A stretch of DNA of 64,000 nucleotides from Clostridia bacterium (GCA_009928785.1 SABY01000001.1:91184-155183); one strand, 5' to 3'; positions 1-64,000 are shown, counted from the first letter of the stretch. Made by a program: numbers and translations. The notes: generated by a model not told the origin, from the letters alone.

Positions 1-70
1 CCCGGAGGAACTTTAATGAAATACCACCGCATGAAAAACAAAACTTCACCCAGCTATTCATGTACAGAAA

Positions 71-108
71 AGCTCCCGAAGGCAGATTGGCCTTCGGGAG
101 CTTTTTTT
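71..108 (+). terminator. Rho-independent terminator for a gene ending at or before the window start
   Basis: Perfect 13-bp stem agctcccgaaggc (71-83) / gccttcgggagct (90-102) with a 6-nt loop, followed by a T7 run. Confidence 0.8.
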
Positions 109-317
109 ATTCTTGATTCATGACCTATCGTACGGAAGCATGGCAAAAAGGTTGATTCTTTAGTTGTGGTAAAATTGTATTACGGTCGAAAAAGGAAATA
201 AGGGTTTGCCTTCCCAATCGAAGCCAGAAAAAATTAGTCTTTTTCCTAAACCATAGTAGAAATGATGTCCATTTATTGTCGGCAACCTTATTACCTTATT
301 TTTAACTATTGCCAGCT

Positions 318-884
318 TTATTTTTTCCGTCCTTCGATGCGCATTCGGGTCATACGTTCGCGCATACCGCCATTTTTCAAAAAATCTTCCCCAAGCGACT
401 TCAATTGTTTAAAGAGCAAATAGTCGTTTTGTTTGATCAGGCAAATGGCCATGTTGGCAATGGTTTCGGGCGGACGAACTTTTACCATGGGCATATAAAA
501 AGCGGTGTCGTTATGTTTGCGACCAAGCTCACGCATCTTTTCCAACTCCACCGAACCATCTTCCCATTGGCGGTGATTTCGGGTTCGCAAATAATCTTCG
601 TAATCAATTAGCAGCTCCTGCGAACTTGCCTTAGCCACATTTACCAGTTTTATCTCCATCTCTTTTGAGGTGGATGAGGCAGCGGAGCCTTCGGCAATAT
701 TTTGCTTACCCGAGCGGGCTGCCTGTATCATTTGGTCGATGGTTCGGTCGCCCCGGTTTAAATATTTTTTGCAAAAATAAAAGGTGATATCGTAAATGGC
801 TTCCGCCTTTTGGAAAGTAAACAACTTGCGGTAGTTGCCACCAATTGGCAGCAACGATTCTCCATCACCCGGGTTTTTGCTCAT
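318..884 (-). CDS. Four-helix-bundle protein (23S rRNA intervening-sequence protein family) with a C-terminal suffix domain
   Basis: 188 aa. Contains the family signature region QMIQAARSGKQNIAEGSAASSTSKEMEIKLVNVAKASSQEL. The helical C-terminal extension resembles the four-helix-bundle suffix domain. Confidence 0.7.
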   Translation of the reverse strand: MSKNPGDGESLLPIGGNYRKLFTFQKAEAIYDITFYFCKKYLNRGDRTIDQMIQAARSGKQNIAEGSAASSTSKEMEIKLVNVAKASSQELLIDYEDYLRTRNHRQWEDGSVELEKMRELGRKHNDTAFYMPMVKVRPPETIANMAICLIKQNDYLLFKQLKSLGEDFLKNGGMRERMTRMRIEGRKK

Positions 885-1040
885 GGCTTACATGTATTTA
901 GCCAGCAGTGTATGCTGGTATTTTTTTACAAAGTTAATCGTTTTTCACAAAAAGTTACTCAGCAGTGCAGTCTGGGCTTTAGCAGCTTCCTTACCAGACA
1001 AAAGTACCCACCCCAGCCAACTGACTAAAAAGAAACTTCT

Positions 1041-1292
1041 TTAAAAACAATCTTTGCTGAAAGTAAACAAAGCAGGCCAGTAAATACCAGTGCCTGCAAC
1101 TTGTTTCACGATTTGCAGGTTTTCAAATTCTAAAAACAGATTTTCGACATCCACCTCGCACGAACGCAGCACCGGCAGAATATTCCAGCCCTGGAACTTT
1201 TTATCGGTTTCCTGAAAAAGCTGCCAGACCTGATTAAAATTAAGCGGCGGGCTGTAAGTTGCCAGCGGTTCGTTTACGCTATCGTTTTCCAT
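1041..1292 (-). CDS. Hypothetical small protein (start placed at the internal MENDSV)
   Basis: Open frame only; no recognisable motif. The upstream part of the 109-aa ORF looks non-coding. Confidence 0.3.
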   Translation of the reverse strand: MENDSVNEPLATYSPPLNFNQVWQLFQETDKKFQGWNILPVLRSCEVDVENLFLEFENLQIVKQVAGTGIYWPALFTFSKDCF

Positions 1293-1442
1293 TTTTCGAT
1301 GAATTGGTGGGTACAAAGATATAACAAAAGATTCGCTGGTTTGCTTTGCGAACCATACGTAAGTCATCACATATTCTCGAAATATCCGGGGCTGATTTGA
1401 TAGAGGAAGAGCGGATTTTTTAATTCCGAAATTCTTTGTACT

Positions 1443-1781
1443 TTATAAGCTAAAGAACAAGCCTACATTAACGCCTACCGACCACGGATAAAGTTGCATG
1501 GGATCGCCATTAATCGCCGTAAGCGAACGGCGATACACTGGTTCAATTCTGACGGATAATCGGTTTGTCACCACATAGTCGGCTCCGATACCGGCCAGCA
1601 TTATAAGATTTACAGACTTTGCATCAATCGGGTTTTCTGTTTGTTGTTTTTTACTTTCTCCATTATCATACTTTATTTCAAAAATATGTTTATTGTCCAG
1701 AAAAATAGATGGCGAAAGTCCAAGGGAAGCAAACAGTTGAAGTTTCTGTTTGGTGATAAAAAATTTAGCTGTGACGGCCAA
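1443..1781 (-). pseudogene. Outer-membrane beta-barrel protein, C-terminal fragment lacking a signal peptide
   Basis: Alternating-hydrophobic beta-strand pattern and a terminal ...VGVNVGLFFSL as in OMP beta-barrel families. The frame opens with TTG just after a stop. The upstream 1782-1860 contains only short broken frames. Confidence 0.35.
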
Positions 1782-1906
1782 TCAAATCAGATTATTTTTC
1801 TCAATCCATTGCGCTTCTCCTACAAACATTTGCCGGCGCGGCGGGTTTATCCATGATCGTAATTTACGAAACTAATTATTACCAACAACTTTAACCAGAC
1901 ATATCA

Positions 1907-3259
1907 ATGTCCGCACGGCTCGACTTTATCCAGGCACCTATTCCGCTGCTTATCCGGCAGTTGGCCATTCCTACAAGCGTAGGTTTCTTTTTTAATACCA
2001 TGTTTAATGTGGTGGATACCTGGTATGCCGGCATGATCTCCACGCTGGCACAGGCGGGTTTGGCCATATCGTTTCCGGTATTTTTTATCATCCTCTCGGT
2101 GGGCATGGGCATTGGCACCGGCACCACCGCTTTGATAGCCAATGCACTTGGCCGGCGCAATGTACGGGAGGCACGCATGTATGCCCGCCAGGCGCTCACC
2201 TTTGGCTTTTTAATTTCGCTGGTACTTAGCCTGGTTGGTTATCTGGTGGTGCCTTATCTTTTCAGGTTTATGAATGCGAGCGGCGAATACCTGCAACTGG
2301 CCCTCGACTATATGAATGTAATCTTGCTTTCGACGGTCACCTTTTTGCTCAACGGCATTCTCAACGGCATACTCTCGTCGCGAGGCGATGCCCGCTCATA
2401 CCGTAACATACTGGTGGCCGGCAGCATCGTGAATGTGGGGCTTGACCCGCTGCTGATGTTTGGCTGGGGGCCAATTCCGGCTATGGGCATGCAGGGCATT
2501 GCGCTTGCTACCGTAATCGTACAAGCTGCCGGACTGGTATATATGGGCTACCGTGTAAGACGTACAGAGCTTTTTATTCGCATCCGTCCGCTGTACTTCC
2601 TGCCACGAAAAGAGTATTTCAAAGAAATTGCGCAACAGGGTTTCCCCGCCAGCCTCAACATGATGACCATCGCCATCGGAATATTCATCATCACCTGGTT
2701 TATCAGCGGCTATGGCAACGATGGCGTGGCGGCATACGGCATCGCTACGCGCATCGAGCAAATAGCTTTGCTGCCTACCATTGGTCTCAACATTGCCGTG
2801 CTGGCTATCGTTGGTCAGAATTTTGGTGCCGGCCATCCCGAACGTATCAAAGAGGCTTATCGCAAAAGCCTCAAATATGGCGTCATCATTATGAGTGTGG
2901 GAATGATTTGGGTGTTTTTGCTTAGCGATCTGCTCATGCAGCTTTTCACCGACGACGCTCCAGTTGTGGGCATTGGCGCAACTTATCTTAAAATAGCAGT
3001 GCTTATTTTTAATAGCTATGTGCTGCTCAACATTTCGGTGGCCGTGCTGCAAGGGATGAAAAAGCCCATGTTTGCCGTCTGGATTGGATTGTTCAGGCAG
3101 GTACTGATGCCGGTTATACTTTTTGGAATATTTACCTGGATGCTTCAGTTTCAACTCACCGCCATCTGGTGGGGCTTGGTTGTCATCAACTGGTCGGCGG
3201 CGCTTATCTCGGTAGCTTTTACATCCAAAAAACTGCGTAGGCTCCCCGCTTCATCCTAA
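1907..3259 (+). CDS. MATE family efflux transporter
   Basis: 450 aa with about 12 TM segments. The N-terminus (IPLLIRQLAIPTSVGFFFNTMFNVVDTWYAG) is typical of MatE domains, and the architecture is duplicated. Confidence 0.9.
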   Translation: MSARLDFIQAPIPLLIRQLAIPTSVGFFFNTMFNVVDTWYAGMISTLAQAGLAISFPVFFIILSVGMGIGTGTTALIANALGRRNVREARMYARQALTFGFLISLVLSLVGYLVVPYLFRFMNASGEYLQLALDYMNVILLSTVTFLLNGILNGILSSRGDARSYRNILVAGSIVNVGLDPLLMFGWGPIPAMGMQGIALATVIVQAAGLVYMGYRVRRTELFIRIRPLYFLPRKEYFKEIAQQGFPASLNMMTIAIGIFIITWFISGYGNDGVAAYGIATRIEQIALLPTIGLNIAVLAIVGQNFGAGHPERIKEAYRKSLKYGVIIMSVGMIWVFLLSDLLMQLFTDDAPVVGIGATYLKIAVLIFNSYVLLNISVAVLQGMKKPMFAVWIGLFRQVLMPVILFGIFTWMLQFQLTAIWWGLVVINWSAALISVAFTSKKLRRLPASS

Positions 3260-3349
3260 TGCGGCTGAACTTTATAATGCTGTTGATGTTAATGGATTAT
3301 CGATATGAAACCTTACTAATCAATAGTTTTAAAAAAAAAGCGAAACAGC

Positions 3350-4306
3350 ATGAAAACTTTGGTATTCAAAAACAACGACACTATGCCGGTGGTGGGTCTG
3401 GGCACCTGGAAGTCGGAGCCGGGTGATGTATATCAGGCAGTAATAGATGCGGTAGAAGCTGGCTACCGCCACATCGACTGCGCACCCATTTATGGTAATG
3501 AACGCGAAATTGGACTGGCGCTCGATCATATTTTCAGCGCAGGAATCGTGCACCGCCACGAGCTTTTTATCACCTCCAAGCTATGGAACAACGCGCATCG
3601 CGCCGATCAGGTATTGCCTGCCTTAAAATCCACACTTGCCGACTTGCAACTCGACTATCTCGATCTTTATCTTGTCCATTGGCCGGTGGCGCTCCGAAAT
3701 GGTGTGGTTTTTCCCGATAAGGGCGAAGATATTTTATCCCCTGACGAGCTGCCGCTTAGCGAAACCTGGCTCGGTATGGAACAAGCGCAAAAACACGGAC
3801 TGGCGCGCCACATTGGTGTTTCAAATTTCAGCATCGAAAAGATTAAAAAAGTCATCAACAAAGCCACAATAAAACCCGAACTCAACCAGATAGAGTTGCA
3901 TCCTTATCTGCAGCAGGAGAAGATGCTCAACTGGTGCCGCGAAAATGATATTTTACTTACAGCGTATGCCCCGCTGGGCTCCCGCGACAGGCATCCTTCG
4001 ATGAAAGGCGACAACGAACCCAGCCTGCTCGAAAATCCGGTAATAAAAAATATTGCCGACAGCCAGGGTATGACAACGGCGCAAGTGCTCATCAATTGGG
4101 CGGTGGCACGGGGCACTATTGTCATTCCCAAGTCGGTGCATAAGGACAGGATTATCGAAAACTTTAAAGCCCTCGACTTTGAACTCTCCGCCGACGAGAT
4201 GGAAAAAATAGCACAACTCGACCGACACTTTCGCTACGTCAACGGCAGCTTTTGGGCTTTGGAGGGATCACCCTATTCCATCCAAAGTCTTTGGGACGAG
4301 AAGTAG
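3350..4306 (+). CDS. Aldo/keto reductase (NADPH-dependent, AKR family)
   Basis: 318 aa with MPVVGLGTWKS, DCAPIYGNE, LVHWP and IPKS motifs. Confidence 0.9.
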   Translation: MKTLVFKNNDTMPVVGLGTWKSEPGDVYQAVIDAVEAGYRHIDCAPIYGNEREIGLALDHIFSAGIVHRHELFITSKLWNNAHRADQVLPALKSTLADLQLDYLDLYLVHWPVALRNGVVFPDKGEDILSPDELPLSETWLGMEQAQKHGLARHIGVSNFSIEKIKKVINKATIKPELNQIELHPYLQQEKMLNWCRENDILLTAYAPLGSRDRHPSMKGDNEPSLLENPVIKNIADSQGMTTAQVLINWAVARGTIVIPKSVHKDRIIENFKALDFELSADEMEKIAQLDRHFRYVNGSFWALEGSPYSIQSLWDEK

Positions 4307-4446
4307 TTCTCAGTAGGCAGCCAACAGTCCACGGTCGGAAGTTCTAAACCAGTCAATCGATTCATATCGCCCTGCGACGCTCTCATCCGTAGCCAGCACC
4401 CTGCATTACAAAATGTTGCGATTGCATTGGCAACTCGCCCAATTGC

Positions 4447-4454
4447 TATATTTG
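4447..4454 (+). promoter_or_regulatory. Bacteroidota -7 promoter box (TAnnTTTG)
   Basis: tatatttg is an exact consensus match 46 nt upstream of the ATG at 4500. It lies inside the longer ORF-track frame, which argues for the 4500 start. Confidence 0.5.
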
Positions 4455-4499
4455 CCCGGTACCGAATATTGGAACGTTTCACCAGCAACGGATTTGAAT

Positions 4500-5618
4500 A
4501 TGATTAGTGAAGTTTTTCAGAAAGGCACCGAACACCTTTTCGACACGTCCATCCTACAACAAACGGCCTATTGGTCGGATGTAAAAAAGAATTTGGGTTA
4601 CCAAACCCTGGCACTTGATTACAAGCTGCCGCAAAGCGAGCTTGATGAAGAGGCCAAAGCATCGGCCAAAATACTCTCCGATTTATTGGTAATTCTCCAG
4701 CCCATCGACAGCACCCGCACGTATGCTTACGTACCTTATGGCCCTGAGCTGGAGCCGCTGGCCGAAAACCAGGGCGCTTTTCTCGAAGAACTTTCGGAGA
4801 GTTTGCGGCCTTTTTTGCCCGCTTCGTGCATTATGATTCGCTACGACCTGCTGTGGGAATCGCCGTGGGCTACCGAAGAATCATTTTTCGATGACAATGG
4901 AAGTTGGCTGGGTCCTCCCGACAGCCGCATCCAGGAGATGCGCCTCAACTACAACACTGTAAAATGGAATTTGCGAAAAGCGCCTTCCAATATCCTGCCC
5001 AGCAACACCATTTTTCTTGATCTCAAAAAAGAACCTGACAGTTTGCTTGGCGCAATGAAACCAAAGACGCGCTATAATATCCGGCTCGCCGAACGAAAAG
5101 GTGTGCAGGTGCGCCAGACAGGCATCGATGAAATTGATATTTGGAACAAACTCTACCTGGAGACTACAAACCGTAACGGTATTTTCCTCAACGACATCGA
5201 CTATTTCAAAACGGTGCTGGCCACCACCCCCGACAACGAATTGGTGAAGGTGAAACTGTTGATAGCCGAATATGACGAACTGCCATTGGCCGCAATGTTT
5301 CTGGTGATGGCTCATCGACGTTGCTATTATTTATACGGCGCCTCCTCATCCGTTTACCGCAACATGATGCCAACCTACGCCCTGCAATGGTTTGCCATAA
5401 AAACAGCCCGGGAATACGGATGCGTGGAGTACGATATGTTTGGCGTATCGCCTGGTGCTGACCCAAACCATCCCATGAGTGGTCTTTATAAGTTTAAAAC
5501 CGGATTTGGCGGAGATATTTTTCATTCGCTCGGATGCTGGGATTACCCGCTGCTTGCTGATGAGTACTTGCAGCATACCGCACACGAGATGAATCGCCAG
5601 GGTTATCATCTCAGTTGA
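4500..5618 (+). CDS. FemAB-family peptidoglycan bridge-formation aminoacyltransferase
   Basis: The N-terminus FDTSILQQTAYWSDVKKNLGYQ and central KPKTRYNIRLAERKGVQV are typical of FemAB/FemX-like proteins. The start is chosen downstream of the -7 box; the ORF track extends to 4413. Confidence 0.7.
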   Translation: MISEVFQKGTEHLFDTSILQQTAYWSDVKKNLGYQTLALDYKLPQSELDEEAKASAKILSDLLVILQPIDSTRTYAYVPYGPELEPLAENQGAFLEELSESLRPFLPASCIMIRYDLLWESPWATEESFFDDNGSWLGPPDSRIQEMRLNYNTVKWNLRKAPSNILPSNTIFLDLKKEPDSLLGAMKPKTRYNIRLAERKGVQVRQTGIDEIDIWNKLYLETTNRNGIFLNDIDYFKTVLATTPDNELVKVKLLIAEYDELPLAAMFLVMAHRRCYYLYGASSSVYRNMMPTYALQWFAIKTAREYGCVEYDMFGVSPGADPNHPMSGLYKFKTGFGGDIFHSLGCWDYPLLADEYLQHTAHEMNRQGYHLS

Positions 5619-5708
5619 TAATTTACAAATCGTAAATCACAGAGTGTCATATCACATTTTCGGTAAGAAATAATTTGAAATAAAAAAGTGTTGGTATTCA
5701 TTTAAAAT

Positions 5709-5716
5709 ATACTTTT
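5709..5716 (+). promoter_or_regulatory. Bacteroidota -7 promoter box for the cold-shock gene
   Basis: tacttttg matches TAnnTTTG 52 nt upstream of the ATG at 5768. The leader is a G-free AUUACA-rich tract. Confidence 0.5.
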
Positions 5717-5767
5717 GCCGTTTTTAAATTAAATTATTACAATTACCATTACATTACAATTATTACA

Positions 5768-5959
5768 ATGAGAAAAGGAACAGTAAAATTTTTCAATGAA
5801 TCCAAAGGTTTTGGATTTATTATCGACGAAGACTCGAAAAAAGAATACTTTGTACACGCTACCGGCCTGGTTGACGAAATTCAAGAAGGCGACGCTGTAG
5901 AGTTTGACGTTACAGAAGGTAAAAAAGGATTGAACGCAATCAACGTGAAAGTTGCGTAA
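5768..5959 (+). CDS. Cold-shock protein (CspA family, CSD)
   Basis: 63 aa: GTVKFFNESKGFGFI (RNP1) and FVHATGL (RNP2). Confidence 0.95.
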   Translation: MRKGTVKFFNESKGFGFIIDEDSKKEYFVHATGLVDEIQEGDAVEFDVTEGKKGLNAINVKVA

Positions 5960-5982
5960 TCGTCTTTCTTAATACTTTAAGT

Positions 5983-6019
5983 AAAAAAAAGCCTGCTTCA
6001 TTTGGAGCGGGCTTTTTTT
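5983..6019. terminator. Bidirectional intrinsic terminator between convergent csp and rluD
   Basis: A8 run, then stem gcctgct / agcgggc (one G-U pair), then a T7 run. Confidence 0.65.
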
Positions 6020-6045
6020 ATGCATTGAATTAAACAAACAATTTC

Positions 6046-7086
6046 TCAGGCGTCCCCTTCGCCCATGTGCTTTGCGTATTGACGCCACTTGTCGATGGCT
6101 TGTTGCATGTCGGCGGGCAAATCGGATTGGAAGTTCATCATGCGGTGAGTAGTAGGATGCAAAAATCCAAGAGAGCGGGCGTGCAGCGCCTGACGTGGCA
6201 GAAGTTGGCGACAGTTTTCGACAAACTGCTTGTACTTGGTGAAGGTGGTTCCTTTCAGGATTTTGTCGCCGCCATAGCGTTCGTCGTTGAAGAGCGGGTG
6301 GCCGATGTATTTCATGTGCGCTCTTATCTGGTGTGTGCGGCCTGTTTCCAGACGGCAGCTCAGCAAGGTGACGTAGCCAAAGCGCTCCTTCACCTGATAA
6401 TGCGTTATGGCCGGCTTGCCCTGGCTATCGTCGGCAAAAACAAACATCTGCAGGCGGTTGTCGGGGTTGCGCCCAATGTTGCCCTCGATGGTTCCTTCGG
6501 TTTCTTCAAAATCGCCCCACACCAGAGCAGTGTATTCGCGGTGGATGGCGTGATCGAAAAATTGCTTTCCCAGGATTGTTTGCGCCAGCTCGTTTTTTCC
6601 CACCAGCAGCAGCCCCGAAGTATCTTTGTCGATGCGATGCACCAGCGCTGGAATTATCTCCGGCTGATCTTTAAAATAATATGCCAGCGCATTGAGCAGT
6701 GTGCCGGTATAGTTGCCGTGGCCGGGATGAACCACCATGCCCGCAACTTTATTTACCACCAGTACATCGGCGTCTTCATACACTATTTCTATTGGTATGT
6801 TTTCGGCGATAAGCTCAAAATCCTGCACCGGCTGCGGCAACACGATGCTGATAACATCGTTAGGTCGAACTTTATAATTGGGCTTTTGTGGCTGGTCGTT
6901 CACCAGGATGTTGCCGGCTTTGGCTGCATTCTGGATTTTGTTGCGTGAGATGCTTTCCATGCGGTTAAACAGGAATTTGTCAAGCCGCATGGCACCTTGT
7001 CCCGGATCGGAAACAATGCGATAATGTTCAAAAAGCTCTTCCTGATCTTCCTGGTCATTGCTGGAGGCGGGGATATTTTCACGCAT
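6046..7086 (-). CDS. rluD: RluA-family 23S rRNA pseudouridine synthase (RluD-like) with an N-terminal S4 domain
   Basis: 346 aa. Contains an S4-like RLDKFL...SRNKIQNAAKAGNILVN, the catalytic HRIDKDTSGLLLV, and GRTHQIRAHM. Confidence 0.85.
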   Translation of the reverse strand: MRENIPASSNDQEDQEELFEHYRIVSDPGQGAMRLDKFLFNRMESISRNKIQNAAKAGNILVNDQPQKPNYKVRPNDVISIVLPQPVQDFELIAENIPIEIVYEDADVLVVNKVAGMVVHPGHGNYTGTLLNALAYYFKDQPEIIPALVHRIDKDTSGLLLVGKNELAQTILGKQFFDHAIHREYTALVWGDFEETEGTIEGNIGRNPDNRLQMFVFADDSQGKPAITHYQVKERFGYVTLLSCRLETGRTHQIRAHMKYIGHPLFNDERYGGDKILKGTTFTKYKQFVENCRQLLPRQALHARSLGFLHPTTHRMMNFQSDLPADMQQAIDKWRQYAKHMGEGDA

Positions 7087-7220
7087 AATTATCGGGTGTC
7101 TGTAAGTATTTTTGGTGGTAATGAAGTAATAAAAAGTCTAATGAAACATTCTTTGCGTAATCTGGTTTCGCCGGAATTGGCGTTTTGTACGTAATCTGGT
7201 TTCGCCGCGATTGATGTACT

Positions 7221-7696
7221 AATGATTACCAACGATAACCAATTACCATCAATTACAACAAATTACAACAAATTACAACAAATTACAACCAATTACCATC
7301 AATTACAACAAATTACAACAAATTACCACCAATTACCATCAATTACCACCAATTACAACAAATTACCATCAATTACCATCAATTACCATCAATTACAACA
7401 AATTACCACCAATTACTACCAATTACCACCAATTACAACAAATTACCACCAATCACCACCAATTACTACCAATTACAACAAATTACCATCAATTACAACA
7501 AATTACCATCAATTACCACCAATTACTACCAATTACCATCAATTACAACAAATTACAACAAATTACAACCAATTACCATCAATTACAACCAATTGCCATC
7601 AATTACAACCAATTGCCATCAATTACAACAAATTACCACCAATTACAACAAATTACCACCAATTACCACCAATTACAACAAATTACCACCAATTAC
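7221..7696. repeat. About 47 tandem copies of a degenerate 10-bp unit AATTAC[CA]A[CT][CA]
   Basis: Exact 10-bp register from 7221 to 7696. Main variants are aattacaaca, aattaccatc, aattaccacc and aattactacc. There is no G on the + strand between 7241 and 7590. Confidence 0.95.
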
Positions 7697-9852
7697 TTGA
7701 GTATCCGCAATTTTTCCGACATGTCGCGTCCTTTTACCGGATCGATAAGCCGCACAATGTAAATACCGTTATGCAGATAGGAGAGGTCGATAGATGGTTG
7801 ATACTCGGCTTCGTAAACGCGCTGCCCCATGAGGTTATATACCACCACTCTCATTTGTGCAAGCTCCTCCGGCTGTGGCAAAACAAATCCTGGCTCGTTG
7901 GTGTAGCCGGGATAATTCAGAAATTTGATTCTGATATGTCCGTCGTAGCTGGGATTGGGGGCTATGCGAAAAAGGTCGATGGGTGTCGATTTGGTGTCAG
8001 CCTGATTTGTGGGTGGTTTGCCCAAAACGGGACGTATCATCAGCGCACCCTTATAGCTGGAGCGATTCCAGATGCCGGTAGTATTGTAAAAAATATGGTG
8101 GCTTACGTCGTTGGTTGCATCCAAGCCCACGTTGAGATTGTGCGGTGTGTCCTGTATCCATCCCACATAGATGGTTCCCTGCACCGGTAGTGCTTCGTCA
8201 AGCGGCACGCGGTAAAACTGATACAAACTATCGGGAAATTGTGGCTTACGACGCCCTTTGGTGTAAATGATGTCGCCGGGTTGCCCGTTCAGGTCGTTCC
8301 ATATTGTAAGCGTAAAATATTGATGGTTGGCACCGGTGAGGGTTTTATTAAAATAAAAGTCGATAGCACGCAGGGTGTCTCGGCGGTTGAGCGTAAACTG
8401 GTAAGCCAGTTGCGCTCCGGCAGGTGTAAGGCCATAGCCAAATTCGGCAGTACCATCGTCGTAGGCATAATAATTATAAAACTGCTGACGGAAACTCATG
8501 GTATCGCCCAGCCCCAGTTCCGGGTCGCCTTGCAGGTAGTGCTTTATGTCGAAATAGATGCTGTCGCGATTGCCGAAAGGCGGATAAACACCGTTAACCG
8601 GCGGGTAGGCAAAGTTGACGTAGTCAGAAAAACCACTCACATTATAAGGTTCCAGGTCGCCGCTCCCGGCATCGTAGTCGAACTCGATCTGTCCCAGATC
8701 ATTAAAAACCTCGTAGGTATATTGCACTGTCTGGTTTCCGTTGTCGAGGTTGCTGATGTACATCTCAAAAATGCCTTCCAGTGCCCCCACAGGATCGTCG
8801 CTGTATTGATAAAAAGGCATGCTACGAAACTCTTTGAGGAAAGAGGGCGCCCGCTGCGAAAAAGTTACATCTTGGTGCGTGCTGTCCAGGCGACTGCGAT
8901 TGCGATCCAGCACAATATAATCCACGTTCCAGTAGTCGCAGTTGCTCTGCCAGCTCTGTAGATTGTCGCTGGCTATGCTGGCATAATTCATAAAACGCAA
9001 CTGGAAGTCGCTTCTAAACCAGATTGAATCGGTGATAGGGATGAATATCTGTTTGAAATACTGCGAGTCGTTGGCGGCACGAAACTCCTGCAATGTGCTG
9101 CCGGGCACTCCCCAAATGCGCTGCCAGGAAGTTTCGGGTATAAATATGGAGTCGCATGGCAGCATCACCATGTCGTCGCGATAAAGCGTATCAAGAATAC
9201 GTATTCCCCAGCTAAAGTCGCAGGGCGAAAACAATGTGTCGCCGGGGAAGATGGTATCAACCTCGTAAATGCCCACCGGAACCAAAATGGAGTCAACGCG
9301 GCTGTAAACAGCGTTGCCGGTATAATAACCAAAGTCGAGCACCAGCGAATCCTGTGACTGTGGATCGTTGCCAATGCCTTGTGGCTGAAAATAAAAACTA
9401 AGGTAAATAGAGTCGGCGGGCGAAAGCGCAGCAACTGATGGCGCGAAGATAGTATCGAGGCGGATGGGGCGGGAGATGAGCTGGTCGGCTTTGAATTGCA
9501 ATGGATTGGCATCGCCATAAATATTGCCTCTACTGTCGATAGCATCAAAAGTGGCTGCGCCCCACGAAGGCGGAAACAGCGGGAAGTCGCTGTTGATAAA
9601 AACCTCGTTGTTGGTCCATCGCGCGGTGTCAGGAAAAATGCCTGCTTGCTTGAAGTCGTCAAAAAAAGGCAGGCTCACCGCTTGTGGCAATTCTAGCTTT
9701 GAAGATTTTAATAATTTTTGTTCAAAAGGCTTTTGATCCTGCAGCGGCGCCTGTTTCACAGCAGGATTAACGGATAATCCCGTCAGAATTTCCTGTGCAT
9801 GGAGATTAATCGCCAAAAGAGTTGTCAATATTGAAATAAGAAAATACTTCAT
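7693..9852 (-). CDS. Secreted protein with a T9SS C-terminal sorting domain (function unknown)
   Basis: Signal peptide MKYFLISILTTLLAINLHAQ. C-terminus ...VVVYNLMGQRVYEAEY...GIYIVRLID...KLRILK, typical of Por secretion tails. Confidence 0.8.
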   Translation of the reverse strand: MKYFLISILTTLLAINLHAQEILTGLSVNPAVKQAPLQDQKPFEQKLLKSSKLELPQAVSLPFFDDFKQAGIFPDTARWTNNEVFINSDFPLFPPSWGAATFDAIDSRGNIYGDANPLQFKADQLISRPIRLDTIFAPSVAALSPADSIYLSFYFQPQGIGNDPQSQDSLVLDFGYYTGNAVYSRVDSILVPVGIYEVDTIFPGDTLFSPCDFSWGIRILDTLYRDDMVMLPCDSIFIPETSWQRIWGVPGSTLQEFRAANDSQYFKQIFIPITDSIWFRSDFQLRFMNYASIASDNLQSWQSNCDYWNVDYIVLDRNRSRLDSTHQDVTFSQRAPSFLKEFRSMPFYQYSDDPVGALEGIFEMYISNLDNGNQTVQYTYEVFNDLGQIEFDYDAGSGDLEPYNVSGFSDYVNFAYPPVNGVYPPFGNRDSIYFDIKHYLQGDPELGLGDTMSFRQQFYNYYAYDDGTAEFGYGLTPAGAQLAYQFTLNRRDTLRAIDFYFNKTLTGANHQYFTLTIWNDLNGQPGDIIYTKGRRKPQFPDSLYQFYRVPLDEALPVQGTIYVGWIQDTPHNLNVGLDATNDVSHHIFYNTTGIWNRSSYKGALMIRPVLGKPPTNQADTKSTPIDLFRIAPNPSYDGHIRIKFLNYPGYTNEPGFVLPQPEELAQMRVVVYNLMGQRVYEAEYQPSIDLSYLHNGIYIVRLIDPVKGRDMSEKLRILK

Positions 9853-10700
9853 TCTATGGGTTCTTCTTCCTGATTAATGATTGTATCGAGTTCAGCCGGC
9901 GGGTTGTTTACCGATTGCATAAGCGAATCGAAATCGTAAAACGCTTCAGAGCGCATCCACAGTTTCACCGGAGTTCCCATGTCAGTCCATTCCGTTTCAC
10001 GCCAGTCGGGCTGTTGTGCATACACACGCATGGCATCGTTGCTGTTGCCGTCCAAATATTGTATCCTGCCCATGTTGAGCGAAGCGTTGAGAACGGCTTC
10101 AGAGGCTTGTTGCAAAGTCATACCGAGTAAGGACGGAACGGTAGTTTTCTGATTATTGAGACCTGTTCCCAAAGTAAGGTCGATGTGGGTGCCTTTTGTC
10201 ACCTCGGTGCCCGGGGCGATGGTTTCGCCTTCGAGCTGTTGATCGAGCACGGCATTGCGCGCAAAATTGGTTTCATAAGTAAGCGTACCTGCCTGCAAAC
10301 CGGCTATTTTGAGCTGGTTTACAGCCTGTCGTAATGAGAGATCGCGCAGGTCGGGCATCTTCACCATTTCGGGTGCAGTGGCTACTATGGTAAGATAAAC
10401 TTTGCGCCCGGGTTTTACAGTGGCTCCGGGATAAGGATCCTGCAGTACAATCTCGCCTTTGTCGTATTTGTCGTCGTAAATAGAATCGATGATGATAAAC
10501 TCAAAATCGTCGGCATGGTCGTGCCCGGTGATCTGGGTAGCATGCAAACCAGTAAACATCGGTACTGTAATGTTTTTGCCGTGACGCGTGTATAAATTTA
10601 TGCCTCCCATGGTGATCCACAGAATTACCGCCAAAGCCACTACTGCCAGCGCCAGATTTTTGAGGAATACTTTGCTTGTCAAAAACGTTTTTACGTTCAT
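9849..10700 (-). CDS. PASTA domain-containing membrane-anchored protein
   Basis: One N-terminal TM helix followed by three PASTA-like repeats (VPMFTGL..., KMPDLRDLSLRQAVNQLKIAGL, VPSLLGMTLQQASEAVLNASL). Overlaps the downstream gene by 4 bp. Confidence 0.8.
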   Translation of the reverse strand: MNVKTFLTSKVFLKNLALAVVALAVILWITMGGINLYTRHGKNITVPMFTGLHATQITGHDHADDFEFIIIDSIYDDKYDKGEIVLQDPYPGATVKPGRKVYLTIVATAPEMVKMPDLRDLSLRQAVNQLKIAGLQAGTLTYETNFARNAVLDQQLEGETIAPGTEVTKGTHIDLTLGTGLNNQKTTVPSLLGMTLQQASEAVLNASLNMGRIQYLDGNSNDAMRVYAQQPDWRETEWTDMGTPVKLWMRSEAFYDFDSLMQSVNNPPAELDTIINQEEEPIE

Positions 10701-10927
10701 ACCTTCTTGTGATGGCCTAACACCGTCATATCCTTTTCTTTATTAATAAAAGACACTATTTTTTTCAAAAATAAATAACTGTCAATGCCTGTTTTTATTG
10801 CTGTTGCAAAGGGGCAAAGATAGCAGATAAATGGGTTTCGGATACATGGAGGCTCATCGGTGAAATGACTTACGTAAGGATGAAACTTGTTTGCTGGCGG
10901 GATACGCATCGAAGAGCCGCATTTTGT

Positions 10928-10935
10928 TACATTTG
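10928..10935 (+). promoter_or_regulatory. Bacteroidota -7 promoter box upstream of ddl
   Basis: tacatttg is an exact TAnnTTTG match, 13 and 25 nt upstream of the two candidate ATGs (10948, 10960). Confidence 0.5.
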
Positions 10936-10959
10936 CCCGCTTTAAAAATGATTGCAGTA

Positions 10960-11952
10960 ATGATAAAAAGAACAATAGCCGTTATTGCCGGTGGCGATTC
11001 AGGCGAATATGATATTTCGATAAAAAGTGGCACCGTGGTAGCCGAAATGCTCGATAACACAAAATACGACGTCTATCTGATTCATATCCGCGGAAGCGAG
11101 TGGTTTTATAATAATGGTGAAGAAAAAATCGCCATTGATAAAAATGATTTCAGCCTATTGCTACCCAAAGGACGTATCCGTTTCGATTGTGTTTTTTGCG
11201 CCATCCACGGCACACCTGGCGAAAATGGCCGGCTACCGGCATATTTTGAAATGCTTGGCCTTGCTTTTACATCTTCTGGCTCGCTGATTTCTGCGCTTAC
11301 TTTCAACAAAAATTACTGCAACCGGGTGGTGGCTTCTTATGGTGTGCTCACGGCGCGTTCGATGCATCTCTTTGCCGGCGATCGGGCTGAGGTCGCTGAT
11401 ATTTTGCAGCAGCTCCGGCTTCCAATTTTTGTAAAACCCAATGCCGGCGGGTCGAGTGTGGGTATGAGCAAAGTAAAACATGCCGGGGAGCTGATGCCTG
11501 CCATCGACAAGGCTTTTGCTGAAGACACCGAGATACTCATCGAAGAGTATGTGCAGGGACGCGAGATAACCTGCGGCGTATTGCGGCATAATGGCAAGTT
11601 GGTGGTTTTGCCGCTGTGTGAGGTGATTAGCAAAAACGAGTTCTTCGATTACGAAGCAAAATACAATCCTGCGCTGGCCAACGAGCTGGTGCCGGCGCCT
11701 ATTCCCGAAGCACTCGCAGAGCGCATTGCCGGCACCTCCCGCCTGGTTTACCAAAAACTCAATTGCAAAGGTGTGGTTCGCGCCGATTACATTTACTCCG
11801 AAAAAACCGACAAATTATATTTTATCGAGATCAATACAGTGCCCGGCCTCACCCGCGAAAGTATCGTGCCCAAGATGGCTGCCGCAGCGGGCATTTCACT
11901 CACAGGGCTTTTTTCGATGCTCGTCGAGGAAACACTAAAAGGTGAGAGGTGA
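10960..11952 (+). CDS. ddl: D-alanine--D-alanine ligase
   Basis: IAVIAGGDSGEYDISIKSG N-terminus, ATP-grasp core, and C-terminal YFIEINTVPGLT. The start could be 10948; the ORF-track 10891 lies upstream of the promoter box. Confidence 0.9.
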   Translation: MIKRTIAVIAGGDSGEYDISIKSGTVVAEMLDNTKYDVYLIHIRGSEWFYNNGEEKIAIDKNDFSLLLPKGRIRFDCVFCAIHGTPGENGRLPAYFEMLGLAFTSSGSLISALTFNKNYCNRVVASYGVLTARSMHLFAGDRAEVADILQQLRLPIFVKPNAGGSSVGMSKVKHAGELMPAIDKAFAEDTEILIEEYVQGREITCGVLRHNGKLVVLPLCEVISKNEFFDYEAKYNPALANELVPAPIPEALAERIAGTSRLVYQKLNCKGVVRADYIYSEKTDKLYFIEINTVPGLTRESIVPKMAAAAGISLTGLFSMLVEETLKGER

Positions 11953-12094
11953 GCGATGAGCGATGAGCGATGAGCGATGAGAGTTGAGAACTGAGGACTG
12001 AAGGCTGCGGACTGAGTTCTGAAGACTGCGGACTGAGAACTGCGGACTGAGAACTGAGAACTGAGGACTGAGAACTGTGAACTGAGAACTGCCG
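11941..12094. repeat. 22 tandem heptamers (gagcgat x4, then the RCTGNGA family, e.g. actgaga/actgagg/actgcgg)
   Basis: Strict 7-bp register fills the whole space between the convergent ddl and dpaL stops. The ddl stop codon TGA lies inside the first units. Confidence 0.95.
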
Positions 12095-12105
12095 CCCCGC
12101 CTGCG

Positions 12106-13335
12106 CTACTGATTTTCCGGCAAAGGAAATCTTCCATCCCATACAATCTTCAGATAATCCTCGGGATCGGTATCACCCTCGGTGCTGATGATTAAAACCC
12201 GGGCATTTTTATCCAAACCTATTTTTTGGCGTAAAGCCGTATAGGCCGGTTGCATCATCGTCAGCAGTGCGCCGAGCGTTACCGCGCCGGATTCTCCCGA
12301 AATTACACGCGCGTCGTCGCCGATAGGAGCGCCATACACACGCATACCACGGGCTGCCACATAATCCTGACAGGTAACAAAAATATCTGCATAGTCGCGC
12401 AGGATGTTCCATGCTAAAGGGCTGGGATCGCCACATGCCAGTCCGGCCATAATGGTGTCGAGCTTTCCGGGAAAACTGTGTGGCTGTCCGTCGGCCAGGC
12501 GGCACGAACTATAGAGGCAGGCTGCGGTTTCGGGTTCCACCACCACAAAGCGCGGCGGGTTATCGTAATAAAGTTGTTTAAAGTACCCGACGGTTGCCGC
12601 TGCCAATGCGCCCACGCCGCCCTGAACAAAAACGTGTGTGGGTTGGCGAATACCTTCGGCTGCCATTTGTTGCCGTGCTTCGGCAAGCATCGTGGTGTAG
12701 CCTTGCATCACCCAGCGGGGTATCTCCTCGTAACCTTCCCAGGAGGTGTCGGAAATTACCTGCCAGCCATTTGTTTTGGCATCAGCTCCGGCTTGCCGTA
12801 CCGCGTCGTCGTAGGTTCCGGACACCACCACCACGCGCGCTCCCTGCCGGGTAATGGCGTCGATGCGCGCCCGGCTGGTATGCTGATGCACATAGATGAT
12901 GGCCTGATATCCCAGCTCACGTGCCGCCCAGGCTACTCCTATGCCGTGGTTGCCATCGGTGGCAGCCACAAAAACCATAGCTTCGCCATTCGGATACAAC
13001 TTGTGGCTTCGGATTTCGTCATACGAAAGTGGCTGCTCTTTTTTGTGGTGTTGTTGCAGATGTTTGTAAATGGCGAAGGAGCCGCCAAGAACTTTAAAAG
13101 CATTTAAGCCCAGACGCAGCGATTCATCTTTAACAAGTATTTCTTTTACGCCAATTTTGGCAGCCAGTGCCGAAAGTCGTCTCAGTGGGGTGGCGCCGAA
13201 GCCGGGAATCTGATGGTGAAATCTTTGCGCTTCATCAGCGGCTTCAGCAGGGAACAAATTGTCGAGATTTTTGCGATCGGCTGTGCCTTTGGCCAGGCTA
13301 TTGGCTATCCATTGCAGGGTAGGAGAGGTGTTCAT
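12106..13335 (-). CDS. dpaL: Diaminopropionate ammonia-lyase (PLP-dependent, YgeX/DpaL type)
   Basis: 409 aa. Contains FHHQIPGFGATPLRRL, VKDESLRLGLNAFKVLGG (PLP lysine) and ATDGNHG. Confidence 0.85.
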   Translation of the reverse strand: MNTSPTLQWIANSLAKGTADRKNLDNLFPAEAADEAQRFHHQIPGFGATPLRRLSALAAKIGVKEILVKDESLRLGLNAFKVLGGSFAIYKHLQQHHKKEQPLSYDEIRSHKLYPNGEAMVFVAATDGNHGIGVAWAARELGYQAIIYVHQHTSRARIDAITRQGARVVVVSGTYDDAVRQAGADAKTNGWQVISDTSWEGYEEIPRWVMQGYTTMLAEARQQMAAEGIRQPTHVFVQGGVGALAAATVGYFKQLYYDNPPRFVVVEPETAACLYSSCRLADGQPHSFPGKLDTIMAGLACGDPSPLAWNILRDYADIFVTCQDYVAARGMRVYGAPIGDDARVISGESGAVTLGALLTMMQPAYTALRQKIGLDKNARVLIISTEGDTDPEDYLKIVWDGRFPLPENQ

Positions 13336-13400
13336 TTTTATTTTATAAATATCGATATCGTTAGAAAAGGCAAAGGTAAATTTTTGATCGGCAAAGTGAA

Positions 13401-13408
13401 TATCTTTG
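13401..13408 (+). promoter_or_regulatory. Bacteroidota -7 promoter box
   Basis: tatctttg matches TAnnTTTG 58 nt upstream of the ATG at 13466. Confidence 0.5.
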
Positions 13409-13465
13409 CGCGCTGTTTGATTTTATCATCCAAAACAGATTTACTAACAACAATATTTAAAGATT

Positions 13466-14272
13466 ATGATCGCACGTCCTTTTTTCAATTCTGGGATTTT
13501 GGTTTTACTATTAGCAACAGCTTGTAACCGACCACTGCCTGTACCCGAAACCAACAAAAACAGCAACGAACATTTGCTTGCGGCGACGCTTTTTCACCAG
13601 CAGGCGGCTGAGCTGCAGGCGCTATGCTTGCAGGCCTATAACATTGCAAGCCGAAACATGGATGCCATCTCCGATACTGCGTCCAATCTTAGTTCGCTTG
13701 CAATAGTGATGGACCTGGACGAAACCGTGCTCGACAACAGCCCGTACGAAGCGCAAAGCATCATCCACGGGCTTTCCTATCCGCAAGGCTGGGATGAATG
13801 GATGAACGCCGCCAGCGCCAAAGCCCTTCCCGGAGCAGTCGATTTTATAAAATCGGTAAGAGAAAAAGGCGTGCAGGTATTTTATATCACCAACCGTCGG
13901 GAGAAATACCGGGAGGCAACACTTGTAAATCTTCAAAATCTCGACATCGCACCAGCGGATAGCAATCATTTATTGTTGCGTGGAGAGGAATCGTCCAAAG
14001 AAACGCGTCGCCGGAAGGTGCTCGAAAATTATCAAATCGTTATGTTATTTGGCGACAACCTCACCGATTTTGCTGCAATTTTCGATGGAAACCCAAATAC
14101 ATTACGCCGGGCCGAAATAACCGACAGTCTCAGGGCGGATTTTGGCAGCCGCTTCATCGTCTTTCCCAACACGATGTACGGCGACTGGCTCAATGCAATT
14201 ACCGATTATGACAAAAATCTTTCAGCGAAACAAAAATTAGAAAAATACAAAGCAGTGCTGCAAGGGTTTTGA
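13466..14272 (+). CDS. 5'-nucleotidase / class C acid phosphatase, lipoprotein e(P4) family (HAD IIIB)
   Basis: Lipoprotein-like signal ending LLATAC. Contains VMDLDETVLDNSPY, YITNRRE and LFGDNLTDF motifs. Confidence 0.85.
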   Translation: MIARPFFNSGILVLLLATACNRPLPVPETNKNSNEHLLAATLFHQQAAELQALCLQAYNIASRNMDAISDTASNLSSLAIVMDLDETVLDNSPYEAQSIIHGLSYPQGWDEWMNAASAKALPGAVDFIKSVREKGVQVFYITNRREKYREATLVNLQNLDIAPADSNHLLLRGEESSKETRRRKVLENYQIVMLFGDNLTDFAAIFDGNPNTLRRAEITDSLRADFGSRFIVFPNTMYGDWLNAITDYDKNLSAKQKLEKYKAVLQGF

Positions 14273-14333
14273 ATAGAAGCTCTTCTCTACTTCTGACCTT
14301 TTGACCCAGCGTAAAGTTACCGTTGTAATTTTT

Positions 14334-14487
14334 AGATTGCTCTCCTGTACGTACGGGAGAGAAATGACACGAATTGGCGTGAAACGGTGGAGGCGGGATC
14401 TGGCGCGCAGCGCCCGATCCCGTATCCACTCCCATTAGCGCCTGCCCACGGTCATTTCGATCCGCCAACCGGCGGAGAGAAATCTCT
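14334..14487. repeat. Nested-hairpin MITE/REP-like element (same family as 48472-48618)
   Basis: Outer arms agatt...gagaaatgac / gtcatttc...gagaaatct, each with its own small hairpin. They flank a GC-rich central hairpin gggatctggcgc-gca-gcgcccgatccc. Confidence 0.7.
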
Positions 14488-14668
14488 TAGCAACCATCCC
14501 CGTTTAAATGTTTTCTATATTTTAATAAGGCAAAGCCTATAAAATGAAAAGGACAAGGCCCAGCCTCGACCCAACCACGGGTGATATCTTTTGCAAACTT
14601 TTCAACTAAAGTTTATTGGAGAGAAATAAAGTTCCCGGATTTAGATTCGTAAGCCAAAGCAAAAGCAT

Positions 14669-17600
14669 CTATTGCGCCAGCGTGAAGCGCAGGCTGATGC
14701 CGCCATTGGTGGTGGAGTTGCGGTACTGCGAAGATACGTATGGATTATTAATAACCTTGTCGAAGAACAGCCGGATGTTGAGCCGCTGGTTCACCATGTA
14801 ATCTGCTGAAGTATTGATAGAAATTACCTGTTGTCCCGATGATATCTGATTGATGTCTTCGTCGATACGGCGCAGGATGGTTTTGTTGTTGCGGATGGAA
14901 AAGTCGGCACGGACGTTCAGGTCACTTTTTACATTTTGCCTGCCTCCGCTGGTTCCCATGTTGCGTATAGCAAATTTTACATCTTTAAAGCGATAGCCCA
15001 AGCCGATTACAAATTCCTGTGTGTTGACTTCGGTAAGCTGGTTGTTGACAAAACTCATCGACAGGTTACGCGATTTCTTAATTTCAAATTTCGTCATCAG
15101 GCTGTTAATCCATGTCATGTCGAAAGCGATGAGCGGATTGAACTGTTCGATGATGCTCACCTGTGCAAACTGATACTCCGGAATATAGTTGTCGTTGCTC
15201 CTATACTTCGCTGCCGGGAAGCCATCCACTTCGCGGTAGTCGATCACCGATTGGAATGAGTTGATGGAGTAGTTGCTGCGGTAACCGTGCGTGATGGTGA
15301 GGTTGCGCAGGAATTTCTTGAACGGCTCCACGCGCGACAGTCCGTTGTAGGTAATGCGCCAGTTGAGCATGGGGATTTCGGGCATGGGGTTGAGGTCGTA
15401 GCCGCTGGCCGATTTGCCCGAATAAGCTGCTAAAAATGAATAGAGCAGCACGTCCTGTTGTGTGGGGCCGTACCCAACGGGATACACCTGTCCGGTGATG
15501 CTGTCGATGAAGGTTTGTCCGTTGTAGTTGGGATTTTCCGTGGCCAGACGACTGGCGATTTCCTGACGGTTATCTTTGAGTTGTATAAAATTCGGGTTTT
15601 GGTCTTTGTCATTGTCCTTTGTCCAGGCTGTGTTCCACGATAAAAACGACATACTGAAACTGCCCTGCTCTACGGGCGAGAAGGAGGAGAAGTCGCCATT
15701 AGCATCAGATTTAAAATACTCCTGATGGCTGAGGCTGTAGGTTCGGTCGGCGCTAAGTTCAATTTTAAAATCCTGGAACGGTTCGATGGTTCCCTTGAAG
15801 TTGAGCTGGTTGTTGTATTTGGTGACATAGGCCGAGTTGAGCAGCGTGTCGGTGGTAAGCCATCCATTGCGCACCGCTTCGCCGCGAATGTCGGCCTGGC
15901 TGCCAAACACAAATCCAAGACCGGGAGCATTCAAATCCCAGTTGTTGCCAATGAGCGATGGCTCCGGAATAAAGCCGGGCATATAGATGCCGTTGCCTTC
16001 GGTGTATGAAAGCGAAGCACGCTTAAAACTCATCAATATCTTCAGGAAGCCATTGCCAATAATTTTGAAATAATCTTTCTTTGGCTTGGTGGTATCCGGT
16101 TCTACGCTAAGTGGCTTCTGATCGGGTTGTCGGGGTGCTGCGCGTTGGTTGCGCTGAGCGCCACCACCCTGGTTTACTTTGGCCAGGAACGGCAGCTTGT
16201 TGTAGAGTTTATCGAGTGATGCATTTCCGCTGAGTTGAATGGTGTTGGCATTTTCTATTTGATTACCCAGCCGCTCCTGCAGCGAAATAGGAGAAGCCTG
16301 CCACTTGTAGTTGGTCTGATAGCGGGTGGTAGCCGTTAGCCAGTCGAGCAGGGGTATTTTATTAATGGGCAAAGTGTAGGTTACATTCAAATTGTGCGTG
16401 TAGGTATTCTTTGTGCCCAGGTCGAGCAACTGCTCGCGTATCTGCTCACGCTTTACATCATAATCGGGGTCATCTTTTTCGAGCGATCCGGGCAGCTCGT
16501 CGATGTATGCCAGCACATTGGCTTTGTAGTCGAAGCGCAGCGAGGAAGCCAAATCCCACCGTAAGTCGTAAATACGGCGCCAATCCCACTTTTTCATATA
16601 GGTTGGTTCGATGATCACCTCATACTCGCTCTTGTTGCGCAGCAGCCGCTTTCCATATTCACGCGTCATGTCGGTGCGCACCGAAAAAAGTTTGGGCATG
16701 AGGTAAAAGTTGAAATCCTTTATCAGCGCAAAAGCTTTGCCGCTGAATAGTTTCATGGAGCCAAAGGGCTTGTAGTTCTTCGGATTGTTATTAAAATTAT
16801 ATCCGATACCTCCCTGATAAATCTTTTTCAGATCGTAAGAGATATCAATATTTCGGGCAAAAGTTTCGGAATAAGAAAAGGTGAAGTCGAGATTTTCGAC
16901 ATCATAAAAGTGGCTCTTGCTGGTGGCGCCCACGCGATCCTTGCGCATATTGATGAAGTTAAGATTTTTGCGCTTGATAAAATCTTCGTTCATAGCATTT
17001 ATCGAATCACGGGCTGCAGGATTGTAGGTTTTCAAATCCTCTTTAAGGATAATGTCGGGATCGAGCTGGTTGTATTTGGGCGTAATGCGCGATTCGGAAT
17101 AGTCGAAGTGCATGGGGATGCGCAAGCCGAATTTTTCTGGAAAGAATTTGCCCAGCTCCAGGTTGGTCGAGATGTCGAAGTTTTTGATGAATTCCTGTGA
17201 GCGTTCAGTGGTTTTTTTCTCGATACTTCCATAGCCGGGTGTGCTGTAAAGTCCCGAAATGGTAAGGTTACCCAGGTCAGCCAGATCGGTTTTTACGCGT
17301 GCAGTAGCAGCCAATCCACCTTCGTCGTTGAAATCGGTGAGGCGCAGCTCGTTTACCCATATCTCGGCGCATTTGCTCTCGCCGTCGTCGTTGCTGGTGG
17401 CAGAGGTTTTCTTGGGGTTGCGTACACCAATCATAATAGCTTTCACGTCGCTGATGCTTGGACTTCCGAGCACGGTAACTTTGTTGGGTCCATCAAAACC
17501 ATAATAAGGCATGTTGAGCGAAACACCTGAGCCGGGCGTTCGCATCTCCACGTTTCGTTGCAGCTTGAAATCCACCAGTCGTTTCAGGTCGATATTAAAG

Positions 17601-20600
17601 CTATTCTCTTCAGGCCAGATAGCTTTAACGTCGGTACTGGAAGTGTACCAGGGTGTGAAGGTGAGCGGTATCTCATACTCGTAGTAGTTCTCGGTAAGAT
17701 CGGCGCCGATACGCATAAATACAGTCAGGTCGCCGTATTCCAGTTCCTGGTCTTCGATCGTCTTTTCGGCATGGACAAACATTTGTATTTTTCCATATTG
17801 ACGAAAGTCGAAATCAGTGGTTTTATAGGCACCACGGGCATCGCCATCCAGCAAGTTGCACACGCGCAGCACCATGGCCTGTTCGTTGAGCCGCTGCAGG
17901 TTGGTGGTGCCAATGTTGGTTTCCTGTTCGATGCCGGGAGGCATAACGTAGGGGATTGGCTGCCGGCTGCCATTTTCATCCGTATTTACCGAAAGGATAT
18001 CAAAGACGGTTTCGCTTTGGATGTCGTTGGGTACATACTCACCGGGCGAAAGCAGATCATAGCGATAGCGCCGCCAGTCGCCACGCACCAGCTCCAGCGT
18101 AGCAAAACGTAGTACGGTGGGTGCATCAAATCCTTTCATAAACATACGCATGAAGCGGATGCTTTGAAAATCCTGAATACCTCCCACAATTTTATCCGGG
18201 GAACGCACAGGAATTTTAAACTGGTACCATTTCACTTCACCAATTTGACCGTTGAGCAATCTGATGCCTTTGGCATCATAAACATCGGTAATGTAATTCT
18301 GCCCTACCTGCATGGTGTTGGAATCGAGCACCACCTTGTACTGGAAATAGCGTTCCGATTCGCTCAGCGTATTGTCGCGGTTTACGTCTTCTACATCGGG
18401 TTGGTTGGTAGCAATGGTTGAAGTTCCTCCGGTGTTGCCGGTCTGTTCGGGTGAGTTGCCTTCGGTTCCGTTGTATTTTTTATAACGCTCCAGAATGCTG
18501 CTGTAGGTTGGGTCTTCGTCGTAATCGGCACCTCTGAAATAATGATAGTTATCGTTGGATGGGTCTGTAAGTGCCCGTTGAAAAGCCTGCGAGTTGTCGC
18601 CATGCAGTGCGATGATCCGTTGCAGGTAAATGGGGTCAAAAAAGCTTAGCTCATCGTCATCGCGCAAGCCATCAAACCCTACATCCTGAAAGGCGCGGGC
18701 ACCGGCCTCATTACTGAAGTTGGGCACCAAAGCCTGGAGTGTAGGTACCCGTCCCCAGATGGTGGTATCCACATATTCTACCAGGGCGGTTGGCGGAAGT
18801 CCGTTTTCATAAGATTTGCGCGAGTCGCGCAGGATGTCTTCAGAGATGTCGCCAAGGTTAAAGTACAATGCCCCTTCAGAGGTTTGCCCGCTGGTAAAGG
18901 GGTCCATCATCCAAAACTCGATATACTCTACATTGGTAGCTTCAAAGTCGGTAGATGTAATCTCACGCATAATCCCGCCCCAGCGGCTTTCGGGGTCTTT
19001 GAGTGTTCCGTCTGCATTAATACCTGCCGAGATGCCTCCCTCTCCTTCTACATCGTAATTGTAGGAACCCCGTTCGTTGGGATAAAATGCCAGGTTGAGA
19101 ACGGGAATATTGGTAGGAACGCCGTTCACCACATCTTTATTCGGAAAAACCTCCGTCTCGAGAACCTGGCGTACCAGGTTGTTGGAAACCTCGTTCAGGT
19201 CGATGTTGGGTGGACGCTGTGTACCTGATTGTTCGTAGAAGAGCGGGTCGATAATATACCAGGCCAGTTTGGCGCGGTTGTAGCCATACATTCGTCCGGT
19301 ACCGGAGGCAGCTTCCGGGAAAAGGCCGCTTTCGGTTTGCTTTTGTGGTGTACTTGCCAGGTTCCACCATTGCGGTTGTTTTAGGTCAATGGTTGACTTG
19401 CTCCCCTCAAAGTCGTCGATGTAGGAAGTGCCGCTGCGCCCAATGGCTTTGCTGTGCCCCGGAATAAAATGGGCAAACTCGCCGTCGATGGTTACACGCG
19501 ATTCCTTTTTGGTTTTTATAAAAGGCAGTGCATCTACCATCTTGGTGATAAATCGCGACTTGGTCTGGTAGGCAAAATCCATCCCCCAGATGGTGTTGGA
19601 GATGGGATCGTCGCCATAGTTTACCTTTTGCGTAAGCGGACGCTCGGTCAGGTTTAAAATAGTACCGCCAATATTGAAATCTTCGTTTACGCGATAATCG
19701 ATGTGGGTACCCATGAGCCGCTTAGTTTGTATGTTGAAAAACGACTGGCTTTCCATCGAGATGTTGATCGGCGTTCCGGAATTGAGCACGCCTTCGTTGA
19801 TGATGTTTACACGTCCTAAGGTGTAATCTACCGTAAAATCCACATTTTCGGTAAGTGGCACGCCACCGGCGGTAACTTTTACAGAACCCTGCGGTACGTT
19901 GATAGCGTTGAGCGAAATCTCCGAGCCGGAAGAGGATTTATAAAAACCATCCAGAATAAACTTGTTCTTTTCAGGATACTGCTGTGCTCCGTTTTTGGTA
20001 AGGGTATATAAAGAATCGTAGGCGTAGCGGTCGGCAATTTCCTGGTTGCCGATTTTGGCGCGCAGATAATTACCAAAAGGCTGCAACATGGTGAAATAAA
20101 TACGTCCGTTACTGGCCTGAATGGTACCGCCATTGGTTGCAGCGCCATTAATAAAGTCGAAGATGCCGTCGTGAGGCGGGTTGAGTTGTGGATCGAGATT
20201 ATCAAAATTCAACACCCGTATCAGTGGTATGCCGCTGGCGTTGCCGGCTTCCACCAAATAGCTGGTGGGTACGCCATTGTCGTTGCCCGAATAGAGAATA
20301 TTAAGAATGAAATCCTCTGCCTGAACCTGATACGCCCCGATAGCATATACGTTTTTCATCATCAGGTTCCAAATGGGCACACGGGTGTTGAGCGTGGTAC
20401 TCTTGAGCAGCTTTACTACAAGATTGTTGGGCGGGTTGATACCTTCGTCCGAAAATTCGCCCACCTGATAAATAGTGGTGTCGCCAATTACATTGTATTG
20501 GTAGGCAACGGCCAGCATCTGGTCGCTGTTGAGGGTGGTGTTGAGTGAGAGAAAGCCCAGTTTGCTATTGAAACTAAATTCATTTTGCGAAAGCTTCCTT

Positions 20601-21913
20601 GCACTTTCCACTTTTACAAAATCGATACCTGCATCATAATTAAAGGGAGGCCCTTCGAGCAACGTCGATACTGTGTTGATGTCGCGCACCTGCGTTTGGT
20701 ATTGCAGTAGCAGGTTCACCAGATTGTTCGAGCGGTTCATGTCGGGGAAAAAGCTTGGGCCGGGAATGAGGTTGTCGGCATAAGGGTTGCGTTCGCCCAA
20801 ATCCTGAAAGGCAATGATGTTTCGGTTTTCGGTAACAGCAGCACCGATATTGGTCACCCATACCTCTATCTTGGTGATGTTCACATTGGATCGGATTACC
20901 GGCAGCTCGGTGAGGGCGCTGTCGTAGTTATTTACAAAATATTGCCCCAGCAGGAAGTGCTTATTCTCTTCGTATTGGTCGGCTTTGAGTGTAAATGCAT
21001 TGGTTTGCCCGCCACCCTGTACGGTAATGTTGCTGGTTTCGCTTTTTTGTTCGGAATAAACGGCTGTAACGGTAGCACGACCAAATTTGAGTTGAGTTTT
21101 GATGCCAAACAGCGCCTGGCTTCCGGTAATCAGCGTGCTGTTGAGCGGCAGGGTTACGTTGCCGGCTTCGATGAGTTGAATGATTTCGTCCTCTTTGCCT
21201 TCGTATTTCAGGTTGAGTTTATTTTCAAACTCAAAGGTAGCCTCGGTGTTGTAGTTGGTCTGAAACTCAATCTTGTCGCCGATCTTAGCCAGCACACTCA
21301 TCTGGATGTTTTGTTGGAAATCGAAGTTTACCACGTTGCGCTGGCGGACGTTGAGCGCGGGGTCGTCGCGGCTGTTGGCCAGGATGCCGAAGGTTAACTC
21401 GGCCGATCCCTGCGGGCGTATGTCGATGGTGTTGGAACCGAAGATGCGCTCGAAGGCCTCACCGCCGACATAAATCTGTGGTATGATGCCGTCGCCGCGG
21501 GCGTTGGCACCGGAGGCACCGGCACGTTCACGCCAGTAGTTGTCGATGGAACGATCCAGGTCGTATTTCATATAATCGTCGAGGGTCATGCTGTAAGGCG
21601 AACGATAGTCGAAATTACCCATTTTGCGCCGGATGATGTACTCGTTGGTTTCGGGATCGTATTCGGTTTGGGTGGTGATGTTGGAAGGCTCTTTGAGATA
21701 GAGTGGCGATTGTGCCGGCGCATCCGTAGCGTTGATGGTGTTATCGCGAAACGGATAAATAAGTTGGATGCTGTCGTCCGAAACGGTGCTGTCGGGCGGA
21801 GCCATTAGCAGCGGCCATCCGCCTATTCTTTTGACGGTGGAGTTGCCAAAGCCGGTAAAATAAAGGATTGTAAAAAGGGATAAGATCAGCAGATATGTTG
21901 TTTTCTTTCTCAA
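14669..21913 (-). CDS. sprA: T9SS outer-membrane translocon SprA/Sov
   Basis: 2414 aa with a signal peptide and the giant beta-barrel composition characteristic of SprA. Conserved position immediately downstream of ruvA. Confidence 0.95.
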   Translation of the reverse strand: MRKKTTYLLILSLFTILYFTGFGNSTVKRIGGWPLLMAPPDSTVSDDSIQLIYPFRDNTINATDAPAQSPLYLKEPSNITTQTEYDPETNEYIIRRKMGNFDYRSPYSMTLDDYMKYDLDRSIDNYWRERAGASGANARGDGIIPQIYVGGEAFERIFGSNTIDIRPQGSAELTFGILANSRDDPALNVRQRNVVNFDFQQNIQMSVLAKIGDKIEFQTNYNTEATFEFENKLNLKYEGKEDEIIQLIEAGNVTLPLNSTLITGSQALFGIKTQLKFGRATVTAVYSEQKSETSNITVQGGGQTNAFTLKADQYEENKHFLLGQYFVNNYDSALTELPVIRSNVNITKIEVWVTNIGAAVTENRNIIAFQDLGERNPYADNLIPGPSFFPDMNRSNNLVNLLLQYQTQVRDINTVSTLLEGPPFNYDAGIDFVKVESARKLSQNEFSFNSKLGFLSLNTTLNSDQMLAVAYQYNVIGDTTIYQVGEFSDEGINPPNNLVVKLLKSTTLNTRVPIWNLMMKNVYAIGAYQVQAEDFILNILYSGNDNGVPTSYLVEAGNASGIPLIRVLNFDNLDPQLNPPHDGIFDFINGAATNGGTIQASNGRIYFTMLQPFGNYLRAKIGNQEIADRYAYDSLYTLTKNGAQQYPEKNKFILDGFYKSSSGSEISLNAINVPQGSVKVTAGGVPLTENVDFTVDYTLGRVNIINEGVLNSGTPINISMESQSFFNIQTKRLMGTHIDYRVNEDFNIGGTILNLTERPLTQKVNYGDDPISNTIWGMDFAYQTKSRFITKMVDALPFIKTKKESRVTIDGEFAHFIPGHSKAIGRSGTSYIDDFEGSKSTIDLKQPQWWNLASTPQKQTESGLFPEAASGTGRMYGYNRAKLAWYIIDPLFYEQSGTQRPPNIDLNEVSNNLVRQVLETEVFPNKDVVNGVPTNIPVLNLAFYPNERGSYNYDVEGEGGISAGINADGTLKDPESRWGGIMREITSTDFEATNVEYIEFWMMDPFTSGQTSEGALYFNLGDISEDILRDSRKSYENGLPPTALVEYVDTTIWGRVPTLQALVPNFSNEAGARAFQDVGFDGLRDDDELSFFDPIYLQRIIALHGDNSQAFQRALTDPSNDNYHYFRGADYDEDPTYSSILERYKKYNGTEGNSPEQTGNTGGTSTIATNQPDVEDVNRDNTLSESERYFQYKVVLDSNTMQVGQNYITDVYDAKGIRLLNGQIGEVKWYQFKIPVRSPDKIVGGIQDFQSIRFMRMFMKGFDAPTVLRFATLELVRGDWRRYRYDLLSPGEYVPNDIQSETVFDILSVNTDENGSRQPIPYVMPPGIEQETNIGTTNLQRLNEQAMVLRVCNLLDGDARGAYKTTDFDFRQYGKIQMFVHAEKTIEDQELEYGDLTVFMRIGADLTENYYEYEIPLTFTPWYTSSTDVKAIWPEENSFNIDLKRLVDFKLQRNVEMRTPGSGVSLNMPYYGFDGPNKVTVLGSPSISDVKAIMIGVRNPKKTSATSNDDGESKCAEIWVNELRLTDFNDEGGLAATARVKTDLADLGNLTISGLYSTPGYGSIEKKTTERSQEFIKNFDISTNLELGKFFPEKFGLRIPMHFDYSESRITPKYNQLDPDIILKEDLKTYNPAARDSINAMNEDFIKRKNLNFINMRKDRVGATSKSHFYDVENLDFTFSYSETFARNIDISYDLKKIYQGGIGYNFNNNPKNYKPFGSMKLFSGKAFALIKDFNFYLMPKLFSVRTDMTREYGKRLLRNKSEYEVIIEPTYMKKWDWRRIYDLRWDLASSLRFDYKANVLAYIDELPGSLEKDDPDYDVKREQIREQLLDLGTKNTYTHNLNVTYTLPINKIPLLDWLTATTRYQTNYKWQASPISLQERLGNQIENANTIQLSGNASLDKLYNKLPFLAKVNQGGGAQRNQRAAPRQPDQKPLSVEPDTTKPKKDYFKIIGNGFLKILMSFKRASLSYTEGNGIYMPGFIPEPSLIGNNWDLNAPGLGFVFGSQADIRGEAVRNGWLTTDTLLNSAYVTKYNNQLNFKGTIEPFQDFKIELSADRTYSLSHQEYFKSDANGDFSSFSPVEQGSFSMSFLSWNTAWTKDNDKDQNPNFIQLKDNRQEIASRLATENPNYNGQTFIDSITGQVYPVGYGPTQQDVLLYSFLAAYSGKSASGYDLNPMPEIPMLNWRITYNGLSRVEPFKKFLRNLTITHGYRSNYSINSFQSVIDYREVDGFPAAKYRSNDNYIPEYQFAQVSIIEQFNPLIAFDMTWINSLMTKFEIKKSRNLSMSFVNNQLTEVNTQEFVIGLGYRFKDVKFAIRNMGTSGGRQNVKSDLNVRADFSIRNNKTILRRIDEDINQISSGQQVISINTSADYMVNQRLNIRLFFDKVINNPYVSSQYRNSTTNGGISLRFTLAQ

Positions 21914-22082
21914 AAAAAAGCCTTTTAAACTGGTTTTTGCTAATGGGTCAACTCACGCGTTAATAGCGGTTCGGAATTCCTGCTGACGGAGCGTTCCTCC
22001 CCTGGCGTACGCAATGCTGCTGTGTAGGCTGAAAAGATTTGTCCCCGATTCATTTTGGCTGATTTCCGATGCCCGGTAATTA

Positions 22083-22679
22083 TCACAAAATTTTTAACGC
22101 CTCCTTTATCAGTAGCTCTACCGACAGGTCGGGATTTTTGCTTAGCAATTTCTCCAAAGCCTTTACAGCCGCCGCTTTGCTAAACCCCAGCGTAGTAAGT
22201 CCAATTAACGCCTCATCCTTACGGGTATTGTGCGCCGTTCCTAAAAATTCAACTGCTGTAGTTTCTTTACCAATTTTATCCTGTAAGTCCACGATGATAC
22301 GTTGTGCCGTTTTGTTGCCTATACCTTTCACGGCGCGCAGCATCGAAAGGTCGCCCTGCGAAATGGCTGTGATGATTTTGTCGGGCGAAAGCGACGAAAG
22401 CATCAGCAACGCTGTATTGTTGCCCACTCCCGACACCGATATCAGCAGCCTGAACAACTGTCGCTCCTCTTGCTGGAAAAACCCATACAGCACCATGCCC
22501 ACCGGTGTGGTGGCTTCGATACGAAAAGCCTGATGCGCATACAATCGTACCCGATCCAGGTCTTTTACATTCGAAAATGTTTGCAGCGAAATATGCATCA
22601 GGTAGCCCATGCCGCCATTGTCGATGACAACAAAAGCCGGGTTTTTTTCGATAAGCCTGCCCTCAATAAATTCTATCAT
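22083..22679 (-). CDS. ruvA: Holliday junction branch migration complex subunit RuvA
   Basis: MIEFIEGRL... N-terminus and HhH motifs (LISVSGVGNNTAL, LRAVKGIGNKTAQRI). The start is taken at the internal M11 of the ORF track. Confidence 0.9.
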   Translation of the reverse strand: MIEFIEGRLIEKNPAFVVIDNGGMGYLMHISLQTFSNVKDLDRVRLYAHQAFRIEATTPVGMVLYGFFQQEERQLFRLLISVSGVGNNTALLMLSSLSPDKIITAISQGDLSMLRAVKGIGNKTAQRIIVDLQDKIGKETTAVEFLGTAHNTRKDEALIGLTTLGFSKAAAVKALEKLLSKNPDLSVELLIKEALKIL

Positions 22680-22740
22680 AAACCTGTGATGTTTTTTTGT
22701 AAGGTGCAAATGTAATATTTAAAAATCCCAAGATTTAAAA

Positions 22741-23079
22741 TTAGAGATTAGAGACTAGAGATTAGAAGTTAGAAGTTAGAGGTTAGAAATTAGAACTTCC
22801 AACTGAGAACTGCCAACTGAGGACTGAGAACTGCGAACTGAGAGCTGCGAACTGAGAGCTGAGGACTGAGAACTGCGAACTGAGAGCTGAGGACTGAGGA
22901 CTGCGAACTGAGAGCTGAGGACTGAGAACTGCCAACTGAGGACTGAGAACTGCCGGCTGAGAACTGCCAACTGAGGACTGAGAACTGCCCACTGAGGACT
23001 GAGAACTACCGGCTGAGAACCGCCAACTGAGGACTGCCAACTGAGAACTGCCAACTGAGGACTGCCATCTGCGAACTGC
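22741..23079. repeat. About 48 tandem heptamers: ttagaNN family (22741-22796) grading into the RCTGNNR family (actgaga/actgagg/actgcga/actgcca)
   Basis: Strict 7-bp register. The array ends exactly at the stop codon (23080-23082) of the methyltransferase gene. Confidence 0.95.
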
Positions 23080-23733
23080 CTACTTTTTCCTCACTATCAT
23101 TAGCCCGTCGCGTATCGGGACAATCATATTTTCTACGCGCTCGTCCTGTAGCACAAATTCGTTGAAACGGAGAATGCCTTTGGTTTCTTCATCTGCATGG
23201 GTGGCATCCAGCACTTTGCCATACCACAGCACATTGTCGGCAAGCACTACTGCGCCCTGTGGCAGCTCGCCGATGAGCATCTGGTAATACGTCAGATAGT
23301 TTTCTTTGTCGGCATCTATAAAAACCAGATCAAAAGATTTATCAATCTTTTTCAAAATTTCGGTGGCATTGCCGATATGTGTCACGATTTTGTCCTGCAG
23401 TCCGGCAGCATCAAAATAAGGTCTTCCAATCTCCACCATCTCTGCGTTGCTGTCGATGGTGTGAATTTTTCCGCCATCGGCCAGCCCCATTGCCAGGTTG
23501 ATGGTGCCATATCCGGTAAAGGTTCCGATTTCAAGAATCCTTTTGGGGTGCAGCATCTGGCTGATCATCCGCAGGAACTGCCCTTGCAAATGCCCCGACA
23601 GCATATTGGGATACATGCTCTTGAGGGAGGTTTCGCGGTAAAGCCGGTGTAGCAGCTCGCTTTCGGGAGTGGAGTGGGCGGCGGCATAATCTTCAAGCGC
23701 CGGATCGGTAGTTTTGTAGGTTTGTTGTGGCAT
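23080..23733 (-). CDS. Class I SAM-dependent O-methyltransferase (caffeoyl-CoA OMT / YrrM-like)
   Basis: 217 aa with ILEIGTFTGYG (SAM motif I), FDLVFIDADKENY and VLADNVLW. Confidence 0.85.
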   Translation of the reverse strand: MPQQTYKTTDPALEDYAAAHSTPESELLHRLYRETSLKSMYPNMLSGHLQGQFLRMISQMLHPKRILEIGTFTGYGTINLAMGLADGGKIHTIDSNAEMVEIGRPYFDAAGLQDKIVTHIGNATEILKKIDKSFDLVFIDADKENYLTYYQMLIGELPQGAVVLADNVLWYGKVLDATHADEETKGILRFNEFVLQDERVENMIVPIRDGLMIVRKK

Positions 23734-23781
23734 ATTGTTTTTTGTATTAATAATAAGGAGTGTTCGATTTGTAAAGTCGCT

Positions 23782-24684
23782 TTATTTTTTTGGATTTCCA
23801 AGTCCTTGTTCGGGTGGATCAAATTTGGGAGCCTGGCGGGTGTCGGTGCGGGCGTCGATGTCTTCGAAGAGTACCCATTGGCCGGCAATGCTTACCAGGG
23901 CATCAAAAATATCGTATCGCGGCACAGCTCCGCGAAACATTTGGCCAAGCTGCGCATTGTTGCCGCCCAGGCGGTTGAAGACGATCATCTGGTCGCGGCG
24001 CCGTTTTTCGCCAGGCAGCAGTTGCAGCTCATAAGCCAGATGAAAAGGCACCTGACTAGTAAAAGTAAATATGACGCGTTGTTGCTGCGCGCCATTTTTC
24101 ATCACAAACACCGGCAGCCCAAATTGTGGCGTTCCGGCACTATCGAACCACAGTGCTTCTATCACTCTGCCCGCCAGCCCTTCGGTTTCGCCACGCCAGC
24201 CCGTCAGGGTGTAAAAAGGATTTTCTTTCGTGCTGCGGCCGATGACTTTGCGGTACACCGCTCCCGGCCACTGTGTGAAGCTATAAGTGCTGTCGGCAGA
24301 AGCCTGCCGGAGTATTGGCTGTAGCCGAAAAATAGTATCTTTTTCCTGCGCACCAGCTTTTTTTATCATACCGCTGTAGTGCCATCTGTGGTCGCTGAGC
24401 GGCATTACCCATGTAAGCAGGTCAAAGCTGTCGTCGTCGGGCACAAGATATTTTATAAAAGGAAGACTGTCGATGGAAAAGGCAGGAAAAAAGGAAGTGG
24501 ATAAAAAGTCGGCTACCAACTGTTCGAGTTCCTGATTGGCCTGCAGTTTCACGCTGTCGGCGGTATCGGCATAAATTATCTGTGACAGCTCACGCGCTTT
24601 GTCAACGAATAACGTATCGAATGTTTGTGCCGGCAGCAGCAGCGGAACAAATAGAAACAACAAGGCAGCAACGCGTGGTTTCAT
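23782..24684 (-). CDS. Hypothetical secreted protein
   Basis: Signal peptide MKPRVAALLFLFVPLLLPAQ when started at the internal Met; no recognisable domain. Sits directly downstream of pyrH. Confidence 0.55.
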   Translation of the reverse strand: MKPRVAALLFLFVPLLLPAQTFDTLFVDKARELSQIIYADTADSVKLQANQELEQLVADFLSTSFFPAFSIDSLPFIKYLVPDDDSFDLLTWVMPLSDHRWHYSGMIKKAGAQEKDTIFRLQPILRQASADSTYSFTQWPGAVYRKVIGRSTKENPFYTLTGWRGETEGLAGRVIEALWFDSAGTPQFGLPVFVMKNGAQQQRVIFTFTSQVPFHLAYELQLLPGEKRRRDQMIVFNRLGGNNAQLGQMFRGAVPRYDIFDALVSIAGQWVLFEDIDARTDTRQAPKFDPPEQGLGNPKK

Positions 24685-24688
24685 TGGC

Positions 24689-25399
24689 TTATCCGTTGTC
24701 CACAATCGTTCCGATGCCCGGATCGTTGAGCACCCTTAGCAGGTTGCCGGGCGTATTCATATCAAAAACCAAAATGGGCATATTGTTTTCGCGGCAAAGC
24801 GTAAAAGCGGTGAGATCCATGATTTTCAATTGTTTTTCGTAAGCCTCTGCAAAAGTCAGCGACTGGTATTTTGTGGCGTCGGGATGTTTTTCGGGATCGG
24901 CAGTATAGATGCCGTCCACGCGGGTTCCTTTCAGTATTGCGTCGGCTTTCATTTCGATGGCGCGCAATGCCGAAGCGGAATCGGTGGTGAAAAAGGGATT
25001 GCCGGTGCCACCACTGATAAGTACCACATAGCCAGATTCAAGATATTCGCCAACGCGCTGTCCGCTGGTTTCTTCCACGATAGGCTCGATGGCCAGGCCG
25101 CCTGTGAGCCGGCATTTGATACCAACATTTTGGAGTGCTCCCTGCAGCGCCAGGCTATTAATCACCGTGGCAAGCATGCCCATGTAGTCGCCCTGCACCC
25201 TGTCCATTCCTTCGGTGGCGCCCTGCACGCCACGATGTATGTTGCCGCCACCAATCACGATAGCGATTTGTACCCCTGTGTTTGCCGCCGCTTTTATGTC
25301 GTTGGCGTAAGCTGCCAGTCGCCGAGGGTCGATGCCATATTGCCGCTCGCCCATCAGCGCTTCGCCGCTAAGTTTCAGAAGTATCCGTTTGTATTTCAT
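24689..25399 (-). CDS. pyrH: UMP kinase
   Basis: YKRILLKLSGEAL, IVIGGGNIHRG and GTGNPFFTTDSASALRA. Confidence 0.95.
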   Translation of the reverse strand: MKYKRILLKLSGEALMGERQYGIDPRRLAAYANDIKAAANTGVQIAIVIGGGNIHRGVQGATEGMDRVQGDYMGMLATVINSLALQGALQNVGIKCRLTGGLAIEPIVEETSGQRVGEYLESGYVVLISGGTGNPFFTTDSASALRAIEMKADAILKGTRVDGIYTADPEKHPDATKYQSLTFAEAYEKQLKIMDLTAFTLCRENNMPILVFDMNTPGNLLRVLNDPGIGTIVDNG

Positions 25400-25513
25400 G
25401 CTCCGATTCCTTATTAAAATGATATTACAACAAAAAACGATTTTATTTTTAAAAGTAACAACAGCAAAAGAAAGGCTCTTGCTGCTGCTATGTATCTTTA
25501 GGAAACCGAATTT

Positions 25514-25849
25514 CTAATGATCGCAAAGATTAACGCCTGCCACCAGCGTATCGTTCAGCAGGTCGTTCACCAGTTCGCGTGGGTCTTTGGGAGCTACGCC
25601 CACATAAACGTTAATCTTGTTGTCGTTCAGTATTTGGATGGCGCGTTGCCCGATGCCGCCGGCAATTACATCGGTAACGCCCTGTTGGTGCAGCCATTGC
25701 GGTATGATGCCTGGCTCGTGTGGCGGAGGTACCAGTTGTTCTTCGTTCACAATTTTGTGCTCATCGGTAGTAAAAACTTCGAAAACATCGCTGTGTCCAA
25801 AATGGCCGCACAGTACATTGTCTTTTAATGGAATTGCAATCTTCTTCAT
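25514..25849 (-). CDS. NifB/NifX-family (dinitrogenase Fe-Mo cofactor binding domain) small protein
   Basis: 111 aa with HFGHSDVFEVF and VTDVIAGGIGQRAIQIL, typical of this domain. Confidence 0.75.
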   Translation of the reverse strand: MKKIAIPLKDNVLCGHFGHSDVFEVFTTDEHKIVNEEQLVPPPHEPGIIPQWLHQQGVTDVIAGGIGQRAIQILNDNKINVYVGVAPKDPRELVNDLLNDTLVAGVNLCDH

Positions 25850-26087
25850 TTTTATAATTGTATTAATGATTTTTTAAAAAGCTATTTTAGAAACAAAAAG
25901 TTTTGCTGATGGCCGCAAAAATAGCGATCATTTTCCATCAGGATTCTTTTGGACAGCTAAAATGATTGCAACGCAAACATTACCATTTTTTACATCTTGT
26001 AGCATTTGACAACAGATTGCGTCGTTTGGTTAACAAAAATGTCAATCTTTGTAAATATTTAGCAAATGGATTTTAACTTTTAAGAGT

Positions 26088-29000
26088 ATGACAAAAAACA
26101 TGTTTTTGATTTTGTTGGTGATGATTCTCACATCAGCAGCTACCACGGCACAAATCGAAGATGCCAGATTGATGCGATTTCCGGCCACTCACGGCAATCA
26201 GGTAGTTTTTAGCTACGCCGGCGATTTATACACTGTCGATGTGCAAGGGGGCGTTGCCCGCCGGCTTACCAACGACGAAGGATTGGAGTTGTTCCCGCGC
26301 TTTTCGCCCGACGGCAAAACCATTGCCTTTACCGGCCAATACGACGGCAACACCGAGGTTTATACCATTCCCGCCGAAGGTGGCGAGCCAAAACGCATCA
26401 CCTACACTGCTACGCTGGGGCGCGATGACGTCTCGGATCGTATGGGCCCCAACAACATCGTGATGACCTGGCGCGACAACAATACCATCGTTTATCGTTC
26501 GCGCAAGAAATCTTTCAACGATTTCGTAGGCCAGCTTTTTGAGGTTTCTGCCGATGGCGGACTTTCTGTTCAGCTTCCCTTGCCGGCAGGAGGTTTTTGC
26601 AACTTTTCGCCCGATGGCAAAAAAATGGCCTACAACCAGGTGTTCCGTGAGTTCAGAACCTGGAAATATTATCGGGGCGGCATGGCCGACGATGTGTGGA
26701 TTTATGATTTTGATACTAAAACCACCACCAACATAACCAACAATGAGGCGCAGGATATCTTCCCGATGTGGCACGGCGATGTGATCTATTTTTGCTCCGA
26801 CCGCGACCGCATCATGAACCTTTTTGCCTACAACATAGCCACCGGACAAACTACCAAAGTTACCAACTACGACAAGTACGATATAAAATTCCCTTCGTTG
26901 GGCAACAATGCCATTGTTTATGAAAATGGCGGATACCTCTATCGTTTTGATTTTAATACCCAAACCACTGGCAAAATAGAGGTGCAACTGATGAACGACT
27001 TTGGCAACAGCCGTCCGCAATGGAAAAATGCCGGCAAAGGTATCTCTTCAGGCTCTCCCTCTCCCGACGGCAAGCGGGTGGCTTTGGCCAGCCGCGGCGA
27101 CATTTTTTCGCTTCCCGCCAAAAACGGCATTACCTACAATCTTACCAACAGCAATGGCGCGCACGATCGGTCAGTGGAATGGTCGCCAGATGGTAAGTGG
27201 ATTTCCTTTATCAGCGATAGGAGCGGTGACGACGAAATTTATATCCAAAAACATGATGGCTCAGAGCCTCCCGTGCAGCTTACCAACAATGCCGACACCT
27301 ACAAGTTTGGCTTCTCCTGGTCGCCCGACAGCAAGAAGATCGCCTGGTCTGACCAGCTAAAACGCCTGCAAATTATCGACATCGATACCAAAAAAGTGAC
27401 TTTGGTCGAGCAGATCAACGACGGCGAATTTCATTCTTTTGCCTGGGCACCCGACAGCAAATGGCTGGCCTATGTGCGCCCAAGTTTTGCACAAGTCGAT
27501 CGTATTTTTGTTTACAATCTCGCCGATGCCTCCTCCAAACCTGTTACCGACGAGTGGTTCGATTCCGGCGATGCCTCCTTTAGCCCCGACGGCAAATATC
27601 TCTACTTCTCCTCTGCACGCTCATTCAATCCCACCTATAGCTGGACGGAGTGGAACCACGCTTATCAGGACATGTCGAAATTGTATCTGATGACACTGGC
27701 CAAAGATACGCCATCGCCTTTTGAGCCTGAAAATGATGTGGTGGAAGTGAAAGATGAAAATGCCACCGCTCCCGACAACAAAGAGAAAGAAGGCGGCAAA
27801 GACAAAAAAGAAGAGAGCAAAGCAAGCCCGGATGTAAAAATAGATTTCGATGGAATTTCTGACCGTGTGGCCGAGATTACCTCCGATGCCGGCGCATACT
27901 GGAACATCACTGCTGTAGATGGCGGCGTGTACTACTCACAATATAAATCCGGCGGCGATGGCGCCACACTCTATTATTTTGATTTGAAAGATAAAAAGGA
28001 AAATGAGCTGGGGAAAAATATTAATTACGGCCTTACGGCAAATGGCAAAAAGATGCTTGTCTTTGAAAGTGGAAAGCTTGCCGTGATCGATGCTCCCAAA
28101 TCCAAAATCAAAATTGACGACTACATCGATGTATCGAATATGAAAATTTGGGTGGACCCCAAAGTAGAATGGCAACAGATATTTGATGAATCGTGGCGCC
28201 AGATGCGCGATTTCTTCTATGATCCGGGCATGCACGGCTTGGACTGGGATCAGGTGTACCAAAAATACAATCCGCTGGTTCCTTACGTCAACAATCGATA
28301 TGATCTCAATTACGTCATCGGCGAAATGATTGGCGAACTCAACGTGGGTCATGCCTACGTTAGTGGTGGCGACCGCATTGAAGCCGATCGTATTAAAACA
28401 GGATTGCTTGGCGCCGAACTCAGCCGCGATGAGTCAGGGTACTATCGCATCGACAAAATTTTGCCAGGCGAAAACTGGAACAAATCCGTACGCTCACCGC
28501 TCACCGAGATCGGCGTCAACATTAACGAAGGCGATTACATTATCGCTGTCAATGGTAAAAATACCACCCAAATGGCCGACATCTACCAGGCACTCGTGGG
28601 CACTGCTGATCAAACAGTGGAACTCACCATCAGCAAGTCGCCATCGGATGCCGACACGCACCGCGAACTTGTGAAACCCATCGCCGACGAAAGTCAACTT
28701 TATTATTACCAGTGGGTACGCGACAACATCCGCAAAGTAAACGAAGCCACCGACGGACAGGTAGGTTACCTGCACATCCCCGACATGGGACCTGAAGGCC
28801 TCAATGAGTTTGTAAAATATTTCTACCCGCAAGTGCGCAAAAAAGCGCTCATCATCGACGACCGCGGCAATGGTGGCGGCAACGTTTCGCCAATGATCAT
28901 CGAGCGCCTGCGCCGCGAGCTTTCTATGATGGCCATGGGCCGCAATACCATTGGTGAGCCAAAACCCGATGCCATGATGCACGGCCCCATGGTTTTGCTC

Positions 29001-29363
29001 ATCAACCAATATTCGGCTTCCGACGGCGACCTGTTCCCGTACCAGTTTCGCAAACATAACCTGGGCAAACTTATCGGCACCCGCACCTGGGGTGGGGTAG
29101 TGGGCATTCGTGGCAGCCTGCCTTTCATCGACGGTGCCGACCTGCGCAAACCCGAATATGCACATTACGATGCCGAAGGAAAAAACTTTATCATCGAAGG
29201 ACATGGAGTGGATCCCGACATTGAAGTACGCAACGATCCTGCAAAAGAATTTGAGGGTATCGACCAGCAGCTCAACAAGGCCATCGAGGTAATCCTCGAA
29301 GAGATGCGCAACAACCCGCAGCAGTATCCCGACGTGCCTCCGTTCCCGGATAAGACCCGCTAA
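26088..29363 (+). CDS. Tricorn-protease-like S41 peptidase (beta-propellers + PDZ + S41 core)
   Basis: 1091 aa with a signal peptide. Contains repeated SPDGK WD40-like/TolB-like blades, GELNVGHAY, and a serine nucleophile region LINQYSASDGD. Confidence 0.9.
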   Translation: MTKNMFLILLVMILTSAATTAQIEDARLMRFPATHGNQVVFSYAGDLYTVDVQGGVARRLTNDEGLELFPRFSPDGKTIAFTGQYDGNTEVYTIPAEGGEPKRITYTATLGRDDVSDRMGPNNIVMTWRDNNTIVYRSRKKSFNDFVGQLFEVSADGGLSVQLPLPAGGFCNFSPDGKKMAYNQVFREFRTWKYYRGGMADDVWIYDFDTKTTTNITNNEAQDIFPMWHGDVIYFCSDRDRIMNLFAYNIATGQTTKVTNYDKYDIKFPSLGNNAIVYENGGYLYRFDFNTQTTGKIEVQLMNDFGNSRPQWKNAGKGISSGSPSPDGKRVALASRGDIFSLPAKNGITYNLTNSNGAHDRSVEWSPDGKWISFISDRSGDDEIYIQKHDGSEPPVQLTNNADTYKFGFSWSPDSKKIAWSDQLKRLQIIDIDTKKVTLVEQINDGEFHSFAWAPDSKWLAYVRPSFAQVDRIFVYNLADASSKPVTDEWFDSGDASFSPDGKYLYFSSARSFNPTYSWTEWNHAYQDMSKLYLMTLAKDTPSPFEPENDVVEVKDENATAPDNKEKEGGKDKKEESKASPDVKIDFDGISDRVAEITSDAGAYWNITAVDGGVYYSQYKSGGDGATLYYFDLKDKKENELGKNINYGLTANGKKMLVFESGKLAVIDAPKSKIKIDDYIDVSNMKIWVDPKVEWQQIFDESWRQMRDFFYDPGMHGLDWDQVYQKYNPLVPYVNNRYDLNYVIGEMIGELNVGHAYVSGGDRIEADRIKTGLLGAELSRDESGYYRIDKILPGENWNKSVRSPLTEIGVNINEGDYIIAVNGKNTTQMADIYQALVGTADQTVELTISKSPSDADTHRELVKPIADESQLYYYQWVRDNIRKVNEATDGQVGYLHIPDMGPEGLNEFVKYFYPQVRKKALIIDDRGNGGGNVSPMIIERLRRELSMMAMGRNTIGEPKPDAMMHGPMVLLINQYSASDGDLFPYQFRKHNLGKLIGTRTWGGVVGIRGSLPFIDGADLRKPEYAHYDAEGKNFIIEGHGVDPDIEVRNDPAKEFEGIDQQLNKAIEVILEEMRNNPQQYPDVPPFPDKTR

Positions 29364-29431
29364 TCGGTCGTAGTATTTTTTAATCTAACCCTGACAGGGT
29401 TCTGGCGCTTTCCGCACCGCGTGGAGATTTC

Positions 29432-29998
29432 CTAAAACCTGTCAGGGTTATTAATATTCTCCAGCACCGAGCTATGCTCCGACTCGATCGTGTTTCCCTG
29501 ATAGTTATCAAGAAACTCGCTGAAAGGAAGCTGCTGATCACCTATCCGCAAAATCTCTTTTTTAATATAAGATTGCAGCAACACCGGATGGCCGCCTTTG
29601 TCGCGATAGACTGGTTTTACAAAATCATAATCTTTCAGCGCACCCAGGAGCTGGTGAGGCAGCTCAGCGCTGATGGTGGGATTGTCGATATTGTGAATAA
29701 AAAAAGGGAAGTCATTTTCTAAAGCCTGGAGGCCGCATTGTATCGATCCAAACCTCCCACGTTCCGGATGTGGATTTATCACCAGCTTAATCTTTTCCGG
29801 CAAAGGCACCGGATAATCTTTCAGCCATTGCATTCCTTTTGCATTTATCACAACAATAATTTCCCTGCAACCTGCTGTTTCATAAAAATTTGCCAGATGC
29901 TGCAGAAATGTTTCACCATTGCTCAGTGGCAATCCCAGCTTGGGTTGTCCGGCGCGCACCGAAAATCCCGCAGCAAGTATAATTACAGAGCTTTCCAT
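29432..29998 (-). CDS. mocA: MobA-like NTP transferase, molybdenum cofactor cytidylyltransferase (YgfJ/MocA-like)
   Basis: IILAAGFSVRAGQPKLGLPL N-terminal nucleotide-binding motif. Divergent from ygfK. The C-terminal NPDRF is encoded by a repeat arm. Confidence 0.65.
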   Translation of the reverse strand: MESSVIILAAGFSVRAGQPKLGLPLSNGETFLQHLANFYETAGCREIIVVINAKGMQWLKDYPVPLPEKIKLVINPHPERGRFGSIQCGLQALENDFPFFIHNIDNPTISAELPHQLLGALKDYDFVKPVYRDKGGHPVLLQSYIKKEILRIGDQQLPFSEFLDNYQGNTIESEHSSVLENINNPDRF

Positions 29999-30072
29999 CA
30001 GAATGAAAATTTAGAATCATTTTGTATAGCAGCCAAAAGTAGCAAAATCAGCCATCGTTGCCACTTTTCGAC

Positions 30073-30080
30073 TAAATTTG
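30073..30080 (+). promoter_or_regulatory. Bacteroidota -7 promoter box for the ygfK operon
   Basis: taaatttg is an exact TAnnTTTG match 31 nt upstream of the ATG at 30111. The ORF-track TTG start (30078) lies inside the box. Confidence 0.5.
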
Positions 30081-30110
30081 ACGCTTCTATTTTTACGCAA
30101 CAATTCCTGC

Positions 30111-33100
30111 ATGACTGACAAATTCACATTATGGCCGCTCACTGATCTGCTTCAGCTTATCCTGCACCAGTACGCTAATGCCGGACATATTCTCGGGATT
30201 CCCGAAGCATTATTTTTTAAGCCCGATGGCAACGACGCTTTTCGGATGCCACGCTTTGGTCGGTTGCTCGAAACGCCCGTCGGAGTAGCTGCCGGGCCAC
30301 ATACACAATTGGCGCAAAATATTGTAGCCGCCTGGCTCACCGGTGCCCGTTTTATCGAACTGAAAACCATACAGACGCTCGATGAGTTGGAAGTGTCGAA
30401 GCCTTGCATTGATATGCAGGACGAAGGCTACAACTGCGAATGGTCGCAAGAGCTGAAAATTCACGAGTCGTTTGGCCAGTATCTCGATGCCTGGATATTG
30501 CTTCACATTCTTAATCACAAGCTGCATGGGGCAAAAGGGGAGGTGCCCGGTTTTATTTTTAATATGAGCGTGGGTTACGATTTTGCCGGCATCATGCAGC
30601 CCAACGTGCAGTGGTTTTTTGATAAAATGAAGGATGCCGGTGAAATGCTAAAGCAAAAAATTGAGGCTGTCCGGCCATGTTATCCACAGATCGATCAGTT
30701 AAAAATTAATCCGATGTTGTCGGATAATATCACGCTTTCGACCATGCACGGCTGCCCGCCCGACGAAATCGAAAAGATTGCGCAATATCTGATTAGCGAC
30801 CGTAAACTCCACACCGCCATCAAACTTAATCCGACATTGCTGGGCATGGAACAGGTGCAGGGCATTATGCAGCGCTCCGGCTTTGGTACGCAGGTTCCCG
30901 ACAGCGCTTTTGCTCACGACCTGAAATATGTGGATGCTGTGCCCATGATTCGTCGTTTGCAAAAGTTAACCGACGATCATCATCTTTGCTTTTCGCTAAA
31001 GCTCACCAATACGCTCGAAAGCGTCAACCACCGGAATGTTTTTGACGAAAGTCAAAATATGATGTACATGAGTGGCCGGCCATTGCACCCAATTGCCGTG
31101 CAACTGGCGCGCAAGCTGCAAATGGATTTTGATGGCAAACTGGATATTTCCTTTTGTGGTGGTGCCGACGCTTTTAATATCGCCGATCTTGTGAAGTCAG
31201 GAATGGCGCCGGTAACGGTTTGCACCGATCTTCTGAAACCAGGCGGCTATGGGCGCTTAGCGCAATATATCCACAACCTGCGGAAGCCCGACCTCTTTGT
31301 TTCTGATTTATCGGAATTTTCACATTTGAATCTTTATGCCGAAAAAGTCGGCAATGATCCGGCTTACCGCAATGAACAGTTGCTTCCACCCGATATAAAA
31401 ACGCGGCGGCCACTTGGCTTTTTCGATTGCATCAGCGCTCCGTGTCAGTCGGCCTGCCCCACAAGTCAGGATATTCCGGGCTACATGTATTTTACCGCAA
31501 ATCAGGATTTGACCACCGCCGCACGGATTATTCACAATACCAACCCTTTTCCGGATACTACCGGCGCCGTGTGCGATCATTTGTGCCAGTCCAAATGCAC
31601 ACGCATGCACTACGACAGTTCGGTGCTCATCCGTGAGGTGAAGCGGGTGGTGGCAGAGCATGCGCCTGTCGGAGCCTGGAAACCCGCGAACGCAAACCGT
31701 GCAAGTACTCCTCTGCGGGCAGCGATCATCGGCGCGGGTCCTTCGGGGCTTTCGTGCGCATGGTTTCTTCGGCTTGCCGGTTTCGATGTGGAAGTTTATG
31801 AAGCGCGCAACCTGCCCGGCGGAATGGTTTCCGGCGCAATTCCTGAATTTCGGCTCACTCCGCCCATGTTCGATGCCGACGTGCAGCGCATTATCGACGC
31901 CGGCGTAAAAGTGCATTTTAATACGCCAGTCGATCAAGCTCTGTTTGTAACTTTACGCACCCAAAATGACTTTGTTTATATCGCCGCGGGTGCACAGAAG
32001 TCGCGTTTGCTTAAGATTCCTGGAAATCCCGGCGAAAGTTTGCTCGACCCGTTACAGTTTTTATTTGATGTAAAATCGAATCACCCACAAAAATTCACCG
32101 GCGATGTGCTGATCATCGGCGGCGGCAATACCGCCATGGACGCTGCCCGCACCGCCTGGCGCCTCACCCGGCCGCCTGCGGTGGTGCGCATTGCCTATCG
32201 CCGCACCATTGCCGACATGCCTGCCGACCAGGGCGAGATTAAAGCCGTGCTGGAAGAAGGCATTCAAATCATCGAACAGGTGGCGCCGGTGGAATTTGTC
32301 ACCGACAACAGAGAATTACAATATGTTCGCTTTCGCAAAATGAAAGCCGGAAAGCCCGATGCCAGCGGTAGAGCTACTCCCGTGGAAGTTGCCGGCAGCG
32401 ATTTCATGGTTCCCGCAGCAATTGTAATTCCCGCCATCGGACAAGAAACCGACATCCCGTTTATCGCGTCATCGCAACTTCCTGCGCTTGGCAGTGGAAG
32501 TTACCAAACTGCCTTGCCGGGAGTTTTTGCAGGTGGCGACGCCATGCGCGGTGCATCTACAGCCATCAACGCTATCGCCGATGGGCGCAAAGCTGCCGCA
32601 GAGATTATAAATCTGGCAGCCATAAAAGTAAAATCTTTGAATGTGCCCCCCCGCAAGCCCTTGCCTTTTTTGCAACACATCGTCCATCGCACACAACGCA
32701 TCCACAGCGCCGTGGTTGAAGAGCTGCCAGTGGCGGAGCGGCGCAATTTTGCAGTGGTACAAAAACCACTCACGTTGCAGCAGGGCATTACGGAAGCCGC
32801 CCGCTGCCTGCGTTGCGATGAAGTTTGCAGCATCTGCACCACTGTGTGTCCCAACCTGGCATTGTTCACGTATCACATCCAACCGACCCATCAACTGACC
32901 ACGATTTATCATTTTCGAAAAGGAGAAATCATTGCAGACGCCGGGAATAAATTCATTGTAAATCAGCCGCATCAGATTTTGCACATCGCCGACTGGTGCA
33001 ATCAATGCGGCAACTGCACCACCTTTTGCCCCACAGCAGGAGCGCCATACCAGCAAAAGCCGCATCTTTATTTCGACGAAGAAAACTGGCGGGTAGCGGC

Positions 33101-33344
33101 CGATGGTTTCTTTTTTAATAAAGAAATTTTGAAATTTAAAAATGGGAAAAACGAAGCCGTTTTGCTAAAAAATGAGAAAGGCTATACTTTTGTACTTAAG
33201 GAGATGACCCTAAAGTTGAATGCTGATTTTGAATTAAAAGAAGTCATTACCGAAAAAAATGAAGATTTTGATATTGATATGGAATTGGCCAACCAGATGA
33301 GCATCATTTATCAGGGAGCAGCGTATTTTTTTGCTACCAATTAA
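30111..33344 (+). CDS. ygfK: YgfK-type putative oxidoreductase (so-called putative selenate reductase subunit YgfK)
   Basis: DHODH/DPD-like TIM-barrel N-terminal half, Fe-S motif CISAPCQSACP, GltD-like IIGAGPSGLSCAW and IIGGGNTAMD dinucleotide folds, and two C-terminal ferredoxin motifs (CLRCDEVCSICTTVCP, CNQCGNCTTFCP). Confidence 0.85.
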   Translation: MTDKFTLWPLTDLLQLILHQYANAGHILGIPEALFFKPDGNDAFRMPRFGRLLETPVGVAAGPHTQLAQNIVAAWLTGARFIELKTIQTLDELEVSKPCIDMQDEGYNCEWSQELKIHESFGQYLDAWILLHILNHKLHGAKGEVPGFIFNMSVGYDFAGIMQPNVQWFFDKMKDAGEMLKQKIEAVRPCYPQIDQLKINPMLSDNITLSTMHGCPPDEIEKIAQYLISDRKLHTAIKLNPTLLGMEQVQGIMQRSGFGTQVPDSAFAHDLKYVDAVPMIRRLQKLTDDHHLCFSLKLTNTLESVNHRNVFDESQNMMYMSGRPLHPIAVQLARKLQMDFDGKLDISFCGGADAFNIADLVKSGMAPVTVCTDLLKPGGYGRLAQYIHNLRKPDLFVSDLSEFSHLNLYAEKVGNDPAYRNEQLLPPDIKTRRPLGFFDCISAPCQSACPTSQDIPGYMYFTANQDLTTAARIIHNTNPFPDTTGAVCDHLCQSKCTRMHYDSSVLIREVKRVVAEHAPVGAWKPANANRASTPLRAAIIGAGPSGLSCAWFLRLAGFDVEVYEARNLPGGMVSGAIPEFRLTPPMFDADVQRIIDAGVKVHFNTPVDQALFVTLRTQNDFVYIAAGAQKSRLLKIPGNPGESLLDPLQFLFDVKSNHPQKFTGDVLIIGGGNTAMDAARTAWRLTRPPAVVRIAYRRTIADMPADQGEIKAVLEEGIQIIEQVAPVEFVTDNRELQYVRFRKMKAGKPDASGRATPVEVAGSDFMVPAAIVIPAIGQETDIPFIASSQLPALGSGSYQTALPGVFAGGDAMRGASTAINAIADGRKAAAEIINLAAIKVKSLNVPPRKPLPFLQHIVHRTQRIHSAVVEELPVAERRNFAVVQKPLTLQQGITEAARCLRCDEVCSICTTVCPNLALFTYHIQPTHQLTTIYHFRKGEIIADAGNKFIVNQPHQILHIADWCNQCGNCTTFCPTAGAPYQQKPHLYFDEENWRVAADGFFFNKEILKFKNGKNEAVLLKNEKGYTFVLKEMTLKLNADFELKEVITEKNEDFDIDMELANQMSIIYQGAAYFFATN

Positions 33345-33438
33345 TCACTAACCCCAGGATGTCCGGGGGTAAAATGATCACTAACCCCGGCCTTTAGGCC
33401 GGGGAATACCAAAAAGTATTGTTGGGCTGTAGCCCAAA
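33344..33438. repeat. REP-like palindromic element (ATCACTAACCCCGGCC-TTTA-GGCCGGGG ... TGGGCT-GTA-GCCCAAA), 1.5 copies
   Basis: Two ATCACTAACCCC heads. There is an 8-bp GC hairpin and a second gggct/agccc hairpin. The element starts on the ygfK stop codon. Confidence 0.8.
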
Positions 33439-33675
33439 TAAAATGATTGTTAGGATGAGTTCATGGAGAGATAATGATGCAAAAGCATTGCGGGCTAAAG
33501 CCCGCCGCTGTCTGACAATGCTTTCTTACCTCGGCGTGCTGGCTTGTGCGCTGGCGTCCTCTCCGTCGGCTGACGGAGGAGTTAGAGGGGGTCTGGCCCT
33601 GAAGAACAGGGTTATTAAAATGCTGCCGATGAGGCACACACAATAATTAATTTCAGCACAATTTTTTTTATAAAA

Positions 33676-36234
33676 ATGATCACATTCACATTAAATAACG
33701 AGAAGATAGCATACAACGGCGATACCGACGCCATGCTACTACCATTTTTGCGGGGACAACGGCAGCTTACAGCGCTCAAAGATGGTTGTTCGGGCGAAGG
33801 CAGTTGCGGAGCCTGCACCGTCGAGATCAACGGTCGCGCCCGCCTTGCTTGTACCACCCGCATGCGCAGCTTGCAGGATGCCGTTGTGCTTACCCCCGAA
33901 GGCTTTCCACCCGAAGTGCGCAAAGTTATTGCAACGGCTTTTGTGAACAAAGGCGCCGTGCAATGTGGATTTTGTACGCCGGGCTTTATTACACGCATCA
34001 AAGTGCTATTGCAGAATAATCCCGCTCCTTCCGTTGCCGAAATACAAAAGGCCATCCGTCCACATCTGTGTCGCTGCACGGGATACAAAAAAATAGAAGC
34101 AGCCGCTCTGCACGCTGCCGAAGTTTTACGCAATCATCAGCAGATCGAAATCACCACTACTTCCGGAAAAGTGGGGCAACCGCATCCCAAATACCAGGCT
34201 TACGAAGCAGCCACTGGTGCCAAAAAATTTGTAGATGATTTAAGTGTGGATGGAATGCTACATGCAGCCTTGCGCCTGAGCGATCACCCGCGGGCTAAGG
34301 TGCTAAAAATAGATAGTTCGGAAGCGGAAAAACGGCCTGGCGTCGTGCGTATTTTTACTGCTGCCGATGTGCCTGGTCAGCGCAGCATCGGTTTGATTTA
34401 CAACGACTGGCCGCTGATGATAGCTCCCGGCGAAACCACCCATTATATCGGCGACGTGCTGGCAGGGGTGGTTGCCCAAACCGTGGAAATAGCCCGGCAA
34501 GCTGCCGCGATGATCAAAATCGAATACGAGGTGCTCAATCCCATAACGGACGTGCTGCAGGCCGGCAATGCCGATCGGGTGCACGCGGAACGTCCCAATT
34601 GTTTTGAGATTACAAAAATTAAAACGGGTGATGCGGATACAGTTTTAAATCAATCGGCGTATCGGTCGTCCGGCACCTACCGCACGCAGCGCATCGAGCA
34701 CGCTTTTATGGAAAAGGAGTCGGCGTTGGCCATGCCCGACGGCGAGAAGGGTGTGATGGTTTACAGCCAAAGTCAGGGAATTTATGAAGACCAACGACAG
34801 ATAGCGCTGCTCCTGGGACTTCCGCGTGACCAGGTGCGGGTGGTTTTGGTTCCCAATGGCGGCGGCTTTGGCGGCAAAGAAGACCTCACGGTGCAGGGGC
34901 ACGCTGCCCTGTATGCATTTTTGCTGCGGCGACCGGTAAAGCTCACTTTGACGCGACAGGAGAGCATCCGGCTGCATCCCAAGCGTCATCCCGTGGTGAT
35001 GGATATAGAGGTGGGCGCCGATGCCAACGGGAAACTTACTGCCGTGAGGCTGCTGGCCACCGGCGACACAGGCGCTTACGCATCGGTGGGCATGAAAGTG
35101 ATGGAACGCGTGGCCGGTCATGCTACCGGTGGATATTTTGTTCCGGCAGTAAATATCGAAGCACGCACCGTTTATACCAACAACATTCCATCGGGAGCCA
35201 TGCGCGGCTTTGGCGCCAACCAGATTTGTTTTGCTCTCGAAAGCTGCATCGACGATATTTGCCGGCAGGCCAGTTTCGACAGGTGGCAGTTTCGTTGGGA
35301 CAACGCATTAGTGGATGGCCTCACCACTGCCACGGGACAAAAGGTTTTTGGCGTGGGAATCCGGCAGTCGCTGCTGGCTGTAAAACCGGATTATGATGCT
35401 GCGCAGCACAAAGGACTGGCTTGTGCCATCAAAAATTCGGGGGTAGGCAATGGCATGATTGACGAATCGAAAGTGATCGTTGAAATCATTTCTGAAAAGA
35501 AAGTAATCCTGAAACACGGCTGGACGGAGATGGGGCAGGGGGTGCACAACATGGCGCTGCAAACGCTTTGCGAGGAAACCGGAATCGATCCCGACATCAT
35601 CGAGGTGCAGGTGGACACCGAAGCACAAATTGCTACCGGCATGACCACCTCCTCGCGGGCCACAGCTTTGGTAGGCCGCGCGGTGATAGAGGCTGCCGAA
35701 ACGTTGAAAGCAGATTTAAAATCTAAATCTTTAAAAAATTTAGTAGGTAAAAAATACCGAGGCGCATTTGTCTGCGACTGGACTACCAAACCCGGCAGCG
35801 GCATCGCAAATCCCGTGATACATTATTCTTATGGCTACGCTGCACAACTTTGTGTGCTCGACGCCGAAGGAAACATTACCAAAATGGTGGCTGCGCACGA
35901 TGGCGGCAAGGTGATGAACCCGATGCTCTTTGAAGGGCAGATAGAAGGCGGCGTACACATGGGTTTGGGATATGCCCTCACCGAAAGTTTGCCCATGGAA
36001 AATGGTTTTTTGGTGAGTGATAAAATGCGCGATCTGAAAATCCTGCGGGCACACGAAACACCCGAAATCGTTGTAAAACCTGTGGAAGTTCCAGATGCCG
36101 TTGGACCATACGGCGCCAAGGGAATTGGTGAGATTGGGCTGGTGCCAACTGCGGCTGCCATCGCCAACGCCTTTACTGCTTTCGATGGCATCAGAAGATG
36201 GGAGCTGCCGCTGAAACCCGTTCAAAAAATATAA
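33676..36234 (+). CDS. Molybdenum hydroxylase of the xanthine dehydrogenase family with fused N-terminal 2x[2Fe-2S] domain (selenium-dependent Mo hydroxylase type by context)
   Basis: 852 aa. Contains CSGEGSCGACTV and QCGFCTPGFI...CRCTGY 2Fe-2S motifs, followed by the aldehyde oxidase/XDH Mo-binding a/b-hammerhead and MoCo domains (GGGFGGKE). No FAD subunit is adjacent. Confidence 0.85.
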   Translation: MITFTLNNEKIAYNGDTDAMLLPFLRGQRQLTALKDGCSGEGSCGACTVEINGRARLACTTRMRSLQDAVVLTPEGFPPEVRKVIATAFVNKGAVQCGFCTPGFITRIKVLLQNNPAPSVAEIQKAIRPHLCRCTGYKKIEAAALHAAEVLRNHQQIEITTTSGKVGQPHPKYQAYEAATGAKKFVDDLSVDGMLHAALRLSDHPRAKVLKIDSSEAEKRPGVVRIFTAADVPGQRSIGLIYNDWPLMIAPGETTHYIGDVLAGVVAQTVEIARQAAAMIKIEYEVLNPITDVLQAGNADRVHAERPNCFEITKIKTGDADTVLNQSAYRSSGTYRTQRIEHAFMEKESALAMPDGEKGVMVYSQSQGIYEDQRQIALLLGLPRDQVRVVLVPNGGGFGGKEDLTVQGHAALYAFLLRRPVKLTLTRQESIRLHPKRHPVVMDIEVGADANGKLTAVRLLATGDTGAYASVGMKVMERVAGHATGGYFVPAVNIEARTVYTNNIPSGAMRGFGANQICFALESCIDDICRQASFDRWQFRWDNALVDGLTTATGQKVFGVGIRQSLLAVKPDYDAAQHKGLACAIKNSGVGNGMIDESKVIVEIISEKKVILKHGWTEMGQGVHNMALQTLCEETGIDPDIIEVQVDTEAQIATGMTTSSRATALVGRAVIEAAETLKADLKSKSLKNLVGKKYRGAFVCDWTTKPGSGIANPVIHYSYGYAAQLCVLDAEGNITKMVAAHDGGKVMNPMLFEGQIEGGVHMGLGYALTESLPMENGFLVSDKMRDLKILRAHETPEIVVKPVEVPDAVGPYGAKGIGEIGLVPTAAAIANAFTAFDGIRRWELPLKPVQKI

Positions 36235-36254
36235 ATAATTTGATGTGATAGCGT

Positions 36255-36443
36255 ATCACTAACCCCCGCCTTTAGGCCGGGGACTAAAACGACATAAAAG
36301 ATAATGTGGGCTTTAGCCCAAAGCTATTGAGAGCAGTGTTTACTAACCCCGGTTTATTGGCCAGCGTCAATGATAGGGTGTAACCCCGGCCTTTAGGCCG
36401 GGGACTAAAACGACATAAAAGATAATATGGGCTTTAGCCCAAA
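36255..36443. repeat. REP-like palindromic element, two full copies plus one degenerate head
   Basis: 36255-36322 and 36380-36443 are near-identical (ccccggcctttaggccggggactaaaacgacataaaagataatRtgggctttagcccaaa). Confidence 0.85.
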
Positions 36444-36458
36444 AAGTTAGGAAATAAA

Positions 36459-37733
36459 ATGGATTTATTATTAAAAAACGCAACTTACGTCGATTGGCAC
36501 GACTTGTCGTTTCGGCAAACGCACCTGTTGGTAAAAGGCATCAACGCCAATCCGCAATTAACCATGATCGAAGCGCTGAGAAATGTACCTGCCGATGTGG
36601 AAACCATCGAGTGCCAGGGCATGTTGGTGATGCGGTCGTTTGCCATCGGGCATCACCATGTTTATTCGGCGCTTTCGCGTGGGATGGATGCTCCGCCGAA
36701 GACTCCTCAAAATTTTCATGAAAACCTGCAATACGTCTGGTGGCGGCTCGACAAGGCATTGGATCGCGATCTTATCCGCGCCAGCGCATTGGCAACGGCA
36801 ATGGCCTGTGCCAAAGCCGGCGTCACTTTCGTGATCGATCATCATGCGTCACCCAACGCCATCGCTGGTTCACTGGAGGTCATCGCCGAAGCTTTCGATC
36901 AGGTGGGTTTAGGGCATCTGTTGTGTTACGAAATCACCGACCGCGACGGTCTGAATAAAGCAGCAGCCGGTTTGCAGGAAACATCGGATTATCTTGCAAA
37001 GCATCAGGGATTGGTGGGGCTTCATGCATCTTTCAGCGTGGGCGACAAGACCATGGATCGCGCTGCCGAACTTATGCGGCAATTTAAGTCAGGCGTACAT
37101 ATTCATGTGGCCGAAGACCCGATAGATCAGAAGTTTTGCCTGGAGCATCACCAAAAAAGCGTGGTGCAACGCTTGTCGGATTTTGGGTTGCTGGAATCTT
37201 CCAAAACTATTCTTGCCCATTGCCTGCATCTGGATGAACACGAGAAAAAGCTGGTGCGCGAATCGCCGGCATGGGTAGTCGAAAATATCGAAAGCAACCT
37301 GAATAATAATGTTGGGTTTTTTGATGGAGAAAAATTAGGTGAGAATATTTTCTTTGGCACCGACGGCTTGCACAGCGAAATACTGCGCAGCGCGCAAACA
37401 GCCTATTTTGCCGGAAAACACAACGACCATCTCAGCATGGCCGGCGCCTGGCAACGATTGCGCTATGTCCACAAATATCTTAACCAGAATAATTTTACGG
37501 GCGACGGCGACAACAATCTGGTGGTGCTCGATTATGACGCGCCATCTGAAATCAATTCCGACAACTTTCTGGCACATTTTCTTTTTGGCTTCCGCGAGCG
37601 ACATGTGCGGCACGTTATCTCGAATGGCCGACTCATCGTGCGCGACAGGCAATTGCAAATGATCGATGAACAAGAGGTGCTAAAGTTTACACGCCAACAA
37701 TCGCTACGGCTCTGGGAGCGGATGGGGAAATAA
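36459..37733 (+). CDS. ssnA: SsnA-type putative aminohydrolase (amidohydrolase superfamily)
   Basis: 424 aa. Contains the metal-binding GHHHVYSAL and HVAEDPID. Positioned next to the Mo hydroxylase as in the E. coli ssnA-ygfK region. Confidence 0.8.
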   Translation: MDLLLKNATYVDWHDLSFRQTHLLVKGINANPQLTMIEALRNVPADVETIECQGMLVMRSFAIGHHHVYSALSRGMDAPPKTPQNFHENLQYVWWRLDKALDRDLIRASALATAMACAKAGVTFVIDHHASPNAIAGSLEVIAEAFDQVGLGHLLCYEITDRDGLNKAAAGLQETSDYLAKHQGLVGLHASFSVGDKTMDRAAELMRQFKSGVHIHVAEDPIDQKFCLEHHQKSVVQRLSDFGLLESSKTILAHCLHLDEHEKKLVRESPAWVVENIESNLNNNVGFFDGEKLGENIFFGTDGLHSEILRSAQTAYFAGKHNDHLSMAGAWQRLRYVHKYLNQNNFTGDGDNNLVVLDYDAPSEINSDNFLAHFLFGFRERHVRHVISNGRLIVRDRQLQMIDEQEVLKFTRQQSLRLWERMGK

Positions 37734-37735
37734 CA

Positions 37736-37812
37736 AATTCTAAGTTCCAAGTTCCAAATTCCAAGCTCCAAGCTCCAAATAAAATTCAAATTCCAAACCT
37801 CAAATCACCTTG
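37736..37812. repeat. About 10 tandem heptamers of the ttccaaR family, directly after the ssnA stop
   Basis: ttctaag ttccaag ttccaaa ttccaag ctccaag ctccaaa ...; followed at 37813-37880 by a partly complementary tttgaat/ttggaat tail. Confidence 0.85.
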
Positions 37813-37934
37813 CATTTTGAATCCTGAATTTTCGATATTGGAATTTATTCGATTTTTGTTTTTTGATTTTTGAGATTTAATAGCAATAGGGTTTGCTTTA
37901 TTATTAACAAGCACCAATCAACGATACTTTTTTT

Positions 37935-38561
37935 ATGGATTTTGATATTTTACAATACATAGGTTTTGCTGCCTCGATCATCATTGCACTGTCGATGACC
38001 ATGAACTCCATCCTGAAATTCAGATGGATCAACCTGGCGGGAGCAACCACCTTTTCTATTTATGGTTTCCTGATTGGCGCTTATCCGGTGGGATTGCTCA
38101 ACGCATTCATCGTTTCGGTGGATGTTTATTATCTGGTGCGGATTTATTCCCGAAAGAACTATTTTGATATTCTCGAAATTAAAAGTGACAATCGCTACCT
38201 GATGAAGTTTTTGGATTTTCATCAAAAGGAGATAGAGAAGTTTTTTCCGGGCTTCGTTTACAAGCCTGAGATGAATAGCATCAGCTTTTTTGTGCTCCGC
38301 GACACGCAGGTGGCCGGAATTTTTCTGGCGCATCGCTCCGGTACCGACACTATGAAAGTAGGCCTCGACTATGTGGTGCCCGAATACCGCGATTATCGCA
38401 ACGGAAAGTTTCTCTATACCGGTTTGCAGGAAAGCTTTGTGAGTGCCGGTTTTCGCCGTGCCATTGCCGAGAGTATTAGTCCGAAGCACGAAAAATATCT
38501 GCGCCGGGTAGGATTTGTAAAAGCAGCCGATGGCACATACGTGAAAAATTTCCCGCTGTAA
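37935..38561 (+). CDS. Hypothetical fusion protein: N-terminal 3-TM module plus a C-terminal acetyltransferase-like (GNAT-like) domain
   Basis: Residues 1-75 form three hydrophobic helices (YgjV-like). The C-terminal half has a beta-alpha pattern (VAGIFLAHR...GLDYVVPEYRDYRNGKFLY). The assignment is weak. Confidence 0.45.
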   Translation: MDFDILQYIGFAASIIIALSMTMNSILKFRWINLAGATTFSIYGFLIGAYPVGLLNAFIVSVDVYYLVRIYSRKNYFDILEIKSDNRYLMKFLDFHQKEIEKFFPGFVYKPEMNSISFFVLRDTQVAGIFLAHRSGTDTMKVGLDYVVPEYRDYRNGKFLYTGLQESFVSAGFRRAIAESISPKHEKYLRRVGFVKAADGTYVKNFPL

Positions 38562-38599
38562 CGCCGTTCATTTTGGGCATTTATTTATAAAAAACAAAA

Positions 38600-39922
38600 A
38601 TGGATATTTTAATAAAAAACGGAACCGTCGTTAATTCAGATGTCAGCTTTAAAGCTGATGTGGCGGTGCATCGCGGCAAGATTTTTTCGGTGGGGGTTGA
38701 TGATGCAGAAAGCGCTTCAAAAGTAATTGATGCTTCCGGCTGCCTGGTTTTTCCCGGAGGCATCGATCCGCACGTCCACATGCAACTTCCCACGCCTGCC
38801 GGGCCTTCGAGCGACAATTTTCTGACGGGAAGCCGTGCTGCGCTAATGGGCGGCACCACCACGCTCTTCGATTTTGTGACGCCGGCGCCAGGCGAATTGC
38901 TGCCTGCTGCTTTGGCATTGCGTCAAACGGAAGCGCAATCCGCGTTGACGAATGTTTTTCTCCACGTTAGCCCGACCACCTGGCGCACCACCATGCCTGA
39001 TGAAATGTCGGAATGCGTCGAAAAATTTCACACCCGTTCTTTCAAATGCTATCTGGCTTATCTCGATACCATCGGCCTCATGCCTGATGTATTGGAAAAA
39101 GTTATGAAAGAAGCTGCACGGCTGGGAGCTTCTGTGTTAGTGCATTGCGAAGAGGGCAAAGAAGTAGCACGCTTACGCGAAAAATATGCGAAAAGTGATT
39201 TGCCGGTGGCAACGGCACATTACCGCTCGCGTCCGCCGGAGTTTGAAGCACGGGCGGTTGACACGGCCATCCAACTGGCGCGGAAGACAGGATGTACATT
39301 ATACATTGTTCATGTGTCAGCGGCAGAGTCGTTGGAATTGATAGCAAAAGCGCAGGCCGCCGGACAAAAAATTTATGCCGAAACCTGCCCGCAGTACCTG
39401 CTCCTCGACGAGCAGAAATATCACCAGCCTTTTGGGCAGGCGGCACCTTATATTATTAGTCCGCCATTGCGTAAAGCAGAACACCAACAAGCTTTGTGGG
39501 AGGCGGTGGCAAATGGAACTATCCAAACCATCGGCTCCGACCACTGTCCGTTTACATTAAAACAAAAAATGGAAGGAAAAGACGACCTGCGCAAAATTCC
39601 CAACGGTGCCGGAGGCGTCGAACACCGTCTGGCGCTGCTTTACACCTATGGTGTCCTTACTGGCAAAATCAGCCTTAACCGTTTTGTAGAATTAACCTCC
39701 ACCAATGCAGCCCGCATTTTTGGACTTTATCCTGACAAAGGTGTTATTGCGCCCGGAGCCGATGCGGATATTGTCGTCTGGAACCCCGAGAAACCCGGCA
39801 TCATCAGCCACCGCACGCATCACCAGCATTGCGACAGCAACATCTACGAAGGGATGCAAACCACAGGAGCAGCAGATTATGTGGTGCTTGGCGGGAAGAT
39901 GGTGGTTGGAAGTGGGCGATGA
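38600..39922 (+). CDS. hyuA: Dihydropyrimidinase / D-hydantoinase (HyuA-like cyclic amidohydrolase)
   Basis: MDILIKNGTVV, GGIDPHVHMQLP, the carboxylated-Lys region FKCYLAY, VHCE, and GSDHCPF. Confidence 0.85.
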   Translation: MDILIKNGTVVNSDVSFKADVAVHRGKIFSVGVDDAESASKVIDASGCLVFPGGIDPHVHMQLPTPAGPSSDNFLTGSRAALMGGTTTLFDFVTPAPGELLPAALALRQTEAQSALTNVFLHVSPTTWRTTMPDEMSECVEKFHTRSFKCYLAYLDTIGLMPDVLEKVMKEAARLGASVLVHCEEGKEVARLREKYAKSDLPVATAHYRSRPPEFEARAVDTAIQLARKTGCTLYIVHVSAAESLELIAKAQAAGQKIYAETCPQYLLLDEQKYHQPFGQAAPYIISPPLRKAEHQQALWEAVANGTIQTIGSDHCPFTLKQKMEGKDDLRKIPNGAGGVEHRLALLYTYGVLTGKISLNRFVELTSTNAARIFGLYPDKGVIAPGADADIVVWNPEKPGIISHRTHHQHCDSNIYEGMQTTGAADYVVLGGKMVVGSGR

Positions 39923-39955
39923 GTAGTGAGCGATGATTAGTGAGCGATGAGAAAT
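39912..39955. repeat. Short heptamer array (gggcgat gagtagt gagcgat gattagt gagcgat gagaaat) overlapping the hyuA stop
   Basis: Same gagcgat unit as at the ddl 3' end (11951-11978). Confidence 0.7.
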
Positions 39956-39996
39956 TCCGTGAATATATTTTTCATCATACTCATCAGCAAAGGTCT

Positions 39997-41184
39997 TTAA
40001 CCTTTCACCCTTTCCCGCTGCGATTCCATAATCTTTTTCAGCACCTGCCCCGGATTTTCAAAACGGTTGGCAAGCATCATGGCGGCGATGATGTAGGGTT
40101 TGTAGCCAGCTTGCTGGTAGGTAGTGATGCGCCATTGCTCGAAAGTGTCGGCGGCTACTTCGCCCTGTGCGCACGAAACCCCCGAAATATCTGCGGGCAG
40201 GCAGTGCATATAAAGTCCCTGTCCATTTTGCGTAAGATTTTCCTTATGCTGATCATATTCCCAATTTTTAAATTCCGCATTGTGCAGCAGGCATTGTTTT
40301 TCGAGCTGCGTCAGGCCGGCGGAATCTTTCTGGTGGAGCAGGGTGGTGCGCTGTTGCATTACGCTGATGGGCGCCCAGCTTTTGGGATAAACAATATCAG
40401 CATCCTGCATGGCTTCTTCCATCGAGTTGCCGATGGCAAAAGTGCCGCCGCTTTCGACAGCGTTCTTTTTTGCTATGTTGATTACTTCGGGAAGCAGCTC
40501 GTAACCGCGGGGATGTGCCAGCTCCACGTGCATGCCAAAGCGCGTCGTCAGCGCGATGATTCCCTGCGGCACCGACAGCGGTTTCCCATAACTGGGAGAA
40601 TATGCCCAGCTCATCACTATTTTCTTTCCTCGCAACTTATCCAACGATCCAAAATGATTTTTCAGATGCAGCAGGTCGGCCATGGTTTGTGTGGGATGAT
40701 CGAGGTCGCATTGCAGGTTGACGATTCCGGGACGCACGGGCAGCACGCCACGTGCAGCGCCGTCGTCGAGTGCTTCGCCAACCTTGCGCATGTATTTGTT
40801 GCCTTCGCCCAGGTACATGTCGTCGCGGATGCCGATGAAATCCGTTAGAAACGAAATCATGCTGGCCGTTTCACGCACGGTTTCGCCGTGGGCAATCTGC
40901 GATTTGGTTTCGTCCATATCCTGCACGGCCAGCCCCAGCATGTTGGCAGCCGAGGCGTACGAAAACCGCGTGCGTGTGGAGTTGTCGCGGAAAATAGAGA
41001 CAGCCAGTCCGGTATCGAAAAGCCGGGGCGAAATATTTTCGGCGCGCATGTTTTTCAGTATGTCGGCAATCAGCAGTGTTGCCAGCAGGTCGTCATGCGA
41101 TTTTTCCCAGGTGAGCAGGAAATCATTTTGGTATAAATGGCTTTTGAGCTTAGCCAGTTGATCGATTTGTTGTTGAAGATTCAT
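39997..41184 (-). CDS. ygeW: Knotted carbamoyltransferase YgeW
   Basis: 395 aa. Contains FRDNSTRTRFSYASAA (STRTR carbamoyl-phosphate motif) and HCLPA. The length and N-terminal extension are typical of YgeW rather than ArgF/PyrB. Confidence 0.9.
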   Translation of the reverse strand: MNLQQQIDQLAKLKSHLYQNDFLLTWEKSHDDLLATLLIADILKNMRAENISPRLFDTGLAVSIFRDNSTRTRFSYASAANMLGLAVQDMDETKSQIAHGETVRETASMISFLTDFIGIRDDMYLGEGNKYMRKVGEALDDGAARGVLPVRPGIVNLQCDLDHPTQTMADLLHLKNHFGSLDKLRGKKIVMSWAYSPSYGKPLSVPQGIIALTTRFGMHVELAHPRGYELLPEVINIAKKNAVESGGTFAIGNSMEEAMQDADIVYPKSWAPISVMQQRTTLLHQKDSAGLTQLEKQCLLHNAEFKNWEYDQHKENLTQNGQGLYMHCLPADISGVSCAQGEVAADTFEQWRITTYQQAGYKPYIIAAMMLANRFENPGQVLKKIMESQRERVKG

Positions 41185-41205
41185 AAAAAGGCTGGTTTAA
41201 TTTTA

Positions 41206-41329
41206 TTTGGGCTAAAGCCCACTGATATCTTGTAGTTTTTTGCATCCCCGGCCTAAAGGCCTGGGTTAGTGATTGTATCCCCGGCCTGAGGTGGTTGAGC
41301 TTGCCGAAATCAGGCCGGGTTAAGTGATC
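41206..41329. repeat. REP-like palindromic element, inverted orientation, 1 full + 1 variant copy
   Basis: tttgggctaaagccca...ccccggcctaaaggcctgggttagtgat is the reverse complement of the 36255 element. It is followed by ccccggcctga...tcaggccgggttaagtgat. Confidence 0.8.
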
Positions 41330-41415
41330 AGGAGGCTGCTATTTTGTGATTTGTTTTTTGTAATTTGGAATTTAGCGCAAAGCGTCAAATTACTGTCGAT
41401 GACTATGAACAAGGA

Positions 41416-42615
41416 TTATTCTTCGTTCATTTCGGCGGCGAAGGCGGTATAAAATGCGGAGGCTTTCACCAGGTCGTCGATGCGTACTTTTTCGTTGGGC
41501 GCATGTGCCAGCACCTCGTTGCCAGGGCCAAAGCCAATCACCGGGATGCCGTACATTCCGTTGATGGTGACGCCGTTGGTGGAGAAAGTCCACTTGTCCA
41601 CTTTTGGCTTTACGCCGAAGAGCTGCTCGAAGACACGCACGCCGGTTTTTATCACAGGATGTTTCTCGTCTATTTTCCAGGTGGGATAATATTTCTGCAT
41701 TCCATATTCCAATCCTGTCCAGGCTTTTTCAGAATATTCCAGCACTTCCACGCGGGCATCCAAACCTTTTATCAGCTCCTCTATTTCTTTTACAGCCGAT
41801 TCCATCGTTTCGCCGGCGGTAAGCCTGCGGTCGAGATGGATACGGGCGTAGTCGGCCACTGCGCAAAGTGAAGGGCTTTGGCTGGTGATTTCGGAGATGG
41901 TAACGCTGCCCTTTCCCAGGAAATCGTCGCTGGGCAGGCGTTCGTTCAATTTTTCAATCTCCAGCGCCACACGTGCTGCCATATAAATAGCGTTTTTGCC
42001 ACGTTCCGGCGCTGAGCCGTGGGCCGAGATGCCGTTGAAATGCACGTGCATCTCCATGCGCCCGCGGTGGCCACGGTATATGTTCAGGTTTGTGGGCTCG
42101 GTTACAATTACGCAGTCGGGCTTCAGGCCTTCTTCTTCTATCAGATATTTCCAGCAAAGGCCGTCGCAATCTTCCTCCATCACGGTACCGGTAAAATATA
42201 TGGTGAGGTCGTCGGCCAGGCCGAGGTTTTTGATGATGCGTCCGGCGGTGACAAAAGCTGCCGGGCCGCCCTCCTGATCCACGGTGCCGCGGCCATGCAC
42301 ATAGCCATCACGAATTTCGCCACCCAGCGGATCGAACTGCCAGTTGCTGAGTTGGCCGATGTCAACGGTGTCCATGTGGCCGTCGATGGCAAGGATTTTT
42401 TTGCCGTTGCCAATGCGTCCGATCACGTTGCCCAGCCCGTCGATGCGCACTTCGTCGAATCCGGCTTCTTCCATTTGACTTTTCAGCTCCAGTTGCACAT
42501 CACGCTCCTGGCCGCTGAGCGATTTTATTTTGATGAGCTTCGACAGATTATTGGCGGTGTAATGGCGATATCTTTCGGCATAGTCGCTTATCTCCTGTGC
42601 TAATATTTTTTTCAT
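41416..42615 (-). CDS. ygeY: YgeY-family M20 peptidase/deacylase (selenium-metabolism-linked hydrolase family)
   Basis: 399 aa. Contains the M20 metal ligands (GHMDTV, EEDCDG) and forms an operon-like pair with ygeW, as in E. coli ygeW-ygeX-ygeY. Confidence 0.85.
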   Translation of the reverse strand: MKKILAQEISDYAERYRHYTANNLSKLIKIKSLSGQERDVQLELKSQMEEAGFDEVRIDGLGNVIGRIGNGKKILAIDGHMDTVDIGQLSNWQFDPLGGEIRDGYVHGRGTVDQEGGPAAFVTAGRIIKNLGLADDLTIYFTGTVMEEDCDGLCWKYLIEEEGLKPDCVIVTEPTNLNIYRGHRGRMEMHVHFNGISAHGSAPERGKNAIYMAARVALEIEKLNERLPSDDFLGKGSVTISEITSQSPSLCAVADYARIHLDRRLTAGETMESAVKEIEELIKGLDARVEVLEYSEKAWTGLEYGMQKYYPTWKIDEKHPVIKTGVRVFEQLFGVKPKVDKWTFSTNGVTINGMYGIPVIGFGPGNEVLAHAPNEKVRIDDLVKASAFYTAFAAEMNEE

Positions 42616-42643
42616 AGCTTAACTTCATTATTAAAAAAGAAAA

Positions 42644-42651
42644 CAAAAATA
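42644..42651 (-). promoter_or_regulatory. Bacteroidota -7 promoter box for ygeY-ygeW (minus strand)
   Basis: The reverse complement reads tatttttg (TAnnTTTG), about 30 nt upstream of the ATG at 42615. Confidence 0.45.
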
Positions 42652-42879
42652 TTTTAAAAATGCAACCAAACGACGAAACCGGTAAAGTTTTGCAATTTTG
42701 GGCTAAGGGCTTTTTGGTGATTTTCCTCGCTTTACTGCCAACGACAAGCTTTTGTTAATTCAATCCACAGTGTTATTTGCATTTCGTCAAGCATTTTAAA
42801 TTTGAAAAAGAATTTTATTTGACATACCAGGCGCTCAGCCAATTTTTATGATCTTCGCCCCGATTAACGGGATCAATTT

Positions 42880-44100
42880 ATGACTTTACCCAAAAAAATA
42901 TCCACCCACAATTTTTGGTCGTTTCTTTGGCACGCCGGGTTTCTGGCACTTGCCAAAAATTTTATGGACGTCGATACCATCATCCCTGCCATGCTTGTGG
43001 AGGCTGGCGGCGGGGCAATGCATATCGGTATTATGACTGCCATCATGCTGGGCGGTTCGAGTTTCACCCAGCTCTTTTTTGCCCCCTACCTCAGCAACAA
43101 AACGTTCAAAAAGAAATTTTTACTTGGGGGCATTAATGTCCGAATTATTTCCCTGGTCGGACTGGGAGTTTTGCTTTTTTTGTTAAAAGGAGAGCAGGTC
43201 GGTTACGTGCTGTGGCTGGTATTTTTGTTTATCACCCTGTTTTCGCTGGCAGGCGCTTTTGCCAATGTGAGTTATTACGATATTCTCGGGAAATCGGTGA
43301 ATCCCCAAAAGCGGAAAACATTTTTTTCGTCTAATCAAATTATTTCGGGAGTTATCGTTTTGGGTGCCGCTTTCCTGGTAAAAATAGTGTTGGTATGGAA
43401 GAGCTTTCCAGTGAATTATGCATTGATGTTTTTCATCGGTGGGGCGCTGCTATTGATTGCCTCGGGCGGGTTTTGGAGCATCCGCGAAACGGTGCCTTCC
43501 ACCATGAAGATTTCGGGGGTGAGGAACTTTCTCAGCATTATGAAGCACGAACTGAAATCGAACAAGAAGCTGGCTTATTTTCTGGGATTCATCAACACAC
43601 AGGGCATTGCCATTTCGTTTTTGCCTTTTGTAATTTTGTATGCAAAAGAAAATTTCCAGACACAAAGCAGCGACACCGGGAACTTCCTTTTATTCAAGGT
43701 GATCGGGATAGTTTTTGTGAGCCTGTTGGTTTTGCTTGGCGCCAAAAAATTGAAATACAACCTGTTGTTGTACAGCAATGTTTTACTGTCGCTACTGCTC
43801 GGCGTGATGGCCTGGGGGATTTCCGGAATCGATAGTATGAAATACATTTTTGTGGTGGGCGGCGTGGTTTATTCGCTTTACACGATGAGCATGAACGGTT
43901 TGCTTCTGGAGATTTCGGGAACGGAAAACCGCGCGCTTTACACCGGCTTTGCCGGAGCCGGCAACATCCTTCCGGCACTCTTCCCGTTGCTCGGCGGCAC
44001 GCTGATTCAACTTTTTGGATTCGGCTCCTTTTTCGCCCTCTTTATGATTATCATTGCTTCATCTGTTTTTTTTATTTTCAAAATCGACTGCAAAAAATGA
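42880..44100 (+). CDS. MFS transporter
   Basis: 406 aa with about 12 TM helices. Divergent from ygeY. Substrate unknown. Confidence 0.8.
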   Translation: MTLPKKISTHNFWSFLWHAGFLALAKNFMDVDTIIPAMLVEAGGGAMHIGIMTAIMLGGSSFTQLFFAPYLSNKTFKKKFLLGGINVRIISLVGLGVLLFLLKGEQVGYVLWLVFLFITLFSLAGAFANVSYYDILGKSVNPQKRKTFFSSNQIISGVIVLGAAFLVKIVLVWKSFPVNYALMFFIGGALLLIASGGFWSIRETVPSTMKISGVRNFLSIMKHELKSNKKLAYFLGFINTQGIAISFLPFVILYAKENFQTQSSDTGNFLLFKVIGIVFVSLLVLLGAKKLKYNLLLYSNVLLSLLLGVMAWGISGIDSMKYIFVVGGVVYSLYTMSMNGLLLEISGTENRALYTGFAGAGNILPALFPLLGGTLIQLFGFGSFFALFMIIIASSVFFIFKIDCKK

Positions 44101-44361
44101 AGATTACTAACGAAACCAATTAAGACTTTCTATAAATTGAAGCCTGTCGTCTAACTATTTCTGTCGCTCTACATTGAAAAATTATGATCTTTCTTCTTTA
44201 ATAAAAAACTGATATTGCAAAGGTTAACCAGACTTTTACTTTTGTAAATCAAGGGATTTTTAATTTCATGGATGATTGATGTGCACTGTGGCTCACGCCG
44301 ATACTTTGTGGCGCTGAATAAAAAAGTACTAATTTTCGCCCTTCAAACCAAAAACGGGATC

Positions 44362-44613
44362 ATGGACGATAACATCTGTGTAAATTACGAAAGTTGCCGC
44401 CTGGTGCAGGCAGCAGATTTCAATTTGAAAGCCGAACAGCGCAGCGAATACTTGCGCAATTATTGCCGGGCGGGAAAAGATGTGTGGCTCACCTGCACGC
44501 GTTACTTTACCAAAAGCCAGCTCAACTTTTGTCCCGATTTTGTGCTGCCCGACACCGATGCTACGCCCGACGAAATCATAGCACGGTTTGATGCGGATGA
44601 AACACTATCTTGA
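44362..44613 (+). CDS. Small cysteine-rich hypothetical protein (83 aa from the internal Met)
   Basis: MDDNICVNYESCRLV...YCRAGKDVWLTCTRY...NFCPDF has six Cys. No family recognised. Confidence 0.4.
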   Translation: MDDNICVNYESCRLVQAADFNLKAEQRSEYLRNYCRAGKDVWLTCTRYFTKSQLNFCPDFVLPDTDATPDEIIARFDADETLS

Positions 44614-44622
44614 AAAAGTAAG

Positions 44623-44736
44623 ATCCAAATTAACAAATTCCAAATGACAAATAAATTCCAAATTCCAAATTCCAAATTCCAAATTCCAATTTCCAAATGA
44701 CAAATAAATTTCAAATGACAAATTTCAAATTCCAAA
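44623..44736. repeat. About 16 tandem heptamers of the ttccaaa family after the small-protein stop
   Basis: attccaa atgacaa ataaatt ccaaatt ccaaatt ccaaatt ...; same family as 37736-37812. Confidence 0.85.
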
Positions 44737-44773
44737 CCGCAGAGCAGTTTGGTCATTGAATTTTAAATATTGA

Positions 44774-44883
44774 GATTTGTTTGGAGCTGTTTACTCCGAC
44801 GCCTGGCGGATGCTTTATTGATTTTTGGGATTTATTTGGAGCTGTTTACTCCGACTCCTGGCGGATGCTTTATTGATTTTTGG
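44774..44883. repeat. 55-bp direct tandem duplication upstream of the dsrC-like gene
   Basis: gatttRtttggagctgtttactccgacKcctggcggatgctttattgatttttgg occurs twice with 2 mismatches. A third copy starts at 44884 and decays into the start region. Confidence 0.85.
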
Positions 44884-44928
44884 ATTTTACATTTTAAACA
44901 TAAATAAAACCACTAAAAACTAACTAAT

Positions 44929-45246
44929 ATGCCTGTTTTAGAACTCGAAGGACGTACATTAGAAGTTGATGGCGACGGTTTCCTGGCAAATCCCGAAATC
45001 TGGGATGCCGAGGTAGCGCAATCGATCGCTCAATACGACGGAATAGAAGAACTGACGGATAAGCACTGGGCGGTAATCAACATCATCCGCACCAACTACG
45101 AAGAAAAAGGGATGGCGCCGATGATACGCACTATTTGCAAAGAAAGCGGTCTGCGGCTGCGCGAAATCTATGAGCTTTTCCCGCTGGGGCCTGCACGTGG
45201 AGCTTGCCGTGTGGCCGGACTTCCCAAACCTGACGGCTGCGTTTAA
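44929..45246 (+). CDS. DsrC/TusE/DsvC-family protein of the two-cysteine (DsrC) type
   Basis: 105 aa. The C-terminal arm is LFPLGPARGACRVAGLPKPDGCV, with the penultimate Cys and a second Cys 11 residues upstream. Confidence 0.85.
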   Translation: MPVLELEGRTLEVDGDGFLANPEIWDAEVAQSIAQYDGIEELTDKHWAVINIIRTNYEEKGMAPMIRTICKESGLRLREIYELFPLGPARGACRVAGLPKPDGCV

Positions 45247-45260
45247 AATCCCTTACAGTT

Positions 45261-45875
45261 ATGGATTGGTATCATTGGATGGCAATCGCGGCGCTGCTGC
45301 TTTGCCTCACAAGTCTCTCGTTGCATCTGCTGCGACTGCTGCGGCTGAACAATCACCGCGACTTCTCCACGCCCACCGGAAAACCGTTGGTTGCTATGCC
45401 GTATGCCTTTATAGGCGCTATGAGCCCTACCAAAAAAGAGAGCGCATATCTGCATCTTCCTACCTACATCGGCGGCTTGCTTTTTCATATCGGCACTTTT
45501 CTGGGTATCGCTTTATTTTTTGTTTTCCTTTTCGGAATAGAAATCTTCCAATGGTTGTTGTGGCCGCTTGCGCTAATAATGGTAATGGGCTCCGTTTCGG
45601 GTGCAGCCATTCTCGTAAAGCGGATGGTGAAGCCGCAGATGCGTTCCCTCTCCAACCCCGACGACTATATCTCCAATCTTTTGGTAACAATATTTCAACT
45701 GGCTACGGCTGCGGTATTATTCTGGCCGCAGGTGTTTCCGGTGTATTTCGTCCTCACAGCCTTGCTATTGCTCTACATTCCTTTAGGAAAACTGAAACAT
45801 GCAATTTACTTTTTCGCAGCCCGCTATCAGTTGGGATATTTCTTTGGAAGGCGCAGCGTATGGCCTCCCCGCTAA
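45261..45875 (+). CDS. Integral membrane protein, NarI/DsrM/HdrE-like putative di-haem cytochrome b
   Basis: 204 aa with about 5 TM helices. Contains a His pair (LHLPTYIGGLLFH) in one helix and IPLGKLKHAIYFF near the C-terminus, resembling the NarI-family PFxRLxH region. The call rests on context with the following gene. Confidence 0.5.
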   Translation: MDWYHWMAIAALLLCLTSLSLHLLRLLRLNNHRDFSTPTGKPLVAMPYAFIGAMSPTKKESAYLHLPTYIGGLLFHIGTFLGIALFFVFLFGIEIFQWLLWPLALIMVMGSVSGAAILVKRMVKPQMRSLSNPDDYISNLLVTIFQLATAAVLFWPQVFPVYFVLTALLLLYIPLGKLKHAIYFFAARYQLGYFFGRRSVWPPR

Positions 45876-47194
45876 CCACAAAAGATGTTGCTCCTATGAA
45901 AACATACACCGACGAAAAAAAGGCCGCAGCCCTTGCTGTGCTTACCACCCAGGCCGACGCCAAACTCATCACGCACATGAATAGCTGCGTGCATTGCGGG
46001 CTTTGCGCCGATAGCTGCATTTATTACCGCGCCATGCCCGACGAAAAATATGTGCCCGCCAAAAAAGTAGATTTGGTAGCTTCTATTTATCGCCGTTACG
46101 CTACCACCACGGGGAAGCTGTTTCCGAAGCTTACCGGCGCCCGCGACCTGGACGATGCCACCATTGATGAAATGGTCGATCTGCTCTATGGCGCCTGCAC
46201 CATGTGTGGCCGCTGCACCATTCACTGTTCCATCGGAGTGGACATCAGCTATGTGGTGCGCAAAGGCCGCGAAATGCTGGCCAACATGGATTTGGTACCC
46301 GCCACTTTACAAAAAACTGTGGACGCTGCGCTCGAAACCGGCAACAACATGGGCATCTCCGATCAGGATTTTATTGATACCCTGGAGTGGCTCGAAGAAG
46401 ACCTGCAGATGGAGATGGAAGACGACAATGTCAAAATTCCGCTTAACGTTACAGGCAAAGACATTCTTTATACGCTCAACCCGCGCGAGCCTAAGTTTTT
46501 CCCGTTGTCGATTACGGCGATGGCCAAAGTTTTTGAAGCCGCTGGCGAAAGCTGGACGCTCAGCACGCGGATGTACGATGTTACCAATTACGCTTACTAC
46601 TCCGGGCATCTGGAGCAGGCTGCCATCATCACGCAGCGCCTGGTGGATGAGGTACGTCATCTGCAGGCCGGCAAAGTGGTGTTGGCTGAGTGCGGTCACG
46701 GTTCGCGCGCATTCAGGTGGGAAGGTCCCAATTATATTCAGCAAACTTTCCCTTTCGAAACCATCACCAGCATAGAGCTGATGCTTCAATACATCCGCGA
46801 GGGACGTATCCGGCTCGATCCGTCCAAAAACAAAGAGGTGGTGACGCTGCACGATCCCTGCAATCTGGTGCGTAGTGGAGGCGTGGTGCAGCAACAACGC
46901 GAAATCCTGAAAGCATCGGTATTGCATTTTGTGGAAATGACCCCACATGGCATCGACAACCTTTGCTGTGGCGGCGGCGGCGGACAACTCGCCATGAGCG
47001 AATACAACGATCGCCGCATGAGTATTGCCCGCCTCAAAGCCGATCAGATAAAAGCTACCGGTGCCACCGTAGTTGTTACACCCTGCCACAATTGCGTGGA
47101 TCAGCTTACGCAAATCAATGTTACCTTCAAATTAGGAGTTCAAATAAAAACACTGGCCGAGATTGTGGCCGATGCCATCGTTCTCGACAAATAA
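45860..47194 (+). CDS. HdrD/DsrK-like iron-sulfur protein with a CCG domain
   Basis: Two ferredoxin motifs (CVHCGLCADSC, CTMCGRCTIHC) and a complete CCG motif C-X34-CC-X38-C-X2-C (HDPC...NLCCGGGGG...TPCHNC). The start is at the internal ATG and overlaps the membrane gene by 16 nt. The ORF-track N-terminal extension from 45170 is out-of-frame overlap. Confidence 0.8.
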   Translation: MASPLTTKDVAPMKTYTDEKKAAALAVLTTQADAKLITHMNSCVHCGLCADSCIYYRAMPDEKYVPAKKVDLVASIYRRYATTTGKLFPKLTGARDLDDATIDEMVDLLYGACTMCGRCTIHCSIGVDISYVVRKGREMLANMDLVPATLQKTVDAALETGNNMGISDQDFIDTLEWLEEDLQMEMEDDNVKIPLNVTGKDILYTLNPREPKFFPLSITAMAKVFEAAGESWTLSTRMYDVTNYAYYSGHLEQAAIITQRLVDEVRHLQAGKVVLAECGHGSRAFRWEGPNYIQQTFPFETITSIELMLQYIREGRIRLDPSKNKEVVTLHDPCNLVRSGGVVQQQREILKASVLHFVEMTPHGIDNLCCGGGGGQLAMSEYNDRRMSIARLKADQIKATGATVVVTPCHNCVDQLTQINVTFKLGVQIKTLAEIVADAIVLDK

Positions 47195-47230
47195 AAACTA
47201 CTTCACTAACTATTTTGATGAAATAAAAAA

Positions 47231-48391
47231 ATGAGCAAACTAATCTATCTCGACAACTCAGCAACTTCGTTTCCCAAGCCCGAAGCGGTGTATCAGTTTA
47301 TGGATCAATTTTATCGCCTGCATGGCGTCAGTCCGGGACGTTCCGGCTTCGATGCCGCCATCGAAACCGAAGAAATTGTGCACAACGCCCGCACGCTGCT
47401 TTGCGATCTTTTTAATGGCGATGATCCCAACAGGCTCACCTTTAGTTACAACGCCAGCGACTCGTTGAACATGATTTTGCAAGGGCTGGCGCGCAAAGGC
47501 GATCATGTGGTGACTACCATGCTCGAACACAACTCGGTGCTGCGCCCGTTGTACCATCTTACCCAAGATGGAATTATCGAAACCACGCATGTTCCCTTCG
47601 ACGCCAACGGCTACGTGCATCCCGACGACATCCGAAAAGCCATCCGTAAAAATACGCGTATGGTAGTGGTAAATCATAGTTCTAATGTAATTGGCACATT
47701 GCAGCCGTTGGCCGAAATCGGCGCCATCTGCAAACAACAAGGCGTTATTTTCGTGGTGGACGCCAGCCAGAGCGCAGGCGCTGTGCCCATTGATGTGCAA
47801 GCCATGGGCATCGACGCTCTGGTCTTTACCGGCCATAAATGTTTGATGGGACCTACCGGCATAGGCGGCTCCTACGTTACCGGGGAGTTGCCAGTACGCG
47901 GAACCCGTTTTGGCGGAACAGGCGTGCGCTCGGCACAAAAAACACATCTCACCGAATATCCTTACCGCCTCGAATGCGGCACGCTCAACATTGTAGGCGT
48001 GGCCGGATTGTATGCCGGCACCAAATGGGTGCTCGAACAGGGCATGGAAAAATTGCACCGGCAGGAGTATTTCCTCTACAATAAATTACGCAACGCCCTT
48101 CAAGAGATAGATCGTGTAATAGTGTATTGTGGTAATAATACCGAAAACCAAAATCCGGTGCTGAGCATCAACATCCAAGGGCTGGAAGCCGGCGACCTAG
48201 GTATGATGCTCGATGTGGATTACAACATCGCTACCCGCACAGGGCTGCAATGCGCACCCTTGGTACATACGGGGCTGGGCACCGACAAAATTCATGGCAC
48301 GGTGCGGCTGAGCATCGGGCCACTCAACGAGGAAGCGCATGTGGATGCTGCCATCGAAGCCATTCGTGAGATAGCTACGCTGCCACGGTAA
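47231..48391 (+). CDS. Class V aminotransferase-fold cysteine desulfurase family protein (short-N-terminus EF2568-like type; possible selenocysteine lyase)
   Basis: IYLDNSATSFPKP start, PLP lysine in FTGHKCLMGPTGIGG, and active-site Cys in ATRTGLQCAPLVH. Confidence 0.8.
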   Translation: MSKLIYLDNSATSFPKPEAVYQFMDQFYRLHGVSPGRSGFDAAIETEEIVHNARTLLCDLFNGDDPNRLTFSYNASDSLNMILQGLARKGDHVVTTMLEHNSVLRPLYHLTQDGIIETTHVPFDANGYVHPDDIRKAIRKNTRMVVVNHSSNVIGTLQPLAEIGAICKQQGVIFVVDASQSAGAVPIDVQAMGIDALVFTGHKCLMGPTGIGGSYVTGELPVRGTRFGGTGVRSAQKTHLTEYPYRLECGTLNIVGVAGLYAGTKWVLEQGMEKLHRQEYFLYNKLRNALQEIDRVIVYCGNNTENQNPVLSINIQGLEAGDLGMMLDVDYNIATRTGLQCAPLVHTGLGTDKIHGTVRLSIGPLNEEAHVDAAIEAIREIATLPR

Positions 48392-48471
48392 TATTAGCAG
48401 GCTTTGGGCGTTTGAAGTTTTATTTTTTAATAAATAACACTACCGCCAGGTTAAATTGATAATTTTGATTT

Positions 48472-48618
48472 TAGATTCTTCACTTCACTTCGTTTCGTTC
48501 AGAATGACAGTTGCTTAGGAGTCCGGGGTGAGGGGTGGGTGGCGGCGAAGCCGCCACCCACCCCTCACCCTCATAAATACTCGAAAACCCTTGTCATTCT
48601 GAGCGTAGCCAAGAATCT
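48472..48618. repeat. Nested-hairpin MITE/REP-like element (same family as 14334-14487)
   Basis: Outer arms agattcttcacttcacttcgtttcgttcagaatgac / gtcattctgagcgtagccaagaatct flank a perfect 21-bp stem: gggtgaggggtgggtggcggc-gaa-gccgccacccacccctcaccc (48526-48570). Confidence 0.85.
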
Positions 48619-48674
48619 ATAATTTTGAATCGGACAGTAGTGTAAATTAATTATTCACCAAATTTTAAACCTCT

Positions 48675-49265
48675 ATGAAAAAATTCAGAATGCTTTTGAT
48701 GCTGCTGATGGCAGTTATTGTGCTGGCTCCCGGCTGCAAAGACGACGACGACGACAAAACACCCTCCAACTCCATGAACGTTGCCGGCACCAATTACGAA
48801 ATGTCGCAGGCGATACTCGAAAATTATGGCCAGTTTTCAGGAAGCGGGTATAACTTTGATTTGGTGCTTCTTTCGCCGGGATTTGTAATTCACGAAGTCA
48901 ATGGAGAGTTGGATTCTGTTTCAGGTGTGGGTCATGGTATTAGCTTTGAAATTTTTACGGCAACTGAAGATTTCCTAAGTAGCGGCGAATACACCTATGA
49001 CGCCGACGGAACCGAAAACCCCGGAACCTTCGACGATGGAACAGCCGTCGTGGAGTTTAACAGCACTACTGAGAACGGAACCTATTACGACATCACCGAT
49101 GGCAAGCTGACTGTGGAAAAAAGCGGCACTACCTATACTTTTAGCTTTGATGGAACAGCCACTAACGATGTAAAAATTAGTGCTTATTATAAAGGTGTAC
49201 CCATAATCTATGATTACAGCGACGATTCGAAGTCGGCAAAAGCTTCACACCGGATTTTCTGGTAG
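48675..49265 (+). CDS. Hypothetical lipoprotein
   Basis: Lipobox LAPGC followed by an acidic KDDDDDK linker. No recognisable domain. Confidence 0.6.
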   Translation: MKKFRMLLMLLMAVIVLAPGCKDDDDDKTPSNSMNVAGTNYEMSQAILENYGQFSGSGYNFDLVLLSPGFVIHEVNGELDSVSGVGHGISFEIFTATEDFLSSGEYTYDADGTENPGTFDDGTAVVEFNSTTENGTYYDITDGKLTVEKSGTTYTFSFDGTATNDVKISAYYKGVPIIYDYSDDSKSAKASHRIFW

Positions 49266-49288
49266 GATTTTGTTTTTTAAAATGCATA

Positions 49289-49325
49289 AAACCTGTGGTA
49301 GCTTCGGTTGTCGCAGGTTTTTTTC
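49289..49325 (+). terminator. Intrinsic terminator after the lipoprotein gene
   Basis: Stem aaacctgtgg / tcgcaggttt around a tagcttcggt loop region, followed by a T-run. Confidence 0.55.
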
Positions 49326-49359
49326 GTTTACGGCGATAGAGAGAAGACAAAAATCATTT

Positions 49360-49688
49360 TTCACCACAAAGGCACGGAAACACAGAGAAAAACAAAAGCC
49401 TTTTCACCACAGAGTCACGAAGGCACAGAGAAAAATTAGAAGAGATGTTTTTTCAAATTCTTCCTTTGTGTCGTTGTGTCTCCGTGGTTATTCTTAGTTT
49501 TCTGTATTTTCACCACAAAGGCACGAAGACACAGAGAAAAACAAAAGCCTTTTCACCACAGAGGCACGAAGGCACAGAGAAAAATTAGAAGAGATGTTTT
49601 TTCAAATTCTTCCTTTGTGTCGTTGTGTCTCCGTGGTTTTTCTTAGTTCTGTAATTTCACCACAAAGGCACGAAGGCACAGAGATTAT
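49360..49688. repeat. 147-149-bp tandem repeat, 2.2 copies, each with internal inverted repeats
   Basis: Units start at 49360, 49509 and 49656 (ttcaccacaaaggcacg...). Each unit contains caccacagaggcacgaaggcacagagaaaaa and the inverted cctttgtgtcgttgtgtctccgtgg. Confidence 0.9.
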
Positions 49689-49693
49689 CTTTT

Positions 49694-50980
49694 CTATTGC
49701 CGCCAGTAATAGATGGCGTTGTACCATTGCTCCTTAAACTGCGGGTCGCGTTGAAGTTCGTAGTCGTTGTTGGTAAAGGGATTGATGGCGCGGATAAAGT
49801 CGAAACGCAGAAACACTCTGTTGCCCTGCCGGCCATAAATCCAGGTTTCGATGTCGTGCCGGCGATACACCGTCGAAGGTGCACCATATATAATGTACAA
49901 CATGCCGCGATCGGTTTTCCAGCCTTCTTTGTAGGAAGTGAAAAAGCGATTGGCATATTGCACCCGGCTGTAATAATCGCGGATAAGTTCGGTGGCTCGT
50001 TCGGGATTGCCCGCCGTAGCTATCCAAAAGCTGTCAACAGCTTGCTGCGGATCTGGTCTGAGCGCCAGCTTTTCGTACTCTGCATTGGAGGTGAGATACC
50101 GCATGGGTTCCACAAGTTGCTGTGCTTGCGTCACTTCGGGGTAATCATCGTGAAAACGGAAAAGTGTCAACCCTTCGCGCTGTGTGCTGTCTGTTTGAAA
50201 ATGATAAATGCCCTCATTGACATATTGTACGTATTCGCTTTGGCCGTTTGCTGCAGGCAGCAGCGTTATTTTTTGTGGGCGGTAATGATAGGCCTCAGGA
50301 TGTCCTCCCGCAAAGGGCGGTATTGCCGGCGGAAACGTTTCTTCAAAATAGCTCACCACTATTTCACCAATTTCCCGGCTGTTGCTTCTCACATTAAATC
50401 TTGTCTTCCAGCTAATCCAGTCGGTGTAAATGATGTTGCCATTTTCGTCCACCGGTAAGAAGTTTTGACTGTTGTAGGCCGAATTCTTATAAATCATCCG
50501 CGGATAGAGCACAGATTCATCTTTATTAAGATCAGTAAACTGAACTTGTAGCAGGTAGGTTTCGGGAGCAAAAGCGCGCACCGAAAAATCGAAAGTGAGC
50601 ACAGCCGGACTGGTTGCAAAAAGCGAATCAGAAAAGTCGAACTTTTGTTCGTCGAGAACGGTACTGCTCTCGTACGACGAAAAAAGTTGGTAAGTGAAGC
50701 GATAGTTGGCCTGAAGGTAATTCTTGTTGGGCGGTTGCTGGTAAAGGAGGCCGCTGGTACTGTATTGCAGATAAACACGTGAAAGGCTGTCGGTTTCATG
50801 AAAAATCCGTATGCCGCTAATGGCTCTTTCTTCGTCGGGCTGATAGTGTGCAGACAGATTGGTGTAGGTGGTTTCGTTGGTGGTTTTGCAGGTGGCTGTA
50901 GCCAAAATAATGGCAATCAGCAGCAACACATTTTTCCAGCGCCGGTTTTGGTATAAATGGATACATCGGATTGTGGTCAT
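49694..50980 (-). CDS. GWxTD domain-containing protein
   Basis: C-terminal SYKEGWKTDRGMLYIIYGAPSTVYRRHDIETWIYG matches the GWxTD signature. N-terminal signal/lipoprotein-like sequence. Confidence 0.8.
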   Translation of the reverse strand: MTTIRCIHLYQNRRWKNVLLLIAIILATATCKTTNETTYTNLSAHYQPDEERAISGIRIFHETDSLSRVYLQYSTSGLLYQQPPNKNYLQANYRFTYQLFSSYESSTVLDEQKFDFSDSLFATSPAVLTFDFSVRAFAPETYLLQVQFTDLNKDESVLYPRMIYKNSAYNSQNFLPVDENGNIIYTDWISWKTRFNVRSNSREIGEIVVSYFEETFPPAIPPFAGGHPEAYHYRPQKITLLPAANGQSEYVQYVNEGIYHFQTDSTQREGLTLFRFHDDYPEVTQAQQLVEPMRYLTSNAEYEKLALRPDPQQAVDSFWIATAGNPERATELIRDYYSRVQYANRFFTSYKEGWKTDRGMLYIIYGAPSTVYRRHDIETWIYGRQGNRVFLRFDFIRAINPFTNNDYELQRDPQFKEQWYNAIYYWRQ

Positions 50981-51045
50981 TTTTCTAATTTTTAATTTGA
51001 GTTTCGAAGGTGTTTTTTTAAATCTCTTTTACCGTTTTAATTCGC

Positions 51046-52521
51046 TCACGACTCTTCTTCAATTGTTGATGGAAGCTCTTTTGTCGCCATTCCTCTGTTT
51101 AATTCCGAAACAAGAACCTCGGTTTGGTTTTTTTCTAAATCTCCATTATCCGGTTCCTCGTCGTCATTTGGTGCCGAAGTTATCGCATTTTGTTCGAGGA
51201 TGTTTTTGGGCAGTTGGCGTGTAGTTCGTGCGCCGAGCGCTTTAATTTTTTCAGCGCGGATCACCAGATTGCCTTTGCCGGTGCTTAGCTTGTTATAGGC
51301 TTTGTGGTAACAGTTTTGTGCGGCTTTCAGTTTGTCGCCCACATCGTCGAGGTCGGCCACAAAAGCCACAAATTTATCGTAAAGTTTCCCGCTTTCCGCA
51401 GCTATCGCGAGCACATTGCGGTTTTGGTATTCTTTCTGCCACAGCGCGGCGGTCATTTTCAGGATGGCAATCAGGTTGGAGGGGCCTGCCAACAGCACGC
51501 CTTTGCTAAAAGCATAGTTCCACAACCCGCCGTCGTGGTGCATGGCCAGCATGTAGGCCGGCTCTATGGGCATAAACAGCAGCACAAAGTCGAGGCTGTT
51601 GATTTGATAAATGTGCTGATAGTTCTTGGCCGCCAGTTCGTCGATATGTTTTTTGACGGAAGTCAAATGGTCTTTCAGTTCAGCGATTTGCATCATTTCC
51701 TGCTGGCAGTTGGCGTAGCGTTCGTAGGCTGTAAGCGAAACTTTGGCATCTATCACCACAGTTTTGTCGTCGGGCAGGTGCAGCACCACGTCGGGTTGCA
51801 GGCGGCTGCCGGCCTCATCGGCAAAGGATTTCTGCATTTCAAACTCCCGGCCTTTTACCAGTCCCGACTTTTCCAGCAGCGTCGCCAGAATCATCTCGCC
51901 CCAGCCACCCTGCGTTTTGGCTTGTCCCTTGAGTGCCTGCGTCAGGTTTTGCGCCTCCAGGCTCATCTGTTTGTTAAGTTCGCCCAGCCGTGTCACCTCC
52001 TCTTTGAGCGAAAAGCGTTGTTGTGATTCTTTGTCATAAACCTCTTCAATCTTTTTCTCAAAGTCGCGGATGCGCTCGCCCAGTGGCTTGAGCAGCAGCT
52101 CCATGTTGGCTTTGTTGGTTTCGGTAAAATGGCGGCTCTCGCGGGCAAGGATTTCGTTGGATAGATTTTTGAACTCATCCGAAAATTTGATATAAATTTT
52201 TTCCAGCTCTGCCTTGTTTTCGCTGAGCTTTTGATTGAGGTAATCGATTTGTGTATCCCTGGCGGCCAAATTTGCCGAAAGCAGCATCAGGTCATGCCTG
52301 CGTTCAGTTAGCTCCTTTTCGAGTTGAATCGCTGCCTGACCTTTGTCGTTCAACTGTTGCTGATGCAGCCTGTCTTCGAGTGTGATTTCGTTTAACTGTT
52401 TTTGAAGCAGTTCCCTTGATTTGCTGGCTGCTCCGACCTGTACCCGCGAAATCATAAAGCCTGCAACCGCGCCAATTACAGCACCGGCAAGAAAGATGAT
52501 GAGCATGAAGAATAGATCCAT
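51046..52521 (-). CDS. rmuC: DNA recombination protein RmuC
   Basis: N-terminal TM helix, long coiled coil, and a C-terminal RmuC nuclease-like domain (VVIDAKVSLTAY...FVLLFMPIEPAY). Confidence 0.85.
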   Translation of the reverse strand: MDLFFMLIIFLAGAVIGAVAGFMISRVQVGAASKSRELLQKQLNEITLEDRLHQQQLNDKGQAAIQLEKELTERRHDLMLLSANLAARDTQIDYLNQKLSENKAELEKIYIKFSDEFKNLSNEILARESRHFTETNKANMELLLKPLGERIRDFEKKIEEVYDKESQQRFSLKEEVTRLGELNKQMSLEAQNLTQALKGQAKTQGGWGEMILATLLEKSGLVKGREFEMQKSFADEAGSRLQPDVVLHLPDDKTVVIDAKVSLTAYERYANCQQEMMQIAELKDHLTSVKKHIDELAAKNYQHIYQINSLDFVLLFMPIEPAYMLAMHHDGGLWNYAFSKGVLLAGPSNLIAILKMTAALWQKEYQNRNVLAIAAESGKLYDKFVAFVADLDDVGDKLKAAQNCYHKAYNKLSTGKGNLVIRAEKIKALGARTTRQLPKNILEQNAITSAPNDDEEPDNGDLEKNQTEVLVSELNRGMATKELPSTIEEES

Positions 52522-52648
52522 ATTTTATAATTTGCGATAAAAATATCAAAAAATGAGCAGTCGCGGATGATTCATGGAACTCTTCAAAATTATTTTACCT
52601 TTAAGCCCTTAATATTTTTTTATTAAACCCATAAAAACAATAAGCCGT

Positions 52649-53458
52649 ATGATTTCAAAAACTTGTCATTTGTTGATGTTGATGATAGCAGCATTTCCAG
52701 CCATAGCGCAGATGGGCACTTTTGTGGACGCACAACCTTATGGTGGCAAATCGGCTATGCGGGACCTGATGAAACAAGAAATGGTTTACCCGGCAGCGGC
52801 TCGGGATGCGGATCAGGAGGGCACAGTAAAAGTTGCTTTCATCGTAAAAAGTGATGGTAGCATTGCCGATGCAAAGGTGGTGCAATCGGCTGGTGCGGCT
52901 CTCGATAAAGAAGCGCTGCGGCTTTTCCTTCTTTTGCAGTGGGTTCCGGCAATGGCCAACGGCGTGTATATCGATCAATGGCAGGAAACACCTATCGTTT
53001 TTGATTTAAAAAAATACAACCGTTGTATCCGGCAGCGTGGCTACGACCAATTGCCTTTTCCGCATGAGCTGGTAAGCGACTCGCACAAAATATATCCTGT
53101 ATCGCAACTTGACTCGCCACCCCATCCTTTGTTTGATGAGAAAAGCACATCCTTTTCTGATTTTATCAATCAAAACCTGCAATATCCCGATGCTGCGATG
53201 AAGCAAGGTGTGTCGGGAACGGTGGAGCTTTATTTTGTGGCAGAGCCATCCGGAAATGTGAGCAACATCAAAGTGGTGCAAAGTGTAGGAGCCGGCTGCA
53301 ATGAAGAGGCAATACGACTGCTACAAATGATGCGCTGGTTCCCGGGCATCAAGGCGGGGGCGGCTGTACGCACCGCACTTACGCTCAAAATCACTTTTGG
53401 CCTAAGCAATCAAAATAAGCATCAGTACGTTCCTGCTAACAATGCCAACCAGATATAA
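52649..53458 (+). CDS. Periplasmic protein with two tandem TonB C-terminal-like domains
   Basis: Signal peptide, then two copies of the pattern YP..A......GTV.v.F.V...G......V.S.G...L..EA.R........P. Confidence 0.7.
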   Translation: MISKTCHLLMLMIAAFPAIAQMGTFVDAQPYGGKSAMRDLMKQEMVYPAAARDADQEGTVKVAFIVKSDGSIADAKVVQSAGAALDKEALRLFLLLQWVPAMANGVYIDQWQETPIVFDLKKYNRCIRQRGYDQLPFPHELVSDSHKIYPVSQLDSPPHPLFDEKSTSFSDFINQNLQYPDAAMKQGVSGTVELYFVAEPSGNVSNIKVVQSVGAGCNEEAIRLLQMMRWFPGIKAGAAVRTALTLKITFGLSNQNKHQYVPANNANQI

Positions 53459-53461
53459 ACA

Positions 53462-53962
53462 ATGATACGAATCGGACTTTTAAGCGATACCCACGGAAGC
53501 CTCCCGGCAAATGCTGCCGATTTTTTTTTGGGCTGCCGCCAGATATGGCATGCCGGCGATATTGGCGAATCAAAGGTAATTGATGAGTTGCGCAAGCTGG
53601 CCGTAGTAAAGGCAGTGTATGGCAATATCGATGGCTCAGATGTTCGGCTGCAGTTTCCCGAAATTATAGTGGAACAAATCGAACAGACAAAGCTGGCGAT
53701 GATGCACATTGGCGGATACCCCGGCAGATATACTCCCGCAGCCCGCAGCATAATAGCGGCGGAGCACCCGTCGATATTCATCTCCGGGCACTCGCATATC
53801 CTCAAAGTGATCTTCGACCAAAAGAATAATCTCTTGCACCTAAATCCAGGTGCGGCCGGCAAATCAGGCATTCATACCATTATCACCATGATGCGTTTCG
53901 ACATCGACGGGAAAGAGATCAAAAATTTGGAAATATTCGAGAAAACGCGAGCTACGCGCTAA
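53462..53962 (+). CDS. Metallophosphoesterase family protein (YfcE/MJ0936-like)
   Basis: IGLLSDTHG, HAGD and SGHSH motifs. Confidence 0.85.
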   Translation: MIRIGLLSDTHGSLPANAADFFLGCRQIWHAGDIGESKVIDELRKLAVVKAVYGNIDGSDVRLQFPEIIVEQIEQTKLAMMHIGGYPGRYTPAARSIIAAEHPSIFISGHSHILKVIFDQKNNLLHLNPGAAGKSGIHTIITMMRFDIDGKEIKNLEIFEKTRATR

Positions 53963-54438
53963 CGCAGTCGATTGGCAGAGCGTATCAGCTTCTCATCTTT
54001 GCGGATGTAGCGGTTGGCCAAAAAAATCATCACCAACGATACGAGCGGAAATACAGTGGCAATCTGGTAATCGGCGGTAGCTCCGGTAGCTGTTTCGAGC
54101 ATAGATACATAATAGAATATGCCTCCGATGAGCAATACATTCAAAAAGATGTTCAAAAGATTCAATCTGTTTTGCAGCATACGCCGTTTGTATTGGAAGA
54201 TAGTAATAAAAGCGATGAGAATGATCACAAACTGACCCAGTGCCAGCGGCAGCGTAAACCAGCGGCCATAAGCCGAAGCAGCATTGCCAAAAGGAGCCGG
54301 CGACAAGTTCTCGACAGAATAAAGGTAAAAACGTAGCATGTCCATTTCGCCCGCAAATTCAGCGATGGGAAACGTAAGCGTAAGCACACCAAAAACGGCC
54401 ACCAAGAACAGAAATACCGATTGAATACGTTGAAGCAT
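53959..54438 (-). CDS. DUF4293-like small membrane protein
   Basis: MLQRIQSVFLFLVAV start and 4 TM helices. Conserved position divergent from rho in Bacteroidota. Confidence 0.65.
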   Translation of the reverse strand: MLQRIQSVFLFLVAVFGVLTLTFPIAEFAGEMDMLRFYLYSVENLSPAPFGNAASAYGRWFTLPLALGQFVIILIAFITIFQYKRRMLQNRLNLLNIFLNVLLIGGIFYYVSMLETATGATADYQIATVFPLVSLVMIFLANRYIRKDEKLIRSANRLR

Positions 54439-54581
54439 GTATGAATGATTTTAATTTTATAAAAATAAAAGTGCGGCAAATATACGATCATTTGGGGCTT
54501 TGAGCAGTTGGGAATGTCAAGATTTGTAACAAAATAAAACATAAAAAATTTATCATAAAATGCGACGGTATCAAAAATAGT

Positions 54582-54589
54582 TATCTTTG
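54582..54589 (+). promoter_or_regulatory. Bacteroidota -7 promoter box giving a roughly 280-nt rho leader
   Basis: tatctttg is an exact TAnnTTTG match. The first 90 nt downstream are C-rich and G-poor. Confidence 0.4.
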
Positions 54590-54874
54590 CCGCCTTGAAA
54601 CTTAAACTTTCATCAATCATTTATCTCAATTTCTTTGATAAATTTCCATTTTACAATTCCACGCACAATATAAAAGAGCTGCTGCTAAGGTAGTTGGCAC
54701 TCATTTATTTTGTTGCCCGACAACCAACCAACATTTTCTTCAAGACAGATCAGTTGCGGCTAACATTTGTAAGGATCAATTTATTAATAAACAATACTGC
54801 TGTGGTGCCGGATAAAAGCCCTGATAGTGCCAAGAGTAACACTTGAGGATTTCAGAAAATAAATTTTTACATTC

Positions 54875-56806
54875 ATGTACGATATTATCGAATTGAACGG
54901 CAAACTGCTGACCGAACTCAAACAAATCGCCAAAGATTTGGACATCAGCAAAACCAATAATCTTAAGAAGCAGGATTTGATCTATAAAATTTTGGATCAT
55001 CAGGCTTTGAATCCACCTCCGACAACCGACCGCAAAGGTCGTCAGGAGCAAGGTAACCAAGACAATGGCAACGGTTTCGATCCGCGTAATCAAAATCGCA
55101 ACCGCCGCCGCCGCCTCGCTCCGGAGCCGGTGAAAGAAAAGTTGGCTTCGAGCAACACCGGAGGTCAACTGCCAATAGCAGCCAAAACAACTCCTGCCAA
55201 TGGTGGCGACGAAAAAACCGAAAAGCCCGAAAAAACCGAAAAAGCCGAAAAAGCTCCGGCACAGCAGGAGCGTCCTTTTGGCCACGAAAATCGGCAGCGA
55301 ACTGATAAAGATCACAACACCAAGCGTTTCGAACGACGCGACAACCGCCAGGCAGCTCCCCAGGAAGACAAAACACAACCTTCAACTGACAACCGCTCTG
55401 ACGAAAATCGTACACCGGAAAACCGTACACCGGAAAACCGTACTCCTGAAACCCGTTCATCTGGCAACCGCTCCTCCGACAACCGCTCCTCCGATAATCG
55501 TTCCTCCGACAACCGCTCCTCCGATAATCGTTCGTCTGACAATCGTTCCTCCGACAATCGTTCCTCCGACAACCGCTCCTCCGACAATCGTTCTTATGAT
55601 TTACCCGAACTGGGCAATACCGATGAACACTACCAGCCTCCGCGTGGTAATGGCCCACAGCGTCATAATAAGAATGTGGCTTCTGAGCTTGATGGTGCGG
55701 TGACTACCGAGGGCGTGCTGGAAGTGATTCAGGATGGATATGGATTTTTGCGCTCGGCTGATTACAACTACCTCAATTCACCAGACGATATTTATGTTTC
55801 GCAATCGCAAATAAAACTTTTTGGCCTCAAAACCGGTGACACTATTCGTGGTGCTATCCGCCCTCCCAAAGAAGGCGAGAAGTATTTTCCGCTTATCAAA
55901 GTAGAAGAAATCAACGGTCGTACACCCGAAGAAGCCCGCGACCGTATCCCGTTCGATTTTCTGACGCCGCTATTTCCGGAGAAAAAATTTAACCTGACAG
56001 GCCACCCCGGCGAAACCGTTTCCACACGGGTCATCGATATGTTTACGCCCATTGGCAAAGGACAGCGTGGATTGATCGTGGCGCAGCCCAAAACAGGTAA
56101 AACCGTTTTGCTCAAGGAAATTGCCAACGCCATTGCACACAATCACCCCGAAGTTTATATGATCGTACTGCTCATCGACGAGCGTCCCGAAGAGGTTACC
56201 GATATGGCACGCAGCGTAAAAGCCGAAGTTATTGCAAGTACCTTCGACGAGCCTGCCGAGCGCCACGTAAAAATTGCCAATATCGTACTCGAAAAAGCCA
56301 AGCGCCTCACCGAGTGTGGCCACGACGTGGTGATATTGCTCGATTCTATTACCCGTTTGGCGCGCGCTTATAATACGGTGTCGCCGGCTTCGGGAAAAGT
56401 ATTATCGGGTGGGGTGGAAGCCAACGCACTGCACAAGCCCAAGCGTTTCTTTGGAGCCGCACGTCAGATAGAAAATGGCGGTTCGCTCACCATTATCTCT
56501 ACAGCACTCATCGACACCGGGTCGAAAATGGACGAGGTGATCTTTGAAGAGTTTAAGGGTACCGGCAACATGGAGTTGCAGCTCGATCGCAAGCTCTCCA
56601 ATAAACGCATCTATCCCTCTATCGACATTGTGGCATCGAGTACCCGCCGCGACGACCTGCTTCTCGATAAAGAAATCCTACAACGAATCTGGATATTGCG
56701 CAACCATCTGGCCGACATGAACCCCGTGGAAGCCATGGAATTCCTAAAAGATAAAATGCGTTTTACACAAACCAACGAGGAGTTTTTGATCTCGATGAAT
56801 AGTTAA
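54875..56806 (+). CDS. rho: Transcription termination factor Rho with a roughly 230-aa low-complexity N-terminal insertion
   Basis: Rho_N ([22 protein letters not shown]), CSD-like RNA-binding domain ([14 protein letters not shown]), Walker A ([15 protein letters not shown]) and C-terminal ATPase. Confidence 0.95.
55388..55597 (+). repeat. In-frame 15-bp tandem repeat (14 units) encoding (D/E)NR(S/T)(S/P) pentapeptides inside rho
   Basis: Units alternate between the codon flavours gacaaccgctcctcc and gaYaatcgttcctcc, both encoding DNRSS. Confidence 0.9.
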
Positions 56807-56863
56807 AAGAGTTTTTTTATAAAAAAATATTGAAAATAAATTGGCCATCTAAAAATTAGTATC

Positions 56864-56871
56864 TAATTTTG
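56864..56871 (+). promoter_or_regulatory. Bacteroidota -7 promoter box for rpmG
   Basis: taattttg matches TAnnTTTG 31 nt upstream of the ATG at 56902. Confidence 0.5.
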
Positions 56872-56901
56872 CCGGCCTGAAAAATTGAAGGAAACAGACA
56901 A

Positions 56902-57090
56902 ATGGCAAAAAAATCTAAAGACGCACGCATCCAGGTAATTCTGGAATGTACCGAGCACAAAACCAGTGGTTTGCCCGGAACATCACGGTACATCACTACC
57001 AAAAACAAGAAGAATACACCTGACAGAATGGAGTTGAAAAAGTTCAATCCCATTATGAAGAAAATGACTACTCACAGAGAAATCAAATAA
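56902..57090 (+). CDS. rpmG: 50S ribosomal protein L33
   Basis: 62 aa: [42 protein letters not shown]. Confidence 0.9.
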
Positions 57091-57102
57091 AAACAATACA
57101 TT

Positions 57103-57255
57103 ATGGCAAAGAAAGTTGTTGCTTCGCTGCAATCGAGCAGTAAAGACTTCGCAAAGGTGATACAGGTTGTAAAATCTGCAAAAACCGGCGCTTACACCTT
57201 CAAAGAAGAAATTGTTCCTAACGACAAGGTGCAGGAGTTCATTGGTAAAAAATAA
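57103..57255 (+). CDS. DUF4295-like small protein (50 aa, below the ORF-track cutoff)
   Basis: Translated by hand: MAKKVVASLQSSSKDFAKVIQVVKSAKTGAYTFKEEIVPNDKVQEFIGKK. The position between rpmG and ftsY is conserved in Bacteroidota. Confidence 0.65.
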   Translation: MAKKVVASLQSSSKDFAKVIQVVKSAKTGAYTFKEEIVPNDKVQEFIGKK

Positions 57256-57283
57256 TATCATCCCTTCAGGGCAATGATACGTA

Positions 57284-57315
57284 AGCCTTTTCCGCTACCG
57301 GGGAAGGCTTTTTTT
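57284..57315 (+). terminator. Intrinsic terminator / attenuator between the DUF4295 gene and ftsY
   Basis: Stem agccttttcc / ggggaaggct (two G-U pairs) with loop gctacc, followed by a T7 run. Confidence 0.6.
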
Positions 57316-57348
57316 GTATGGTGACAAACTAACAAAACCGCAGTACTT

Positions 57349-58314
57349 ATGGGACTATTTGACGTTTTTTCCAAAAAGAAAAAGGAGAAGCTCGACGAAG
57401 GCCTCGAAAAAACCAAGGCCAGCGTATTTTCGAAACTTACCAAAGCCGTTGCCGGAAAATCCAAAGTTGACGACGAAGTGCTCGACAACCTGGAGGAAAT
57501 CCTGGTTACTTCCGACGTTGGTGTAAGCACTACACTAAAGATCATCGAGCGCATCGAAGCACGCGTGGCACGCGATAAATATCTGGGAACCTCAGAGCTT
57601 AATCGTCTGCTGAAAGAAGAAATTGCCGATCTATTGTCCGAAAACGAAAGCGGAGTTTTGTTGCCATTTGACTTTGCGCCGCGCCCGGATCCTTACGTGA
57701 TTATGGTGGTGGGTGTAAATGGTGTGGGCAAAACTACTACTATAGGCAAGCTGGCACACCAATTTAAAAGTGCCGGCAAAAAAGTGGTGCTCGGAGCCGC
57801 CGATACTTTCCGTGCTGCCGCCGTCGATCAGCTCACCATTTGGTCGGAGCGTGCAGGCGTTCCCATTGTAAGTCAGGGCATGGGCGCCGATCCGGCTTCC
57901 GTTGCCTTCGACACCCTTAAGTCGGCTGTGGCCGGAAACTTTGAAGTGGTAATCATCGACACCGCCGGAAGGCTGCACAACAAAATCGGCCTGATGAACG
58001 AGCTTACAAAAATTAAAATGGTGATGAAAAAAGTGGTGGCCGATGCCCCACACGAAATATTGCTGGTGCTGGATGCTTCTACCGGCCAAAACGCCATTGA
58101 GCAAGCACGCCAGTTTACGGCAGCTACCGAAGTAAATGCGCTGGCACTTACCAAGCTCGACGGCACGGCCAAAGGCGGAGTTGTAATTGGTATTTCCGAT
58201 CAGTTTAAAGTGCCGGTGAAATATATTGGCATCGGCGAAAAAATGGAAGACCTTCAGATTTTTAATAAAAATGAATTCGTCGATTCGCTTTTTGCAGGGG
58301 AAGGAAGAGGTTAG
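57349..58314 (+). CDS. ftsY: Signal recognition particle receptor FtsY
   Basis: NG domain motifs GVNGVGKTTTIGKLA, DTAGRL and TKLDGTAKGG. Confidence 0.95.
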   Translation: MGLFDVFSKKKKEKLDEGLEKTKASVFSKLTKAVAGKSKVDDEVLDNLEEILVTSDVGVSTTLKIIERIEARVARDKYLGTSELNRLLKEEIADLLSENESGVLLPFDFAPRPDPYVIMVVGVNGVGKTTTIGKLAHQFKSAGKKVVLGAADTFRAAAVDQLTIWSERAGVPIVSQGMGADPASVAFDTLKSAVAGNFEVVIIDTAGRLHNKIGLMNELTKIKMVMKKVVADAPHEILLVLDASTGQNAIEQARQFTAATEVNALALTKLDGTAKGGVVIGISDQFKVPVKYIGIGEKMEDLQIFNKNEFVDSLFAGEGRG

Positions 58315-58572
58315 AGGTTAGAAGGAAGAGGTTAGAAGGAAGAGGTTAGAAGGAAGAGGTTAGAGGTTAGAAGGAAGAGGTTAGAAGGAAGAGGTTAGAA
58401 GGAAGAGGTTAGAGGTTAGAAGTAAAGAGGTTAGAGGTTAGAAGTAAAGAGGTTAGAGGTTAGAAGTAAAGAGGTTAGAGGTTAGAAGTAAAGAGGTTAG
58501 AGGTTAGAAGTAAAGAGGTTAGAAGTTAGAAGTAAAGAGGTTAGAAGTAAAGAGGTTAGAGGTTAGAAGATT
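58300..58572. repeat. Hierarchical purine-rich tandem array built from the heptamers gaggtta / gaaggaa and the octamer gaagtaaa
   Basis: 49-bp super-unit x2 (58307-58404), then the 22-bp unit gaggttagaggttagaagtaaa x5. The array starts inside the last 5 codons of ftsY and supplies its TAG stop. Confidence 0.95.
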
Positions 58573-58618
58573 GAAAAGATTTGAATCTTGCTTTTAGTTA
58601 TAAAAAACCGTTTTTAAA

Positions 58619-59932
58619 TTGTTAACAAAGAAATCCCATCAGAACATTCACATTATCACCCTGGGCTGCTCAAAAAATATAGTGGACTCAGAGGTGCTTT
58701 CGCGCCAGTTGAAGGCGGGTGGTTATGCGGTTCAACATGATGCTGAGTCGGTGGAAGGGGGCATCGTTATTATCAACACCTGCGGCTTTATCAACGACGC
58801 GAAGGAAGAATCGATAGAAACGATTTTGCAATTTGCCAAAGCCCGAAAAGATGCAAGAATCGACCGCCTGTATGTGATGGGCTGCTTATCGCAACGCTAT
58901 AAGTCACAACTCGAAGACGAGATTCATGAGGTGGATGCTTTTTATGGTGTTTCCGATCTCGCCATTATCCTCAACGATTTGAAGGTGGACTACCGCAAGG
59001 AGCTAATTGGCGAGCGCACCGTTACCACTCCCCGGCATTATGCCTATCTTAAAATTTCGGAAGGCTGCGACCGCAATTGTGCTTTTTGTGCTATCCCCCT
59101 CATTCGTGGCAAACACGTATCCCGCACCATCGAAAGCCTGGTGGCTGAGGCGCATTATCTTGTTGCTAATGGTGTAAAGGAGTTGATTTTGATTGCCCAG
59201 GATATTACCTGGTATGGTCTGGATATCTACCGGCGTCGCGCGCTGGCCGAATTGGTACGCGCTCTTTCAACTGTGCCGGGACTAAAATGGATACGGCTGC
59301 ATTATGCTTACCCTGCGGGTTTTCCGATGGATGTACTTGAAGTGATGCGCGATGCGCCCAACGTATGTCGGTACCTCGATATTCCGTTACAACATATCTC
59401 CGATCCAATTTTGCGCACCATGCAGCGTGGCCATACCGCCGATCAAACGCGTGAGCTTTTGCAAAAACTGCGCGCTTCGATTCCGGGCGTGGCATTGCGC
59501 ACAACCCTTATTGTAGGATTTCCCGGCGAAACGGAGAATGATTTCGAGGCTTTGAAAGCATTTGTTGCGGAGCAGAAATTTGAGCGGCTGGGGGTGTTCC
59601 CCTATTCGCACGAAGAAGATACACCCGCCTATGCCCTTGCCGACGATGTGCCGGAGGAAGTAAAACAGGAGCGCGCGCTGGAGCTAATGGCTTTGCAGGA
59701 AGATATTTCGCTGGAGCTGAATAACCAGCATATCGGGAAGATTTATAATACCATCATCGACCGCAAAGAAGGTGAGTATTGGGTGGGACGCACCGAGTAC
59801 GATTCGCCGGAGGTGGACAACGAAGTGCTGATAGGTTCCTCCTATCCTTTGATTATTGGGGAATTTTATATGATAAAAATCATCGGCGCCGAACCTTTTG
59901 ATCTCTATGGCGAACCGGCAGGAGAGGAGTAG
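58619..59932 (+). CDS. rimO: Ribosomal protein S12 methylthiotransferase RimO
   Basis: MTTase N-domain (ITLGCSKN), radical-SAM motif CDRNCAFCAIP, and a C-terminal TRAM domain. The start is non-ATG (TTG) in the ORF track, so the exact start is uncertain. Confidence 0.9.
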   Translation: MLTKKSHQNIHIITLGCSKNIVDSEVLSRQLKAGGYAVQHDAESVEGGIVIINTCGFINDAKEESIETILQFAKARKDARIDRLYVMGCLSQRYKSQLEDEIHEVDAFYGVSDLAIILNDLKVDYRKELIGERTVTTPRHYAYLKISEGCDRNCAFCAIPLIRGKHVSRTIESLVAEAHYLVANGVKELILIAQDITWYGLDIYRRRALAELVRALSTVPGLKWIRLHYAYPAGFPMDVLEVMRDAPNVCRYLDIPLQHISDPILRTMQRGHTADQTRELLQKLRASIPGVALRTTLIVGFPGETENDFEALKAFVAEQKFERLGVFPYSHEEDTPAYALADDVPEEVKQERALELMALQEDISLELNNQHIGKIYNTIIDRKEGEYWVGRTEYDSPEVDNEVLIGSSYPLIIGEFYMIKIIGAEPFDLYGEPAGEE

Positions 59933-61098
59933 GGAACAGAAAACTCAAGTCGTACCGAAGCGCCACCTTTTTCATGGTTTCTCACCGATACTTTGCCCTG
60001 GTGCAAATCCATCACCAGCTTTATTGTAGATAAGCCTAAGCCAAAGCCGTCGTATTTTAGATCGGGGCCTTTTTTGGCAAATCTTTCAAAAATCTGTTCC
60101 AGGTTTTTCTTAGCGAAACCGGCACCATCATCATTAATCTCCAGGATGGTTTTTTCTCCATCTTTATGCAACTGATAAGTTATCTCACATCGGTCGCCGC
60201 ATGCTTTAATGGCATTCTCGGTAACTTTACCTATGATGTTATCGATGAGATTAAAATCGCCCCGAACCTTGCTGTCGCTGTGGGCGAAGTTGAAGTGGAA
60301 TTCCAGATGATCTCCCTTAAAGGAGCTTTGGTAGCGGCGTGCATTGGCCTGACAGATTGCTTTAAGGTCGATAAGTGAAAAATCGGGTGCATATTTTCCC
60401 AACTCAAGTTCGGTAAGCAATAAGGCTGTTTCGGAAAGGGAGATAAGCCGGTTGGTAGATATTTTCAGTTCCGTAAGGTCGTCTATGAGGTCGGTGTTTT
60501 TCAAAGCATCATTCAATATTTCTGTAAAACCACTGATGATATTTAGCGGTGTGCGTAGCTCATGACTGATAAGTCGCAGAAAGTTGGATTTGGCCTCATC
60601 GAGTATTTCCAGCTTTTTATGCGCATGGCGCAGCAGTTCAGTACGCTGTGTTACCGCTTCTTCCAACGACAGATTAAGGCGTTCTAATGCTTCGTGTTGT
60701 TTTTTCAGCTCAATTTGTGTTTTTACGCGCAGCAACAATTCCCGGCTATTGAATGGTTTAAAAATATAATCATTAGCACCCAGTGCCAAACCATTGAGCA
60801 CACTCTGGCTATCGGCTTTGGCTGACAGGAATACAACCGGCATCTGCTGCAAGGCCGGAATAGATTTAACTTTCCGGCATACGCTGAAACCGTCTTGCCC
60901 CGGCATTACAATATCGAGCAGCAGCAGATCATATTTTTGATCCTTGTCCATCAACATGTGCAGCGCTTCGGCGCCACTGGTAGCAAACGACAGGTTGTAG
61001 TTCTGCTCCATGAGTATCTGCCCGATAATCTGAATATTTTCGATATTATCGTCAACAATTAGGATGTTGATGTCCTGACTTTGGTAAAGTGAACTCAT
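59905..61098 (-). CDS. Response-regulator receiver fused to a histidine kinase core (REC-HisKA-HATPase)
   Basis: ILIVDDN...LLLLDIVMPGQDG receiver, H-box FLRLISHELRTPLN, and G-box DDGAGF...GLGLS. Confidence 0.85.
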   Translation of the reverse strand: MSSLYQSQDINILIVDDNIENIQIIGQILMEQNYNLSFATSGAEALHMLMDKDQKYDLLLLDIVMPGQDGFSVCRKVKSIPALQQMPVVFLSAKADSQSVLNGLALGANDYIFKPFNSRELLLRVKTQIELKKQHEALERLNLSLEEAVTQRTELLRHAHKKLEILDEAKSNFLRLISHELRTPLNIISGFTEILNDALKNTDLIDDLTELKISTNRLISLSETALLLTELELGKYAPDFSLIDLKAICQANARRYQSSFKGDHLEFHFNFAHSDSKVRGDFNLIDNIIGKVTENAIKACGDRCEITYQLHKDGEKTILEINDDGAGFAKKNLEQIFERFAKKGPDLKYDGFGLGLSTIKLVMDLHQGKVSVRNHEKGGASVRLEFSVPYSSPAGSP

Positions 61099-61106
61099 GC
61101 ATAGTT

Positions 61107-63851
61107 TTATTTAGTAAAAGTGTAGTGTTCCCCGATGATTTGTGGAAAATGCTGCAAAAGTTGTTTTACTTTTTGTGTATCAAATTTTTTCACTGCCATA
61201 CTCATGGTGCTGGCATACAGGGCAAGTTCGTTTAGTTGATGTTGTGTGGCAAAGCTGTAGAGATCGGCTGCAAAAGCGAGGTATTTGTTCATGGCATTGG
61301 TCTCGATGATTTGATGCCATTGAAGCAAAAAATCATTTCTAAGTGTATTGCCAATTTCATGGGTCATGGCCGGGAGGTCTTCTGCAAAATCAAAATCATC
61401 TTCATTATTAACTCCATCATCTTTGTCGGAAAAGGAAATAGTATGGGGGAGAATTTCGGCGGTTTTGTTGTAAAGTTCATCCAGGATGAGGGGTTTAGTA
61501 ATTAGTCCTGCGAAGAGATCATGGTCTTGTTGTGGCATTTGACCGAAAATTTCAGAGGCTGAAAAAGCTAAAATCTTGATTTTGCCGCCTTCAGCGTCAT
61601 TCTTTATAGCGCGGGTAGCTTCCAGGCCATCTACCATCGACATTTTTAAGTCCATCAATATTAAGGCGGGCTTGTAGCTTAAGGCCATCTCAATTGCTTG
61701 CGCTCCATTTTCCGCTTCAATGATTCTAAGGTTGGTTTTTTCAAAACAAGTCTTTATCAAATCGCGATTCATCACTTCATCATCAGCAATAAGCAGCAGG
61801 CTGTTTTTAAAGTCGTAAATGGGTTGTGTCGGGGGCTTTTTTGCCGGCGCCGTAGCAGAGCTGATTTCATAAACTACCGGCACGTTGTCAAAATATACAG
61901 CGAAAGTACTGCCTTTGCCCTTTTCGCTGGTGAGCGCAATGCGCCCGTTCATCATTTCGGTGAGGCGGCGCGAGATGGCCAAACCAAGTCCTGAACCACC
62001 CAACTTTTTTTGCTCTTTCTGGTTTACCTGCCTGAATGGCTCAAAAATGATTTCCTGGTCGGCGGCATCTATACCCATACCCGTATCTTCTATTTGTATT
62101 CTGATGTTGGTTTTCCCCGACATTTGCGCACTGAAATTGTTGGTGCCCGCGCAATCAATTGTCACGCTAACATGCCCGATGTCGGTAAATTTTATGGCAT
62201 TACCCACCAGGTTCATCATAATTTGTCGCAGTCTAACCTCATCCAAAATCACTTCGTGCGGCACACATTTATTAATATCCAGAAGAAATGAAATGTCCTT
62301 TTCCTGGGCTTTGAGCACAAACAGTTCGCGGATGCCCTGAGCAAGGAATCTGAGATTTACCCGGTCGCTATTTAGCGTAACCCGGTTGGCTTCTATCTTC
62401 GACATATCCAGGATGTCGTTGAGAAACTGCAGCAGATTGTAACTGCTCACCTCGATGGACTCGGTGTATTTTTTAAGCTGAGGGTCTTCAATGTTTTTAT
62501 TAAGGAAAGTATTAAATCCAATAATAATGTTGAGCGGGGTTCGGATTTCGTGGCTCATGTTGGCCATAAACTGCGATCGGAATGCCAGTGCCTGCTCGGT
62601 TTCCTGGTTTGAGTGTTTCAGGTTTTGGTTCAGCACTTCCAGGTCGTGCTGCGATTTGAGCAGCAACTGGTTGCGTTTTCTTATTTGTATTATCAATAGA
62701 ATAACAACTACTGCAAAAATCACCAACAGTGTGGTAACAGCCAGGAAAACATAATTAATAACTATGATGCGACGGCTCCTTGCCTGTTGCTCGGTCATCT
62801 GCTCCTGAAGTTGCTGGTTTTCGGCCTCCTTTTTCTCCGATTCATAGCGCGTGGTTACCTCGTCAAGTGCTTTTTGAGCTTCGTATCTATTGATGGTGTC
62901 ATTCATCATTATCACCGAATCCTGATAGGAATACGCCTTTTTATAATCGTTGATCGACAAGAAATGATTACGCAGCACCATATAAATTTTAAGTCGTTTT
63001 CCGGAGGCATCATTTTCACGGGCCAATTTTAGACTTTCGTTGAGATAGGTAAATCCCTTTTCGTAATCGTTGAGTTGTAGATAAGTTTCGCCAATATTGA
63101 GCATTAGCCCGGCACGATCAAAAACATTGTTGGTTTTATTCAGCTCATTTTCGGCCAGAAAAAAATATTTCAGCGCATCGTAAAAGTATTTTATTTTGTT
63201 TTGATTTGATGCGATCTTGGAATAGTTTGTAGCGATATTTACATACAAAGAGTACTTTTGTCTAGGGTTTTTCAGCAGGTCTATCATCGGCAGCAACTCC
63301 TCAAAAACCTGCTGTGCTTCCTGCAGACGCATCGCATCCATATAAATAGTGCCAATATTCATGCGAGTCATAATCATGGAAGCAGTATCTCCAACAATTT
63401 TTTTGTACTCCACAGCTCTGGTGTAATAGTCGATGGCCTTATCATAATCTGTTTGAATGCTTTGATAAAGCACGCCCAGATTGTTGAGCGACTGAGCTAT
63501 AATAAAAGGGTCGCCCGATGCCTCGCTCACCCGCAGCGCTTCGGTCCAGTAATAGGCCAGCTTACTATAATTGCCTTCGAAATAATAGGATTTTCCGATG
63601 CGCGCATAAAAAGAAACTTCAAACACTGCATTGCCTGCAGTCTTGGCCAGCACGGCACCTTCTTCACAAAGCAAACGGCAGGAGTCGCCATTGGTATTGA
63701 TAAGATCAAGGGTAATATCCTCATAGGCTTTGAGGCGCAGCGAATCGGAGTAACTGGTATTGCGGGCTGCATCCACCAGGCTGTCGATGTTCACCGAGGC
63801 AACCACTTGTATCGACAGTAAAACACAGAGCAAGTTGAGAATGGTTTTCAT
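61107..63851 (-). CDS. Hybrid sensor histidine kinase (TPR sensor - TM - HisKA - HATPase - REC - HPt-like tail)
   Basis: Signal/TM, TPR-like repeats (YYxxAL patterns), coiled coil, TM helix, H-box FMANMSHEIRTPLN, DTGMGI...GGSGLGLAISR, receiver LLIADDEVMN...ILMDLKM, and a C-terminal helical HPt-like region. The start is taken at the internal MKTILNLL. Confidence 0.85.
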   Translation of the reverse strand: MKTILNLLCVLLSIQVVASVNIDSLVDAARNTSYSDSLRLKAYEDITLDLINTNGDSCRLLCEEGAVLAKTAGNAVFEVSFYARIGKSYYFEGNYSKLAYYWTEALRVSEASGDPFIIAQSLNNLGVLYQSIQTDYDKAIDYYTRAVEYKKIVGDTASMIMTRMNIGTIYMDAMRLQEAQQVFEELLPMIDLLKNPRQKYSLYVNIATNYSKIASNQNKIKYFYDALKYFFLAENELNKTNNVFDRAGLMLNIGETYLQLNDYEKGFTYLNESLKLARENDASGKRLKIYMVLRNHFLSINDYKKAYSYQDSVIMMNDTINRYEAQKALDEVTTRYESEKKEAENQQLQEQMTEQQARSRRIIVINYVFLAVTTLLVIFAVVVILLIIQIRKRNQLLLKSQHDLEVLNQNLKHSNQETEQALAFRSQFMANMSHEIRTPLNIIIGFNTFLNKNIEDPQLKKYTESIEVSSYNLLQFLNDILDMSKIEANRVTLNSDRVNLRFLAQGIRELFVLKAQEKDISFLLDINKCVPHEVILDEVRLRQIMMNLVGNAIKFTDIGHVSVTIDCAGTNNFSAQMSGKTNIRIQIEDTGMGIDAADQEIIFEPFRQVNQKEQKKLGGSGLGLAISRRLTEMMNGRIALTSEKGKGSTFAVYFDNVPVVYEISSATAPAKKPPTQPIYDFKNSLLLIADDEVMNRDLIKTCFEKTNLRIIEAENGAQAIEMALSYKPALILMDLKMSMVDGLEATRAIKNDAEGGKIKILAFSASEIFGQMPQQDHDLFAGLITKPLILDELYNKTAEILPHTISFSDKDDGVNNEDDFDFAEDLPAMTHEIGNTLRNDFLLQWHQIIETNAMNKYLAFAADLYSFATQHQLNELALYASTMSMAVKKFDTQKVKQLLQHFPQIIGEHYTFTK

Positions 63852-64000
63852 ACTGGTGTCTGTAAGTATGCTTCCCGGCGCATTATTCACGATTTTGATC
63901 CTGCGGTTGGAAGCGTCTGTAATGTCGGTCAAAGTTACTATTTTACACAAACCGACAATTTATTTTTGATGATTTATTAAGGATTTTGATTTTACAGAAA

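Follow-up and report, generated by a model that had tools for sequence, protein, structure and literature searches.

The DsrMKJOP complex is a menadiol:DsrC-trisulfide oxidoreductase with sulfide as a product (PMC10861901). In DsrK, a conserved non-ligating Cys has been observed carrying a persulfide, the enzymes with a single non-cubane cluster share a C329-x-H331/Asp500 signature, and the DsrM of the two-subunit DsrMK is predicted to retain a NarI-type quinol site (bioRxiv 10.64898/2026.08.25.746951). The sole characterised member of the PLP-enzyme family TIGR01977, SclA of Enterococcus faecalis, prefers selenocysteine and is inhibited by cysteine (bioRxiv 10.1101/2020.02.07.939272).

The window, i.e., the whole stretch of 64,000 nucleotides that was analysed, holds relatives of both in one cassette (Table 1). 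The five ORFs first proposed for this locus were all confirmed on the plus strand with essentially the same coordinates, as were the gaps of 14 nt between the DsrC-like and DsrM-like genes (45246 vs 45261) and of 36 nt between the DsrK-like and PLP-enzyme genes. As claimed, dsrAB, apr, sat, dsrEFH and tusBCD were absent among the window ORFs of at least 150 aa, and profile searches of the same ORFs found no selD, yqeB or yqeC either. The five genes apparently form an undescribed autonomous module. The reading we prefer, at a probability of roughly 0.45, is that of a DsrAB-independent operon for sulfane-sulfur transfer and reduction, leading from a desulfurase via the DsrC arm to DsrMK with menaquinol.

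Table 1. Genes of the cassette and the evidence for their assignment
Feature	Coordinates	Strand	Evidence or remarks
Small five-Cys protein, 83 aa	44362..44613	+	Putative accessory first gene of the cassette; without known family
Two-Cys DsrC, 105 aa	44929..45246	+	PF04358, TIGR03342; arm LFPLGPARGACRVAGLPKPDGCV
DsrM/HmcE/TmcC-like membrane cytochrome b, NarI fold, 204 aa	45261..45875	+	HmcE/TmcC matches, AlphaFold, Foldseek
DsrK/TmcB/HmcF-type cytoplasmic Fe-S protein, 432 aa (most likely start)	45896..47194	+	TmcB/HmcF/DsrK models, CCG PF02754, Fer4_8
Group-II NifS-like PLP enzyme, TIGR01977 (EF2568) family, 386 aa	47231..48391	+	TIGR01977, FTGHKC and RTGLQCA

The DsrC-like protein matched the Pfam DsrC family with an E-value of 1.8e-35 and TIGR03342 with 101.9 bits, and its C-terminus (...GACRVAGLPKPDGCV) contains both Cys93 (CysB) and the penultimate Cys104 (CysA), of which the former is kept in 68 of 69 orthologues and the latter in all 69. 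The best PDB matches were the DsrC subunits of DsrAB crystals (2xsj_C, 111 bits; 2v4j_C, 102 bits), compared with only 43 bits for the TusE-type chain 7syb, while the TusE equivalog model, which has a cutoff of 191 bits, gave 66 bits. Both the family models and the two cysteines thus agree with the original prediction of a genuine two-Cys DsrC rather than a TusE. These results also bear on the possibility that DsrC is a TusE-like biosynthetic relay, handing desulfurase-derived persulfide on to an enzyme that thiolates tRNA or a cofactor, with DsrMK only keeping DsrC reduced. The DsrC/TusE family does include a true biosynthetic relay protein, the established logic in E. coli likewise leads from a cysteine desulfurase to TusE, and TusBCD is absent from the window. 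However, the invariant CysB, the DsrC-like arm and the low TusE score argue against such a role, which is unlikely; moreover, MnmA, ThiI or MiaB-like thiolation enzymes do not recur in the flanks of 80 loci, and a dihaem quinol-oxidising membrane complex would be costly for one disulfide.

The DsrK-like protein scored 301.6 bits with the TmcB, 286 bits with the HmcF and 252 bits with the DsrK model, and the DsrM-like protein gave weak matches to HmcE (E 2.5e-8, 33.8 bits) and TmcC (E 1.8e-4, 21.1 bits) and none to a DsrM model. Since all these scores lie under the NCBIfam equivalog cutoffs, the two proteins constitute a separate subfamily. In the DsrK-like protein, the single CCG domain was matched with an E-value of 7e-12, and the two CxxCxxCxxxC ferredoxin motifs and the one CCG motif C-X34-CC-X38-CxxC (C322, C357, C358, C397 and C400 in the 432-aa numbering) are present as had been described. 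All 81 sequences compared share 14 Cys; E-C266-G-H268 and D402 are likewise invariant, and the C-G-H together with the Asp matches the DsrK signature mentioned above. Judging from the sequence, the gene most likely starts at 45896, because this agrees with the length of the homologues (429–447 aa, with 432 aa in the gene calls of close relatives), although an alternative ATG is located upstream at 45860. With this start it would follow the DsrM-like gene after 20 nt, instead of overlapping it by 16 nt as first thought. The AlphaFold model of the DsrM-like protein (pLDDT 88.9) contains five transmembrane helices (3–28, 63–90, 97–123, 133–154 and 156–197). Foldseek against the PDB returned only NarI chains as its top eight matches (probability 1.0, E 0.01–0.045, TM 0.49), the next match having an E-value of 1.5, which supports the predicted NarI/DsrM-like protein with five helices. 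Four His (22, 65, 76 and 180) are conserved, and this dihaem subunit of NarI fold is presumed to be the menaquinol-oxidising anchor.

The PLP enzyme exceeded the cutoff of its family model (412.3 bits vs 377), fell below that of the SclA model (311.6 bits vs 525), scored 233.8 bits with the SufS subfamily model and had the cysteine desulfurase 5b7s (186 bits) as its best PDB match. The class V PLP enzyme with a TGHK lysine and an RTGLQCA cysteine recognised earlier was recovered by both motifs, with PLP-Lys203, active-site Cys341 in R-T-G-L-Q-C-A and His100; R-T-G-L-[Q46/H25]-C-A and H100 are conserved across 72–77 orthologues. Group-II desulfurases, characterised by the RXGX[H/Q]CA loop, need a dedicated persulfide acceptor encoded nearby in the systems studied.

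As the sole characterised family member is a Sec-specific lyase, a selenium version of the pathway is still to be considered: the TIGR01977 enzyme would be a selenocysteine lyase, a selenopersulfide or selenotrisulfide would form on the Cys pair of DsrC, and DsrMK with menaquinol would release selenide for detoxification or for SelD, which serves the synthesis of Sec, selenouridine or Se-cofactors. The cassette enzymes share His100 of SclA, the organism encodes a Se-dependent XDH (TIGR03311, 852.6 bits), EF2566 of E. faecalis, a SirA/TusA-related sulfurtransferase, recalls the TusA and DsrE2 genes beside cassettes of the L040 type, and phylogenetic profiling has tied TIGR01977 to genomes with selD and SDMH (Haft & Self, PMC2276186). 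This version is nevertheless rather improbable. The score with the SclA model is low, and among the genes that recur around the 80 loci there is neither selD nor any further selenium gene. In addition, DsrC, DsrMK, TusA and DsrE2 are generally known as sulfur handlers in all studied systems, and a trace supply of selenium would scarcely need a membrane complex of respiratory type.

The small protein encoded by the first gene has five Cys (C6, C12, C35, C45 and C57), and not six as initially counted, all of them invariant in orthologues, and bears a CPDF(V/L)LPD motif. No Pfam or NCBIfam model matched it, and the pLDDT of its AlphaFold model (56) was too low for use. Only 119 members of the family turned up in a set of 1.84 billion proteins, and nearly all of them are free-standing proteins 53–136 aa long; three longer matches, consisting of short multi-stretch alignments, were read as spurious. 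With its gene upstream of dsrC in 54 of the 74 loci having room for it, the protein is a putative accessory factor of the cassette.

The cassette is carried by 377 species, anaerobes of the Bacteroidales and Ignavibacteria, and its synteny was surveyed with flanks of ±10 kb in 80 genomes from these groups, each representing one species, whereby loci at contig ends were left out of the counts. Wherever the contig allowed, DsrC (75/75 loci) and DsrM (78/78) were collinear with the DsrK-like gene, and the PLP-enzyme gene followed in 68 of the 69 loci with room. The median intergenic gaps are 15–33 nt, at a DsrK identity of only 65–78% across about 80 species. The expected catalytic residues are all conserved, namely CysA and CysB of DsrC, the 14 Cys, C-G-H and Asp of DsrK, the four His of the NarI fold, and the Lys and Cys of the PLP enzyme. 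Among the other flanking gene families none recurs in more than 14 of 80 loci. A second, SufS-like PLP paralogue adjoins the cassette in 14 loci, and in four loci TusA, DsrE2, MvhD, HdrA-like and QmoC-like genes come after it; both represent a sulfur-trafficking, quinone-linked redox context.

Two-Cys DsrC and DsrMK usually occur together with DsrAB, as is well established (see also PMC8477390), and the cassette might accordingly belong to an ordinary Dsr system, in which the partner of DsrC and DsrMK would be a sulfite reductase encoded elsewhere in the genome, either DsrAB or one of AsrABC type, with the PLP enzyme as a mere neighbour. Its synteny in 68 of 69 loci, however, means that the PLP enzyme is not there by chance. 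DsrAB is absent from the window and from the flanks of all 80 loci, where no sulfite-reductase family is recurrent, and in a survey of 950 genomes the only Bacteroidota with DsrAB were Chlorobia and Kapabacteria UBA2268, Bacteroidales not being among them (PMC10591310). Together with DsrK- and DsrM-like scores far under the Dsr equivalog cutoffs, this makes an ordinary Dsr system very unlikely.

An intact YgfK/Se-XDH/SsnA/hydantoinase/YgeW/YgeY cluster is located just upstream, with ygeY at a distance of 1.7 kb. Profile searches found all the neighbours that had been named, i.e., ygfK (865 bits), ssnA, ygeW, ygeY and the Se-dependent hydroxylase (cutoff 830 bits), and also a D-hydantoinase, a MocA-like gene and a distant YgeX. 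From this proximity the module had been proposed to sulfurate or selenate the cofactor of the neighbouring Se/Mo hydroxylase, or to be a respiratory outlet for purine oxidation, and in the close relatives L008, L087 and L088 the cassette indeed directly follows ygeY. However, outside the organism's own genus no purine or selenium-hydroxylase genes lie within 10 kb on either side of the surveyed cassettes. In the 80-genome scan they adjoin the cassette in L008 alone (YgeY; 96% identical), whereas L007 (96% identical) has the MFS gene alone and no purine-cluster gene; L087 and L088 (86% identical) are of the same genus and came from a separate look-up. No purine-cluster genes occur at any of the more distant loci, 56 of which have 8 kb or more of upstream sequence. 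Even among the close relatives the intervening MFS gene is variable, being present in the window and L007 and absent in L087, L088 and L008, and the SDMH accessory genes yqeB, yqeC and selD are not in the window. The proposed hydroxylase or purine link therefore fails and is most improbable: the gene order of the cassette is conserved, its linkage to the ygfK/ssnA cluster is not, and the two units are neighbours by an accident of gene order confined to this genus. The absence of such linkage among relatives had been named in advance as grounds for rejecting the proposal.

What stands of the original prediction is its core, the chain from desulfurase to DsrC arm to DsrK, without the tie to the neighbouring cluster. 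This chain is reasonable, given the strict synteny of the two-Cys DsrC, the DsrMK-like pair and the EF2568-type enzyme. In the preferred reading, the NifS-like enzyme would take sulfur from L-cysteine, leaving alanine and a persulfide on Cys341; the proposed acceptor is Cys104, the penultimate residue in the flexible arm of the DsrC from the same operon. By analogy with DsrK biochemistry, release could then follow one of two routes; in one of these, CysB93 would resolve the persulfide and DsrK would reduce the resulting CysA–CysB disulfide. The NarI-like dihaem subunit would oxidise menaquinol and so supply the electrons, with the net reaction L-Cys + MKH2 → L-Ala + H2S + MK. If so, the cassette would be a quinol-oxidising sink or a sulfide generator with cysteine-derived or other sulfane sulfur as the terminal electron acceptor in fermentative anaerobes of the FCB group (Bacteroidota and Ignavibacteriota).

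Some observations do not fit this easily. The known substrate of DsrK is the trisulfide made by DsrAB and not a persulfide, and a simple persulfide hand-over would not obviously demand an invariant CysB. The E0′ of Cys/(Ala + H2S), roughly estimated from standard free energies at about −0.1 V, is near that of menaquinone, and the quinol-driven step would thus have little driving force.

Compared with the Dsr proteins of sulfite and sulfate reducers, the cassette has the same two-Cys arm (its DsrC is about 55–58% identical to that of Desulfomicrobium, counted from the 111-bit alignment), the same NarI-fold dihaem membrane subunit and the same cytoplasmic combination of two cubane motifs, one CCG non-cubane motif, C-x-H and Asp. 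The older two-subunit DsrMK likewise has no JOP subunits, and its DsrM is predicted to oxidise quinol. The differences are a NifS-like PLP enzyme as the partner instead of DsrAB, fermentative or facultative Bacteroidales and Ignavibacteria as hosts, and a DsrK far from the 400-bit cutoff of its model, with TmcB/HmcF and HmcE/TmcC, and not DsrK and DsrM, as best matches. These TmcBC and HmcEF proteins of Desulfovibrio are the top-scoring named relatives and have the same architecture of cytochrome b and HdrD-like protein, but the cassette contains neither a cytochrome c (TmcA, HmcA) nor further Tmc/Hmc subunits and scores far below the cutoffs (TmcB 735, HmcF 750, HmcE 275 and TmcC 240 bits).

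The EF2568/SclA locus of E. faecalis (selD, the TusA/DsrE-like EF2566 and a Se-dependent XDH) has a PLP enzyme of the same family, and in the window genome the cassette is also near a Se-dependent XDH cluster. Nevertheless, this adjacency is not conserved, the cassette enzyme stays under the SclA cutoff and has no adjacent selD, and its coupling to DsrC and DsrMK is absent from the Enterococcus locus. SufS–SufE/SufU and CsdA–CsdE have the same group-II active-site loop, although the acceptor proposed here has the DsrC fold and not that of SufE, SufU or CsdE, and no Fe-S scaffold genes are linked. Relays such as IscS–TusA–TusBCD–TusE of E. coli and TusA–DsrEFH–DsrC of Allochromatium differ in that TusBCD and DsrEFH are missing from the core cassette, its desulfurase is of group II and not IscS, its DsrC has CysB, and the partner is a membrane reductase rather than MnmA or rDsrAB. 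Yet they transfer desulfurase persulfide to the penultimate Cys of a DsrC/TusE protein, as is proposed here, and TusA and DsrE2 genes join the cassette in four loci.

The cassette spans 44362-48391 and comprises five plus-strand genes, which encode a small Cys-rich protein (hereafter the 5-Cys protein), DsrC, a DsrM-like membrane protein, a DsrK-like protein and a class-V PLP enzyme. The gap of 14 nt between dsrC and the DsrM-like gene was as originally predicted. Two details had to be revised: the 83-aa protein and its orthologues contain five Cys residues rather than six, and the DsrK-like gene, reported to overlap the DsrM-like one, probably starts at 45896 and so lies clear of it, since its homologues are 429-447 aa long, with 432 aa annotated in close relatives. 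The 5-Cys protein has no Pfam or NCBIfam family match, and its predicted structure reached a pLDDT of only 56. Its relatives numbered 11 by word-indexed search and 119 representatives by exhaustive profile search, the latter essentially all small and stand-alone; no domain fusion was found among them, hence they gave no functional hint. In the window, 315 nt separate the 5-Cys gene from dsrC, whereas the median over orthologous loci is 20 nt; the interval is filled by two tandem arrays, one of a TCCAAAT heptamer in about 17 copies and the other of a 55-nt unit in 2.2 copies. An Rfam scan of the window gave no match, and the signal in promoter and terminator scans was no higher than in shuffled controls.

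Coordinates of the features discussed in the text (in the window unless another locus is named)
Feature	Coordinates	Strand	Remarks
YgeX-type diaminopropionate ammonia-lyase	12106-13335	-	532 bits to NF006058; 17 kb from purine cluster
MobA/MocA-like nucleotidyltransferase	29432-29998	-	directly upstream of ygfK
208-aa ORF	37935-38561	+	between ssnA and hydantoinase gene
MFS transporter	42880-44100	+	between ygeY and cassette
5-Cys protein gene	44362-44613	+	83 aa, Cys-rich
5-Cys/dsrC gap	44614-44928		
Heptamer array	44624-44736		
55-nt array	44770-44887		
DsrC	44929-45246	+	105 aa; PF04358, TIGR03342
DsrM-like	45261-45875	+	204-aa membrane protein
DsrK-like	start probably 45896	+	HdrD/DsrK-like, one CCG domain
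PLP enzyme	47231-48391	+	class-V PLP, TIGR01977 (EF2568)
Second PLP paralogue, locus L030	7238-8704		
Second PLP paralogue, locus L075	12558-14081		
Extended cassette, locus L040	6195-20262		

When one genome per GTDB species was scanned, 377 genomes proved to contain a close DsrK-like relative, and the best 80 of these carrier loci were screened by tblastn with the window proteins. They belong to Bacteroidales (Lentimicrobiaceae, Prolixibacteraceae and MAGs labelled 'Rikenellaceae') and Ignavibacteria, the window itself being 96 % identical to Lentimicrobiaceae/Bacteroidales MAGs. Among loci with enough contig, the DsrM-like gene was present in 78/78, DsrC in 75/75 and the PLP enzyme in 68/69; the 5-Cys protein occurred in 54 of 74 and is missing from most Ignavibacteria loci. 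Gene order and strand were constant, except that the 5-Cys gene lies downstream in two loci, with median intergenic gaps of 20, 15 and 33 nt. Identity to the window proteins was 65-76 % for DsrK, 64-81 % for DsrC, 40-60 % for DsrM and 68-83 % for the PLP enzyme, and at such low identities the cassette is conserved across real evolutionary distance. In metagenomes, DsrK-like relatives formed 3794 clusters at E <= 1e-20, the best 120 of which were all at least 68 % identical. A single locus (L056, CAZEHA010000023.1) had room (~3.2 kb) past the DsrK-like gene and was nevertheless tblastn-negative for the PLP enzyme. Another (L078, SACF01000007.1), labelled 'Alphaproteobacteria bacterium', matches a Prolixibacteraceae locus (L063) in gene families and near-identical coordinates and is probably a mis-binned or mislabelled contig.

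In the window, the cassette lies downstream of a complete anaerobic purine/selenium-dependent hydroxylase cluster, in which the MocA-like gene is followed by YgfK, Se-dependent XDH (852.6 bits to TIGR03311, cutoff 830), SsnA, the 208-aa ORF, D-hydantoinase, YgeW, YgeY and the MFS transporter. Downstream of the cassette are housekeeping genes for a GWxTD-domain protein, RmuC, TonB, Rho, FtsY and RimO. The 208-aa ORF has no Pfam or NCBIfam match; a 211-aa gene, also without a Pfam match, occupies the same position in a same-genus locus (L087). The original prediction had the cassette serve either the maturation of the neighbouring Mo hydroxylase or as an electron outlet for purine oxidation, and both proposals depend on this adjacency. 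Purine-cluster genes, however, flank the cassette in only one of the 80 loci, that of a relative 96 % identical to the window (L008, YgeY). Searched by tblastn at >= 40 % identity, YgfK, XDH, SsnA, hydantoinase, YgeW, YgeY and YgeX were found in no other flank of the 80 loci, 56 of which had >= 8 kb upstream. One further locus (L007) has the MFS gene in its flank and no purine-cluster gene, and three long contigs inspected gene by gene had unrelated flanks. Two same-genus loci from a separate look-up (L087 and L088, 86 % identical) keep the YgeY adjacency. The MFS gene is present in the window and L007; in L008, L087 and L088 it is missing and ygeY is immediately followed by the cassette, which suggests that the junction underwent an insertion or deletion recently. 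When all flank ORFs were clustered all-against-all, the five cassette genes were the only families common to more than 14 loci. The survey thus retains the cassette and loses the purine genes, from which we conclude that the five genes stand as an autonomous unit whose location next to the purine cluster is a genus-level accident. Lack of conserved co-occurrence with the Mo-hydroxylase cluster in related genomes, named in the original prediction as a refuting outcome, was what the flanks showed, and it counts against both proposed roles. A role in selenium-dependent hydroxylase maturation was therefore rejected, linkage with the hydroxylase, ygfK or ssnA having failed in the flanks, and any Mo-hydroxylase or purine link, contradicted by the survey, is now hardly credible. 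With this link gone, the finding is less striking than at first sight.

The 105-aa protein has the DsrC/TusE fold by family match, with 122 bits to PF04358 (E 1.8e-35, cutoff 24.9) and 101.9 bits to TIGR03342 (cutoff 53.5). Its C-terminus reads GACRVAGLPKPDGCV, where the penultimate arm cysteine CysA (C104) is kept in 69/69 orthologues and CysB (C93), 11 positions upstream, in 68/69; the entire arm is near-invariant. The DiSCo criterion for DsrC is the arm motif AGLPKPTGC with one mismatch allowed (PMC8477390), and the cassette arm, AGLPKPDGCV, satisfies it with one mismatch. Against PDB chains, the protein scored 111 bits with 2xsj_C, 104 with 1ji8 and 102 with 2v4j_C (2xsj_C and 2v4j_C being DsrC chains of DsrAB crystals) vs only 43 bits with the TusE-type sulfurtransferase 7syb, and it reached 66 bits against the TusE equivalog NF008562 (cutoff 191). 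Judged by these PDB and equivalog-model bit scores, it appears closer to DsrAB-associated DsrC than to TusE, and the original assignment to genuine two-Cys DsrC held. A TusE-like biosynthetic relay was rejected as improbable in view of the invariance of CysB, the DsrC-like arm and the lack of any recurrent thiolation enzyme in the flanks.

The PLP enzyme scored 412.3 bits against TIGR01977 (am_tr_V_EF2568, cutoff 377) and conserves Lys203, His100 and Cys341. The loop around C341, R-T-G-L-[Q/H]-C-A (Q in 46 and H in 25 of 72 orthologues), follows the group-II (SufS/CsdA-type) RXGXHCA pattern, and among solved structures the enzyme is closest to cysteine desulfurases (5b7s, 186 bits). Group-II desulfurases require a dedicated persulfide acceptor in the systems studied, and the flexible, co-encoded DsrC arm would be the obvious candidate. 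It is less probable, and about as improbable as a TusE-like role, that the enzyme and the arm handle Se rather than S. In the fuller version, slightly less probable again, a Sec-lyase-type TIGR01977 enzyme would place Se on the two-Cys arm, forming a selenopersulfide or a selenotrisulfide in analogy to the DsrC trisulfide, and the DsrMK-like complex would release selenide with menaquinol; if true, anaerobic Bacteroidota and Ignavibacteria would have their respiratory quinone pool coupled to the assimilation or detoxification of selenium. A selenium relay would agree with the selenocysteine preference of E. faecalis SclA, the only characterised TIGR01977 member (bioRxiv 10.1101/2020.02.07.939272), and with the tie that Haft & Self drew between the family and selenium genomes (PMC2276186). 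However, the cassette enzyme misses the SclA-specific model NF040779 (311.6 bits vs cutoff 525), and no selenium gene is recurrent near the cassette. The genomic link of EF2568-type enzymes with selenium-dependent hydroxylases is itself already in the literature (PMC2276186), hence not new.

The DsrM-like protein had no PDB match by sequence search and only weak family matches (HmcE, E 2.5e-8; TmcC, E 1.8e-4). Its AlphaFold model, built with 42 homologues, reached a pLDDT of 88.9, and the top 8 Foldseek matches in the PDB were exclusively NarI, the dihaem subunit of nitrate reductase A (probability 1.0, E 0.01-0.045, TM ~0.49); the next-best match stood at E 1.5. Together with the conserved His22, His65, His76 and His180, the model suggests a NarI-fold membrane cytochrome b with putative ligands for two haems. 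Its third transmembrane helix is continuous, and the cassette is devoid of JOP subunits. Two-subunit DsrMK complexes are predicted to retain the NarI-type quinol-oxidation site in DsrM (bioRxiv 10.64898/2026.08.25.746951).

The DsrK-like protein scored 301.6 bits against TmcB, 286 against HmcF and 252 against the curated DsrK model NF045796 (cutoff 400), while its partner matched no DsrM model. A Tmc/Hmc complex was rejected, the TmcB, HmcF, HmcE and TmcC models all staying below cutoff, and the two subunits form a subfamily of their own in the HdrD/DsrK-like clade. Sequence search of the PDB recovered no solved structure of DsrK or DsrM, and the sole match of the DsrK-like protein there was 9ojn, a 1042-aa Fe-S reductase. 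Across 81 sequences, 14 Cys are invariant: eight form two CxxCxxCxxxC motifs of the [4Fe-4S] type, five (C322, C357, C358, C397 and C400) a CCG non-cubane motif, one CCG Pfam domain being present, and the fourteenth, Cys266, stands alone within an invariant E-C-G-H-G (H268). Asp402, after the CxxC, is likewise invariant. In the cryo-EM structure of A. fulgidus DsrMKJOP, only one non-cubane cluster is reported for DsrK; Cys329, which is strictly conserved and non-ligating, was seen as a persulfide, His331 is its neighbour, and the supernumerary Cys is replaced by Asp500 (bioRxiv 10.64898/2026.08.25.746951). The cassette protein shares this C329/H331/D500 pattern as judged by motif, not by aligning individual residues. 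DsrMKJOP is a menadiol:DsrC-trisulfide oxidoreductase releasing sulfide (PMC10861901).

An ordinary Dsr system with unlinked DsrAB is very unlikely. As originally predicted, dsrAB, apr, sat, dsrEFH and tusBCD are absent from the window's larger ORFs, and so are selD, yqeB and yqeC; no sulfite-reductase family was recurrent in the 80 flanks. The synteny with the PLP enzyme is near-obligate, which argues against this reading, as does a survey of 950 genomes in which Bacteroidota dsrAB occurred only in Chlorobia and Kapabacteria, with no Bacteroidales (PMC10591310).

The favoured reading, to which we give a probability of roughly 0.45, is a menaquinol-driven reduction of sulfane sulfur that runs from the desulfurase over DsrC to DsrMK. 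The desulfurase would take sulfur from cysteine and hand it to DsrC Cys104; the DsrK-like subunit would reduce this sulfane sulfur directly via Cys266, or CysB93 would first resolve it to a disulfide that is then reduced; and the NarI-like subunit would supply the electrons by oxidising menaquinol, for a net Cys + MKH2 -> Ala + H2S + MK. For each of the three steps, the inference draws on residue conservation, synteny and homologue biochemistry. The stronger claim, a respiratory, energy-conserving reduction of cysteine or sulfane sulfur via DsrC-DsrMK that dispenses with sulfite reductase, is more doubtful; it would likewise be new, if less exotic than the selenium version. With an E0' for Cys/(Ala+H2S) of about -0.1 V, a rough approximation from standard free energies of formation, the quinol-linked step would be close to equilibrium, and any energy gain would have to arise upstream, e.g., in NADH:menaquinone oxidoreductases. 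Some loci carry further genes. A second class-V PLP paralogue of ~500 aa (SufS subfamily, 125 bits; C-terminal RGGCLCAG) immediately precedes or follows the cassette in 14/80 loci. In four loci (L040, L049, L072 and L086; sizes as in L040), the cassette is extended upstream by a Crp/FNR regulator, a NifX-like protein and a 506-aa second SufS-like PLP enzyme, and downstream by DsrE2-like, TusA and MvhD/FlpD proteins, a 930-aa HdrA/GltD-like fusion, a 674-aa HdrA-like flavoprotein and a QmoC-like membrane protein (190 bits to qmoC). These genes place the cassette in a sulfur-trafficking, quinone-linked context.

If true, the favoured reading adds a new route to sulfide that is linked to quinone and starts from cysteine or some other source of sulfane sulfur, offers a natural system to test DsrK reduction of a simple persulfide, and calls for caution when 'Dsr pathway' potential is scored in metagenomes. 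The survey for its part does away with an attractive tie to selenium-dependent purine catabolism that had no support. A DsrC/DsrMK system that is widespread, sharply conserved and independent of DsrAB was not to be expected, and it can be tested directly.

Dissimilatory sulfite reductase is regarded as the only partner of DsrC and DsrMK, which in turn serve as its markers. DsrC matches in genomes devoid of DsrAB are usually discarded as false positives (PMC8477390), and comparative Dsr studies put DsrC or DsrMK matches in such genomes down to false positives or incompleteness. We found no description of the cassette in the literature, including Dsr comparative-genomics papers, which is no proof of its being unpublished. 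In at least 377 species-level genomes, a NifS-like enzyme is firmly coupled to a genuine two-Cys DsrC and to a DsrK that bears the complete catalytic signature, and the carriers are non-sulfate-reducing anaerobes common in digesters, sediments and groundwater. Overall, the cassette would operate as the DsrC + DsrMK system does, and its parts carry the defining residues of that system. It differs in the absence of DsrAB from every flank examined, in redox subunits that fall below the curated DsrK, TmcB and HmcF cutoffs, and in having a NifS-like enzyme as its obligate partner.
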